The notes beneath the pieces were generated by a model that did not search any database, had not been told where the DNA came from, and saw nothing but the letters and a program-made list of their open reading frames with translations. Of a DNA stretch of 64,000 nucleotides, positions 1 through 64,000 are shown one piece after another. Source of the DNA: Octopus vulgaris (taxonomy: Eukaryota); contig OX597823.1 in the NCBI GenBank assembly GCA_951406725.2, forward strand, positions 35,712,001 to 35,776,000, read 5' to 3'. How positions within the stretch are numbered: the stretch's first letter is position 1; each line of letters begins with the position of its first letter. Made by a program: the position numbers and the translations under genes.

Positions 1-384
1 CTGCTGTATTTCATTCCACAGCAAGAATAGGAATTATTTAGCATATACATATGTATCTCTGTATATATGTATATATCTACATAAAATACACGCATACATA
101 TACACATATAGTATACATACATACACACTTATATATTATGTATGTATGTATTTATATATGTCATTATTCAGTTTCATTTCAAGATTTCAATAGTGAAAGA
201 GTCGGTTTCTAACCTAGATACAACGCTCCTTCATTGGAATTTCAACAACAGCAACAGGGTATTCTTGTATGTATGTATGAATTATGTATGTATGCATGCA
301 TATATATGTGCAGATTTGTATGTTTCGCTTTATGTATGTATTTCCATACATATAGTTGCATGTCTTGACCTGCTCATATATGCT

Positions 385-705
385 TAAATGATAAACTTCT
401 GGAAAGTTTTACAGAATCATACAGTTCCAGCGATTGGTTTAGATCTATAGCCTTTGAATCAGCTTTCTCCTTTCTGGTTTTGAGAAGCCTAATTTCTCAA
501 AATTGATATTTAGGCAGTGTCTTACATATCTCAGTGTACCACTAATTACAGGAACAAACCTGGGCTTGTAATCTGGATAAAGTAACTGTAGATTCCTCAA
601 TAGTTCAGCGTGGGTATTTTCTTTGCCTCTGATCTTTAGCATTATGTTAACGTATGTTGGACAGCTGATTTCCACAACTAGACACAGTTTCTCTTCTCTA
701 TCCTG
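385..705 (-). mobile_element. 3' fragment of an RLE-type (R2/R4/CRE-like) non-LTR retrotransposon, endonuclease C-terminus
   Basis: ORF 445-675 reads VEISCP..NIMLKIRGKENTHAELL..PVISGTL, matching the E/K-x-x-Y...PVIIGALG tail of restriction-like endonucleases; degenerate. Confidence 0.7.
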
Positions 706-724
706 AATATGTATGTATACGCAC

Positions 725-1110
725 GATGACCGGCGTTTACCTCGATAAAAGATGTGCTCAAAGAAAAGCTGATCAAGACCCTACTTGCCAGTCTCTTCAA
801 CGGCACCGTCCTCTCAGCAACCTAATCCACAAGTGAAAAATATACTACTACGAAGAGAAAAGATATTCAAAATGAGGTAAATTGCAAACGGTGTGGAGTG
901 AACGACGAGAACGCTGAGTATCTAAAACAGAAGCAGAGAAGTTGTCGAGTGGTATCTAAGAGATTGGAAAAGGCCACTTGGAACGCCTCCACAAAGATGG
1001 GAAGTCGACGACTAATTAAACGACTTCATCTAAGACGGAAAAGAACACAATCGAGAAAGAATTGAATAGGAGCCGCAATGTGAGTAGCAGGTAATGACAA
1101 CATCGAATAG
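725..1110 (+). mobile_element. Degenerate 3' fragment of an RTE-clade LINE
   Basis: Manual translation gives ASLFNGTVLSA and VVEWYLRDWKRPLGTPPQRW, resembling the RTE ORF C-terminal W.P..KR..GRP..RW motif. Confidence 0.55.
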
Positions 1111-1142
1111 TCTGTTTAATACAGGTGATATATATATGTATG

Positions 1143-1183
<41 letters not shown>

Positions 1184-1189
<6 letters not shown>

Positions 1190-2297
1190 TTAGAGATAAA
1201 ACCACTATTAGGCAAATCAAACAGTGAAAAACATAAACCAAAGCATAGAAATAAAATTAATTAATATAATATACAAAGAATATATAAAATATAAAATTCA
1301 AAATTTAAATTATTTAAATTTAAAGTTAAAATTTTTTTTTTAATTTTTAATTATTAATTTATACTTATAAATTTTCATATATAAATATATATACATATAT
1401 ATTTTTTTATTATTTTTATTTTTTATTTTTTATTTTTTATATATATTTATTTATTTATTTATTTTTTAAAAAAATATAAAAAATAAAAATAAAATTAAAA
1501 ATATAAAATTAAAAATGAAAATAATAAATATATATATATATATATCCTTAAATCCTTAAAAATGTTTTAGCCCGAAGGCCGCGGCCATGCTGGGGTACCA
1601 CCGCTGAAATATATATATATCTTTATATATAAAAGTGAGGTTGTGTGCTGTCTGTCTCCTACGATTTAGATTCCTAACTACTCCCACATTCTGCGGTGCA
1701 GTTTAACCAAAACCGGGTATCTTATAGTCGTGATTCATATCGAGCCCTTCTGGGTATTAGCGCGCGTCTACGATGAGTCTACGATTTTAAAAAAAAATTA
1801 CCATCAATTTTTCCCATTTTTTAATGCATTTTTGGCATATATAAGGGAAGTAACTCTCTAAAAATATATTATTAAATCTCAGAACGTAAAAAGCTTCAGT
1901 AACACCCCCTTTGTGGTTAGCCATATTGAGATGGCTATTATACTTTACATCTCTAAAAATGCTTATATAGTTATTTCCCTTACAAACCCGAGCAACGCTG
2001 GGCGATACTGGTAGTATATATATAAATTTATAAGCATAAATTAATAATTTAATTTTTTTTTTAAATTTTAACTTGAAATTTAAATAATTTAAATTTTGAA
2101 TTTTATATTTTATATATTTTTTGTATATTATATTAATTAATTTTATTTCTATATTTTGGTTTATGTTTTTCACTGTTTGATTTGCCTAATAGTGGTTTTA
2201 TCTCTAATTTAATATATATATTTATACTGTAAAATTAGATTTAATCCTAAATCTAATTTTTCCCTGTAAGTTTGGATTTACGCCCTAATATTATTAT
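1184..2297. repeat. Inverted repeat pair (arms ~1184-1372 and ~2024-2213), PLE pLTR-like ends in (TA)n
   Basis: attaaattagagataaaaccactattaggcaaatcaaacagtgaaaaacataaacc... recurs as its reverse complement ending at 2213; the same terminal motif occurs at ~58123. Confidence 0.85.
1620..2014 (+). mobile_element. Non-autonomous Helitron, family A copy 1
   Basis: A|TC 5' end (tctttatatataaaa), subterminal hairpin cccgagcaacgctggg, 3' GTAG|T (CTAG variant); homologous copies at 13883 and 34506. Confidence 0.8.
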
Positions 2298-2439
2298 ATA
2301 TATATACCGTCACACACGCGCACGCACATACACACATTACCATTTTGCATCTAGCTACCTTAATTATTTTTCAGAGAGAATACTTACTCCTTCGAAAAAC
2401 GGACATAGACATCAAGGTTATGATTTTAACTCGAAATAT

Positions 2440-2620
2440 ACTTTATAGTTAATAATTCCATTTATTAAACAAGTAAATCATAATTTTTCCAAATCGTTCA
2501 ATATTGCAATTGAAAAATATTTTCGAATCAATTTTTTTAATAAACACAAGATTCTCATGACTTATTATGTCAGCAAAAATATTGCGCAAATTATAGCAAC
2601 ACATAATGTAAAAATGATAT
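2440..2620 (+). pseudogene. Degenerate Penelope-like RT C-terminal/linker relic
   Basis: Manual translation IIPFIKQVNHNFSKSFNIAIEKYF and FNKHKILMTYYVSKNIAQIIATHNVKM resembles the PLE PPF..N....F...I.KHF / FNRNT.K.SYS...N...II..HNKK region. Confidence 0.5.
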
Positions 2621-2944
2621 CAAATTTCAAAAAAGTATCTATTATAATCAGAGTGGTATAATAAATATTAAGCATAATAATGTCAAACGGAATTTTTTAA
2701 AAAATTCAAATAGCAGAGAACGCTAAGAATTTAAAAGTTGCTGAAAGGCAAACAACCTAATTTAACATTCCATTGGATGAAAAATATAAAATAAAACATT
2801 CCATCGAATAAAAAATCCAACACGAAATAGAACAAAGATAAGGTTATCTAAAAGATTAAATAGAAATTAAGAACTTGGTTTAAATGAATTTGATTTTATT
2901 ATGAATGATAAAATTAAAAAGTAAGTATGAGAGAAATATAAAAA

Positions 2945-3235
2945 CTAGCAGTATAGCCCGGCGCTGCCCGGGATTAGGTTAGGATTATTAAGCTAATCAA
3001 GCGCTTTGTTTCAAACCAAACTAAGTAACACCGATGTCAAATTTGAGCGAAATCTGTTGAAATTGATAAACGCTTGGCTGAAAATAGATTGCAGACAATT
3101 TAATTGGGAAATCCATAAGGAATCGTTTTATCGATTTTTCCACTCATCGATTGCTTTTTTTTTTGGGGGGGGGGAGCGGGATTTAAAGCATTCAAAGATC
3201 CTGTGAGGCCTAAGTAACGCCGTTGACAAAGGAAA
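2945..3235 (-). mobile_element. Helitron 3' end fragment
   Basis: Minus strand reads cccgggcagcgccgggctatactgCTAG|T (hairpin plus CTAG); 5' boundary not identified. Confidence 0.6.
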
Positions 3236-3448
3236 AGGGTCTTATGATCCTAATCCACAAACGCGTCCATAATTAATCGAAGACTGATTTCATTATTTCT
3301 CTTCTTTTTCGGCATGTGTGAGTTACAAATATTGTTGTCTGTGGAGACATATTTTTGTAGAAAAAGAAATAGTAGTCTTTTGGCTGCTATTTCTAAAATT
3401 TTCGGTATGTGGTCAAGCAACTTGTTGCTAAACCCATATTGTTATAAT

Positions 3449-3506
<58 letters not shown>

Positions 3507-3526
3507 ACATACGAATACTTACATAT

Positions 3527-4110
3527 TCTCTCCTGGTGCTGTATAAATATCTGATGTGGTTTTAGAGTCAAGTTTTGACTGCTATCTCTAGCATGATGGT
3601 ATCTTTAGATACCTTTAATTATAATTTTAATAATAATTATTACGTATGAGGTTTTTATTCCCATGCTGGCCACTTGATATGATCGGTATTTGAAAAAACG
3701 ATCTTATCCTTATTTATATAAATTTATATATTTACTTTGTCATTATATTCACTGCGGTGGTATTTTGACCATTCAGCACGTGGAGTTAAGACAGGCAATT
3801 ATACTGGTCGTGTGCATACGTGCATATATATGTGTGTATGTGTGCGTATATGTAAGTATTCGTATGTTGTATGTATACATATATTTGTAATTATGTACTA
3901 TCTTGTGTATATTCTAACGATGAATCCAAGCATTTCTTATGCAGAGTTAAAAATCTAGATCTGGAATTATCCAATAATTTTTTCCTAGTTTATTTTGTCT
4001 CTTTCTCTTCTCTCCTGGTGCTGTATGAATATTTGATGTGGTTTTGAAGTCAAGTTTTGACTGCTATCTCTAACATGATGGTATCTTTTAGATATCCTTA
4101 ATTATAATTA
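3527..4110 (+). repeat. Partial tandem repeat, period ~482 bp, containing a decayed hammerhead-like motif at ~3911-3967
   Basis: tcctggtgctgtat..gatgtggtttt..gtcaagttttgactgctatctcta occurs at 3531 and 4013; attcta-acgatga...aaaa-tctaga-tc-tggaat lies between. Confidence 0.7.
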
Positions 4111-5109
4111 TATATATACAATTTTAAAAAACGTGCAGTAAATAAACATACGAACATATGCTAAATACACAGACTCCTCTTCAGTTATTAGTCAGAGTCA
4201 AGCGCGATTTCGGCCATTATCGATAATATTGCTTCCATTCTGGAAGCACCGATAAGAAACTTGCCGGGAATGGGACCAAAACATAACAAAACGAGACGGG
4301 CTCGAGACGGGCTCGAGACGGGCTCGAGCCGAGACCGTTAGTATACGGACGAGGGACAAAGCAACAAACAGAATAGAGCCTTAGGGCCACACGAAAACAA
4401 CAATTGAAATGATAATAATACATATGCAGCAAAAAAAAAAAACTAAGGGTTGCAAGGAAATTTTTAAGGTCGTGAGCCGATATAGCCTCATAGAGATTAG
4501 ATAACATGCTGGTCCCTATCTCTCTATCCCACCCCTCTCTTTCTCCCACTCCCCCTCTCTCTCTCTCTTATTATAGTGGTAGTACAAACTAAATTTTTCA
4601 AAACAATGATTATTTTTAATTTCAGCTCAATCTCCCATTGGTGGTATGCGCATATCAGACGCTATGGAGACTTTTTTGTAGGTCTTTTTGTTTTGGGAAA
4701 AACTGCGTCCAGTAGCTATCATCAGTATTTTGTTGGGTGCTGTATTTTTTTGTAGCTTATTAAAGCCCTAACATGCAGGCCAAACGCCCTACACCTTCTA
4801 AAGCTTCTGGCAGTGAACCTAAGCGTTAGTAAAAGGCTATGACGTTCCATGTGAAGGCATAACTGCTGTATATGATTTGGAAAGGTAATGGTTATGCATA
4901 AGGAACATACGCACACACACACACACACACACACACACGCGCGCGCATACATATATAAGATAAATATATACATATAAATAGAAATACTATATATTTGTCA
5001 TGTATTTCAACTGCTGAAAGGCTGTCACCGTGGAGAAAAAATCTCGCACATATATATATTTATAATATTTTATGTTATATTTTGACATTTATAGACATTT
5101 TTATGGACC

Positions 5110-5185
5110 ACGTCCAATATTCGCGTTTTTTCACTATTCACGGCTGCTCTAGGAGCGTAACCCTCGCGAATACCGGGGGACTACT

Positions 5186-5187
<2 letters not shown>
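5110..5187 (-). mobile_element. pogo/Tigger-like terminal inverted repeat fragment
   Basis: Minus strand cagtagtcccccggtattcgcgagggttacg next to a (TA)n tract; no partner end found. Confidence 0.45.
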
Positions 5188-5236
<49 letters not shown>

Positions 5237-5256
5237 TATATACACACAGTAGTTCC

Positions 5257-5299
<43 letters not shown>

Positions 5300-5302
<3 letters not shown>

Positions 5303-5713
5303 AAGCATTGGCGTAAAGCAGTCTATAGTTAGGAGAAGAATTTAGGTTAATTGAAATGTTATCACATATTTCAACTGCGAAAAGACAAATACACTGAAGT
5401 TACCGTGTAGATAAAATATCTTTTATGGTAAAAAGGTATGCAGACACTCAGTTCGTTCAATGTCGCCATCTGTTAGGAATCCAAGACATCGATGTTTCGA
5501 CTTTTGACTCTTGTCAATGTGATGTACCTAAGAGAGGCGACTCCAGATTTGCCTGACAAAAACTCGAAACATTGATGTCTTGGATTCCTAACAGACGGCG
5601 ACACTGAACGAAATGGGTGTTTTCACACCATTTTACCCAGTAACTGAAGTGTATTTGCCCTTTAGCAATTGAAATATGTGACAAATATATTTCAACTAAC
5701 CTAAATTCTGCTC
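5300..5713. repeat. Fold-back element (arms ~5333-5506 and ~5557-5713) flanked by (TA)n, with hammerhead-like remnants
   Basis: Arms are reverse complements; both carry cgaaac-at(c/t)gat-gtc; related sequence at ~4995-5045 and ~29555-29640. Confidence 0.85.
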
Positions 5714-6503
5714 ATATATATATATATATATATATCTGTTTGACACGCAGTAACCGACAGCAGAATATTATAGTCGAGTCCTGCTGCGTGTCCTGACAAT
5801 ATATTCCTACTTTGCGAATAAAAGTGTAAGGGGGCCGTGGCCATTTGAGTGGCGATAAGCGTTTTTATTTGTTAATTTTCAATTCAATCAACCGATGAGT
5901 GATTGTTTGGTATGTAGCTTCAGCGATAATTTGGCATGTAGCTATCTTCGATCGTGGATTTTGTGTTAGTCATTTTTGTCTTTCTTTGTTGCATGGTATG
6001 TCGTTTTAGATTTTGCGAATGATTTTCTAAAATGAATATTTTAAGTTTTGGTTTCAGGATTTTCTAAAAATTAGTATTATTAATGTTTTTTTTTTTAAAT
6101 ATTTATGCTTTTACTAACATACTGAAATTACATCTAATCAACACTGTTTGTAGCTATTCTCGTAAATTGCTAAAAACCTTTTCCCAGCCTTAAGCATTCT
6201 TGGTCAATTATTCTTGTCGAGATGGTCTATCTTCTCTCATACACTTTTATTGTAATTTAATTTTGTATTACCTTATATCTATAAAAGAGAGTTTGTACGT
6301 ATGTGTGTGCGCGCGTGTGTGTTTATGTGTGCGTGCGTGTGTGCGTGCGTGTGAGTGTGTGTGTGTTCCTTATGCATTCCAAAACCAGGTTTTCGATTTT
6401 GTCGTATAGGGTATCAAAAGATTCAGTATTCTTACGGTTATCAATTAAACATTACTTTCTAGACATATTTGCATTACAAAAATTTAACATTATAATCTTT
6501 TCC

Positions 6504-6683
6504 TTAACCCCTTACCCAACAATTATTTTGAAAATAAATATATTTTTTCAGACATATTTTTTAATTGTTTTATTTTACTAAGATTTTGGCGAGTCTATCT
6601 TTTGACGAGTTAACTCGCCAGAGATAGAAAAAAACGATTTCGGTCAAAACGCATATATTCGTTTCTGCCGGGTAAGGGGTTAA
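6504..6683. mobile_element. piggyBac-type MITE (~172 bp) with TTAA target duplication
   Basis: TTAA|CCCCTTACCC ... GGGTAAGGGG|TTAA. Confidence 0.75.
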
Positions 6684-8849
6684 GTCAGCTCTCGTGAACA
6701 TTTTATACCACCACATCGACGTCACATTTTCTATATGAGTGCGTATGCGTCTGTCAGTGTGTCAGTGTGTATTTGCGCATTCCTTATATACGTCAGGCTG
6801 ATGACTGACAAGTATATGTGTTTGAGGGTATATGTGTGCGTGACTATACATATATTTTTGTGAGAACTCACACACACACATGCATGTTGTTGTATGTCAG
6901 AGTCTGTGTATGTGCGAGTGCATGTGTCATAATTTTTATGAAATGCACCGATTTTGAAAGAGTTTGGTTTAATTACTGCTTGGACGTTCAACGAATAACA
7001 GCTCTCATTTTCGATTACCACTGTGTGCATTTTTATTTTCATCATGGAGAGTTGCGGTTTAAACGGCATTAACGATTATCACTAATGAGCCGAAATATTA
7101 TTCTGGTTTTTATAACCTACGTGAAATTTTAGCTGATTTGACAGTATTCAAAACACTCGCATATATCTCGGAAGCTTGGCGAAGTAGAAAGCCTTACAAT
7201 ATAATTACAGAAATGTTATTCCAGTCCTTATAACTAGTTTGAAAATAATACTTTTTTAACAGTCCTAGCATCCTTATCGTATAGCCTTACACAATAAGTG
7301 ATGTCAAATGAATTTATGTCTTGCTTCATACATCCTTCAGTAAATGTTTTTAATTAATTAACGTTCACAACAGTAAGATATTCCTTTCTACATACCTTGT
7401 TCAGCGTTCGTTTCAAAATTGTAAAATGATAAATTATTTTTGTATGAAAAATTGAATTATGCCTTCTGAATTTTCTTGGACTTTCACTTTTTTCACCGTG
7501 ACATTCAATCCTGAATTTTATAACATTTGGTACATGTTCCAAATAAATGTTGGCTTTCTATACTTTGTTGCTTTCGTGACGCATAGTAATTTTGGAAGAT
7601 TCATTTATTTTTCATTTCAGTAAGAAAAAGGTTTTTAAAAGGATCTCATGTATCATGGTGAGAGAAACAAATTCATAAATACGGTGTTGAATCTACTTTC
7701 ACTGTGGAAAAAAGTTAAGGGCGATTTAGCTGTTGTGTTTAGCACAACACCGTTGGGATCTTTTCTTTAAAATCTATTATTTAAATGAAAAATAAATAAA
7801 TCTAAAAATTGTTTTAAAAACTTATTTCGGAAAGACTTCCTTTTGTACCCCCAACCCCACAATTTTTTTAAAAAGACATTAGACATGTTGGTAAATTGAT
7901 TTCCTATATTTTATATTTATAATAATGATGAGAAAGTCATAAAAATCATGAATCTCTATTTAAAAAACTTAATTTCTGTACTATTTATATTCATGTCCCA
8001 AGGAGGATAATATGAATCTGGTCCCACCATTGAGGTATGCTATCAGTGGTGAATAACTGCCGTTTTTTTTTACTTTTGGGAGGTTGTGGGTCGAGTTTGG
8101 AGCTTCTATGACGATTTTCGTTATAATGTTGGAAAGTCATATCACTCGACCACTTTTTGGAACTATTTTATCTTTCCGTATGATAATAAACAAATACAAC
8201 AATTTTTTATCGATTTTATCTTACATTTTTTTACTATTGTGACAGTCACACTATTTCAATTGGTCGGTGTTTGGGTGTCCGTGTATTTGAGGCTGCCACA
8301 CCATTAGAAGAAATACGGTACATATATAAAATACTACCAGCGTTGCCTTTTTAAGTACAAAACTAGAATTGAAAAATGCACATGCTCAAAAGGATTACAG
8401 AATGTCATTATAAGCCTTAAAAAGTATGGGACTAGCATTATTGCTCAAAAATATTGGAATCACTATATGTTGTACATTCTGTGGCATCTTAAAACGAAAA
8501 GAAACTCATGTGTGAATTAGATGTCACGATAATTATTAAACCGAATTCTTGATATAAAAATTTGAAAATGTAAAAAATATGATCTTTAATTTCAAATAAG
8601 TAAATTCATTATAATACTCTTTATACCAGAGTATATTTAAAAAACCATGTTTCACTTTGCATGCAAATTACCATGATAATAAAAAAAAACTGGATTTATG
8701 ATGAAGTCGAATCTATATAAAAGCGAAAATACGAAACCGAAATAATTATAAGCAAAGACAATTCGCGTCATGATACACATGTTAATGGAATAGTTATGCA
8801 AATTAAACAAATTATAACTAAATTATTTTTGATTGATTACTTGTAAATT

Positions 8850-9816
8850 TATAAAAAAATATCATTCATAGATTGAATGGCTGAAAAAGAAGTGTGCAGA
8901 CCCTTCAGCTTATCATAAGTACTATAGGAAAGATACGGTGAAATCATTGTCGTTCCATCAGACATCTGGATGCCACAGCAAAAAGAAGCTGAACATCGAT
9001 GTATCGAGTGCTGAAGGAGAATATCAGGATCCACTCCCACAGGATGATCTGCCTTCATAAGCTCATGTAATTTTATAGGGACATTGGAGAGAAGTCGTCT
9101 TATCTTGTGTCAGAAAGCTGAAGTCACGCTGCACTGATGAAATGAAATTTGACATCGAACAGACAATAAGCCACCAGAATAACTGACTTTGGAATGCATT
9201 TGGCTCTACCGAGGGTAGGCACGTAAATCGATGTCAAAAGTCCACAGTCAGTTATGGTCTGACAACCACTGGAAGGTCTCCCTTAGTTTTGTATTAAAAT
9301 TAATACCCAGCGATACCTTAGCGACATTATGGAAGCTGAACTGCATCCATAGGCGAATAAGCACTTTCAAGACACACCTTGAAGCCTTCAACAGGACTCA
9401 GCACCATCCCACAGCTCCAAACAGACACAACTTTGGATTTAGAAAAACATACCGTCGTTTTCAGGCTGAAATGTATGGTTCTGAATAACCCCAGATCTCA
9501 ACCCATTGGATTTTCTGTTTCGTCTATTCTGGAGACGAGGGTTTTGAGCACTCCTCATGCTTCGCTCGTTGCTCTGAAGGCAAAACTGCATCAGTAATGG
9601 GCTTCGATTCTGGAGAACAGCTGCGTACTGTATGTGAAGCATTCACACCTAGACTTTGAGACTGAGATTCGAAACAGAAGTGGTTATATCGAATAAATGT
9701 GGTAGTATCATAATTGTGCTTCCTTTACCATTGCATTGCAACGCTCGGACCCGAAATATAACAATATCATGCTTTGGCAAAATTTTTTTAAAAATTGTTT
9801 GCCTTAATTTTGGGAC

Positions 9817-9822
<6 letters not shown>
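8850..9822 (+). mobile_element. Decayed Tc1/mariner-superfamily transposon, maT (DD37D)-like transposase pseudogene
   Basis: Frameshifted motifs TDEMKFDIEQ, LQQDSAPSHSSKQTQLW, PDLNPLDFSV.SILETRV...LKAKL; right TIR ttttgggacaccc next to (TA)n. Confidence 0.8.
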
Positions 9823-9910
<88 letters not shown>

Positions 9911-9960
9911 CATACATACATACATACATACATTCATTCATACATACATTCATACATACA

Positions 9961-10050
<90 letters not shown>
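9821..10050. repeat. Compound (TA)n-(TACA)n-(TA)n microsatellite
   Basis: Direct reading. Confidence 0.95.
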
Positions 10051-10054
<4 letters not shown>

Positions 10055-10419
10055 CATGCATACACATTCACATATAGAGCAAGAGTGGGGAGATTGCGCA
10101 TAAACCTATTTTAATGTAAAGATTGAGAAATTAATTTCCAACGCTTCTTGAAGTATTATAATCTCACTTTGGCTATTCATGTTAATTTGAATCTGACAAA
10201 CTTTCTCCACCATTACTCTTACTGCAAGCTAAGCAAAGCACTCGATTACCTACACGAGACCTCTACCAACAACGGAGTTATCCTACATAATCTTTATCAT
10301 GTATTCTTTAAAATTTCTACCCTTACACCGAACTAGATCACTAAAGTGTATTTTGCCTACTATAATTGTACATTAACAAGGACCAGTTTCATGGATAAAA
10401 TCAAGTACATCAAAAATCG

Positions 10420-11030
10420 TTCCGATTATTGTACCCCGTTCATGAGCGAATAGAAAACGTAATTTACGCTCGCATAATTCACTCTTTTGTCAAAAGTAGG
10501 AGCATCCCGCTCAGGCGATACTTCCCAATCCATATTATAAAATATTCACAAATATTTCTTTATTCCACAATTTCTCGACTTGAAAAACCCACAGCGTTCC
10601 TCAATTGCCCTAAAATCAACTGTTCACGCACTCAAGCTACACCTAATGATAACTGCAGTCGAACCAACTCGTCTTCATATTGTTTACCGATGTAAAGTAA
10701 TCACTACTAACTCTATCTGAAACGACATCGTACTCACTGCCAACCCGTTCAAAATCAGATATAGACTGTACACATTTTCATTTAGCAACGCCACCAGAAG
10801 AATCACTATCTGTCTTCTAACTCATAGTTATGACCCTAAAATCATATGGTCTAAAATATGTGGTACTATACTAACTATATAAAGACCTTACACCGGAGAA
10901 TATGAAGACGTGTATTTTGCTTCGCAGAAGCTTTCGAGATTCTATATCCCAAGAACTCTTTAATCAATAGACATTATGCAACCCTAAAGGTTTTTAAACA
11001 ACAAATACGTTCAAGTTATTTATCACTCCT
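10420..11030 (+). pseudogene. Degenerate Penelope-like linker and GIY-YIG endonuclease
   Basis: Manual translation HIVYRCKV...IVLTANPFKIRYRLYTFSFSN matches PLE IVY.C....YIG.T...FK.RY..H..SF. Confidence 0.65.
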
Positions 11031-12641
11031 AATAACATACACCCCTCTAACACATATTTCATGCCTTTTTGCATATAAACTTTTCGATCTCCATTCTCAT
11101 CTTAAGCACATACACAATAACATACAACTCTGATTCAAACAAATGTAATAATTATTTTCAGTACACGAAATTTTTGCAAAAATCATACTCTTTTACAAAA
11201 TTATTCATTATCATACTTTTTTAGTTCCGATGTTATGATTAGTCTCATTTGTTATATCAAACTCATCATCTTTGCATCCTGATATCCCTTTTCATATGTT
11301 TTAATACTCCCAGCTTTTGTAACATACAGAGGCTATCTTACAATTCACTGGCTGTCGTTTATTTCTACACTGAAGCCCAATTTTCCACTTATTTCACATT
11401 ACTTTTTCACAATTCTTTACTTTTCCATATATATCTCCCTATGCAATTACTGTTCATAATTTTTTTTTCATTTAAGTCTCCTCCTATATTTTAATTTCCT
11501 TATCTTTATACTTTCTTTTATTATTTCTGTATCTTTTCTTTCTTCTGTCTCTCCTTACTCCCACATGTTCTCTTATCCTATTTCACTTCACTGAAGATAA
11601 TTAATATAGAAATGACTACCACACCTTCCTATATCTTAAATATGGTCATTATAATAATTATTATAATTTTATATATCTATCTTTTTTATGTTAACATATG
11701 ATATCAGTTTCCTGGAGCAGTATTTTGAGCTAGTCAATATATTTTCCGAATACCAATTATCAACAGATTTCCTTTTGTTAAGATTCTAAAACTTTCTTGC
11801 CAACGGCAAATATATCATAGATTTGATCCTAAACAAACCAAAGTACCATATTAAATACTAAATAATGCATAAATTCAAGTGCTTTTGTTTTTCTTTCATT
11901 GTTTATAACATGAAATTTAATTTGCGGCCCCATCGTCATATAAAGGAAGTATAATATTTATGGTGGTCAATGCAATAGCTTGGAGACATGTTAATTTAGC
12001 GTTAATCACAACGAAATTTTAGCACAAAATCAGGATTGAAACCAGACACAAACAATCACAACTCATGGAACTATAGCAAAATCTTATTAAATGTCAATAA
12101 AATTGCGATCTTCAATGAATATATCATCAGTATTTTTAATTTACAGTCACAAAGGTACATCTATACATAGACACACATTTATATATATGCATATATGTAT
12201 TATATGTCTGTATGTACATATGTATGGATGTATGTATATATACATACATATATAAATATGCATGTATGCATGTACTTATGTATGTATGTATGTATGTATG
12301 TATGTATGTATGTATGTATGTATGTATGTATGTATGTATGCATGTACGTATGTATGTATGTATGTATGTATTACTTTTTGTGTACTATTCTGAGCGCATG
12401 TATATTTTATGATTCTATTCAATGGTGTCTTATCACAGGTATATTACTGTTTATTTGATTTATTTATCATATTTTTAATTACTAATTCTTTCATGATAGT
12501 ATACTCTATTTTATTGCTTATATGAGAATTCTTCATTATATTTCAGTTCCTTATGTAGGCGCTTAGTTCGCTAAAATTACTAAAATATATTGTTATAGAA
12601 ATAAGCAAAACGACAAAAAAAAACCGAGTATTTTCGAAAAG

Positions 12642-12744
12642 TCACCTGAGGAGACGCATCTGCTTCTACGGTGTATTACAACTATTTGTACAGCATCTCA
12701 CCTGCAAAGTACCGGTGCATGAGGGGACGAAACGATCTTAGTGG
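12642..12744 (+). ncRNA. Degenerate type-I hammerhead-like motif (PLE pLTR)
   Basis: tcac-CTGAGGA-g...gac-GAAAC-gatc-TTA-gtgg; helices II and III partly mismatched; lies downstream of the PLE relic on the same strand. Confidence 0.45.
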
Positions 12745-12961
12745 TTCTGAATAGTTTCGTGAATTCCATTCTCTTTCTCTATATTTCTTTCATAAACTCT
12801 ACGGATACAAAGGAATTCCTCAAAGTAAATCTAGTGGCAGGTACCTCCAACGTTGCTGACATCAAGTAACTGCATACTGTGAACGGGCTTGAAATAGCAT
12901 ACTATAAGGTGTATACCTGAATATATAATTATTATATATACGTGTGTGTGTGTATGTGTGT

Positions 12962-13362
12962 AGGCACAGGTGTGGCTGTGTGGTAAGAAGCTTGCTTCCA
13001 AACCACATGGTTCCGGAGAGAGTCCCGCTGCGTGGCACTTTGAGCAAGTGTATTCTTCTATATCCTCGGGTCGACCAAAGCCTTGTGAGTAGATTTGTTA
13101 GACGGAAACTGAAAGAAGTCCCTCGTATATATATGTTTGTGTGTGTGTGTGTGTGTTTGTTTGTTCCCACCCCCACCACCATCGCTTGACAACCGATGTT
13201 GGTGTATTTACGTCCCCGTAACATAGCGGTTCGGCAGTAATCACCGATAGAATAAGCACCAGGCATTCAAAGAATAAGTCCAGGGATCGATTTCTTCGAC
13301 TAAAAGGTGGTGCTTCAGCATAGCCACAATCAAATGACTGAAACAAGTAAAAGAATAAAGGA
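12962..13362 (+). mobile_element. tRNA-derived SINE, family 1
   Basis: tRNA-like head (tggctgtgtggtaag...ggttcc), internal (TG)n, tail ggtggtgc..cat.gcc..gactgaaacaagtaaaaga; many copies in window. Confidence 0.9.
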
Positions 13363-13497
13363 ATTTTATATATACATATGTATATATATATATATACTAA
13401 GTAATTAAGGGTTTAGCAACGAATTGCCTCACCAACACACCGAATTTAGAAATAGAATTATTCCAAATTAATTAATTTCACCCTTTATTATTACTGA

Positions 13498-13539
<42 letters not shown>

Positions 13540-13555
13540 CATATGTATATATAAA

Positions 13556-13849
13556 TTCCTTTATTCTTTTCAGTCATTTGATTGTGGCTATGCTGAAGCA
13601 CCACCATTTAGTCGAAGAAATCGACCCCTGGACTTATTCTTTGAATGCCTGGTGCTTATTCTATCGGTGATTACTGCCGAACCGCTATGTTACGGGACGT
13701 AAATACACCAACATCGGTTGTCAAGCGATGGTGGTGGGGGTGGGAACAAACAAACACACACAAACATATATATACGAGGGACTTCTTTCAGTTTCCGTCT
13801 AACAAATCTACTCACAAGGCTTTGGTCGACCCGAGGATATAGAAGAATA

Positions 13850-13851
<2 letters not shown>
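13556..13851 (-). mobile_element. SINE family 1 partial copy, inverted duplicate of the 12962 copy
   Basis: Shares private variants and 3' flank with 13048-13390. Confidence 0.85.
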
Positions 13852-13882
<31 letters not shown>

Positions 13883-13885
<3 letters not shown>

Positions 13886-14283
13886 TTATATATAAAAGTA
13901 AGGTTGTGTGCTGTCTGTCTCCTACGATTTAGATTCCTAACTACTCCCACATTTTGCGGTGCAGTTTAACCAAAACCGGGTATCTTATAGTCATGATTCA
14001 TATTGAGCCCTTCTGGGTATTAGCGCGCGTCTACGATGAGTCTACGATTTAAAAAAAAATTTACCATCAATTTTTTCCATTTTTAATGCATTTTTGACAT
14101 ATGTAAGGGAAGTAACTCTCTAAAAATTTATTATTAAATCTCACAACGTAAAAAGCTACAGTAACAACCCCCCCCCCCTTTGTGGTCAGCCATATTGCGA
14201 TGGCTATTATACTTTACATCTCTAAAAATGCTTATATAGTTATTTCCCTTACATACCCGAGCAACGCCGGGCGATACTGCTCG
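13883..14283 (+). mobile_element. Non-autonomous Helitron, family A copy 2
   Basis: A|TC start, cccgagcaacgccggg hairpin, CTCG|T end (CTAG variant). Confidence 0.8.
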
Positions 14284-14432
14284 TATATATATATAATACA
14301 GTGTACATTTAAACACATTAAGAGGTTTCCATCTTAGGAATCCTTTACGCTAGAAAAAACAGCTAAAGTCCAAACCACTAATAAATGATGAATTCTCGAA
14401 TGAAATGAAAAATAAAACATTTACCATCTCTT

Positions 14433-14503
14433 TCCTGGACCTTGGTTTCTGACTTATTTTAGCAAATAAAATAATTTGCTAGGCAAAGTCTTCTTCAACA
14501 GGG
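14433..14503 (-). ncRNA. Hammerhead-like motif, variant core
   Basis: cctg-TTGAAGA-agactt...aagtca-GAAAC-caag-GTC-cagg; C3 replaced by U and an A.A pair at the base of helix II. Confidence 0.5.
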
Positions 14504-14960
14504 ACGCCAAGATTAAACATATAAACACGAAGCCAATCCAGCATGCGCCTCTTGCTTATATATTCTAATTTGTTTTTTTTTTCAAATCCACCACGCAAGC
14601 GCAGTTCTTTTTGTCGGCAGCAAAAAGATGCCAGCAACCTCTTCAAACGAATCTACCAGAAATCATTATACATAATTAATATCAGGGTAATAAAGATTTT
14701 AGAAATTTTTACTACCAGTCACCTAGCGTATAGAAAAATTAGTCAATAGACTATATATTATTCCTATAAAATACAATGTACATTTAAACACATTATGAGG
14801 TTTCCATCATAGAAATCCTTTACGCTAGAAAGAACAGCTTAAGTCCAAATCACTAATTAGGGATAAATTCTCGAATGGGATGAAAAATAAAAACATTTAC
14901 CATCTCTTTCCTGGACCATGGTTCCTGACTAGACTCGTGTTTATCTGTTTAATCTTGGCG

Positions 14961-15032
14961 TCCCTATTGAAGAAGACTTTGCCTAGTAAATGATTTGATT
15001 TGCTAAAATAAGTCAGAAACCATGGTCCAGGA
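14961..15032 (+). ncRNA. Hammerhead-like motif, variant core (inverted copy)
   Basis: TTGAAGA-agactt...aagtca-GAAAC-catg-GTC-cagga with palindromic ACCATGGT helix III. Confidence 0.5.
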
Positions 15033-15269
15033 AAGAGATAGTAAATGTTTTTATTTTTCATTCCCTTCGAGAATTTATCCCTAATTAGAGGTTTGGATTT
15101 TAGCTGTTCTTTCTAGCGTAAAAGATTCCTATGATGGAAACCTCTTAATGTGTCTAAATGTACACTGTATTTTATATGAATAATATATAGTCTATTGACT
15201 AATTTTTCTATACGCTAGGTGACTGGTAGTAAACATTTCTAAAATCTTTATAACTCTGATATTATTAAT

Positions 15270-15315
<46 letters not shown>

Positions 15316-15319
<4 letters not shown>

Positions 15320-16138
15320 TAATATAGGATAGAATTTTTCGAAAAAATTCTATCAATGGCCAGCATATTAAAAAATACCTTTAAAGGTTAAATGTATAAA
15401 CAACTTATAAACAAGGGCAAAAGAAAAAAAATTCTAATGCCAAATATTCCGACAAAGAGACTTCGTCAATAACCATACAATTTATCACTATAAGTACGTA
15501 TCTCGAAGAAAGCCGACAAAAATTTCTAAAAAAAATCCGTTATTACCATATCGGACCCGATTTCAGAGTTAATTCATAAGAACCTTTTCTTCATCAGTGA
15601 TAAATGCGGCAAAGGAATAAATGAAATACTTACTTATACCCATGGAAGAAGCAAACACTAAGTCATGAGCACAATTAAGTACCCCAAATATATCCAGAAT
15701 AGAAATTCTCCAGCACACCTCGAGAACGTGCGATTCGAACTGAAAACTCTCACAGAGTGAGAGAGTCCGGTAGTGAACACTATTAAATTTACATCTAATA
15801 TAGGATAAAAAATTTTCGAAAAAAATCCTATCAATGACCAGCATATTAAAAAATACCTTTAAAGGTTAAATTTATAAACAACTTATAAACAAGGGCAAAA
15901 GAAAAAATTTCTAATGCCAAATATGCCAAAAATATACACTTCTCAATAACCATATAATTTATCACTATAAGTACGTGTCTCGAAGAAAGTGATAACGGAT
16001 TTTTTTAGAAATTTCTGTCGGCTTTCTTCGAGACACGTACTTATAGTGATAAATTATATGGTTATTGACGAAGTGTCTATTTTCGGCATATTTAGCATTA
16101 GAAATTTTTTCTTTTGCCCTTGTTTATAAGTTGTTTAT
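15316..16138. mobile_element. Non-coding PLE/retrozyme-like element: partial tandem (period 476 bp) plus inverted arm
   Basis: catctaatataggat at 15316 and 15792; 15990-16138 is the reverse complement of ~15397-15547; (TA)n on both sides. Confidence 0.8.
15548..15603 (-). ncRNA. Type-I hammerhead-like motif
   Basis: tatca-CTGATGA-aga...tct-GAAA-tcgg-GTC-cgata; conserved core intact, helices I and III imperfect. Confidence 0.6.
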
Positions 16139-16338
16139 ATATATATATACAGCAATAAGAAAACAGAGAGGATCAAGAGGTGGTATTCATCAAATGTTAG
16201 ACATTATATTATGTCTGTTTATTTAAAAAAAAACAATTATAACATATGCTTTACATATATAATATATACATATATAATATATGAAAATATCAGCAATTAT
16301 TAAAATATATAATGTAGAGCATAGAAAATAGGATAGTA

Positions 16339-16460
16339 TCTTACAGCTGTTTCAGCCAAGAGGCCATAGTATCCCACTCTACTTCCATCCCTTCAGTCAA
16401 CTGAAGTATTTGGTAGTTAAGATTAAGGTACTTAAGTGTGTCTCTGGGCTTCGTCAGAGA
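16339..16460 (-). ncRNA. Type-I hammerhead ribozyme candidate with extended helix II, GUA site
   Basis: tct-CTGACGA-agcccagag...ctcttggct-GAAAC-agct-GTA-aga. Confidence 0.7.
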
Positions 16461-16557
16461 GGATTAGAAACTTCATAAGGTTAAGTTATAAGTATAAATA
16501 CATACATATATACACACTTTGACATATACACAATTACTCATAAATATACACACACAC

Positions 16558-16589
<32 letters not shown>

Positions 16590-16599
16590 ATGCATACAC

Positions 16600-17075
16600 A
16601 GTTGCGTACTGTGCTCGATCTAATCGAGTGGCCCCTTTCCCAAAAAATTTTGAGTCTTCGGTAGAAAAGAATATTTTATCGGCGGAAAATGGCCTAAAAC
16701 AATGATAAAACCCAGTGCAGTATACTCAAATCTGATTAATCTGCATTTTTCGGGGGCTCGTAGTCGGCGTCGGAGATTCTTTTAGTCAACAACATTTCGA
16801 GGAGCCTGATTAATGTTTGTTGCAAATTTGGAGGAAAACGACTGGATACTTTTCAAATTGCAAGCCTTAACACTACGAAAATGCTTTAAAATGCGGTTTA
16901 TCTTCCCCTGGGCCTGCATTAGGCAAGAAGTTGAAATTTCTTTGGTCCATGACACTCCATAGATCCTATGTAATACCTGTGTAAAATTTCATTCAAATCG
17001 GTTGGGTGGATTTCGAGTTTTAACGGCATGACAAACACACACAGACACACATCCCGTGTTTTATATATATATAGA
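16600..17075 (-). mobile_element. Helitron-like element, 5' part
   Basis: Minus strand starts TCtatatatatataaaacacgggatgtgtgtctgtg; related to the adjacent element; 3' end not seen. Confidence 0.6.
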
Positions 17076-18206
17076 CTAGCATTATGACCCGTCGTTGCCG
17101 GGTCATAGTGCTAGTGCATGTATATTTGTGTATATATATGTGTACATATTACATGTATATCTATATATATACATCTACACATAAAATACAAAATACAAAG
17201 TTATATCTTGAAATCGCTAGTGATAACAATACTCAAAATATATAACAGACTGGAATTGTAAGCCCGTCTCTTGTAATTTCGATCAATTGTATCTTGTCCT
17301 CCCTCTTGTATAGAAGTGTGGCTACAATCCAGCCTACCTCAACTTCTGGGGGTGGGGGCATTTTAAATTTTTATCCGGCACGTCCTACGTCCCAGATATA
17401 AAGGTAAAAATAAAATATTTCCACTTTGCAAGTTCGAGTCGAGTACTCCCTTGCACGCTCCGTTGATTCGAACCTTGCTTCTATTGTGGCGAATTTACCG
17501 CCTCTAGTTAAATATCTTTCATAGTCGCACCAAGACACTTTTCGATGGTGCTTTCCTCCAGGTGTTCAAATCTTTTTTCTCTACACTGTATACTTTATAG
17601 ACAATGGTATTTTCTTTAATTTAATTTTTTATTATCCATCTGGACTATTCCATTTCTGCACACTAATTTTATTTTTAATTTATTCCCATTCATGTGAAAC
17701 CACTTCTTCAAGTTCAAGTAATTGATGCAATTTTATACCAATTGCTATTTTTACTTTTGTTATGTTACGATTATATTATACTTTAGTTTGATTTTAATTA
17801 TTACTTACTACATATACAATTGTTATTAGTATTTTTATTGTTAACACGTAATACTGAAATAGTGGAGAATATGTGATATTGCTATGGGCTCGCTCTAGGT
17901 AAGAAGTTGAACATTTTTTTTGCCCATGAAACTACATGAACTCTAAGTAAGGCATGTGTAAAATTTGAATGAAATTGGTTGTGTAGTTCTCAAGTTTTAG
18001 GGAATCGTAATGGAGAAGATATGATATTGCTGTGGGCTCGCCCTAGGCAAAAAGTAAAAAATTTTTGCCGATGACACTCCCCGGACCCTAAGTAAGGCAT
18101 TGGTTGTGTAGTTCTCAAGTTTTAGGGAAACACAGACAGACAGTCAGACAGACAGACAGTCAGACAGACAGACAGACACACATTCTCAGTTTTATATATA
18201 TATAGA
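17076..18206 (-). mobile_element. Non-autonomous Helitron (~1.13 kb)
   Basis: A|TCtatatatatataaaactgag 5' end with (CTGT)n, internal ~145-bp duplication (17862/18009), 3' hairpin and CTAG|T. Confidence 0.8.
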
Positions 18207-18286
18207 TTACCAGGACGATAGCGTAAATCGATAGACGTCCAACCTATACACTTGATGCTGTAGTAGTAGTAGAAATAGTAATAGTG

Positions 18287-18329
<43 letters not shown>

Positions 18330-21214
18330 GTGTTGCTTTTGTTGTTTTATTATAGCCGGTGCTAAACATGTCAGTTATATTCCTTGTTTTGTTTGAACTA
18401 CTCAATTAAAATATTTCGCTCTGAGTAGTTTTCACTTCTCAAACAAATATGTGGAATTCCAAAATGGAAGTGATTCCAGAATTGTATTTATGGCAAACTA
18501 ACGTAACATCTTTTATGTAAAGCCATACATGAAACGGCTTTCTAGCCAAATGACATTCACAACATCGAGAAAATGGAATGCTTTTTAAAATTATCGATTT
18601 TAAATGGGAAATACTGTATACTTGTGTGATATTTGCTCGACTTATATATTTCGTCTATTCTTTCAAATGATAAAGGGTGTGCCTTGAAGTACAGATTATG
18701 GATTCGTTCGAGAAACCTGACGCAATCGAGTTTCTGCTCCATACTTTTCACTTGAAAACTGTAAGTCGGCAACTTAATCCATAATATTTCAATGAATTCA
18801 TCCTTCATCTCAGGAAGAAGATATAAAGATTAATATGACGCTAATTATTGCAGCTTCATCAATGTAGTTTACTTTCATTTCTCATTATGGTTCGTGTAGT
18901 ATTATTGGAAACTCTCTTACGTTCCCTACTAGAATATTGGACGCTAAAATCCTCTTTGTCCAAGAGAATAGTTTATACTCTCCTTTATAAGAGGGCAATT
19001 ACTTGAGTCTATAACGCATCAATATTTCCAACTGACAATCTCTTCGTATTCTGAGATTAAACACATATATGTGCAGCGTCCCAGTGTGTCTAGATCTAAG
19101 AGAGGTTGGGTATTGCTGTCTACATCCCTAAAACGAGCAGAATTACCTCACCTCCCTAAGCAGCGGTAAAACTTTATTAGGAACGCTCAGCTGGTCACTT
19201 GACTTGCTATGAATTGCAGCCAAATCTCCCTAGCATCTTAAAAATAATGACAACGCATGACATAACGTCTAAAAAGACAGGATGATTACTGTTGGAATCT
19301 CTCTAATCATAGATTCACCCAGTCAGGATTGATCGGGACTAAACAACAACAACAACAACAAGATGATAGAACTCTAAATTCAGTGGTTGCTTCGTGAATT
19401 TGAATCGCAGTGTTTCTGGGCGGAAAGGGCTCTATTAAGCTAATCCTTCCTGGATCGAAATATGACCTTACCAATGTCCAAGGAATGATATCTAGATAGG
19501 AATTGAATTCAAACTGTTGATCCCTGATTGATAGAATAATTAATTAATACAATTCTAAATTAAATCAAATATTATTTTGATTACATCAAAATTGTCTACA
19601 ACTATTCTTGTTCATTCATCAGAAAGTATATTTTACATTTTTCTTCCCCACCTTTTTTTTCTTTTTCTTTTTTTTTTTTTTTTGGTAGGTAGGCTACAAA
19701 TTTTACTTGATCCAAAGTTTTGCTGCATTTTTATTGCTATGACTAAATTATGAAATATATTTACGATCAAATAACTAAAATTATTATAATTAAAATCATA
19801 TTCAAGAATATTTCTGGAAAGGTATATATACTTCATCATGGTTTTAGTGATTAAGCTATTTTATTCCTTTTCTATTTTACCTGATCATTTTATTATTTTA
19901 TAATAGCCTTTATGAAATAAACAATTTTTGTACCCCTAGAAATTCATACTTAGCTTACATATAACAGTACCGGTATCTTCACAACTTATAAACAAACTGC
20001 TTAGATTATAATTTAGTTAATATATAGTTAGCATGTTCTTTCGCCTCAGTACTTCTTTATTAAATACCAGTAAATGCCAATGATCAATCTTCATAGATAC
20101 CATCTAATAAGTTAATATTTAAGTATATAATATGAATAGATATTAAACTATTTCTATGTAATTTCTTTCCTCCCTCTATTGTGGTAAATTTTGGTATATA
20201 CTCAAAAGTATTCAAAAAAATTATCCTTTTGGTTACAACATTCTTCTTAATATCTTCTTGATAACTCTAAATTTTAACTTTATACAATATAGCAATATTG
20301 TTTAAAGTATTCAACATATACCCCATGATAAAATTTCCCCTGTATTATCATCATTGGTTTTACTAGAGTCTTGCCCCTTTAATTGATAACTAACATCTTG
20401 ATTTAAGATTTTCCTTTACCAAATCTCATTATATAGCTTCAAATTAATCTTGATAGTTTTATGACTATACCCACTATGATTTCTGTCGATTCCCTCAACA
20501 CCTTTCCTAACAGACACTGCTCCTTGTTCCTTGGCCTTACATTTTGATATACAAAGATTTGATAAACAAGACTATAAATTAAAACTGATCCCCCAAAATA
20601 GTGACAAGCTAGATCTCTAACAAGTGTATTTTTCCTGATACTTTAGTATCTTCTAAGCTGAAGTGAAGACGTTTTAGATCAAAATTATATTAGTGTGTCC
20701 ATCTGTTTTAATCTAATTTAATTCTACGTATTTATGCAGCTGGGGATTACTCTGCATTTAAATTGATGTAATGGTTGCATTGTTCAGTTAAATGGAGTCG
20801 CTTGAAACAATCGTACTGCATTACCTCTGGATATCCTGTTGCTTATTTTGATTTTAATCACCTTACTTTGAAATTGTATGGATAATACCGTACTAAATTC
20901 TGGTACCTCAACTTAAGTACCTAATTCATCTGAATCTAAATTTTTGCATATATATAACAATAAGAAAATGGAGGGGATCAAGAGGTGGTATTCATCAACT
21001 TTTAGACATTATATTATGTCTATTTATTTATTTAAAAAAACAATTATAACAATATATATATGTATATAAAAATACCAGTAATTATTAAAATATATAACGT
21101 AGAGCATAGAAAGTAGGATATTATCTTACAGCTGTTTCAGCTAATAGGAATAATATAATACACCTAATAATAATAATAATTGATTACTTTGTATGCATAT
21201 ACATATACATATAC

Positions 21215-21272
<58 letters not shown>

Positions 21273-21352
21273 TTATGTCTATTTATGTATATGTAAAAGT
21301 GTGCATATATGTATGTATGTATTTATAACTTAACCTTGTGAACATTCTAAAC

Positions 21353-21474
21353 TCTCTGACGAAGCCCAGAGACACACCCAAGTGCCTTAATCTTATCTAC
21401 TAAATACTTCAGTTGACTGAAGGGATGGAAGTAGAGTGGGATACTATGGCCTCTTGGCTGAAACAGCTGTCAGA
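21353..21474 (+). ncRNA. Type-I hammerhead ribozyme candidate with extended helix II, GUC site
   Basis: tct-CTGACGA-agcccagag...ctcttggct-GAAAC-agct-GTC-aga; canonical core, palindromic ACAGCTGT, helix I only 3 bp by eye; predicted cleavage after C21471. Confidence 0.75.
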
Positions 21475-21849
21475 TACTATCCTAATTTCTACACTTTACG
21501 TTATATATTTTAATAATTACTGGTAATTGTTATATATTTAATATGTAAAGCATCATATGTTATACATGTATGTATATTGTTATAATTGTTTTTTTAAATA
21601 AATAAATAAATAAATAAATAAAGAGACATAATATAATGTCTAAAATTTGATGAATACCACCTCTTGATCCCTCCATTTTCTTATTGCTGTATAAATTAAG
21701 GATAAAAACTATTTACCCTCACCCATTTATTATATTCAGTGGTGTAATTGCCATGCAATGAACAGCACATGTTAATTGGGTATTCTACCAGCAGTATATT
21801 GGAGATATTATCCTTCAGTTGGTTGGATTCACAACCTCTAACTCTCTTG

Positions 21850-21903
<54 letters not shown>

Positions 21904-21920
21904 TTTCTTTTTTTCTTTTC

Positions 21921-22213
21921 CGACCAGGCTATCAGATGTTGCTACACATCGCTGGTCACAATGCGCTTCGCATTGTTTTAGCCTTCAAATAGCTCTACTC
22001 CGCTGGCTAAGCGAGTAGGCCAACAGAAGAAAGAGTGAAAGAAAGTTGTGGCGAAAGAGTACAGCAGGGATCGCCAACACCCACTGCCGGAGGCCCGTAG
22101 AGCTTTTAGGTGTTTTCGCTCAAAAAACACTCACAACGCCCGGTCTGGGAATCGAAACCGCGATCCTACGACCGCGAGTCCGCTGCCCTAACCTCCGTGC
22201 CATTGCGCCTCCA
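21921..22213 (-). mobile_element. tRNA-derived SINE, family 2
   Basis: Head ggaggcgcaatggcacggaggttagggcagcggactcgcggtcgtaggatcgcggtttcgattcc with A/B boxes; second copy at 25782. Confidence 0.9.
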
Positions 22214-22251
<38 letters not shown>

Positions 22252-22413
22252 TATGCATATATATATATAATAAATTAATAAATAAATAAAACATATGCAT
22301 ATATACATGCATATATGTACGTGCCTACCTCTACATGTATATATATATGCATATATGCATATATGGGTACAGGACACCAAAAAAAACGTCGAACACAATG
22401 AGAAACGAAAACT

Positions 22414-22588
22414 ACTAAGCTAGTAGTTTCCTGCTATTGTCATCATGAGAATCTTTAATATTGTTGTTGTTGTTAGCAGTTGTGGTCATTTAGAGGTACT
22501 ATTTCTACTGCTATGACCACAACTGCTAACAACAACAACAATATTAAAGGTTCTCATGATGACAATAGCAGGAAACTACTAGCTTAGT
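22414..22588. repeat. Near-perfect hairpin, 76-bp arms, 23-nt loop
   Basis: 22414-22489 vs 22513-22588, one mismatch (a G.U pair in plus-strand RNA). Confidence 0.95.
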
Positions 22589-23192
22589 CAAGACAAAAAA
22601 ACTGTAAAATCAATGTTATTTTGGGGTTTAAAGTTCTATTACTACAGCTAATCCTGCCACCACCAACAACAAAAACGACAACAAAAATAAAGGGGATGAA
22701 ATGGTGATGATAAATGTAAAAATCCCTGGGAAATGTTGTTTACAACATTTCTAAAATATAATTTGAAGAAAGAGGAGAAAGAAACAAATTAACAGAAAAT
22801 CAAGGGTTGAGAAATATAGTGTGATAGCTGAATGGTCCCATTCATCTATCACCCTAATTTTCTGTTAATTTCTTTCTTTCTCTTCTTCCTCTAAATTACC
22901 CCTGGCGTTAAGTCTATTAACGGATTTTTAAAAAAATAACTTGCCAGCGTTCCCCGTCATCATATACGTGGTATTCATATTCTGTTAAAATAGCTTATTG
23001 ATGTGTTTTGCTTCTCTTTTTCCCCTGACAAGAAGATTGCATTGTTTTACATCATTTTTATTCCCGCCGGAATAATCTCAATGCTTTCTTCGAAACTTAT
23101 TTTGGAAATAACACCTGCATTTGACTCCATTTCTTAATTTCTCTCTCTCCCTCTTTCTCTCTTTCTCTAATTGAAGAAAAAAGGGTAAAAAA

Positions 23193-23807
23193 TACTCCTT
23201 GCTAAAAGCCAAAGCCACACCTTCAAAAACCCACCATAAATTTTACGATAAGGATACACACGAGCAATGTAATGAATATTTCAAAAATAGGCTCACCTCT
23301 GAATGGAATACAAAGATAAGTAATACATATTTCAATACCAACTGATTTTACGCTTCGCATGATAAACATGCTTTGTGATTTTCAGTTGAAAATAGCATTT
23401 AACATCTATTTTTAAAATATTCACTATTTCTAACTTTAAACATTCCGCTCCGTTTAAAAGAAACTATCGTAAACAATAAAAATTTTAGTATTTATATTTT
23501 TAACGTTTACGATAGCTTCTTTTAAACGGAGCGGGATGTTTAAAGTTAGAAACGCACACGAGTTGACGTAGTGAATATTTTAGAAATAGATGTTAAATGC
23601 TGTTTTCAACAGAAGATCGCAAAGCATGTTTATCATGCGAAGCGCGAAATCAATTGGTATTGAAATATCTATTACTTATCTTTGTATTCCATTCAGAGGT
23701 AAGCCTATTTTTGAAATATTTATTGAATTGCTTGCGTGTATCCTTATCGTAATATTTATGGTGGGTTTTTTTTTTAAAGCTGTGGCTTAGATTTTTAGCA
23801 AAGGGTA
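23193..23807. mobile_element. Fold-back MITE (~615 bp), palindromic over nearly its whole length
   Basis: TActccttgctaaaa ... ttttagcaaagggTA; arms pair to a short central loop near 23490; putative TA target duplication. Confidence 0.85.
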
Positions 23808-23829
23808 TTTATACGCTACTTTTATATAC

Positions 23830-24245
23830 TCTCTTTATTCTTTTACTCTTTTACTTGTTTCAGTCATTTGACTGTGGCCATGCTTGAGGACCACATTTAG
23901 TCGAAGAAATCGACACCAGGACTTATTCTTTGTAAGCCCAGTACTTATTCTATCGGTCTCTTTTGCCGAACTGCTAAGTTACGGGGACGTAAACACACCA
24001 GCATCTGTTGTCAATCGATGTTGGGGGTGACAAACACAAACACAAACACACACACATATATATATACATATACATATATACGACGAGCTTCTTTCAGTTT
24101 CCGTCTACCAAATCCACTCACAAAGCTTTGGTCGGCCCGAGGCTATAGTAGAAGACACATGCCCAAGGTGCCACGCAGTGGGATTGAACCCGGAACCATG
24201 TGGCTGGTAAGCAAGCTCCCTACCACACAGCCACTCCTGCGCCTC
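23830..24245 (-). mobile_element. SINE family 1, full length
   Basis: Head ggcgcaggagtggctgtgtggtag, tail gactgaaacaagtaaaagagtaaaagaa. Confidence 0.9.
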
Positions 24246-24272
24246 TATATATATATACAGACATATATATAT

Positions 24273-24340
<68 letters not shown>

Positions 24341-24971
24341 GTAGAGAGAAGCAAATAAAATAGTGAGGGATTATCAATATATGGGCAAAATACTTCATGA
24401 GTTCTCTGCTAGCACATCAGGCTAACAATATTACTTAGACTAGTGAAGAACACCATGTAATCATTTGGCAGGCTCCAAGGTTATGGCTCATCGTAGTTTT
24501 ATATTGCAAGTCCGTGGATGGGCAAAAACAAAGTGTTTTTTATACATAGTGATATATAAGAAACAAGTTACAAATAATGATCATTACATATTTTTCCTTT
24601 ATTGGAAGTTTACTCAATTGGGGAAAATTGAATGACCTAAGAAAATTAATGCTACTTTCGTCAGAGCCTTTTCTAGTTATAACAAGCAGAGCACTAGAGG
24701 AATAGCTGTCGTGTGAGAAAGGTAGGAGGAGAAGATGGAAATATTCAAGTAGAATATAGAACAGAAGAAGATTGGTTACAAAAAGGTGGAAGTAGGTGAA
24801 GGGATGATATAGGAGTCACTTACTAGAAGCAGGAGCATTATACTCCTAAGTTTGGGAGAGGTACAGTCTAAAACATTTGTGTTTGCAGTCAGGTCAGCAC
24901 TTCTTACCATATTAACATTGTATATAGCTCATTCAGACAAAGGACACTAAAATAATAATAACAATAATAAT

Positions 24972-25510
24972 GTAGTACCAGGCAGTGGCTCTCGTGGCTT
25001 CTCATCTTAACTGATTGGAAGTGTTATCATGTACATTGTTTTATCTTGGTATAAAAGTTGGGCTACAGCAAATATTCTGCTCAATACCTCAGATTTGCTT
25101 GTCAGTTGTTTTACCTTAACCAGTTGCGCATGTCCCTTAGTGGTTGACGATATGTGCATTTCTGATCACGAGCAGAAGTAGTGGACGAGCATCATATCCA
25201 CATATTGAAAGGAACTTTTGGGGGGTTTAGATAATTAACTTTTGGAAACATGAGTTTTTCGTTCAACATCCTTAAACAACCCTTATTCAAGGACCTTTTG
25301 AGCGGGATGGGATACTCGACCTGAAGAAAATTCTAACTGCAAGGTCATGCGCTGTTAATCGTGATATGAAATCACCATGTCGCGGACATATGGTTGTGAT
25401 GCATGTGCCTGGTGTTACTTTATCAGACGGGTAGTCATGATGGATATACTGGGCTTCATATATTTTACCCCAGTGTCTCTTTGATAGCATCCACTGCTCT
25501 CTCACTCAAT
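24972..25510. repeat. Interspersed repeat bounded by (TAA)n, probably Dong/R4-associated
   Basis: Homologous to 47655-48052; both end ...ctctctcactcaataataata. Confidence 0.7.
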
Positions 25511-25615
25511 AATAATAATAAAGATGAAGCGAAAAAAGAGTATATAGTACGTGTGATTATTTGGCAATGAATAGAAAAAGAAAAAATGAACATCCCGAAA
25601 TATAAAAACATATAC

Positions 25616-26021
<406 letters not shown>

Positions 26022-26689
26022 TAAAGGTATAGGACCTTAAGTATAATCCCAGGTAAATCCAGGCAGTATTTTGAATGTTGCGTTCATAATGAAGGAATAG
26101 ATTAAGTGGCTAGCTAGTATGAAGATAGTCCGCGTGGGTATATAGAGTGAGAAAGACATACATCATGATAGACAGATATGGGCTGTGAGTGAATAGAAGA
26201 GAGAAGAGAAAGAGAGAAAAGACAGGAATTGCGATAGGTACGGGAAAAATAAAGATAAAGATAAGATGCCAGTATTATTCTTCGTTAGGGTCGGTTCGGA
26301 GTGAGAGGTCAGGCGTTAAGGTTTTGGTAAAGTGAAAGAGGAAGGTGTTTATGACTATTAATTAAATAGATGAATTTTAGGTTCGGTGTGGTCGGAAAAA
26401 TATTTAGTCAGTAAGGATAGCTAAAAATATATGCCTAACTTAAAGAAGTATACATGGGCTTAAGAATACACTTAAATGGATAAAAGGTAAAAAATTAAAG
26501 AATTTGAAATTAAAAACTAAAAATGGAAAAGGATTATTGCAGCTAGCCAGCTTCTAAGATACTTATGCTGATAGATTAAAGAAAAGAAAAACATACATAT
26601 ATTGTAACATCCGTGCATTTATATAGGCAAGTGTTATGTGTAGTGATTTTGCTTGCATTTGAACCTGTAGAAAAATCTAAAGGTGCAAT

Positions 26690-26990
26690 AGAACTTATGC
26701 TCATATATAGAGAATGCTTCGTGCTGTTTATTTAGTAATTGTAGTGAATCATGAGTTAATATTTGGAGGGCTTCCTTTAGACAGAGTCCACACGTGGAGC
26801 GCTGGCCTTGGTATGGGACACCAGATCTATTATGGTCCAGAATATCTTATATGGCATTTTCCTATTTATCAGATGGTGTATGTGATTGACTAGGGACGCG
26901 GATTTGCTATGCGCCTCATATCTAAAAGAGTTCAGATGTGCAGAATATCTCTGTTTAAAATATTTATGGACGAGTTATAGTTTAGTGAGA
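26690..26990 (-). pseudogene. Penelope-like GIY-YIG endonuclease relic
   Basis: Manual translation FKQRYSAHLNSFRYEAHSKSASLVNHIHHL...IFWTII...PYQGQRSTCGLCLKEALQIL. Confidence 0.75.
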
Positions 26991-27004
26991 TATCAGGGGA
27001 TAGT

Positions 27005-28601
27005 ATTATTGTTATTATTATTATTATTATTATTATGCTGTTTGACTTTTGCTTTATGTCTGTACAAGTTGGCTCTAAGTCTCACCCAGAGACCTCAAGA
27101 GACAACAGGTTGGAAATTCTGTGCCATATATTTGGGGGGTTTTTTGTTGTTTTTTTTTTGGTGTTGTACTAGTGAATGTCTAATACATTAAAAAAAATAA
27201 ATAAATAAATAAATAAATAAAAAAATAAATAAAAGTTTGTTTTAAACCTTGGGATTACATAAAGAGTATTTTGCGTAGGATATGAGCAGTTTCCATGAGC
27301 ACTATCTATTGAATTTCTGCCATTTTGGTGTTTCCTGGTATCTGAGTTAGGTAGCAATCAGTCCCTTTCGCTATCATTCCCAGGGCACCTATGACAACAG
27401 GTATTGTTTTAGTCTTCAGCTTCCACATTTTGCTGAATTCTATTTCAAGATTTTTATATTTGCTCAGTTTTTGGTAGGTCTTGACAGATACGTTTATATC
27501 GATTGGGACAGTCATATCAATGAGGAGGCATGTTCTTTGTCTGAAGTCTTTCAATATGATGTCTGGCCTATTTGCATCTATCTTCCTGTCAGTTTGAATG
27601 GTGAAGTTCCAGAGGAGTGAGATGTGGTCATTTTCAAGCACAGGAGGTGGATTGTGTTCCCACCAGTTTTTTTCATGGGGCAAATCTAGGTTTTTGCAAA
27701 TTACCCAGTGAATATATTGTGCAGCTCTATCATGCCTACTGAGGTACTCTGTAGGCGCTAGAAGACTGCATTTTGAGACAACATGGTCAATGGTTTCATT
27801 TTGTTGTCGGCATACATGACATGTTGGGCTACTGCCGTTCTTTAATATGTTGGCCTGGTAGTTTCTTGTTGGTAGGCATTGATCTTGAGCTGCTATGATA
27901 AACCCCTCTGTTTCAGATTTTAAGCCAGAGGCCATTAGCCATTGATGGGTCAGGGCTTTGTCGATATCTGCATTATTCGCTCTCTTTGGGTATTTGCCAT
28001 AGAGAGGTTTTTCTTGCCATTTATTATTCAGAATATCTAAGGCCGCAGTTTTGGCACGGGTTTTCATGCGCCTAGCTTTTTCTGTGCTTGTTTCTTTTAT
28101 GTCTATCTCTAATTCCGAAATTGGTTGTATTCGGAATTCACTTAGATATTCCTTTGCCTGTTTTGTGACTGAGTATGATGCTTTCTTGTTTTCATGTTTT
28201 GAGACAAGTTTTAACATCCAGTCCTCAGAGTTTTTCAGGTAGGTGTCTAGGCCAATTGTAGCAATCTTCATTGTTATTGCCAGTTGCAAAAGACCACGGC
28301 CTCCCTCTTTTCTTGGCAGATAGAGTCGTTCTGTATCTGCCTTAGGGTGGTGAATTCTATGCATTGTCAACAGTTTCCTTCTCTTTCTGTCGAGCTGACA
28401 TATTTCAGTAATTGACCAGTTAACAATATTGAAACTGTAAGTCACAACTGGTATGGCTAATGCATTGATCGCTTCGATCCTGTTTCTTGCATTCAGCTCT
28501 GTCTTGAGTATTGCTCTCACTCTTCGATAGCATTCTCTCCTGATCCTTTCCTTCATCTCTGAATGCCTTATTCCGTTCCCTTCAATTACCCCTAGGTACT
28601 T
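27005..28601 (-). mobile_element. 5'-truncated R4/Dong-type non-LTR retrotransposon (ORF 27306-28556: RT thumb, CCHC finger, RLE)
   Basis: KYLG, RLYLPRKEGGRGL, AAQDQCLPT, CHVC-ETIDHVVSKC, RHD, NRPDII, IDMTVP, KLSKY; (TAA)n on both sides. Confidence 0.92.
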
Positions 28602-28620
28602 ATTATTATTATTATTATTT

Positions 28621-28712
<92 letters not shown>

Positions 28713-28720
28713 CGTCGTCG
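28602..28720. repeat. (TAT)n-(TAG)n trinucleotide microsatellite
   Basis: Direct reading. Confidence 0.95.
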
Positions 28721-28809
28721 TATTAGTATTATTAGCATTAGCAATACTAGTGCTATTAGTATATTAACATTCGTTTTAGCCGTAGTCCGTCCTACCTCAG
28801 AAGCGGAGA

Positions 28810-29075
28810 TATTCGTATCCTGGTTTATGTTCAACTGCTTCATTTTCCTGATCCTCCTGCTTGGTCCACACTTTCCTTTCGCTAATCGGATATTCTCTTT
28901 TACTCCAAATAAATCCTTTCCTGTATCGTAAATTGAGCTTGTTAATTTACCCAGTTTCTCCACTGTAAAGCCTGTCATTTTATAAAGAGCCCGACATACC
29001 TTGTTTTCAAACTTTTATATTTCCCTTTCTCGTTAGCAGCAGGCCACAAAACCCTCGGTTTCCTCTGAGTATTAT
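28810..29075 (-). pseudogene. Fragment resembling the pre-RT region of HERO/R2-group retrotransposons
   Basis: With one frameshift: RKPRVLWPAANEKGKYKS.ENKVCRALYKMTGFTVEKLGKLTSSIYDTGKDLFGVKE; similarity recalled, not searched. Confidence 0.5.
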
Positions 29076-29122
29076 CTGTGCGTGCGTGTGTGCGTGTGTG
29101 TGTGTGTATGTGTGTGTGTGTG

Positions 29123-29195
<73 letters not shown>

Positions 29196-30179
29196 CAAAA
29201 TTATTAAATAGTGCAATACAGTAGTATTGCTTCCCAGCAAAACAAAGCACCATCAGAACTTTAGGTTAGTTAAAATATGTCACAAACAAAAGTTCTCTAT
29301 TATAGTAAGAAGATGTAAAAACACCATATTTGTACAATGCTGCCCCGTAGGGATTCCTAGATGTTGCGCTTTTAGCTTTTTAGCCGTGATCAATATGAAA
29401 TACCGATGATAGGTAATTCTCGACAGATTCAAAGGCGTAGCTTTAAATAAAACACAGACAACATTGACTGAGCTGTACTATTAGACCGCCAGCTTTCGGT
29501 ATCACCAAGCAGTATTTAGGCATAAGCCAACATTAGATTAGATAAAATATGTTCATTACATATTTCAACTTCTAAAGGCAAATTCACTGCAGTTACCGTG
29601 GAGTAAAAATTCTCTCTTATGGTAAAAAGGTGTCAGACAAAAAGTTTCAGTAGGAGGCTGCGATGGAAAATTTACCACTACGAAAAACGGCATACCGTAT
29701 TTGTTTTGGTTCCTTGAGCTTTGTGTTCAAATTTTTCTCTGAACTTTACCTTTCATCCTTCCAGCTTGAGAAATAAAGTGCCAACCAAATCCGTAAGGTC
29801 TATTCATCTTAAGTTCTTTCTCTCCAGAAAATGTGTTTACATGTAATGCGGGATGGGCCGGGTTAGATTTAAAATATAATGACAAGCCATATATCGCGAC
29901 GGTGCCTCAAATACTTCACTATGAACTGATGGAATACAGTTCAATACATTTTTCTCTTTATTGCACTTTATTGCACTCCCATCCAAGTGTGAAACCACAA
30001 TTAATTATGTAAGAATTTATTCTGATAGTTTTAGCTTCTTGGTTGCTTATTCAGTTTAAACATATTACAGTCATTCTGTTATTGTAAGGTTTGGTTATTA
30101 TTATTATTAACTATTGAAGAGCTATTTCAGGAAAAAGATCACCAATTACTTTTCCCACACTACTGATATATGTTTAAGT

Positions 30180-30269
<90 letters not shown>

Positions 30270-30490
30270 TACACACATACATGCATGCATGTTTGTACAT
30301 ATATGTAAATATGTGCACATCTCTATGCACACATGAATATTCGAATGTGTGTCTTTGTGTGTATATGTATTCATGCGTATATATGGATGCCTGTGTATAT
30401 GTATGTCCGTATGTATGTTTGAACGTATGTATATATGTATGCATGTATGCATGTACTTATATGGGTATACACACACACACACGCGCACAC

Positions 30491-30546
<56 letters not shown>

Positions 30547-30855
30547 TTATTCACGTAGTTTTACATGTTTACACTTTTATCACCTTCAAAGTATTCTGCA
30601 TTTGAATCAATGGCTAAACAGGACAGAAGTAGACAAGTGGGACGAAGAGTCGCTGAAGAGGTCACAGGATGTGCGACGAAAGATTACGGACAAAAGATAC
30701 TAAAATAAGAATAATGATAAAACTGTAATGAAAACTAGTATATAGTGCATGTGATTATTTGGCAACGGGAAAAAATGACCATCCCGAAATATAACAACGC
30801 CTGAATCAATAGACAATTTCACATCAGGAATCTTGCAAAACAAATACATAAACGT

Positions 30856-31050
30856 ATTCTTTTATTTGTTTCAGTAATTTGAGTGTGGACATGATGGAGC
30901 ACCGCCTTTAGTCAAGCAAATCGACCCTAGGACTTATTCTATCGGTATCTTTTGCCGAATTGCAAATGTTACGGGGACGTTAACACACCAACATTGGTTG
31001 TCAAGCGATAATGGGGGCACAAACACAGACACACAAACATATACATATAT

Positions 31051-31134
<84 letters not shown>

Positions 31135-31151
31135 TTATGTATGTATTTATG

Positions 31152-31195
<44 letters not shown>

Positions 31196-31337
31196 CATAC
31201 ATATATATATTTATATATATACGACGGGCTTCTTTCAGTTTCCGTCTACCAAATCCACTCATAAGGCTTTGGTTGGCCCGAGAAGACACTTGTCCAAGGT
31301 GCCACGCAGTGCGACTGTACCTGGAACCAAGTGGTTG
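30856..31337 (-). mobile_element. SINE family 1 with expanded internal (TA)n
   Basis: Both halves homologous to other copies. Confidence 0.85.
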
Positions 31338-32122
31338 CTAATTTCTTTATATATATAGTCTTCCATGTGAAATATTGTCGATTATCTACATTCTGCGTTT
31401 TCAGCAAGGAAGTACCAGAACAATTGATGATATTGCCATCTTTTACTGCCAAATCAAAACAAAATCAAGTACAATAACAATAACAAATAGTCTGAAATAA
31501 AATTTAAAATTTTATGAATATATTACTTAACAAATAAATATCTTTTTTTACTTTCTGAAAAATTCTACTTTGGTTTCTTCGTATTTCAGAGGAGTCGCAT
31601 TAAATTCCTCGAGACAAAAATGTGAAATTCAATATCAAGGTTTTATCGACAACTGAAAGGGATTCAATAAATCATGCGCTTTCTTATTTTTATATTTAGA
31701 TTTCTTTTTTTCTTTTTTGTTGACGATTAAAGAATCATTTTTTTTTTTATTGCTTTTGACTTCCTACTTGTTCAAAACAAGATATTCTTGAGTTTAAGTT
31801 ATTACAGTCAATTTTACAGATAATTCCCTCCTGCTTCCAGTAATAAAAGAATTGCAATAACATTTTTTTAAAATTATCAGAATGTTTTCTAAATGTCATT
31901 CCGATAAATTATTTCCAATGAATTCTTTTTTACAGGACTCACCAAACGATGTTTAAGAAGTTGGGCGCGGGAAGAGGAGAAGAACGTAAAAAGAAAAAAA
32001 ATAGAAAGAAAGAAAGATAGGAACGAGCAAACGAACAATTGAAGGCATGGCATAGAATAATATAATTTAAAGGAAAAACAAAGAGGAGAATGCAATATAA
32101 CCTATCTACTGTGAATGAATGA

Positions 32123-32171
<49 letters not shown>

Positions 32172-32892
32172 GGGATGTTTTGCAATTCTGGACTGTTATC
32201 AAGAAGCAGTGAAATTTGACTACCTCAGTTGCTACAAATATTCTCGTAACTCTATCAGTTCAATATTGAAGAAAAGAAGAAATCTTTTATAGTGATTACT
32301 ATGAATCTTAAAAGTCACCTCACCATATTTTATATTTCCAACAAATGTTCGACTTGAATTGGTAATATCAACTGAATATATATTATCATATTCGACATTT
32401 CTGAATCGTTGCTGCATTTCAGATAAGCTTGTATATATCTCAGTTGGTTTGCTTCACACCATCCATATCTCGTCAAAATCGATGTTTGATCAATAGCTGT
32501 TATACCAGACAATATATTATTTTTTCCCCATTTGTGCAGAGAGTTCTGTGAGCTGACATTGACTTGTTACAATGACAAACAGAACTGTGTCCCCTGTATC
32601 AGTTTGTCTGCATAAAACACACTCTGCAGGAAATGGTTAACATCCACTCTCATATCAATCTTTACCAGTGAAGTTGTAGTTTTGTGATTTTGACCACCTT
32701 ACTTGGCATTGGAAGTAAAGTATTGGTAATTTTTATGTCGACCATACAGTTCGATATATGTTCGTAAATCAATTTATATATGGGGGTGGGTGCGAACGTA
32801 CATTCACAGGCATATATGTTTCTTCTTACAGATATATTTAAGTTTTTCCGGCTATTCTATGCATAATATTCATCTATAAACATATAGGCATA

Positions 32893-32961
<69 letters not shown>

Positions 32962-32989
32962 GAGTATGATTTTTGTATAATTTTTTTCT

Positions 32990-33184
32990 TGGGACTGTGG
33001 CCATACTGGAACACCATCTTAAAGGGTGTTAGTCGAAGAAATCGACCCCAGGACTTATTCTTTGTAATTCTAGTACTTACTCTATCGGTCTTTTTGCCGA
33101 ACCACTGAATTATGAGGACATAAACACACCAGCATCGGTTGTCAAGTGATTGCCGAGGAACAAAGACACGTACATACACATATA

Positions 33185-33185
<1 letters not shown>
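32990..33185 (-). mobile_element. SINE family 1, 3' half
   Basis: gtcgaagaaatcgaccccaggacttattctttgtaa... Confidence 0.8.
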
Positions 33186-33256
<71 letters not shown>

Positions 33257-33350
33257 TAGTAATTAAAAGACAACAACAGAAGGAAAGAGACCTCGATATT
33301 ATGTAAATAGAGGAATTTATCTGTCATATAATATGTGACGATTATTCGGT

Positions 33351-33425
33351 TGCCATAATAAGATTCCGAGTTTCGGATGTCCGAGAGGAAACCTGCCCCC
33401 GCATCTCGTCAGTTACCGAGGCAAC
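33351..33425 (-). ncRNA. Type-I hammerhead-like motif
   Basis: Reverse complement of the 36015-36089 motif. Confidence 0.6.
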
Positions 33426-34505
33426 CAAAATATGCTATGAAAATGACCGTTAAACAAAAGGAAATTACTATGTAATTGACCGTTATTAAGACAAAAGAGC
33501 TATTAGAATAACCGTTAAATGAGGGGGAAAACCGAAGGGGAAGTAAAAAGTATAGAAGTATATATGCTCATAGCAATCGCATATGCGCGCATGTACATAC
33601 ATACACATGCGCGCATGCACACCGACATACATGTGCCTTTATGCATATGCTCACTCACACTCGCATGAAACACATACGCATATGCGCACCCACACATACG
33701 CTAACAGATGGACATATATATGCAACCATGCATGTACACGTATATATATCCATACACGCACGCGCGCTCACACACACACCTGCACATACCCATACGCGCA
33801 CAGTTACAGTTTTCCTATTCCTGTTTCCTTTTCTTTTTTATTGGAAAAGGAAACATAGCAATAGGAAAACTATCTAGTTCACACCCCCTACTCTCCCGAA
33901 GTAACCTTTAATATAGGTAAGTATTTCATAGCACTGATAGATAGACATTTTCTATAGTTACAGAAAGCTCTTCAATAGACATAACTTAAAAATCGGTTTC
34001 AGCTCAACAACTAATTAAACAAATTATAATCGCACACGACACAAAACCACAAAATGAAACCAGCTGTTCATGCAGGTGCACGTACGTATACACGCACAGT
34101 TATATTCAAATACACATCTAAAAATACGCACATGCTATATATGCATATGCTCACTCACATTCGCGTGAAACACACACGCACACACGCAGACACACACACG
34201 ATGTATACATATGTATATCCGCACACACACACGTGCATATACCCATACGCGCACAGTCATATTCATATACACATCTAAAATACGTACATGCTATATATGC
34301 ATATGCTCACTCACACTCGCGTAAAGTACTCGCATGTATACCCACATATATATGCAACCACACACATGTACATATATACATACCCCCACGCACGCGCACA
34401 CACATACACGAGCACAAAATGTTCATATACACTTCTAAATACGCACGTGCACAAGAAAAATGCGGCGTGAAAGGTAAAATGCAGACAAAAATGTGTAAAA
34501 ATATA

Positions 34506-34793
34506 TCTTTATATATAAAACTGAAGTTGTGTGAGAGTCTGTCTACTCCGATTTAGATTCCTAACTACTCCCACATTTTGCGGTGCAGTTTAACCAAAAC
34601 GTGATTCATATCGAGCCCTTCTGGGTATTAGCGCGCGTCTACGATGAGTCTACGATTTAAAAAAAAATTACCATCATTTTTCCGCATTTTTAATGCATTT
34701 TTTGCTCGGTTTATATAAGGGAAGTAACTCTCTAAAAATGCTTATATAGTTATTTCCCTTACAAACCCGAGCAACGCCGAGCGATACTGCTAG
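34506..34793 (+). mobile_element. Non-autonomous Helitron, family A copy 3 (internally deleted)
   Basis: A|TC start, hairpin, CTAG|T end. Confidence 0.85.
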
Positions 34794-34939
34794 TAAAGTA
34801 ATAAAAATGTAAAATAAATAGGTAAAAAAATATGTTTAACAATATATAAAAAGTATAGGGAGATAAAATGCTTGTACGTGGACACAATATAAAAAGCAGG
34901 TTCTATCTGTGATATTGTGGGGACCAAAAACGTAACAAA

Positions 34940-35340
34940 TATTTAGCCATATATGGACATGATCCAAAAAGTTCAGTTCTTGAATTTAAACATGTAGCGG
35001 GGTCTAAGCTGCTTTTCAGATGCATTTTCCACTTTCCACAGCCGTTGGTGTAAGGCTTACACTTGGCTAAGATCTTTCAATGGATGCTGTAACTGATACC
35101 TTTATCTTTTAAGGACCATATATGACTATATAATTTAGTCGTTTTCCTTTTATACCAGTGCCTGAAGCTTAAGGTGTGATTGTTGAACCTGGCCTTAAAA
35201 TTCCCCTCTGTAAAGCTCACATATTTCTTTGTCAAAACTGTGTCCTTAGTCGTTGTAGAGTCAACGGTGGTTTCATAAATGATGGTCTCGCACATGCAGG
35301 CTCCATTTGGCAGGCACAAATTTTTATCCCTGGATGAACA
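34940..35340 (-). pseudogene. Penelope-like GIY-YIG endonuclease domain
   Basis: CLPNGACMCETIIY...KYVSFTEGNFKARFNNHTLSFRH...LYSHIWSLKDKG...ILAKCKPY...LNSRTELFGSC. Confidence 0.85.
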
Positions 35341-36014
35341 GCTGGTTTCATTTTGTGGTTTTTGTGTCGTGTGCGATTATAATTTTTTTAATTAGTTGTT
35401 GAGCTGAAACCGATTTTTAAGTTATGTCTATTGAAGAGCTTTCTGTAACTATAGAAAATGTCTATCTATCAGTGCTATGAAATACTTACCTTTATTAAAG
35501 GTTACTTTGAGAGAGTAGGGGGTGTGAACTAGATAGTTTTCCTATTGCTATGTTTCCTTTTCCAATGAAAAAGAAAAGGAAACAGGAATAGGAAAACTAT
35601 AACTATATGGGTATATATAGTTATAAAACTATAACTATATAACGTATGGGTATGTGCAGGTGTGTGTGTGAGCGCGCGTGCGTGTATGGATATATATACG
35701 TGTACATGCATGGTTGCATATATATGTGCATCTATTAGCGTATGTGTGGGTGCGCATATGCGTATGTGTTTCATGCGAGTGTGAGTGAGCATATGCATAA
35801 AGGCACATGTATGTCGGTGTGCATGCGCGCATGTGTTTGTATGTACATGCGCGCATATGCGATTGCTATGAGCATATATACTTCTATACTTTTTACTTTC
35901 CCTTCGGTTTTTCCCCTTATTTAACGGTCATTCTAATAGCTCTTTTGTCTTAATAGCGGTCAATTACATAGTAATTTCCCTTTGTTTAACGGTCATTTTC
36001 ATAGCATATTTTGA

Positions 36015-36089
36015 TTGCCTCGGTAACTGACGAGATGCGGGAGCAGGTTTCCTCTCGGACATCCGAAACTCGGAATCTTATTATGGCAA
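36015..36089 (+). ncRNA. Type-I hammerhead-like motif
   Basis: ttgcctcggtaa-CTGACGA-gatg...catcc-GAAA-ctcgga-ATC-ttattatggcaa; helix I with internal loop; helix III mismatched. Confidence 0.6.
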
Positions 36090-36116
36090 CCGAATAATCG
36101 TCACATATTATATTAC

Positions 36117-36189
<73 letters not shown>

Positions 36190-36192
<3 letters not shown>

Positions 36193-36670
36193 GCAAGTGT
36201 CTGGCACCATGTGGAAGTGTCTTCTAATATAGCTTCAGGCCGACCAAAGCCTTGTGAGTGGATTTGGTAGACGGAAACTGAAAGAAGCCCGTCGTATATA
36301 TGTATATATGTATGTATGTGCGTGTATATGTTTGTGTGTCTGTGTTTGTCCACCCCCAGCATCGCTTGTCAACCGATGCTGGTGCGTTTACATTCCCGTA
36401 ACTTAGCAGTTCGGCAAAAGAGACCGATAGAATAAGTACTAGGCTTACAAAGAAAAAGTCCTGGGGTCGATTTGCTGGACCGAAGGTGGTGCTTCAGCAT
36501 GGTCGCAGTCAAATGACTGAAACAAGTAAAGGAGTATATATACGACGGGCTTCTATTTTCCGTCAACCAAATCCATTCACAAGGCTTGAGGCTATAGTAA
36601 AATACAGCTGCTCAAGGTGCCACGTAGTGGGAGTGAACCAAGAACCATTTGGTTGTTAAGCAAGCTTATA
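36190..36670. mobile_element. SINE family 1: plus copy 36190-36535 abutting a minus 5'-half copy 36537-36670
   Basis: Homology to other copies. Confidence 0.8.
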
Positions 36671-36944
36671 CGCACAACAGATTTAACTGTTAAAAAAGAA
36701 AAATTCTTAACATCGGGCTACAACTAGTAACCTTCCAAAGTATCCTAGCTGTCCCTAATAACACAGTTTTGTGGGGCTTCACTACACTAGTTTTATGCCC
36801 ATTTCCTCTGTGTGTTCAAACCTTTAGGGACAATTTCAAATGGACCTAAAACTACATTTTAACCGCACATTTCATAGTTTATTATTATTATCATTATTAT
36901 TATTATTATTAACATTATTATCATTATCATCATTATTATTATTA

Positions 36945-37353
36945 TTTATTGCCCACAAGGGGCTAAATATAGGGGAGATAAAGAAAGACAGACAAAAGGA
37001 TTAAGTCAATTACATCGACCCCAGTGCGTAACTGGTACTTATTTAATCGACCCTGAAAGGATGAAAGGCAAAGTCGACCTCGGTGGAATTTGAACTCAGA
37101 GCGTAACAGCAGAGGAAATGCCTATTTTTTACTACCCACAGGGGAATAAACACAGAGAGGACAAACAAGGACAGACAAACGGATTAAGTCGATTATATCG
37201 ACCCCAGTGCGTAACTGGTACATATTTAATCGACCTCGAAAGGATGAAAGGCAAAGTCGACCACGGTGGAATTTGAACTCAGAACGTAGTGGCAGGCGAA
37301 ATACCGCTAAGCATTTCGCCCGGCGTGCTAACGTTTCTGCCAGCTCGCCGCCC
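36945..37353 (-). mobile_element. SINE family 3, one full and one partial copy in tandem
   Basis: ggcggcgagctggcagaaacgttagcacgccgggcg...gagttcaaattcc B-box...gcctttcatcctttcg; flanked by (TTA)n. Confidence 0.85.
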
Positions 37354-37384
37354 TCTGTTATGTTATTATTATTATTATTATTAA

Positions 37385-37427
<43 letters not shown>

Positions 37428-37434
37428 CATTATT

Positions 37435-38249
37435 ATTCAGTAGTCTTATTTTTATCACATGCTTTCACTGCACTACCCAGTGCAGCTCTGTCTGTCTTGG
37501 TTATGTGCTGTGGTTTCTTGTGGTGCTCTTATTTCCACTGTATTGAAAGTATTTTATATAGGATGTGTGCGGTGCCTAGTAGTGCTATTTTCTGTATGTT
37601 GTATATATTTGTATGTATTTGCCTGAATGTTCTTTTTATCATACCTTATACGCCTACTATCATAGGAATTGTTTCTGTTTTTAGACTCCACATTCGAATT
37701 ACCACTATTTCCAAATCTTTGTATTCTGAAATTTTCTCCGTTTCTTTTAGAGAGACGTTGTCATCTGTTGGCATTGATACATCGATTAGAAAGCAATTTT
37801 TTTTCTTGGTGATCTCTGACAACTGTATCTGGCCTATTGGCCTTAATTTCCCTTTTAATGTGTATTGGCATATACCATAGTATTGTTGATTTTTTTTCAT
37901 TTTCTGTGATCTTTTCTGGTGCGTGCCTATACCATCTTTTTTCTGTTGTTATTCCATAGAGTTGGTATAGCTGTCGTGTCTGTGAATATATTCTTTCTAA
38001 ACCATATATTCCTTCATGGATAACCAGAGACAATGATATATTGTTTCTTCTCCATCACCACGTATTCTGCAGTTACTTGTATTTCTTTCCATTACATGTT
38101 CTTTTGGTGATTTCTGGTGGGAATGTTTTGATCTTGCCCTGCAATTAAAACTCCTTCAGTTTTTGCTTTGAGTCCTGAGCTTCTCACTCATTGTCGTGAT
38201 TTTGCTTTGCTTCAGTTTTCCTTTAGCTCTTCCCAGTTCATACCGTAAC

Positions 38250-38250
<1 letters not shown>
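37435..38250 (-). mobile_element. R4/Dong-type 3' fragment
   Basis: NRPDTVV, LIDVSMPTDDNVSLKETEKISEYKDLEI...IPMIVG; (TAA)n both sides. Confidence 0.88.
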
Positions 38251-38309
<59 letters not shown>

Positions 38310-38579
38310 GGATTTGAACTGACATAGGGGATTACTGAAAACATGCTAATACTTCTGTACATCATTATGTCAAACGCGATTACAGGGAATCACGATTAAA
38401 GGAAATAGCAAATGAAATAGCTAAGATTAGCAAAGATAGACAAACCTTCACGCATAACTTTAGCAAACACAATACAATAGATGAGAGAATTCATTTAGTT
38501 ATTAACTGATACTGAAATTTCACTGGCATTTCAAAAGTGTTGCATGAAATTACCAACAATATCAAGTATGATTTTCATA

Positions 38580-40260
38580 TTATATCTTTTCTTTAATTTT
38601 CGGGTTTTTTGTAGTTTTGGCAGTCTTGTCAAACTTAAGGTTTTTCAAACATTCTATGTCAGACCCTAGTAGCTTAATTTGGTGTTGAATACGCTCTTGC
38701 CAAGAAGGCTTTTTTTGAGAATGTTGCCATTTTCTAATCTTTTCACCACATAGAATCGTTGAGATTTTCGTGGATGCATAGTACAGGTGGTTGAGATCTG
38801 TGATATCAACATCATTAGCTGATATTATATACTTATGTGCAAGGCGGGCGGTTTTTACCAATTATTTTGAGGTTTTGGTTAGAATTGCGGATTTTGGGGA
38901 GAGTATCGCGTTCATCCATACTGGTTTCGTTAATTTTCAGCCATTCAATCATGATTTGATTTTTTAGAACATATAGTTCTGTTACTGACTGAAGTAGAGA
39001 ATGACCAAATTAAACATGCATTGAGGTATAAAAAGAACAAAGCTGTAACTAAAGAAGATACTACAGGGGAAATAATTATAGACCAGCACAGGGCTGATGA
39101 AAACGCAGTAATGAGTGAAAAAGTTAATGTAATTGATAGGCAATGTGTAATACTCTCTGAACCAACCATAAACACTAAGACAGATGAAAATCAAATAGAT
39201 GAAGAAAGTCACACAAATATTATTTGTGTGACTTTCTTCATCTATTTGATTTTCATCTGTCTTAGTGTTTATGGTTGGTTCAGAGAGTATTACACATTGC
39301 CTATCAATTACATTAACTTTTTCACTCATTACTGCGTTTTCATCAGCCCTGTGCTGGTCTATAATTATTTCCCCTGTAGTATCTTCTTTAGCTACAGCTT
39401 TGTTCTTTTTATACCTCACTGCATGTTTAATTTGGTCATTCTCTACTTCAGTCAGTAATTTTTTTCATAATGTTTCTTCTGACATTGGCAAGTTTGTTAC
39501 TATGTAGGGTCTTACTTCAGGGTGTTTCTGTCTCCAGTTTAAGTAGGTTTGTACTGTATTAGACTTATCTGTGGGGAAATATATGGCATGGTAGAAGGCG
39601 GTAAGAACTTCTTTATTATCTTCCCTAGACCATTTTTCATTCTTTTTCTTTTTGTTAAAATGATAACGGGCATGGATGGCCATCTGTTGGAATATTCCGA
39701 TTTTTCGACCCGAATCTGGTTCAATATTCGAGTACGTGGTCTTTTGTAACCCGGTCGATGACCATTCCGATTTATAATTTGTTTTGTTAACAGTAAGGCA
39801 TGGCGAGATTCGACGTTGACATTAGGCGACGGATCTGTCTGTTTAGGGTTAATTTTTTGCGACAACACCGTCTCCGTGTTCTCTGCATGTAAACATTGCT
39901 CACAACATAGCTTCTTAAGGCTAACAGATCTATATCAAGTGTCTGGCCCTTTGTAATCCGGTCGACGACTAACCTGGCTTGTATTTTGCTTTGTTATCAC
40001 GGAGGCATGACTAGCTTCGACGTTGACATTAGGGGGCGGATTTGTCTGTTTAGGGTCAATTTTTTGAGACAACACCGTCCCTGAGTTCTCTGCATGTAAA
40101 CATTGTTTGAAACGTAGCTTCTTAAGGCTAACAGATCTGTATTCGTCTGTAATTTCTTTTTTGTTGTTGTTGTTGATAGATTTATCTCCGATCATAGTTT
40201 TTTTTAGGTGTTTTTAAACTTATGAATGGTTCACTATGTGTTAGTTCGAAAAATGAAAAA
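38580..40260 (-). mobile_element. R4/Dong-type N-terminal region, interrupted by a palindrome; contains a 207-bp in-frame tandem duplication
   Basis: KWSREDNKEVL, NL.NVRRNI, ITDLNHLYYAS, KPSWQERIQHQIKLL. Confidence 0.7.
38982..39458. repeat. Near-perfect palindrome, 238-bp arms, 1-nt spacer
   Basis: Centre T39220; two mismatches seen; produces mirror 145-aa ORFs on both strands. Confidence 0.95.
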
Positions 40261-40747
40261 AATAGGAAAAAGTTTTGATTCTGCTTTTGCTTCGTTTGTG
40301 ACACGTGCTTTCATATGTGTGAATGTGTGTCCTGTAAATTTCATGCAGTTGTGTAAGCATTGAGATGTATATATGATTGTGTAGACAGTCGAGTGTATGC
40401 GTAATTACTCAATTTATGTACTTACTATTTTGTTCCATTTCTGTTTTATAATTTGTAAACTTTCCGGTGTTGATATCGCGTGTTTCGCACATGTTTCATT
40501 GAGACACCGTGCATAGGAAAAATTGTGCTGTGTATGGCAGTAAAATTTCGTTTTGTGTATAAAATTGAAAAACATTTTAGTAAAAGAATGATCTCTTATA
40601 TCAGAAGTAACTTATTGACGAATTATCAACCGTTGACTTCAGCTATGATTTAGCTACACTTGGTACATAACGATGGTCTTCTGTTTGGTCCAGTCGGCCA
40701 ACACACACATATCTATAATCACTACATATTTTCTTATGCAGTAATAA

Positions 40748-41489
40748 TCTATAATATAAATTGGACATGGGTGATCGTTGTATTCCTTCTTTCTTGAGGT
40801 TCTCAGCCAAACGGTTGGGTGGATTCGCGTGAAAAATGGCACACATGCGCAGACGGGTGCATACATTGGAATGCGGTTTGTATTTTTTCCCTAGCCCCCA
40901 TTCTTACCCAAAAAATCGATTAAAACTTTTTCTAATGGAATTCCCCTGTTTGTTCCGCCATTAAAACAACCAATTGCTCACACAGCCGACATATACTATT
41001 TCGCTAGCAACAAGGGGAGTACAGGATGACAGTCAAAACTTTCGCTATGCTGTCTCTTTTCTTCTCTCTCACATACACACGTGCAAGCAAGCACGCACGC
41101 ACACACACACACACACACGCACAGACACACACACACACACATCCATTTCATATATCTTCTTTCAATTTCTGCTCTCTGCAAATAAAATTTTTACGGATAC
41201 AAGTGCCTACGAAATAGGGATTAATGTATAATTTCTTTCTATGTTCATAATTAAATCAATGCTTTAATGATTAGACTGAGGTCCAATAGAATAGCTCTCA
41301 GAAACAGACTACGTACAAATTCTTTCTTCACAACTCCTGAAGCTGTTTTCTGACAAGGGAGAGGCTCCAATCAAAACAGGGGACCCGAAATGATAAAATT
41401 GAGAAACGTTGTTATAGATTATGCCTAACCGGAAACGATCACAACCACATCATCCAAACAGACCGGGTGAAACCGAGCTTAGCTACTAG
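40748..41489 (+). mobile_element. Non-autonomous Helitron, family B
   Basis: A|TCtataatataaa start; accgggtgaaaccgag degenerate hairpin then CTAG|T. Confidence 0.65.
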
Positions 41490-42105
41490 TATCAAATAAA
41501 ACATCTTATGAAATCCATAGATTTGTCTCTACCGATTAGCGCATTTTCCATTTGATATAACTAAATTTAATTCATACAAAAGACAAATATTTTTTGACAA
41601 TTCTTAACTTTTTAGTAATGCGAACGCAAAAAGCTCATATTAGCTCCCAATAAAAAAAGTCATAAAATGAAACAGCAGAAAAATTTAAAAGAATCAGCAT
41701 ACTACTTGTGATCTAAGGTCATTTATTCTTTTTGCTGATGCGCTTCTGTAGAGGCACTTTGTTTTATATTGACATCTTCTGTCAATCACTCCTTTGTCGA
41801 CATTCATCATCATTTAGAGTGCTTAAAGTCATAATTGGTAGTTATATACCGAAAATAATATCAGCAGATATTTAGTTAAACGGCTTTTAGTTTCATTACT
41901 GTAAGTGTCAACTTAACTCCCTGAGGTCCGTAGAATGATTATCATTAAAGTATAATGATCAATATAATCAAAGAAATTATCCCCGTGTAGATCTGAAGGT
42001 TTATACTTGTATAGGAGATTCACGGCATAATGATAGGACGCAGGATAAAATGTATTAAGCTATTAGTTACACCCCTTTATGATATGACTTTTAATATTAC
42101 TGTCG

Positions 42106-42285
42106 CGCGAGCTGGCAGAATCCTTAGCATACCGGGTAACTGCTTAGAGATATTTCGTCCGACTTTACTTTCTGAGTTCAAATTCTGCCTTTTATTCTTT
42201 CAGGGTCGATAAAATAAGTACCAGTTGGATCAGCTTAGCCCCCTACCCCGAACTTGCTGGCCTTGCGCCAAAATTTAAAGCTGAT
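42106..42285 (+). mobile_element. SINE family 3, degenerate
   Basis: gcgagctggcagaatccttagcataccggg...gagttcaaattc. Confidence 0.7.
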
Positions 42286-42659
42286 ATTGCTGTCGTGTAC
42301 TTTGCCTCTCAAATGTTAATGAAGTACCAGTAATCTACTGTGATCTTATTTCACCAAGTTTTTCCAAACTGTGTGATCTTGCGTCACAAAAGCAGATGGC
42401 ATTTGTTACCCGTATAGATTACGGCTCACCCATGTTGGTCATGCAATCTAAATTGTAACCCAACACTATCGAAATTAGTTACTCTCGCGTAAAAACTCTT
42501 GCCGCTAATATGCTCATACTCCACTGGACAATAACTGAGTTACTGACTCTTGCCAACATCTCACCACACCACCTCCCATAGCAAATACAAGAGACTGATG
42601 TCGTTGATTATGTTACGTAATAGCCTACCTCCAAAGTGACGCTAGTATCTTAGGGGTGG

Positions 42660-42976
42660 CTCTCTACTGCTGTAGTTACTCTTTGCGATGTCGCAGTTAT
42701 TATTTTTGATGCTGATGCTTTCACTGTTGCTGTTGCTGTTGCTGATGCTATTTCCATTCTTGCAGCTGATGTTGCAAACTCTGTTGCTATCACTATACGC
42801 TGTTGATGTTGGTGTTGGTGTTGTCGTTACTGTTACTGTTGATGTTGAAGTTGCTGCTGCTCTTAACTTTGAAATTGTTGCGTTTGAGGTCTTTTTTCGG
42901 CGGTCATATTCTGCTGTTGCTGTTGTTGTTGTTGTTGTTGTTGTTGCTGTTGTTGTTGCTGTTGTTGTCGTTGTCG

Positions 42977-43014
<38 letters not shown>

Positions 43015-43015
43015 G
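42660..43015. repeat. Degenerate and pure (GTT/GCT)n trinucleotide repeat
   Basis: Direct reading. Confidence 0.9.
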
Positions 43016-43717
43016 GGACCAGAAGGTCTTCTAACTTGAAATGAACGATGCAGCCTAGATTATGGTATTTAGGCCTTCTAGCCTCCACTACTACCTTTAA
43101 TTGTTGCCCTCCTGGGCTCTATTATTTCGGGATATACTGTGGCTAGTATTTCAGGTTTCACCTGAATCAGGATCCTATCCTACCCAATTTTCTTTTCGAG
43201 CATTTTCGGTGGAGTATTTCTGGGCCAATAATTAATTCCTACACAGTAATACCGGTCGGCACGAATGATAAAGTTTATGCACCCCAGATGTTTTCCAAGT
43301 TTATTACAACTTGTTAACGGAGATTCACTCTCGTCTATACTTTTTCAAACGCATGTATCTGTATACCACCATTCTTCTCTTTGTTTGCTCTAGTAGCTGT
43401 GGTGAATGTAGTCTTTGTACCATTTCTGTTAAATAGTTTTATTGCATGTTCCTAAAATTGCTGCTTTTAGTTTCCAGATGGTGTTGCAGGACCAGCAAAG
43501 GATTTGCCCTTTGACGTGCTTTTACTGTTGCTGTTGTTGTTACTGTTATTGTTGCTGTTGCTTCTGTTATTATTTACTATTGGTAAGGAAGCAGTGGCTT
43601 TGTTGCTAATACTAGACCTTTTTCTCTCCTACTAGTAATTTTCTTGATGACGGAGGCGGTTTTACTGCAACTATCCACTACTCTGTTTGACACCAAATCG
43701 TTACTATTGTTACTGTT

Positions 43718-43833
43718 GAAGAAGAAGAAGAAGAAGAAGAAGAAGAAGAAGAAGAAGAAGAAGAAGAAGAAGAAGAAGAAGAAGAAGAAGAAGAAGAAGA
43801 AGAAGAAGAAGAAGAAGAAGAAGAAGAAGAAGA
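43718..43833. repeat. Pure (GAA)n tract
   Basis: Direct reading. Confidence 0.95.
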
Positions 43834-44773
43834 AACAAAAGCTATAAAACAAATGAAATCCAAATTAAAATTAGAACAGCAACGGACCATGATAAAACAA
43901 TGGCAAGAAAAGCCCCTTAATGGCAAATACTGGGCTAAACTAAACGCAAAAGAAATAGAGAAAGCAAAATCCAGCAATGGCTTAGAAGCTCAGTACTGAA
44001 AGCAGAGACTGAAGGATTTTTAATTGCAGCACAAAACTACCAGTCTCCCCACCAGAAATTACCAAAAACATATAATAAAAAGAAACATAACAAGTAACTG
44101 CAGAATATGTGGAGATGGACAAGAAATAATAAATCATATTGTTTCTGGCTCCCCAGTCCTGGCTAAAAAGGAATATATTCACAGACACGACAGAGTTGGG
44201 ACCTACATACACTGGAAGCTATGCCAACACTATGGAATAACAATAGAAAAAAGATAGTATAAGCACTCACCAGAAAATGTCACAGAAAATGATAAAGCAA
44301 CAATACTATGGGATATGCCAATACACACAGATAAAGAAATTAAGGCCAATAGGCCAGATATAGTTGTCAGAGATCATGAAGAAAAAAATGCTTTCTAATT
44401 GATGTGTCAATACCAGCAGATGACAACGTTTTTTCTAAAAGAAATGGAGTAAATTTCAAAATATAAAGAGCTGGAAATAGAGGTAACTCGAATGTAGAGT
44501 CTAAAAACAGAAACAAATCCTATCATAGTGAGCGCATGAGGTATAATAAAAAAAATATTCAGACAGATACATAACAAAAACACCAAGACTAACAAATATA
44601 TATAACATACAAAAAATAGCACTACCAGGCACCGCACACATCCTACGTAAAACACTTTCAAAACAGTAACCATAAGAGCATCACAGCAAACCACAGTATA
44701 TACCCAAGGCACAGAGAGCTGCGATCGATAGTGCAGTGAAAGTACGTTATAAAGATCAAACTATTAAATAATA
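43834..44773 (+). mobile_element. R4/Dong-type 3' fragment with 3' UTR
   Basis: WQEKPLNGKYW, CRICGDGQEIINHIVSG, HRHDRVG, NRPDIVV; same family as 37435 and 48092. Confidence 0.9.
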
Positions 44774-45659
44774 CCTTCACCCAGATGAACCGTTATAGCA
44801 ACATGTGCCTAAAAATGTAAACACATTTTTATACGAAAACTACAAACCTGTGAGTAAAATTTTAAATTCTACATTTTAATTATATAGACATCCGTATTTA
44901 TACAAACCTCTATATATGTGCACATTGCTATTTCTTCTCGGTCTCTCGCTGATACATCAATAATAATTATGATTATAATTATAACTCTGAAAGAAACATC
45001 AACACATGTCTATGGGCGTTGTTCATTAAAAAAAAAGTAAACGATATAAAAACGGACCCATAACATAAAAAAACAACCTAAGCAGAAAGAACGACAGACA
45101 GATAATCATAAATACTATGAATAGTTGATGATGATACATCAATAATAATTATAATTATGGTTATAACTATGAAATAAACTTCAACACATGCCCATGGGCA
45201 GTGTTCAGTTAAAAAAACTAAACGCTGAAAAAAAAACGGAATCCAGCAAAACCCACAAAAAGAGAAAGAACGGTAGACTGAAAATCATAAAAACTATGAA
45301 ATAGTTGATTTATGATTTACATACATTAATATGCAACGCGCCCACCAAAACAAAAACATACAAGAATAAACTCATACTGTAAATACCCAACAAAATGAAC
45401 AAAATCTACATGTGTCATAGAAGGCCGACACCCGACAGAAGAATACAACCTGCGCTGTACAAACAATACACAATACAAAAAACAACAGAAGACACAAACC
45501 AAATCCCATAAGAAAACAAATTGATACAATACAATATCCCCCCACAGTGAAACATGCAGCATTCCCCACCCCCATCAACATAAATGTGCAACAAATGATG
45601 CAATAGAAAATTGCTTGAAACTTTCAGAAGTCGAAAAATAATGGTGGTAATGATGATGG

Positions 45660-46900
45660 TGGAGAACGTTACGTTACCTTAGTTTATGAAAGACAGCTGT
45701 TTCCGAAGAAACTCTCGTTGTAACAGCGAAAATGAAGCTGGACCATTATGGGGAGGCCTCTCGTTTGGCAGTGGTTCAGTAAAAATGCTGACTGACCACA
45801 ACTGTCATCCTAATACAGCATCAACAGATAATAGAGCAAGGAGGAGGAAGTGGACCAGCGAAGAAGACACACATACACACATATGAAATCACGTGTCACA
45901 AACGAAGCAAAACAATAACAAAGCAATTTTCTTCGAACTAACACAGGCAAAGAGAACGATTCACACCACGAAGAAACCTGTCAAAAAAATTACAGACGGA
46001 TACAAACCTGTGATCCGGAAGAAACTATGTTACGAGTAAGGTTTTCATTCAGAGAACTCACAGGCAGTGTTGTCTCAAAAAGTTAACCCTAAACAGACAG
46101 ATCCGGCCCTGATGTTAACGTCCTCTTTTCTTATTACCCACAAGGGGCTAGATATAGGCGTTTATTCAGCACAAAGACAATACAAAATATGGGTGAAATA
46201 AAAATATAAAAAGGAAATCGAGCAAGGAAGATAAAATAAAAAGAAGCGAATGAAATTATGAATAATGATAAAATGAGGCGCAATGCCCACTCGACTCCCG
46301 AAGTGGAGTGGTTACATTTAGACATGATTTCGAACAGTTTTTCCTCTTTTTTCTATTTTTTAAACAAAAATTCACATTTTCACCGTCATTTTTTCTTCAT
46401 ATTGTTCATATCATATCTAATATCTCCAGTTTTCTTAACTCATCATATTCCACTACGGGCGGCGGAGTGCCACACAACCATAGCCCGTCAATCATATTCA
46501 CCAAATCATATGAATCCATGAACACATCACATCTTTCTTCATTCACCAAAATATGCTTTTCATTTTCATTGAATTTCTCTCTGAGCAGCTTCACCCTCAC
46601 TAGTCATTTCCACTTTGATATTCTTGCTTCTACCTCTGCACTCTTTTCGTAGATTATCAAGAATTTCTTATGACTTACCTTTTCTTTTGGTTTTGTCTCT
46701 ACTGATGTTAGCATCCAAGTTCGTCATACCTCAATGATAACAAAGCAAAATATACACCGGATCAGCTGTTACCCGTGTCAACAAGGGCCACGCACCGCAG
46801 TGAGGAACGGACTGGGTGCAAAATATCACCCATTGGTTCAAATCTTCCCGAAACACAGGATGATGCCTTCGGGTTTATGTTCATACCACTTTTTTGCTCT
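45660..46900 (+). mobile_element. Scrambled 5'/N-terminal R4/Dong-like fragments
   Basis: RARRRKWTSEE at ~45835; 45990-46120 and 46715-46800 homologous to the 39700-40150 repeat in opposite orientation. Confidence 0.5.
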
Positions 46901-47039
46901 GTCAAGTCCATACTTGTTGCAAAGTGTTCAGTGGACAATCCTTGCTATTTTGTCATGACGTCTCTTATATTCTTTCTGGGCTGGGGGTGTACATTGACTA
47001 GTAATATGCCATACGGTGGACGGATAATCATAAATACTA

Positions 47040-47230
47040 CAAAATAATTGCTCTTCTCAATACGTGAGACGTACCAGTTAATTCAATCTTTTGCCTCTTC
47101 TGCATAGTTGGTAATCCAGGGATCATTCTTAAATAATTCTCAGTTCCTTTTTTGATCATCCAGAGTGCTCCTACAACCATTGGTATTGTAACCGACTTGT
47201 GATGCCATCTTTGTTCCTTCTACTCTGTAG
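47040..47230 (-). mobile_element. RLE retrotransposon extreme 3' fragment
   Basis: VTIPMVVGAL.MIKKGTENYLRMIPGLPT...TGTSHVLRR. Confidence 0.65.
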
Positions 47231-47654
47231 CATTATTAAATGTTGTTTAGTTTCGACATTTGTCTTGTACTTGAGAGAATCATAAACATGTGAGGGTTGG
47301 AGAAGATATGAGAATGAGAAGCAGCTTGGTGAACAGACCAAATTCCACAGGTCTGTAAATAGGTTCGGCAGATAGTGGGAAGGAGATCAATAATGGGGCT
47401 TCGCGTCACACCCTTGCGATCAGCAGATGTCAAATCTGTTTACTACTACCAATGATCAATATGAACGCTGACTTTGGCCTTAGAAAGAATCAATTCACCT
47501 TGTTATGTTTTTAATTACTGATGGAAAAATAATAATATATATATATATACTGATGTTTATATCGTTGAACTTTTGAATTTTTGGATTTTTTGAGGGTTTT
47601 TAAAAAATTTTACTTTTATTTTTATAAGTTTTGCTGTGGTTTATTATAATAATT

Positions 47655-48051
47655 AACCAGTCGAGCATGTCCCTTTGTGGCTGACGGTATGTGCCTCTCT
47701 GATCATGAGCAGAAGTAGTGGGGGAGCATCATAGCCATTCGTTGAAAGGAATTCTTTGAGGTTTGGATAATTCACCTTTGGAAACATGGGTGGTTTGTTC
47801 AACATCCTTAAACAATCCTTATTCAGCGACCTTTTGAGCGGAATGGGCTACTCGACCTGAAGAAAATTCTAACTGGGCCCTACCTGCAAGGTCATGTGCT
47901 GTTTATCTTGATATATCAACATGTCGCGCACATATGGTTGTGATGCATGTGCCTAGTGTACCCTTATCAGACGGGTAGTCATGATTGATATACTGGGCTT
48001 CGTATATTTTACCCCAGTGTCACTTTGATGGCATGCACTGCTCTCTCACTC

Positions 48052-48052
<1 letters not shown>
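47655..48052. repeat. Second copy of the 24972-25510 repeat
   Basis: Direct homology. Confidence 0.75.
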
Positions 48053-48087
<35 letters not shown>

Positions 48088-48091
48088 TATA

Positions 48092-48558
<467 letters not shown>

Positions 48559-48559
48559 C

Positions 48560-49648
48560 AAATCTATGAATACCTAGGAATAAACAAGCCTATAAATACC
48601 TAGGAACATATGAAGGCCCTGGTATCCAGCATGCAAGCATGAAAGAGAAGGTTAGGAAGGAATGTTATAGAAGAGTTCGAGCAGTCCTGAAGTCTTAGTT
48701 GAATGCATATAATAAGGTGTTAGCCATAAATTCCTTAGCAGTCCCAGTTGTTCTCTATAGCTTCAATGTGCTTAACTGGAATACCAGTGAAATAATGAAA
48801 GTTGACAGAAAAATCCGCATGCTACTGACTTGTAATAAAATGCATCATCCAACGGCAGACGTGTGTCATCTTTACCTTTCCAGAGCTCAGGGAGGTCGAG
48901 GTTTGATCCAGCTTGAACTTACATACAAAAACACCACAATCCGACTGGCCAAATACCTTGAAACAACCAACGATTGGATGTTAAAACTTGTTGAAAAACA
49001 TGAAAGACCGAAAAAACTTCACTCTATTTTCAAAGAGAGCAAAAAATTCGCTACTGATCTCTTAGATACCTACCATATTGATCAGGTTGAAGGAAATGCG
49101 CCAACTGCTGCTGCAAAGAAAATAAAATTTATTGCAAAGACAAAAGCACATGAAAAATTAGCTAGCACATGGGAACAGAAACCCCTGCATGGCCCGTAAC
49201 AAACAAGCTGATGTCGACCAGAACCACACGCACCAATGGTTACGAAGCTCAGGGCTAAAAGCAGAGAGTGAAGGTTTCATATTAGCTGCTCAAGAACAAA
49301 GCTTATTAACTCGAAACTACCAAGCCAATATGATAAAAAATGGAGCCGCCCCAAAATGTCGATTCTGTAACGATGAGATTGAAACTATAGACCACCTAAT
49401 CTCAGGGTGTAGAGTCTTAGCACCTGTAGAATATAAATCAAGATATGACAGAGTCGGCCAGTATTTACACTGGACAATATGTCGGCATTATAAAAACCAA
49501 AACCGCTGACAAATGGTATAAACACCATTCTGAGGGAGAAAATGTGTCGATTCTATGAGACTTCCCCTTACATACCGACAAATCTATAAAAGCTAATAAA
49601 CCGGATATTATTATAAAAGATCAGACAAAAAAGATGTGTTTATTAATT
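48560..49648 (+). mobile_element. R4/Dong-type fragment, second subfamily
   Basis: YKYLG, HLYLSRAQGGRGL, AAQEQSL, CRFC-ETIDHLISGC, NKPDII. Confidence 0.9.
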
Positions 49649-49649
49649 A

Positions 49650-52364
49650 TGGGAGTGACAAAAGAAAATATCCAATACGGAAAAGAAGGATCCAGGCAGA
49701 GTTAGACATGCACTCGAAGGAAATCTCTATGTTAGTCCGAAAAGAAAAGGGGAGCTTAAAAGCGAACAAAAATACAGGGCGCTGAAAAGGATGTATACTA
49801 TTGAAAGAAAGGGCCTGAAAATTAGTAATAGAGGAACTGAAACAGCGCCTCGTTGCAAAGAAAGCAAAGATGGTAAGATACGACCAAAGAATGAAGGGTT
49901 ACCGCCAGAATAGGTTATTCGGTGTAGATCAGAAGAGATTCTATAAAGAAATAAATGGAGAGTTCACGGATGAAAAATTGATACCAGATAACATTGAAAG
50001 TCAAAGGCATTGGAGTGACATCTGGAACAAAGGCAAGGAGCACAAGAAGGATGCTGAATGGTTGCAAGAACTGAAACAAACAGTAGTTCTGTCCACAACA
50101 GGCACAACTAGTCATTTCAGTTAGGAAAGTGAAGGATATCAGCAAAAAATTAGCAACTGGAAGGCCCCGGGACTAGATGGAGTTCAAGGCTACTGGATCA
50201 AAAGATTTGGTTAATGTCATGCACGAATAGCTGCGCAACTCAACATCTTGTTAAATGCCGACCAAGTAACACGAGAATGATTAACATTGGGTAGGACAGT
50301 GCTGTGCCTGAAAAGCATCGAAAAAGGCAATACGGTAGACAATTAGAGGCCGATATCCTGTTTGCCACTTATGTGGAAATTATTGACTGGAATACTCGCA
50401 GAGTCAATGTACGAACATCTGGAAAAAAATGGAGTCTTGCCACATGAGCAGAAGTGTGGCAAGTGTAAGTGCACCAAGGATCAACTCCTGATAGATAAAA
50501 CTGTACTAAGAGACTGCAAGAGGAAGAAAAGTAACTTAGCCATGTAATGGATCGGCTATCGTAAGACGTACGATATGATCCCACATTCTTGGATTATGGA
50601 GTGTATGAACCTATTTGATATTGCATCGAATGTTAAGCGATTGCTTGGAAAAAGTATGCCGAATTGGAGGACGGACCTGACAGCATACGAAGTTTAGGGA
50701 CAGTAGAAATTAGGAAGGGCATCTTCCAAGTGGACTGCCTGTCCCCACTTATCTTTTACTGGGCTTGATACCACTAACACTGATTCTGATGAAAGCAAAA
50801 GCTGGGTATGTATTCAAAAGCTGCCAACAAAATGTCAGCCATTTGTTATTCATGGACGACCTCAAACTTTATGGTAAAGATGAAGCCCAAGTTAATTCCC
50901 ACTTTGATACGGTGTATACCTTCAATGCTGATATCAGAATGGAGTTTGGAGTGAGAAAGTGTGGTGTGTTATTCTTGAAGAGAGGCAAAATCAAATGTAT
51001 GGACGGGCTAACGATACCGTCAGAGGAGGTTATGGAGCAGATAAAAAGAGACGGGCTGCAAGTACTTGGGGATTTTGGAAATGGATAAATTGATGTAGAA
51101 ATAAATGACAGAAAAATTTAAGGTGGAGTACTTGCGCAGACTGAGACTGGTACTTAAGTCGAAATTAAATGGATGGAATAAGATCGAAGCTATCAACACC
51201 TGGGCGGTTTCATTCCTTAGATATGGAGCAGGGGTAATCACAGTAGACGATCTAAAGAGCTTAGACAGAAAGACGATGAAAATACGGGTCACTCTACCAC
51301 AAAAGACATGGAAGATATCGGTCACTCTACTACAAAAGACAAAGAAGATATGGGTCACTCTACCACAAAAGTGACACAGACTGTATGTACAAAGAAAAAG
51401 AGAACTTATTGGATGCGAACACAGCATTTGAGTAGAAGAAAACAACATAGCACGGTATGTAAAAATTCCACAGAACCGCTATTATTAGAAGTAAGAAGGT
51501 CAGGCTTCTATTGGATGAAAGATTGCAAAGATAAAGCACTATACAAGAAATTGAAAACGAACGAAACTGAAAATAGGTGTGTAAAGAAAAGAATGCATGG
51601 TCAACTTCATAGGGATGTTGAAGATAAGACAGACCGAGAAGCAAGATGGCTGTGGATGACTAAAAGTCATTTAAAAGCGGAAACGGAGGCTCTAATCTGT
51701 GCTGCCCAAGAGCAAGCACTAAGAACAAACTACATAAAATACAGAATAGACAGCACAGCAGAAAGTGATAAGTGTAGAATCTGTGGACAAAACGGTGAAA
51801 CGGTATGGCATATTACCAGTCAATGTACGCCACTAGCTCAGAAGGAATATAAGAGACGCCACGACAATATAACCAGGCTTGTCCATTGGACACTTTGCAA
51901 CAAGTATATATTTGACAGCAAAAATTGGTACGACCACAAACCTGATGGCATCATCGAAAATAGATTCGGTGCAGCCATGAGATAGAGAATAGGAAGCCGA
52001 ACAAAGTCTTAATTGAGAAAGAAAACAAACTATGCTGGATCATAGACATAGCATGCCCAGTTGACAACAAGGTATGCGATAAGGAAGAAAGAAAGGTAGA
52101 GAGATATGACAAGTTAGCTTGGGAAGTCAAGCAGTTGTGGTCAATGAAAAAGGTAGCAGTAATACCAATAATTATCGGAGCCCTGGGAACAGTGAACAAA
52201 AATCTGGAGAAGTACGTGGAACAAATAGAGGCTGCAATAAGGGTGGAGCACTTTCAGAAAACATCGGTTGAATACTAAGGAAGGTGCTCGAAAAATAACA
52301 GGAGCTATCTTAGTGAACAGCTGACACTATAGTACATCTCCAGCATTAGAAGCTATGCAAAGGC

Positions 52365-52365
<1 letters not shown>
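49650..52365 (+). mobile_element. R4/Dong-type element with decayed RT, CCHC and RLE, ending in (TAA)n
   Basis: NWKAPGLDG, RPISCLP, HLLFMDDLKLYG, AAQEQALRT, CRIC-ETVWHITSQC, IIDIACP. Confidence 0.92.
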
Positions 52366-52457
<92 letters not shown>

Positions 52458-52459
52458 TT

Positions 52460-53300
52460 CGTCGAACAAACAGAAGTGGCGAAAAAAGCGAGTGTCTAGC
52501 GCTTCAAATAGCCAGTGCTCCGTGTAGGGATTACTCGTTAACCTCGGATCGCAAGCAACCTAGAAGGATCACTCTAAGTTCAAAACTAAGGGGGCAAAAC
52601 CTCTGCAGTCTTGGTGGGCTACCTTGATAGAGATGGTGACTCAATAAAAATACTGGCTGGTTGTACCTTAAAAACACACCTCATTTGTGAGTGAAAGTTC
52701 TCAACAAAATAGCTAACGATAACAATGTGAACGGAACTGGAACCCAAGATGAAGGTGCCGCATCCAGCAGGTCCCCTACGCTGCAGCAAGGTGGACCCTG
52801 TCGTAATCCATCCACTACTAGCCATGCTACAAGACATTAGAGGAGTAAACAAATAAACATGATGGTTATGTTGTGTCACTACCGGAGCAATGGATCTTTT
52901 TGAAATTGCTGAACAGAGATTATGTGACCAAGCAAGAGTAATATGGAAGAATGGATGCTTAACAGAACTGGATCTAGAAGTTATTAAAAGAAGGATATCA
53001 GGAGATGCTGGGAATATGAGAAACAAAAGTGGTGTAGTGGAAGATATGAACAATTCGCGAGAATATACTACCATGAATTGTGAAAGAATCGAGATCAGTG
53101 ACTGCCTAAACAATGAGAACTAAGGTTCGACCAATTGTCACTGGAGCCTTAAAAACGACAGGGAAGAGGCTCAAGGAGTGGACAGAAAAGTTTGGCTTTC
53201 AGAAGCATATAGAATACATGAAACTGGCTTGCTTGGTAGAAACAATGACGATCATTCGAAAGTCCTTGGATGGTTGGGATCATAGGTGTTGATTTGTTAT
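52460..53300 (+). mobile_element. Internally deleted R4/Dong-like relic (5' part joined to 3' tip)
   Basis: EQRLCDQARVIWKNGCLTELDLEVIKR followed by VRPIVTGALK. Confidence 0.6.
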
Positions 53301-54484
53301 CCAAAAATAAACCAGACTAAATTCCATTATAGAGGTGAGATATCAAAAGTGTTTGAAACAATAATAATAATGATTTCTAATAGTGAAAACATATTTGTGG
53401 GGGTGTACAATCTGTTAAATGGACTTCAGTATTTTACTAGCGCTTATTTGTTGCCGCCAGAAGAATAATAGACTTGATTTGAATTCAGACCATCAAGGAG
53501 TTGCAACTGAATATCGCACGATATTTTGACTACCATTCAAATATTTTATCCTCGCCAACCTATTACAATGGAAATTATTAAATAATTATATTTTCCTATA
53601 ACTAGTTTGACCTTTCATAAGTATTGTAATCACCTTTCTTTAGATGACATCATGCAATTTCTACCAGACTGGGATACCAGTATTCAATGTTTCCGTAATT
53701 TCTCTTCGTATCTGCTTTTATTGCATGTGAAGAATGGTAAATTTGTAAGGTCTCTCCAAAGGTTATGTCTGGTTCTTGGCACGAAATCATTTCAACAATT
53801 GGATTATTCTTATTCAATTTCTTAAGAATTGGATTCCCATAATATATAACCCACACTTTTGGCGTGCATTTTTCTTAATGGAATGCTTTCCAAATCATTT
53901 GCGTTTAAAGGACGCAACACAAAAGAATTCTGAAAGCTACCAAGTTGAGGTTAAATTGAAATTGTTTACAGTTAACATCTGACGCTTTTTCATTTGAAAG
54001 CTATCACAAATTTTGGAATAAAAATACTTTAGGCAAGGAACTAGAACCGAGAAATAACAGATCTAGAACTGCTACACAAATATAAAAAAAATAGCGTTTT
54101 GGTTATGAGAAAAGATAAAAACATTTTGGCGGTTGCTTTTTAGCATCAAGGCAATTCTGGTCAAGAAAATCTTTAATGACAAAAATTCTTGTCATGACTA
54201 CCACGTTTTTCTAAGACTCATGTCTTTATTTAATAGTGTAGACATGTAGGGAGATATTACTTATTTCTTGTAGAACAAGCCTCCAGTTAGACTCACTCAT
54301 TGGTACCACATTTTGTTGTGAGGCTGAGTAGGTCAAGCTAGCGAATCATTCCTAATGGTAATCTTCCTAATGGTGATATTCACAGTCACCTACATTCTTA
54401 CACACATACATATATATGCGTGTGCATGTAATGAATGTATGTTGCTAGATGTTTATTTTATATTTGCGTGTTTGGATCTGTCTG

Positions 54485-54555
<71 letters not shown>

Positions 54556-55634
54556 ATTTATAAAACTGATGGAACATTTATGGACAATGTGTTACTTAGA
54601 AATTAGAGTTGACATACCTTCTTATTGTGACAGCTGTAGTGTTTAGCGTGTGCCTTTGTCTCGCTCTAATTCAGTTTTGTGAGGGCAGAGGAGGTCAGGT
54701 TTTGTTGGACCTATGAGGTGTTTCAGTAACCGAATTAACAGGTATGAAAATGTAGTAAAATCATAGCTGGCAAAACTTTGATAAAGTCTGTTATATTGGA
54801 TTTTCTAGAATTGTAGTAATTCATTGCACAACCTTTTCATGCTCCAAGCAAAATACTAAGCTGCATCAACAAATACTAAAGCCACCAGAAGAAAACTTTT
54901 GAGTTATAAACGTATATTAGACTCGTTAAACTCTGGGGTAATAGAAAAATATTCACGGAAACATACTACAATGAAGATGAAACTCAGAACTATACACGTG
55001 TAGAATTGCGAAAGGAATAGCAGTAGGAACATTGCCTGGTTCAACCACTGGCAGATTTATAAGGAAAGTAAAACTCATAGAACTACAGTTGTGTGCCAAT
55101 AATAGAATAACGAAACGAATAGGGGTACAAACTGTACTTGTTTCAAATCAATTGTTAAACAGCGGTAGCTAAAATCTACTTCAAACTAACTAACAAGGGA
55201 ACATTTCGCACAACAAAAAAGAGACTATCAAAGGCAATCAAATTCTCTAATTCACCTACTCCAAACTTCAAACACTAGTTTCCTCTAATATTACTTTTAG
55301 AAAATTGGTGATTTAACACAGAGTAAGTGAAATCTGTACTGCTTGCTAAGCAATTGAAATCTGGTAGAGCAAATATTCTGGGTATGACAGTTACAGTTTT
55401 GTGTCCATGAATGTAGAAGGTAATTTTCGTATAACATATTTAGCCAGTATTTTTTGATATTGGTGTCTGTAGGACTGTAGATTAATGAGCGTATGTAACA
55501 GTGTTTTCCCGTGTGGAAAGTATTAGCATTTGCCGATATCTTTGTATGCACACATATAAGGGCAAGCTTATGCAGGTATATGTGTTTGTGTACAAATCGT
55601 GCGTACATATGCGAATCTGTACAGGTATATGTAT

Positions 55635-55682
<48 letters not shown>

Positions 55683-55817
55683 AGATGTGTGCATGTAATA
55701 CAGCATAAGACTGACAAGTTAACTAGGAAACCACGGATTTACTTACAACATTCTTAGCGTGTAAGCGTGCATGCTTCAGAACCTCGTTCTATTTGTGTTT
55801 AATAATACTTTCTTCTA

Positions 55818-56010
55818 AAGGCGGCGAGCTGGCGAAATGCTTAACGGTGTTTTGTCTGTCTTTACGTTCCAAGTTCAGATTCCGCCGAGTTCGACTTGGC
55901 CTTTCATCCTTTCGAGGTTGATAAATTAAGTACCAGTTGCGTACTGGGGTCGATCTAATCGACTGACCCCTTCCCCCAAAAATTTCGGGCCGTGTGCCTA
56001 GAGAAGAAAA
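55818..56010 (+). mobile_element. SINE family 3
   Basis: aaggcggcgagctggc...gcctttcatcctttcgagg...aagtaccagttgcgtactggggtcga. Confidence 0.85.
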
Positions 56011-56023
56011 GTATAATACTGTC

Positions 56024-56095
<72 letters not shown>

Positions 56096-56363
56096 TGTGC
56101 GTGTGTCAAAAGCTGACTCTAGCTAAGATAAAACTCAGCGGAAAAAGTCCCGCAAGAAATACTTACTGCTAGACACTGATAAGGTGAGAGCATACTTGCA
56201 TAATGTTTCTACAACTGTAATTGTTTTACCACTTTCATAAAATGCGAGTATGCTCTGTAAAACCATACCAATTCCCTCCTTATTATCAATATACGTGTGT
56301 GTGTGTATACACACACACACATAATTATATATATATATGCATGTATGTATATGTATATATATA

Positions 56364-56401
<38 letters not shown>

Positions 56402-56813
56402 TTGAATAATGTTACGACATGGTCTGGTTTTCACGATTTAAAAAAATTTCCACGTTGATGTGTGTTAAAAGTTAAAAAAAGATATTTAGTAATGTTCATA
56501 AAGTTCAGTTACCACTTTCATACGCTGTTTTTGTCCTGTTATTACTACTATTGTTTTTTGTAATTATATTCGTGTGGCATCGTCCGTTTTTCAGTCCTTG
56601 TTTCGTATACATTCGATCCTTTTTCCAAGAAATCTAATGCTCGTAGCTTAGTTTTTCCTTGGGGCTGGCCGGATCGGAGCGATCTCAAGATTAATCAGCC
56701 GAAATTGCGAGGATGATCCGGTTCTTGACTGAAGATTAAAGGCTTCGAATGTCCCGTCCCTGTTTTTTGTATCGTCTTCTAAATGTTTTACGTTCTTGTC
56801 CCAGTTTGTATTT

Positions 56814-56926
<113 letters not shown>

Positions 56927-56999
56927 CATACACATATATATATATAACAATACCTATTATTCAACTCATGCCACCACAAACACATAAAAATTAATATAC

Positions 57000-57430
57000 C
57001 TATGTAGTTCTATATAGGTGGCAGCTAACGTTTTATTATACGAAGGATAGCTAACCATGAAAAGTCTTTCAGTTATAGGGACAAAATAGTAACTAAATGT
57101 ATTCGATTGGCTGGGATATTATTAGTCAGGCTAAACCTTATAGCTTAGGGAGTAAAAGGTACTTACAGGAAATGTACCAAATCTTCTCTTCTAAAAGTCC
57201 ACAGAATAGACAGGGATTCCTCGGAGCAGAGACGCATCTCCTAGAAATTATATTGTATGGTTTTGCATGTCTAACTATGGACCAATTAATGTTGCACCTA
57301 CAATATAATTTCCAGGAGATACCGTCTCTGCTCCGAGGAATCCCTGTCTATTGTGTGAACTAACGAGAATTAATAGAATTTCTGAACGCCTATCGAGATG
57401 TCTACATGCATAGAAATGTACTTTTGCACA
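57000..57430 (+). pseudogene. Penelope-like GIY-YIG relic interrupted by a MITE
   Basis: RRIANHEKSFSY...WDIISQAKPYSLGSKR...QEMYQI | INRISERLSRCLH. Confidence 0.6.
57196..57361. mobile_element. Hairpin MITE (~166 bp, ~63-bp arms)
   Basis: aatagacagggattcctcggagcagagacg ... cgtctctgctccgaggaatccctgtctatt. Confidence 0.85.
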
Positions 57431-57751
57431 ATGAAGTGAGAATGAATTTTGAGTAACCGTTCACTTAATTTAAGGTATAGATGACTTAAGTCAACTTTTA
57501 ACCTCTCCATTCTTAAAAACATCAAGGAAATAGCTAACTCGCTTTGTGATCATGAGGGCACCAAACCTCGCGTGTGCATATGCCTACATTTTTGCTGATG
57601 CTTGTATGAGCGTGTGTATCGTGCCATACAATTTACCCGAGTGCGTTTATACATCCCTATCTGTTAATGGTTATTTTCAGTACTTTTCTCGCTTGATTAC
57701 ATGTTCGTTTCTCTTTCTGTCATCTGCAATTTTATTTTTGATCTATATAGA

Positions 57752-58122
57752 CATAGGAGTGGCTGTGTGATAAGTAGCTTGCTTATGAATCACATCGTTC
57801 CGGGTTCACTTGGGCAAGTGTCTTGTAATATAGCCTCGGGCAGACCAAAGCCTTGTGAGTGGATTTGGTAGACGGAAACTAAAACACGCCCGTCGTATAT
57901 ATGTATATATGTATGTGTGTGTATATGTTTATGTATCTGTTTGTCCCCCTAACATCGCTTAACAACTGATGCTGGTGTGTTAACGTCCCCGTAACTTAGC
58001 GGTTCGGTAAAAGAGACTGATAGAATAAGTACTAGGCTTACAAAGAAAAATGTCCTCGGGTCGATTTGCTCGACTAAAGGCGGTGCTCCAGCATGGCCAC
58101 AGTCAAATGACTGTAACAAGTA
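57752..58122 (+). mobile_element. SINE family 1
   Basis: Head and tail homologous to other copies. Confidence 0.9.
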
Positions 58123-58252
58123 AATTAGAGATAAAACCACTATTATGACATAAATCAAAACATAAATAACAAATAATATATATTTTTATAAAACATATAA
58201 CTAGATCTCAAAAAGTATAAAAATGAATGAACAATATATAATACGTAAAAAA

Positions 58253-58352
58253 AGCTACGTACATTTCATGGATACAATTAAATTCGAATTACAATTAAGT
58301 TTAAATTCAATTGAAATAAAATCGATTTAAAATTATAGTCAATCTTCAGGTT
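58253..58352 (-). ncRNA. Type-I hammerhead-like motif in a pLTR-like end (58123-58450)
   Basis: aac-CTGAAGA-ttga...tccat-GAAA-tgtac-GTA-gct; core intact, helices decayed. Confidence 0.5.
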
Positions 58353-58667
58353 AATGATAACTGTTAAATAAATAAGCAAATAGAGTTAAACAAAATTTAT
58401 CTAAAAAATAAATAAAATAAGTTTTCTTATAGAAAAACTCCATTAACTAAATTTGAAACTTAAAACATTAGGATTATTTCCTACAACACATTTATTATGT
58501 TAAATATTTAATTTTTAAGATAAAAAAATAGATAGAAATATGTATTTAGCTGTGAAGATATAATTTGGCTTAAAAAATATAATAAACTATCGAATATCTT
58601 TAACTCAGTTATACTCCAATATTTAATTACCAAATTATTTTACAAAATAATCACTATAGTAATCATT

Positions 58668-59605
58668 ATAGTAATCAGAGTTTCAAATGCCGGACCGAAG
58701 AGCTACGATGCGTTCTCATCTACTATTAATATCAATAGACGCTATGGAAAGCCGTTGAATAAAAGAGAAGTTACTCTGAAAGGTAGAAAAAAATATAAAC
58801 GATTAAAAAAATAAACGCAACCATATTCTCACAATACATAGACATAAAGTGTTGGTTGTTTTCTTCCTGAGTTTTCCTTCCACGAGGTTTTTACCACTAT
58901 CTTAAAGGCTGTCATTACTTTCGAGACAGTGCTTCTTGATACACTAAACATTTTGGCTGTTTTCGGTACGCTAGCGCCTGCCATACGAGCACCAACAGTT
59001 TTACCTCTTTGAAAGTCCGATGGATCTAACATTAAAATAAATTTTAATTACATTTTTCTGATGATATCTGAATACAAACAGTAATTTTAGCAACACTAAT
59101 AATAAATCAAAAACATAAAAATTAACAAGCTTTTGACGGTTTTATAGATATTTCAAAATTATGATGCTATGATGCTAGGTGTTTCCATTATTTTGTCTAA
59201 CTCCTGTATATATAATAATAAAAAAATGTTAAGACAGGAACATAGTAAAATTGCGGTTTGCATCCGTTTGTGTGTGTAACTGCATGTACATATATATGTC
59301 TGTGTGAGTGTGTACGTATGTAGACATTATGAACGCAGGAGGTTTTATGTCAATGTGAGGATATGGTTGCGTGTATTTTTTATCGTTTATCTTTCTTTTT
59401 CTACCCACTAGAGTAACTTCCCTTTTATTCAACTGTTTTTCATAGTGTCTATTGCCATTAATAGCCGACAAGTATGCATCGTAACTCTTCGGTCCGACAT
59501 TTGAAACACTGAGTACTATAATAACAACTTACTGATATATAAATAATCCTCTATTTACCTATATCGAGGTCTCATTCTTTTGTTATCACTTTTTATTTTT
59601 GCTCT
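58668..59605. repeat. Diverged inverted pLTR-like pair (58668-58835 and 59350-59520) with decayed hammerheads
   Basis: Arms are reverse complements; implied consensus atag-ctgatgag...gaaactctgagta-ctat; right tail cctctatttac.ta..tcgaggtctc matches the 33255-33320 end. Confidence 0.75.
58850..59208 (-). mobile_element. Tc1-like transposon 5' fragment (TIR and transposase HTH)
   Basis: TA|caggagttagacaaaataatggaaacacc; SDFQRGKTVGARMAGASVPKTAKMFSVSRSTVSKVMTAF...NSGRK. Confidence 0.85.
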
Positions 59606-59609
59606 ATGT

Positions 59610-59825
59610 ATATATATGTGTGTGTGTGTTTGTGTATGTGTTTATCCCCCACCATTGCTTGGCAACCGATGTTGGTGTGTTTACGTCCCCGTGACTAAGC
59701 GGTTCGGTAAAAGAAACCGACAGAATAAGTACTAGGCTTATAAAGAATAAGTCCTGGGGTCGATTTGTTCGACTAAACTCGATGCTCCAGTATGACCGCA
59801 GTCAAATGACTGACACGTGTAAAAG

Positions 59826-59826
<1 letters not shown>
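59610..59826 (+). mobile_element. SINE family 1, 3' half
   Basis: Homology to other copies. Confidence 0.85.
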
Positions 59827-59887
<61 letters not shown>

Positions 59888-59891
<4 letters not shown>

Positions 59892-60310
59892 CAAACTAAA
59901 GTTATTGAACAAACAAATGCAAGGTCTTCCGCATAGGAATTCATAATTCGAACATTTAATCATATAATATACATATAAACATCCCGCAAGATGGAACATA
60001 ATTCATCTGTACAAGCATACAAGCATATAATAATAATAAACTCTAAACTGTGATGAAAAAATTTTTTTTCTCGCACCTTATTATTATTATATGCTTGTAT
60101 AGATGAATTATGTTCCATCTTGCGGGATGTTTATATGTATATTCTATGATTAAATGTTCGAATTATGAAATGCTATAAGGATGACCTTGCATTTGTTTGT
60201 TCAATAACTTTAGTTTGATATTTTTGTCTCTTTCAATAGAGCACTTGTATAGCAGTCCTATTAATCTTTTTGTTCCTGACAAGAAACAATCACTGTATTA
60301 TTGATATTGA
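59888..60310. repeat. Fold-back element in (TA)n, arms 59888-60039 and 60078-60221
   Basis: atatcaaactaaagttattgaacaaacaaatgcaaggtc ... gaccttgcatttgtttgttcaataactttagtttgatat. Confidence 0.9.
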
Positions 60311-60604
60311 TATATATATATATATATATATAAAGACACAGAGAGAGAGAGAGAGAAAGAAAGAGAGAGAAATGCATGTATGTATGTATTATGTGTGGGG
60401 CGATAGACTGCATTTATTATGTCATGTTAAATCTGTTTCAGAACTGTAGTAAAGGGAGATAATACTCACCCACTTTTACGATAATTTAATACAGAATTCA
60501 ATTGATGGACCAAATAAAAATTCATCGTTGAAGCCAATGGAGTCACCACCATGATCATCATCATCAGCAGCAGCAGCGGCAATATATACGGGAATATATG
60601 AGTA

Positions 60605-60858
<254 letters not shown>

Positions 60859-60923
60859 AATATACACATAATTGTGTGTATGTATGTATACATATGGGTG
60901 AATGTTTTCTGTGTGTGTGTGTG

Positions 60924-60990
<67 letters not shown>

Positions 60991-60992
<2 letters not shown>

Positions 60993-63900
60993 TTTGATAC
61001 TTTGATACTTTGATAGGTTTCGGCCATTATTGGCCCAGGCCATGTCTAACTTAATAGCACCACCTGGTGAAGTCTTTCAAGTCAGAATTTGGGCACTATG
61101 GCCCACTCAAGTAGAGAGTTATTGTTTACAGAGACATATCCGGGTGTAGGGGGTTTATCCGGGATTTCTTGAAGGAATCTGTCCAAAGACTTCTTGAACC
61201 CTATAGGGTCAGTTTCTGTTTTAATGTGTTTTGGTGTAATGTTAAAGAGAGCGGGGCCAATTGAGGTGAAATAATTGTGCCGTATTGTTGTTATGAGGTG
61301 AGAGTGCGATTTTTGTTTTGGGCGGATGGCACGGGGCCCAAGCCTTGGATGTACCTTAAAGGTGATGCCAACATCATTTGGGCAATGCTGATGGAATATT
61401 TTCCACATCATGCAGATGATGTAGCGCTCACGACGACGTTGGAGAGAATAGAGTTTTAGCTTTTCTAGTCGACCCCAATAGTCGAGGCCTGTCATGCCAT
61501 CTATCTTTTTTGTGATTGCCCTTTGAGGTGCTTCAACTTTTATGATACCTTGTATTGTGTGGGGAGACCACAGTGGACAACAGTATTCAAGGTGGGGTCG
61601 GGCAAAAGTGGAGAAGAGAAGGATAATGGTGTGGATATCTCTCGACTGGAAAGTTCTGAGAATCCAGGAACACATTCTGCGGGCCATGTCAACTTTGGTG
61701 TTTATATGAGTGGCCCAGCTTACGTTGTTGTCCACAATTACTCCCAAGTCTCTGATGTTGTTGGACGCCGCGAGAGTTTCACCTGAAGGAAGGGAGTATG
61801 GGAGTTTCAGGGCATCCTCTTTTCCAAAGTGGATTAGCTCAAATTTATCCTCGTTCAGCAGCATATTGTTTTTTTTCTTTTTTGTTTTTTTCTGCCCATT
61901 GGATAACAGCCAGTAGATCTGACTGAAGGCATGTCCGGTCACTCGCCTCATTTATGACCTTCTGTAGCTTGGAGTCATCTGCAAAGATTTTTATGTTGCT
62001 GTGCTTGATGATGTCATTAATGTCATTAATGTAAATGATGAAAAGAAGTGGGCCCAGCACAGTGCCTTGCGGAACGCCACTACTGACTTTGGCTGGGCTT
62101 GATTTTACCCCTTCAACTACAACATGTTGAGATCTGTCTGTCAGGAAACACTTAATCCATTTCAGTAACTTTCCAGAGACACCAATGTTGGATAGTTTTT
62201 TCAATAGGATCTTGTGATCGACCCTGTCGAAGGCCTTACTGAAATCAAGGTAGATGACATCGGTGTTGGAGCCCTCTCCCAAAGCTCTCAAAATGTCCTC
62301 AAAGTGATGCAGGAGCTGCGTTAGGCAGTCTCTTCCATTACGGAACCCATGTTGGTTGGAGATCAGCCGTCTGTTGCTTTCCAGAAATTGGGTTATTCGA
62401 GATCTCACCACCCTCTCAAATACCTTGATGATATGAGAGGTGAGTGAGATCGGACGGTAATTCACTGCAAGGGACTTGTTTCCCTTTTTGAAAACTGGGA
62501 CAACAGACTGGGACAGAAGGTTTTTGGGAATATAGCCAGCATCCAGTGAGTTTCTCCACAGATTAGCAAGGGGAGATGCAAGTTGGTGTCGACACACCTT
62601 CAGGACACAAGCAGGGAACCTATCGGGGCCTACTGCTGAATTGTGTTTTATTTCGTTTATCGCCGCTAAGACATCAGGGGCACTAAACGTTATGTCCGAT
62701 ATAGTGTGTTGGGGGTTGACATCACTGATACAGCCCAGATCGGCCATATCAGGATTGCTGAAAACAGAGCAGTATTGTTTCTGCAGTATCTCGGCCATGG
62801 ATTTGGCATTATCTTGGAGAGTGCCAGTTTCGTCAATTAGAGGGCCTACAGTGGAGACAGTGACCCTGCGTTTCCTCGCAAATGAAAAGAACACTTTGGG
62901 GTTGAGTTTGATTTTTTCAATGGCCCACTTCTCCTCAGCTGATCTTTGGTTATTGATGAGGGACTTCATGCATTGTTGGAGGTTATATTTTTTGGATTCA
63001 AGCAGTGCGATAGCCGTCGAATGTGTGTGTTGCTGTTGGCAGTACTTTAGTTTGTTAATTTTTTTTGTTTGTTCTTTTTATTTTTCTGATAATGGTTTTT
63101 CTGTTTTGGGGGATTCTGCACTTTTTGTTCACAGGTCTTGGTGGGGAGTGTTTTGCACATATGTCTGTGACGGTGTCTACAAAGATCTGCCAAGATGTTT
63201 TATGGTTGGTGGAGATGTGTGTATGTGTAAAGGACCAGTCAACATTTGATAGCTCGTTCCTGATTGCATCCCAGTTGGCTTTATGGAGATCCATGTTGTC
63301 AAATGGGTGGGCTGGAGGAAGGTCACTAGGATTAGCTTTCGGCTGGTGGAATTTCAAGTTACAGAGAACCATGTCATGGTCTGAAAGAAGGGTTTTTTCC
63401 ACTGTAACGTTATGTATAGTGTTAGTGTGGTTACTAAACACTAGGTCCAAAATGTTCTGATGTCTTGTTGGTGCAAGGACAAGTTGGGACAAGAAAAACT
63501 CATTCGTAAAGTCGAAAAGTGACTCTGCTGCTTCTTTGTCAGCGGTTGAGGCGGGAGTGCTTGGTTTCAAACAGTTTGTAGTCCAGTCAACACAGGGTAG
63601 ATTGAAGTCTCCCATCATGAGTATGTTGCTAGAATGGCACTGTTGAATAAAGCACTTAATGCTGTTGAGGCATTCTTTAAAGCACAGTATGGGTGTTTGG
63701 GGCGGCCTATAGAGCCCAATTACTGTCAGGTCATTGGCTTTGTTGTGCACGGTGACTGATTCACAGTAGCCGTTGGAGAATATACTATTTCCATCTGCCG
63801 TAAATGAATCATGCAGGAAAATAGCAGTTCCACCCTTCCTCCTGCCGATACGATCCGCGCGGATGGTTGTGAAATTCTTCACTCTCACTTCGGCTTCCAA

Positions 63901-64000
63901 GTGGGAGTTGTCAAGGTGGGTCTCAGTGAGAATGAAGAAAGGGATGTGGTGTGAATGGTTACCAACCCAGTCTTCAATGAATTGGACCTTCCATTTTTGT
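60991..64000 (-). mobile_element. APE-endonuclease/RT LINE (CR1/L2-group), ORF2 nearly intact, runs off the window
   Basis: LTETHL, GLYRPP, MGDFNLP, ILDLVF, LSDHD (APE); NYRPISLT, QHGFR, YLDFSKAFD, GVPQGTVLGP, FADDSK (RT); RPHLEY; 3' tail (ATCAAAGT)3. Confidence 0.95.

Follow-up and report, generated by a model that had tools for sequence, protein, structure and literature searches.

The question raised by this locus of Octopus vulgaris is whether a hammerhead motif whose helix II is far longer than is typical can be assigned to a known type of ribozyme, and in what kind of element it resides. The window, that is, the whole stretch of 64,000 nucleotides of contig OX597823.1 that was analysed, contains a type I hammerhead motif with an intact core at 21353-21474 on the forward strand. 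The answer to which we incline with fair confidence is that it is a type I hammerhead with an arm of 97 nt predicted to form three stems, that it lies in what is likely the pseudo-LTR (pLTR) repeat of a Penelope-like element (PLE), and that it is likely to cleave only as a dimer or with the help of a protein.

First of all, the constituents of the core, CUGANGA, GAAA and UH around a three-way junction, are all present, which agrees with the canonical core claimed in the original prediction: CUGACGA is located at 21356-62 and GAAA at 21460-63. The helix I of 3 bp described earlier is found as TCT/AGA, and the palindromic helix III is the self-complementary ACAGCTGT at 21463-70, which forms 2 bp closed by a self-complementary AGCU loop (the type I layout) and overlaps the triplet GUC at 21469-71. 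The helices that can be closed are therefore of 3 bp (I), 4 + 4 bp (II) and 2 bp plus the palindromic loop (III); the monomer is predicted to favour another fold. Helix II, given before as about 90 nt, is indeed expanded, its exact length being 97 nt from A9 to G12, of which 79 nt lie between the strands agcccagag and ctcttggct; the helix proposed for these two strands pairs at 8/9 positions and contains a C-U mismatch. As for the inner hairpin, 7 bp with a 2-nt loop cannot form, and its place is taken by 6 bp with a 4-nt loop.

A strict hammerhead pattern, drawn up post hoc when the motif was already known, has 2 matches in the window, and none was obtained in 200/200 composition-matched resamples. 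A focused Rfam scan of the motif returned 0 matches at E up to 10, and no hammerhead is among the Rfam matches listed for the window (150 of 172). By eye, no contact between loop I and loop II was recognised, and one fold gives a weak AU-rich extension of helix I. The pattern matches found in viral contigs (one) and metagenome contigs (two) were set aside as chance, being without an upstream core or similarity to the window. The coordinates of the motif and of the repeat around it are collected in Table 1.

Table 1. Parts of the hammerhead motif and copies of its repeat, in positions of the window.
Feature	Positions	Strand	Basis
Copy B, full repeat with complete hammerhead 16460-16339 (GUA), ending in (TA)n	16143..16558	-
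Copy C, 5′-truncated half copy	20948..21148	-	self-blast, alignment
C/A junction: AT-rich DNA, (TA)n(TG)n microsatellite	21149..21272	.	sequence
Copy A, repeat of ~420 bp	21273..21696	+	self-blast (16143-16543 vs 21696-21273); alignment
Helix I 5′ strand TCT and catalytic core CUGACGA	21353..21362	+	sequence, pattern scan
Predicted decoy hairpin, 21353-58 with 21367-72	21353..21372	+	folding probabilities
Expanded helix II arm, basal stem IIa 21363-71/21451-59 (4 bp, 1x1 mismatch, 4 bp)	21363..21459	+	fold
Middle stem IIb, 21381-89/21437-45	21381..21445	+	fold, family letters
Tip hairpin CUUCAG/CUGAAG, 6 bp, 4-nt loop	21407..21422	+	predicted P about 0.99
GAAA, helix III ACAGCTGT, triplet GUC (family GUA), helix I 3′ strand AGA	21460..21474	+

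The repeat occurs three times in the window. Copy A consists of a degenerate TATG/TG microsatellite, then the hammerhead and then an AT-rich 3′ part, and its orientation is inverted relative to copies B and C. Copy B is on the strand of copy C, 4.4 kb downstream of it; (TA)n ends both of them, and A and B are identical at 116/122 motif positions. Copy C retains the 3′ strand of stem IIa, GAAA, the palindrome, GUA and the 3′ strand of helix I, but it is missing everything 5′ of the place matching 21450 and is thus without CUGANGA. It has been reported, in the part of PMC8557442 that was available, that PLEs are laid out as a direct repeat plus an adjacent inverted 5′-truncated copy, and copies B (full), C (truncated) and A (inverted) match this pLTR layout; moreover, as in PLEs, the hammerhead lies inside a pLTR-like repeat and the target is AT-rich or (TA)n. 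As far as the letters go, the dimer-type hammerhead in pLTR-like repeats proposed at the outset appears to stand (type I, palindromic helix III, three-copy layout), and the repeat probably represents the pseudo-LTR of some family of Penelope-like retroelements, a membership assigned by layout only.

The protein side of such an element was searched for in the DNA around the copies. No RT or GIY-YIG was detected by Pfam in the 6 stop-read-through frames of 16600-20946 (-) or in the 3 of 21700-24700 (+), and we accordingly class the repeat as non-autonomous and PLE-like and do not call it a PLE. Word searches for a PLE ORF on two frames between C and B found nothing, and phmmer on the third C-B frame gave as its only match P0002, an unnamed singleton of 75 aa without longer relatives and without an Atlas match. 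The translation of 20670-20820 (-) has 58% identity to P0002, so that the DNA beside copy C, at most a putative gene, has a homolog elsewhere. The RT and endonuclease matches near 61.8-64 kb belong to another retroelement type.

Beyond the window, the family was followed in the contigs of 4/24 listed public runs, three of DNA type and one of unknown kind, with 179-413 records per run; the four runs carry four organism codes and are related. The repeat is multi-copy, with many contigs in each of the four. Position 21471 is A in 99.2-99.8% of the summed depth (39-54 contigs per run), and since this exceeds 99%, GUA is the state of the family and GUC is private to copy A, making up less than 1% of family depth in 4/4 runs. 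Both GUA and GUC are cleavable under the NUH rule. The difference between the pLTR copies in their cleavage triplet, which had been presented as meaningful, is ordinary decay, a rare point change in copy A, and in itself carries no weight. The letters were read correctly (GUC here, GUA at 16342 (-) and 21127 (-)), but the one at 21127 is part of a half motif truncated at the equivalent of 21450. Nor is copy A the best-preserved one, as had been supposed, for it departs from the four-run majority letter at five near-fixed sites (21384, 21401, 21415, 21441 and 21471), two of them in a stem and one in the triplet; that is to say, copy A has decayed, and it is probably inactive. The letters at 21415 and 21441 are common to A and B and absent from 92-99.9% of the run depth, a sharing that fits one insertion or one subfamily, while B and C would derive from a single insertion.

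The same contigs bear on a different classification, namely that the repeat is a non-LTR retrozyme, a class of tandem hammerhead units expressed as small circular RNA, of which the window would hold dispersed monomers and in which the arm would be part of a self-paired circle. The unit of ~420 bp, the low GC, the type I layout, the 2-bp helix III and the tetraloop fit that class (PMC7229834), and monomers are common in retrozyme families (bioRxiv 2026.07.22.740005), both sources having been available in part. Self-blast of the window, however, gives no head-to-tail tandem units with the hammerhead, the contigs of the four runs show no back-going joint (those with repeats at both ends being skipped), helix I has 3 bp against the canonical 6, and the inverted and truncated layout is PLE-like, which leaves this classification improbable.

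In the pLTR reading, which is retained here, the arm is predicted to form three stacked stems outside the core, in the order stem IIa, internal loop, stem IIb, a looser region and the tip hairpin. The arm fold has an energy of -28.0 kcal/mol, and 12/500 shuffles are equally stable; the fold of the motif as a whole (z -1.39) is not exceptional. Stem IIb pairs at 9/9 positions with the family majority letters and at 8/9 in copy A, its predicted probability being 0.999 in the former and 0.001-0.005 in the latter, and two near-fixed family letters are enough to restore it to 9/9. The loop of the tip is UUGA in copy A and UUCA in the family majority.

Across the family contigs the helix stems are nearly invariant. 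Among the best 40 of 84 variant rows, no family-level variant falls in the 25 positions of the core, helix I and helix III, so the check on conservation of the core came out as predicted. The twelve listed variable arm sites, which are of intermediate frequency and come from these best-supported 40 rows (the alleles are unlinked, and contigs drop rare variants), fall only once in the 71 core and stem positions of the 122 (1/12, P 2.7e-4), and never in the 53 positions named without variant data (0/12, P 6.8e-4). We infer from this selection on the RNA fold in master elements. The depth also goes up about 2-fold at 21453 in 4/4 runs, but the depth upstream is high as well and this reading of depth is unreliable.

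On the other hand, the arm might be a passenger, inserted in loop II of a minimal PLE hammerhead and tolerated by the master element, its stems incidental and the ribozyme weak or dead in most copies. This is unlikely in our judgement, yet several results lean towards it. The covariation that had been looked for in the insert did not appear, since no compensatory (two-sided) change was seen in any stem, either among the best 40 of 84 variant rows or between the two full copies of the window; the fold of the arm reaches only modest z-scores, of -2.3 and -2.8; a decoy hairpin derived from the arm is predicted to dominate with the commonest letter at 21372; and cleavage by the hammerhead of the Anolis Poseidon element PAc is dispensable for insertion in vitro, according to the available part of PMC11167929. 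Against it, within the arm alone only 1/12 listed variable sites falls in the 46/97 positions that are stem (P 3.3e-3), and an unrelated hammerhead family in the window also has a two-stem arm, of 42 nt.

A coding origin of the long arm is the least probable of the alternatives. Here the end of an element ORF would cross the hammerhead and stop at a TAA overlapping the GUA triplet; copy B does contain a frame that stays open over 38 codons and ends at this TAA, and the loose ends that two runs show upstream of 21345 have, by eye, one open frame with two synonymous differences. But an open stretch of that length in one of three frames is unremarkable, the 12 listed variable sites are distributed as 5, 3 and 4 over codon positions 1, 2 and 3, one allele at 21428 is a stop, and the DNA upstream of the window copies is microsatellite. 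The frame of the loose ends is another one, and an RNA hairpin would explain them equally well.

Upstream of 21345, 5 contigs of run X1 and 3 of run X2 run into different sequence that would form, immediately 5′ of helix I, a hairpin of 6 bp whose loop differs; these contigs possibly represent another subfamily or an autonomous partner. It was also seen by eye that the family triplet together with helix I (21469-21474) reads GTAAGA, like a splice donor, and that a T-run with YAG is present in B and C near 21622-21626, about 155 nt past GTAAGA. The two could belong to a retained intron that overlaps the site of cleavage, a retained spliceosomal intron in the pLTR being one of the traits by which PLEs are recognised.

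As mentioned above, the monomer is predicted to favour another fold, and in the models this is due to the decoy hairpin, which would sequester helix I and the start of the core and is predicted to be mutually exclusive with stem IIa. Its predicted probability is 0.62-0.96 in copy A (three flank lengths), 0.98-1.0 in copy B and about 0.98 with the majority letters, so that it is predicted to block the core in both full window copies. The G allele at 21372, with 18-52% of depth, abolishes it and brings stem IIa to P 0.98-0.99, and U at 21367 (36-75% of depth) causes a partial shift away from it. The penalty of the active monomer fold amounts to 11-13 kcal/mol in copy A, where that fold is disfavoured because 21353-58 pairs with 21367-72, and to 6-10 kcal/mol with the majority letters.

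In a dimer, two ACAGCUGU palindromes would pair into one long helix III. The palindrome duplex is predicted at -13.1 kcal/mol, against a cost of freeing core and palindrome of 3-7 kcal/mol per molecule for the family type and 8-10 for copy A; by these energies, which are nearest-neighbour predictions without tertiary terms, some family alleles could form the dimer, which is unlikely in the case of copy A. On such modelling, cleavage is likely only as a dimer or with protein help. Pairing in cis is excluded for copies A and B, which lie on opposite strands. Copy C keeps the substrate-strand parts on the strand of B, and hence a full copy could cut the half copy, whereas the half copy could not cut a full one; halves like C would serve as substrate only, for a full copy on the same transcript, and mobilisation would be carried out by a PLE protein encoded elsewhere. 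Copy C as integrated still has the bases 5′ of the cleavage site, which fits an uncleaved template.

The unrelated hammerhead family of the window is located at 14289-15177 and has a UUGAAGA core, the 42-nt arm, a palindromic helix III and GUC; its copies are a full one at 14498 (-), a half one at 14925 (-) and an inverted full one near 14968 (+). Its layout (full, half, inverted full) is identical to that of the A/B/C repeat. The breakpoint of the half copy is 5 nt 3′ of the second stem in this family and 4 nt 3′ of stem IIb in copy C, and in run X2 three contigs have a loose end at 21450. These two post hoc cases give a lead, though no proof, that the arm might determine where the RT stops or where a transcript starts. 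A broader reading, to which we assign a small share of probability, takes the arm as a selected helix II domain that gates the ribozyme through a decoy remodelled by protein and also sets the point, 4-5 nt before stem IIb, at which the upstream pLTR is truncated in two unrelated families of the window, so that the half copy gives a 'one-and-a-half' hammerhead on the monomer transcript, and takes such arms as a common PLE class that has escaped searches. The recurring truncation point at the arm offers a directly testable feature of the family.

A third hammerhead is found at 15597 (-), within 15316-16145, with an arm of 26 nt, a longer helix III and an AUA triplet, in a direct-plus-inverted repeat. 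Its inverted copy near 15990 starts shortly past the predicted site of cleavage, by a few bases, and looks as though copied from cleaved RNA, and copy B terminates in a TA run at the edge of this element. Two further long arms had been listed for the window. That at 12642 is plausible in itself (core at 12646, arm of 76 nt), but the motif, at 12642-12744, is damaged, has helix II pairs at 5/8 positions and belongs to an unrelated family without similarity to the one at 21353. The second, at 58253, is not comparable: with its core at 58349 (-) and an arm of 75 nt, it fails even the relaxed scan, which gave 5 real matches against a null mean of 0.39.

Among the other elements of the window, pieces of non-LTR retrotransposons occur at 27306-28763 (-), 51221-51985 (+) and 61082-63999 (-), with zf-RVT matches below the cut-off and, near the window end, RVT_1 and exo/endo/phosphatase above it. 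A near-perfect inverted repeat of 95 bp at 39173-39267 is MITE-like, and the Rfam miRNA matches there are below the gathering score.

Compared with known systems, the motif shares with the PLE hammerheads of PMC4209133, as described in the part available, the type I layout, CUGANGA/GAAA, a helix I of 2-5 bp and a palindromic helix III, as well as the predicted dimer and mostly dispersed truncated copies. The Marsupenaeus PLE hammerhead (PMC4209133 Fig S3) even has the identical helix II base, AGCC/GGCU, with a loop of 3 nt. The main difference lies in the arm, which is far longer than in typical PLE hammerheads, as had been asserted: 97 nt here against at most 23 nt, counted by eye, in the 56 aligned metazoan motifs of PMC4209133, and against 53 nt at most in deviants, the longest arm in PMC8557442 File S2 being that of PLE-X1_sMoe, about 53 nt and marked non-canonical. 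A literature search, which was not exhaustive, found no PLE hammerhead with an arm of the order of 97 nt. The descriptor of Cervera and de la Pena 2014 admits a stem II of 3-7 bp and a loop of 3-10 nt, that is, an arm of about 24 nt at most (available part of PMC4209133); the 97-nt arm fails this minimal-PLE descriptor, which would miss it. Given this limit and the Rfam miss, the number of long-arm hammerheads may have been underestimated, and motifs of this kind may be present in some of the PLE families for which only half cores were described.

The Hydra-clade and Chlamys/PLE-X elements (Craig et al. 2021, PMC8557442, in the available text with Files S1/S2) are alike in the helix III ACAG/CTGT, in GUA or GUC (A or C at the cleavage site), in (TA)n targets and in inverted 5′-truncated copies; the loop 2 of the Hydra clade is of 3-10 nt, unlike the arm here, and the frames searched around the copies gave no ORF by which the repeat could be placed in a clade. 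The hammerhead of PAc likewise lies in a pLTR, is inactive alone and needs its protein for cleavage (Frangieh et al. 2024, PMC11167929, partial text), and it offers a model for protein-assisted folding; PAc differs in having a tested ORF that starts in stem II and a tested activity, whereas the repeat at 21353 is known from sequence alone. The natural alleles described here are predicted to decide whether the core is hidden or open, a prediction that lends itself to direct testing.

Clec2 is also a natural discontinuous hammerhead whose large insertion defeats pattern searches, but it is of type III, with a helix I insertion of 150-1500 nt in a host mRNA, while the insertion here lies in helix II, and the motif is of type I and part of a repeat (PMC6155905 and PMC2950038, in part). 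Animal non-LTR retrozymes, which are thought to be moved by PLEs, are similarly non-coding, of a few hundred bp and of type I (PMC7229834; bioRxiv 2026.07.22.740005); compared with what is available of these descriptions, the repeat at 21353 has no tandem units, a short helix I and no recognisable canonical tertiary loops. In mycovirus hammerheads a 'long' helix II means 6-8 bp (PMC13725137), and in hammerheads of type II, stem II is open (PMC3088659), on which account, as far as the extracts of both go, a long arm is no catalytic surprise. Taken by its letters, the long-arm motif would be a structural variant of the PLE-type dimeric hammerhead, a known type with a new arm size and a putative activity.
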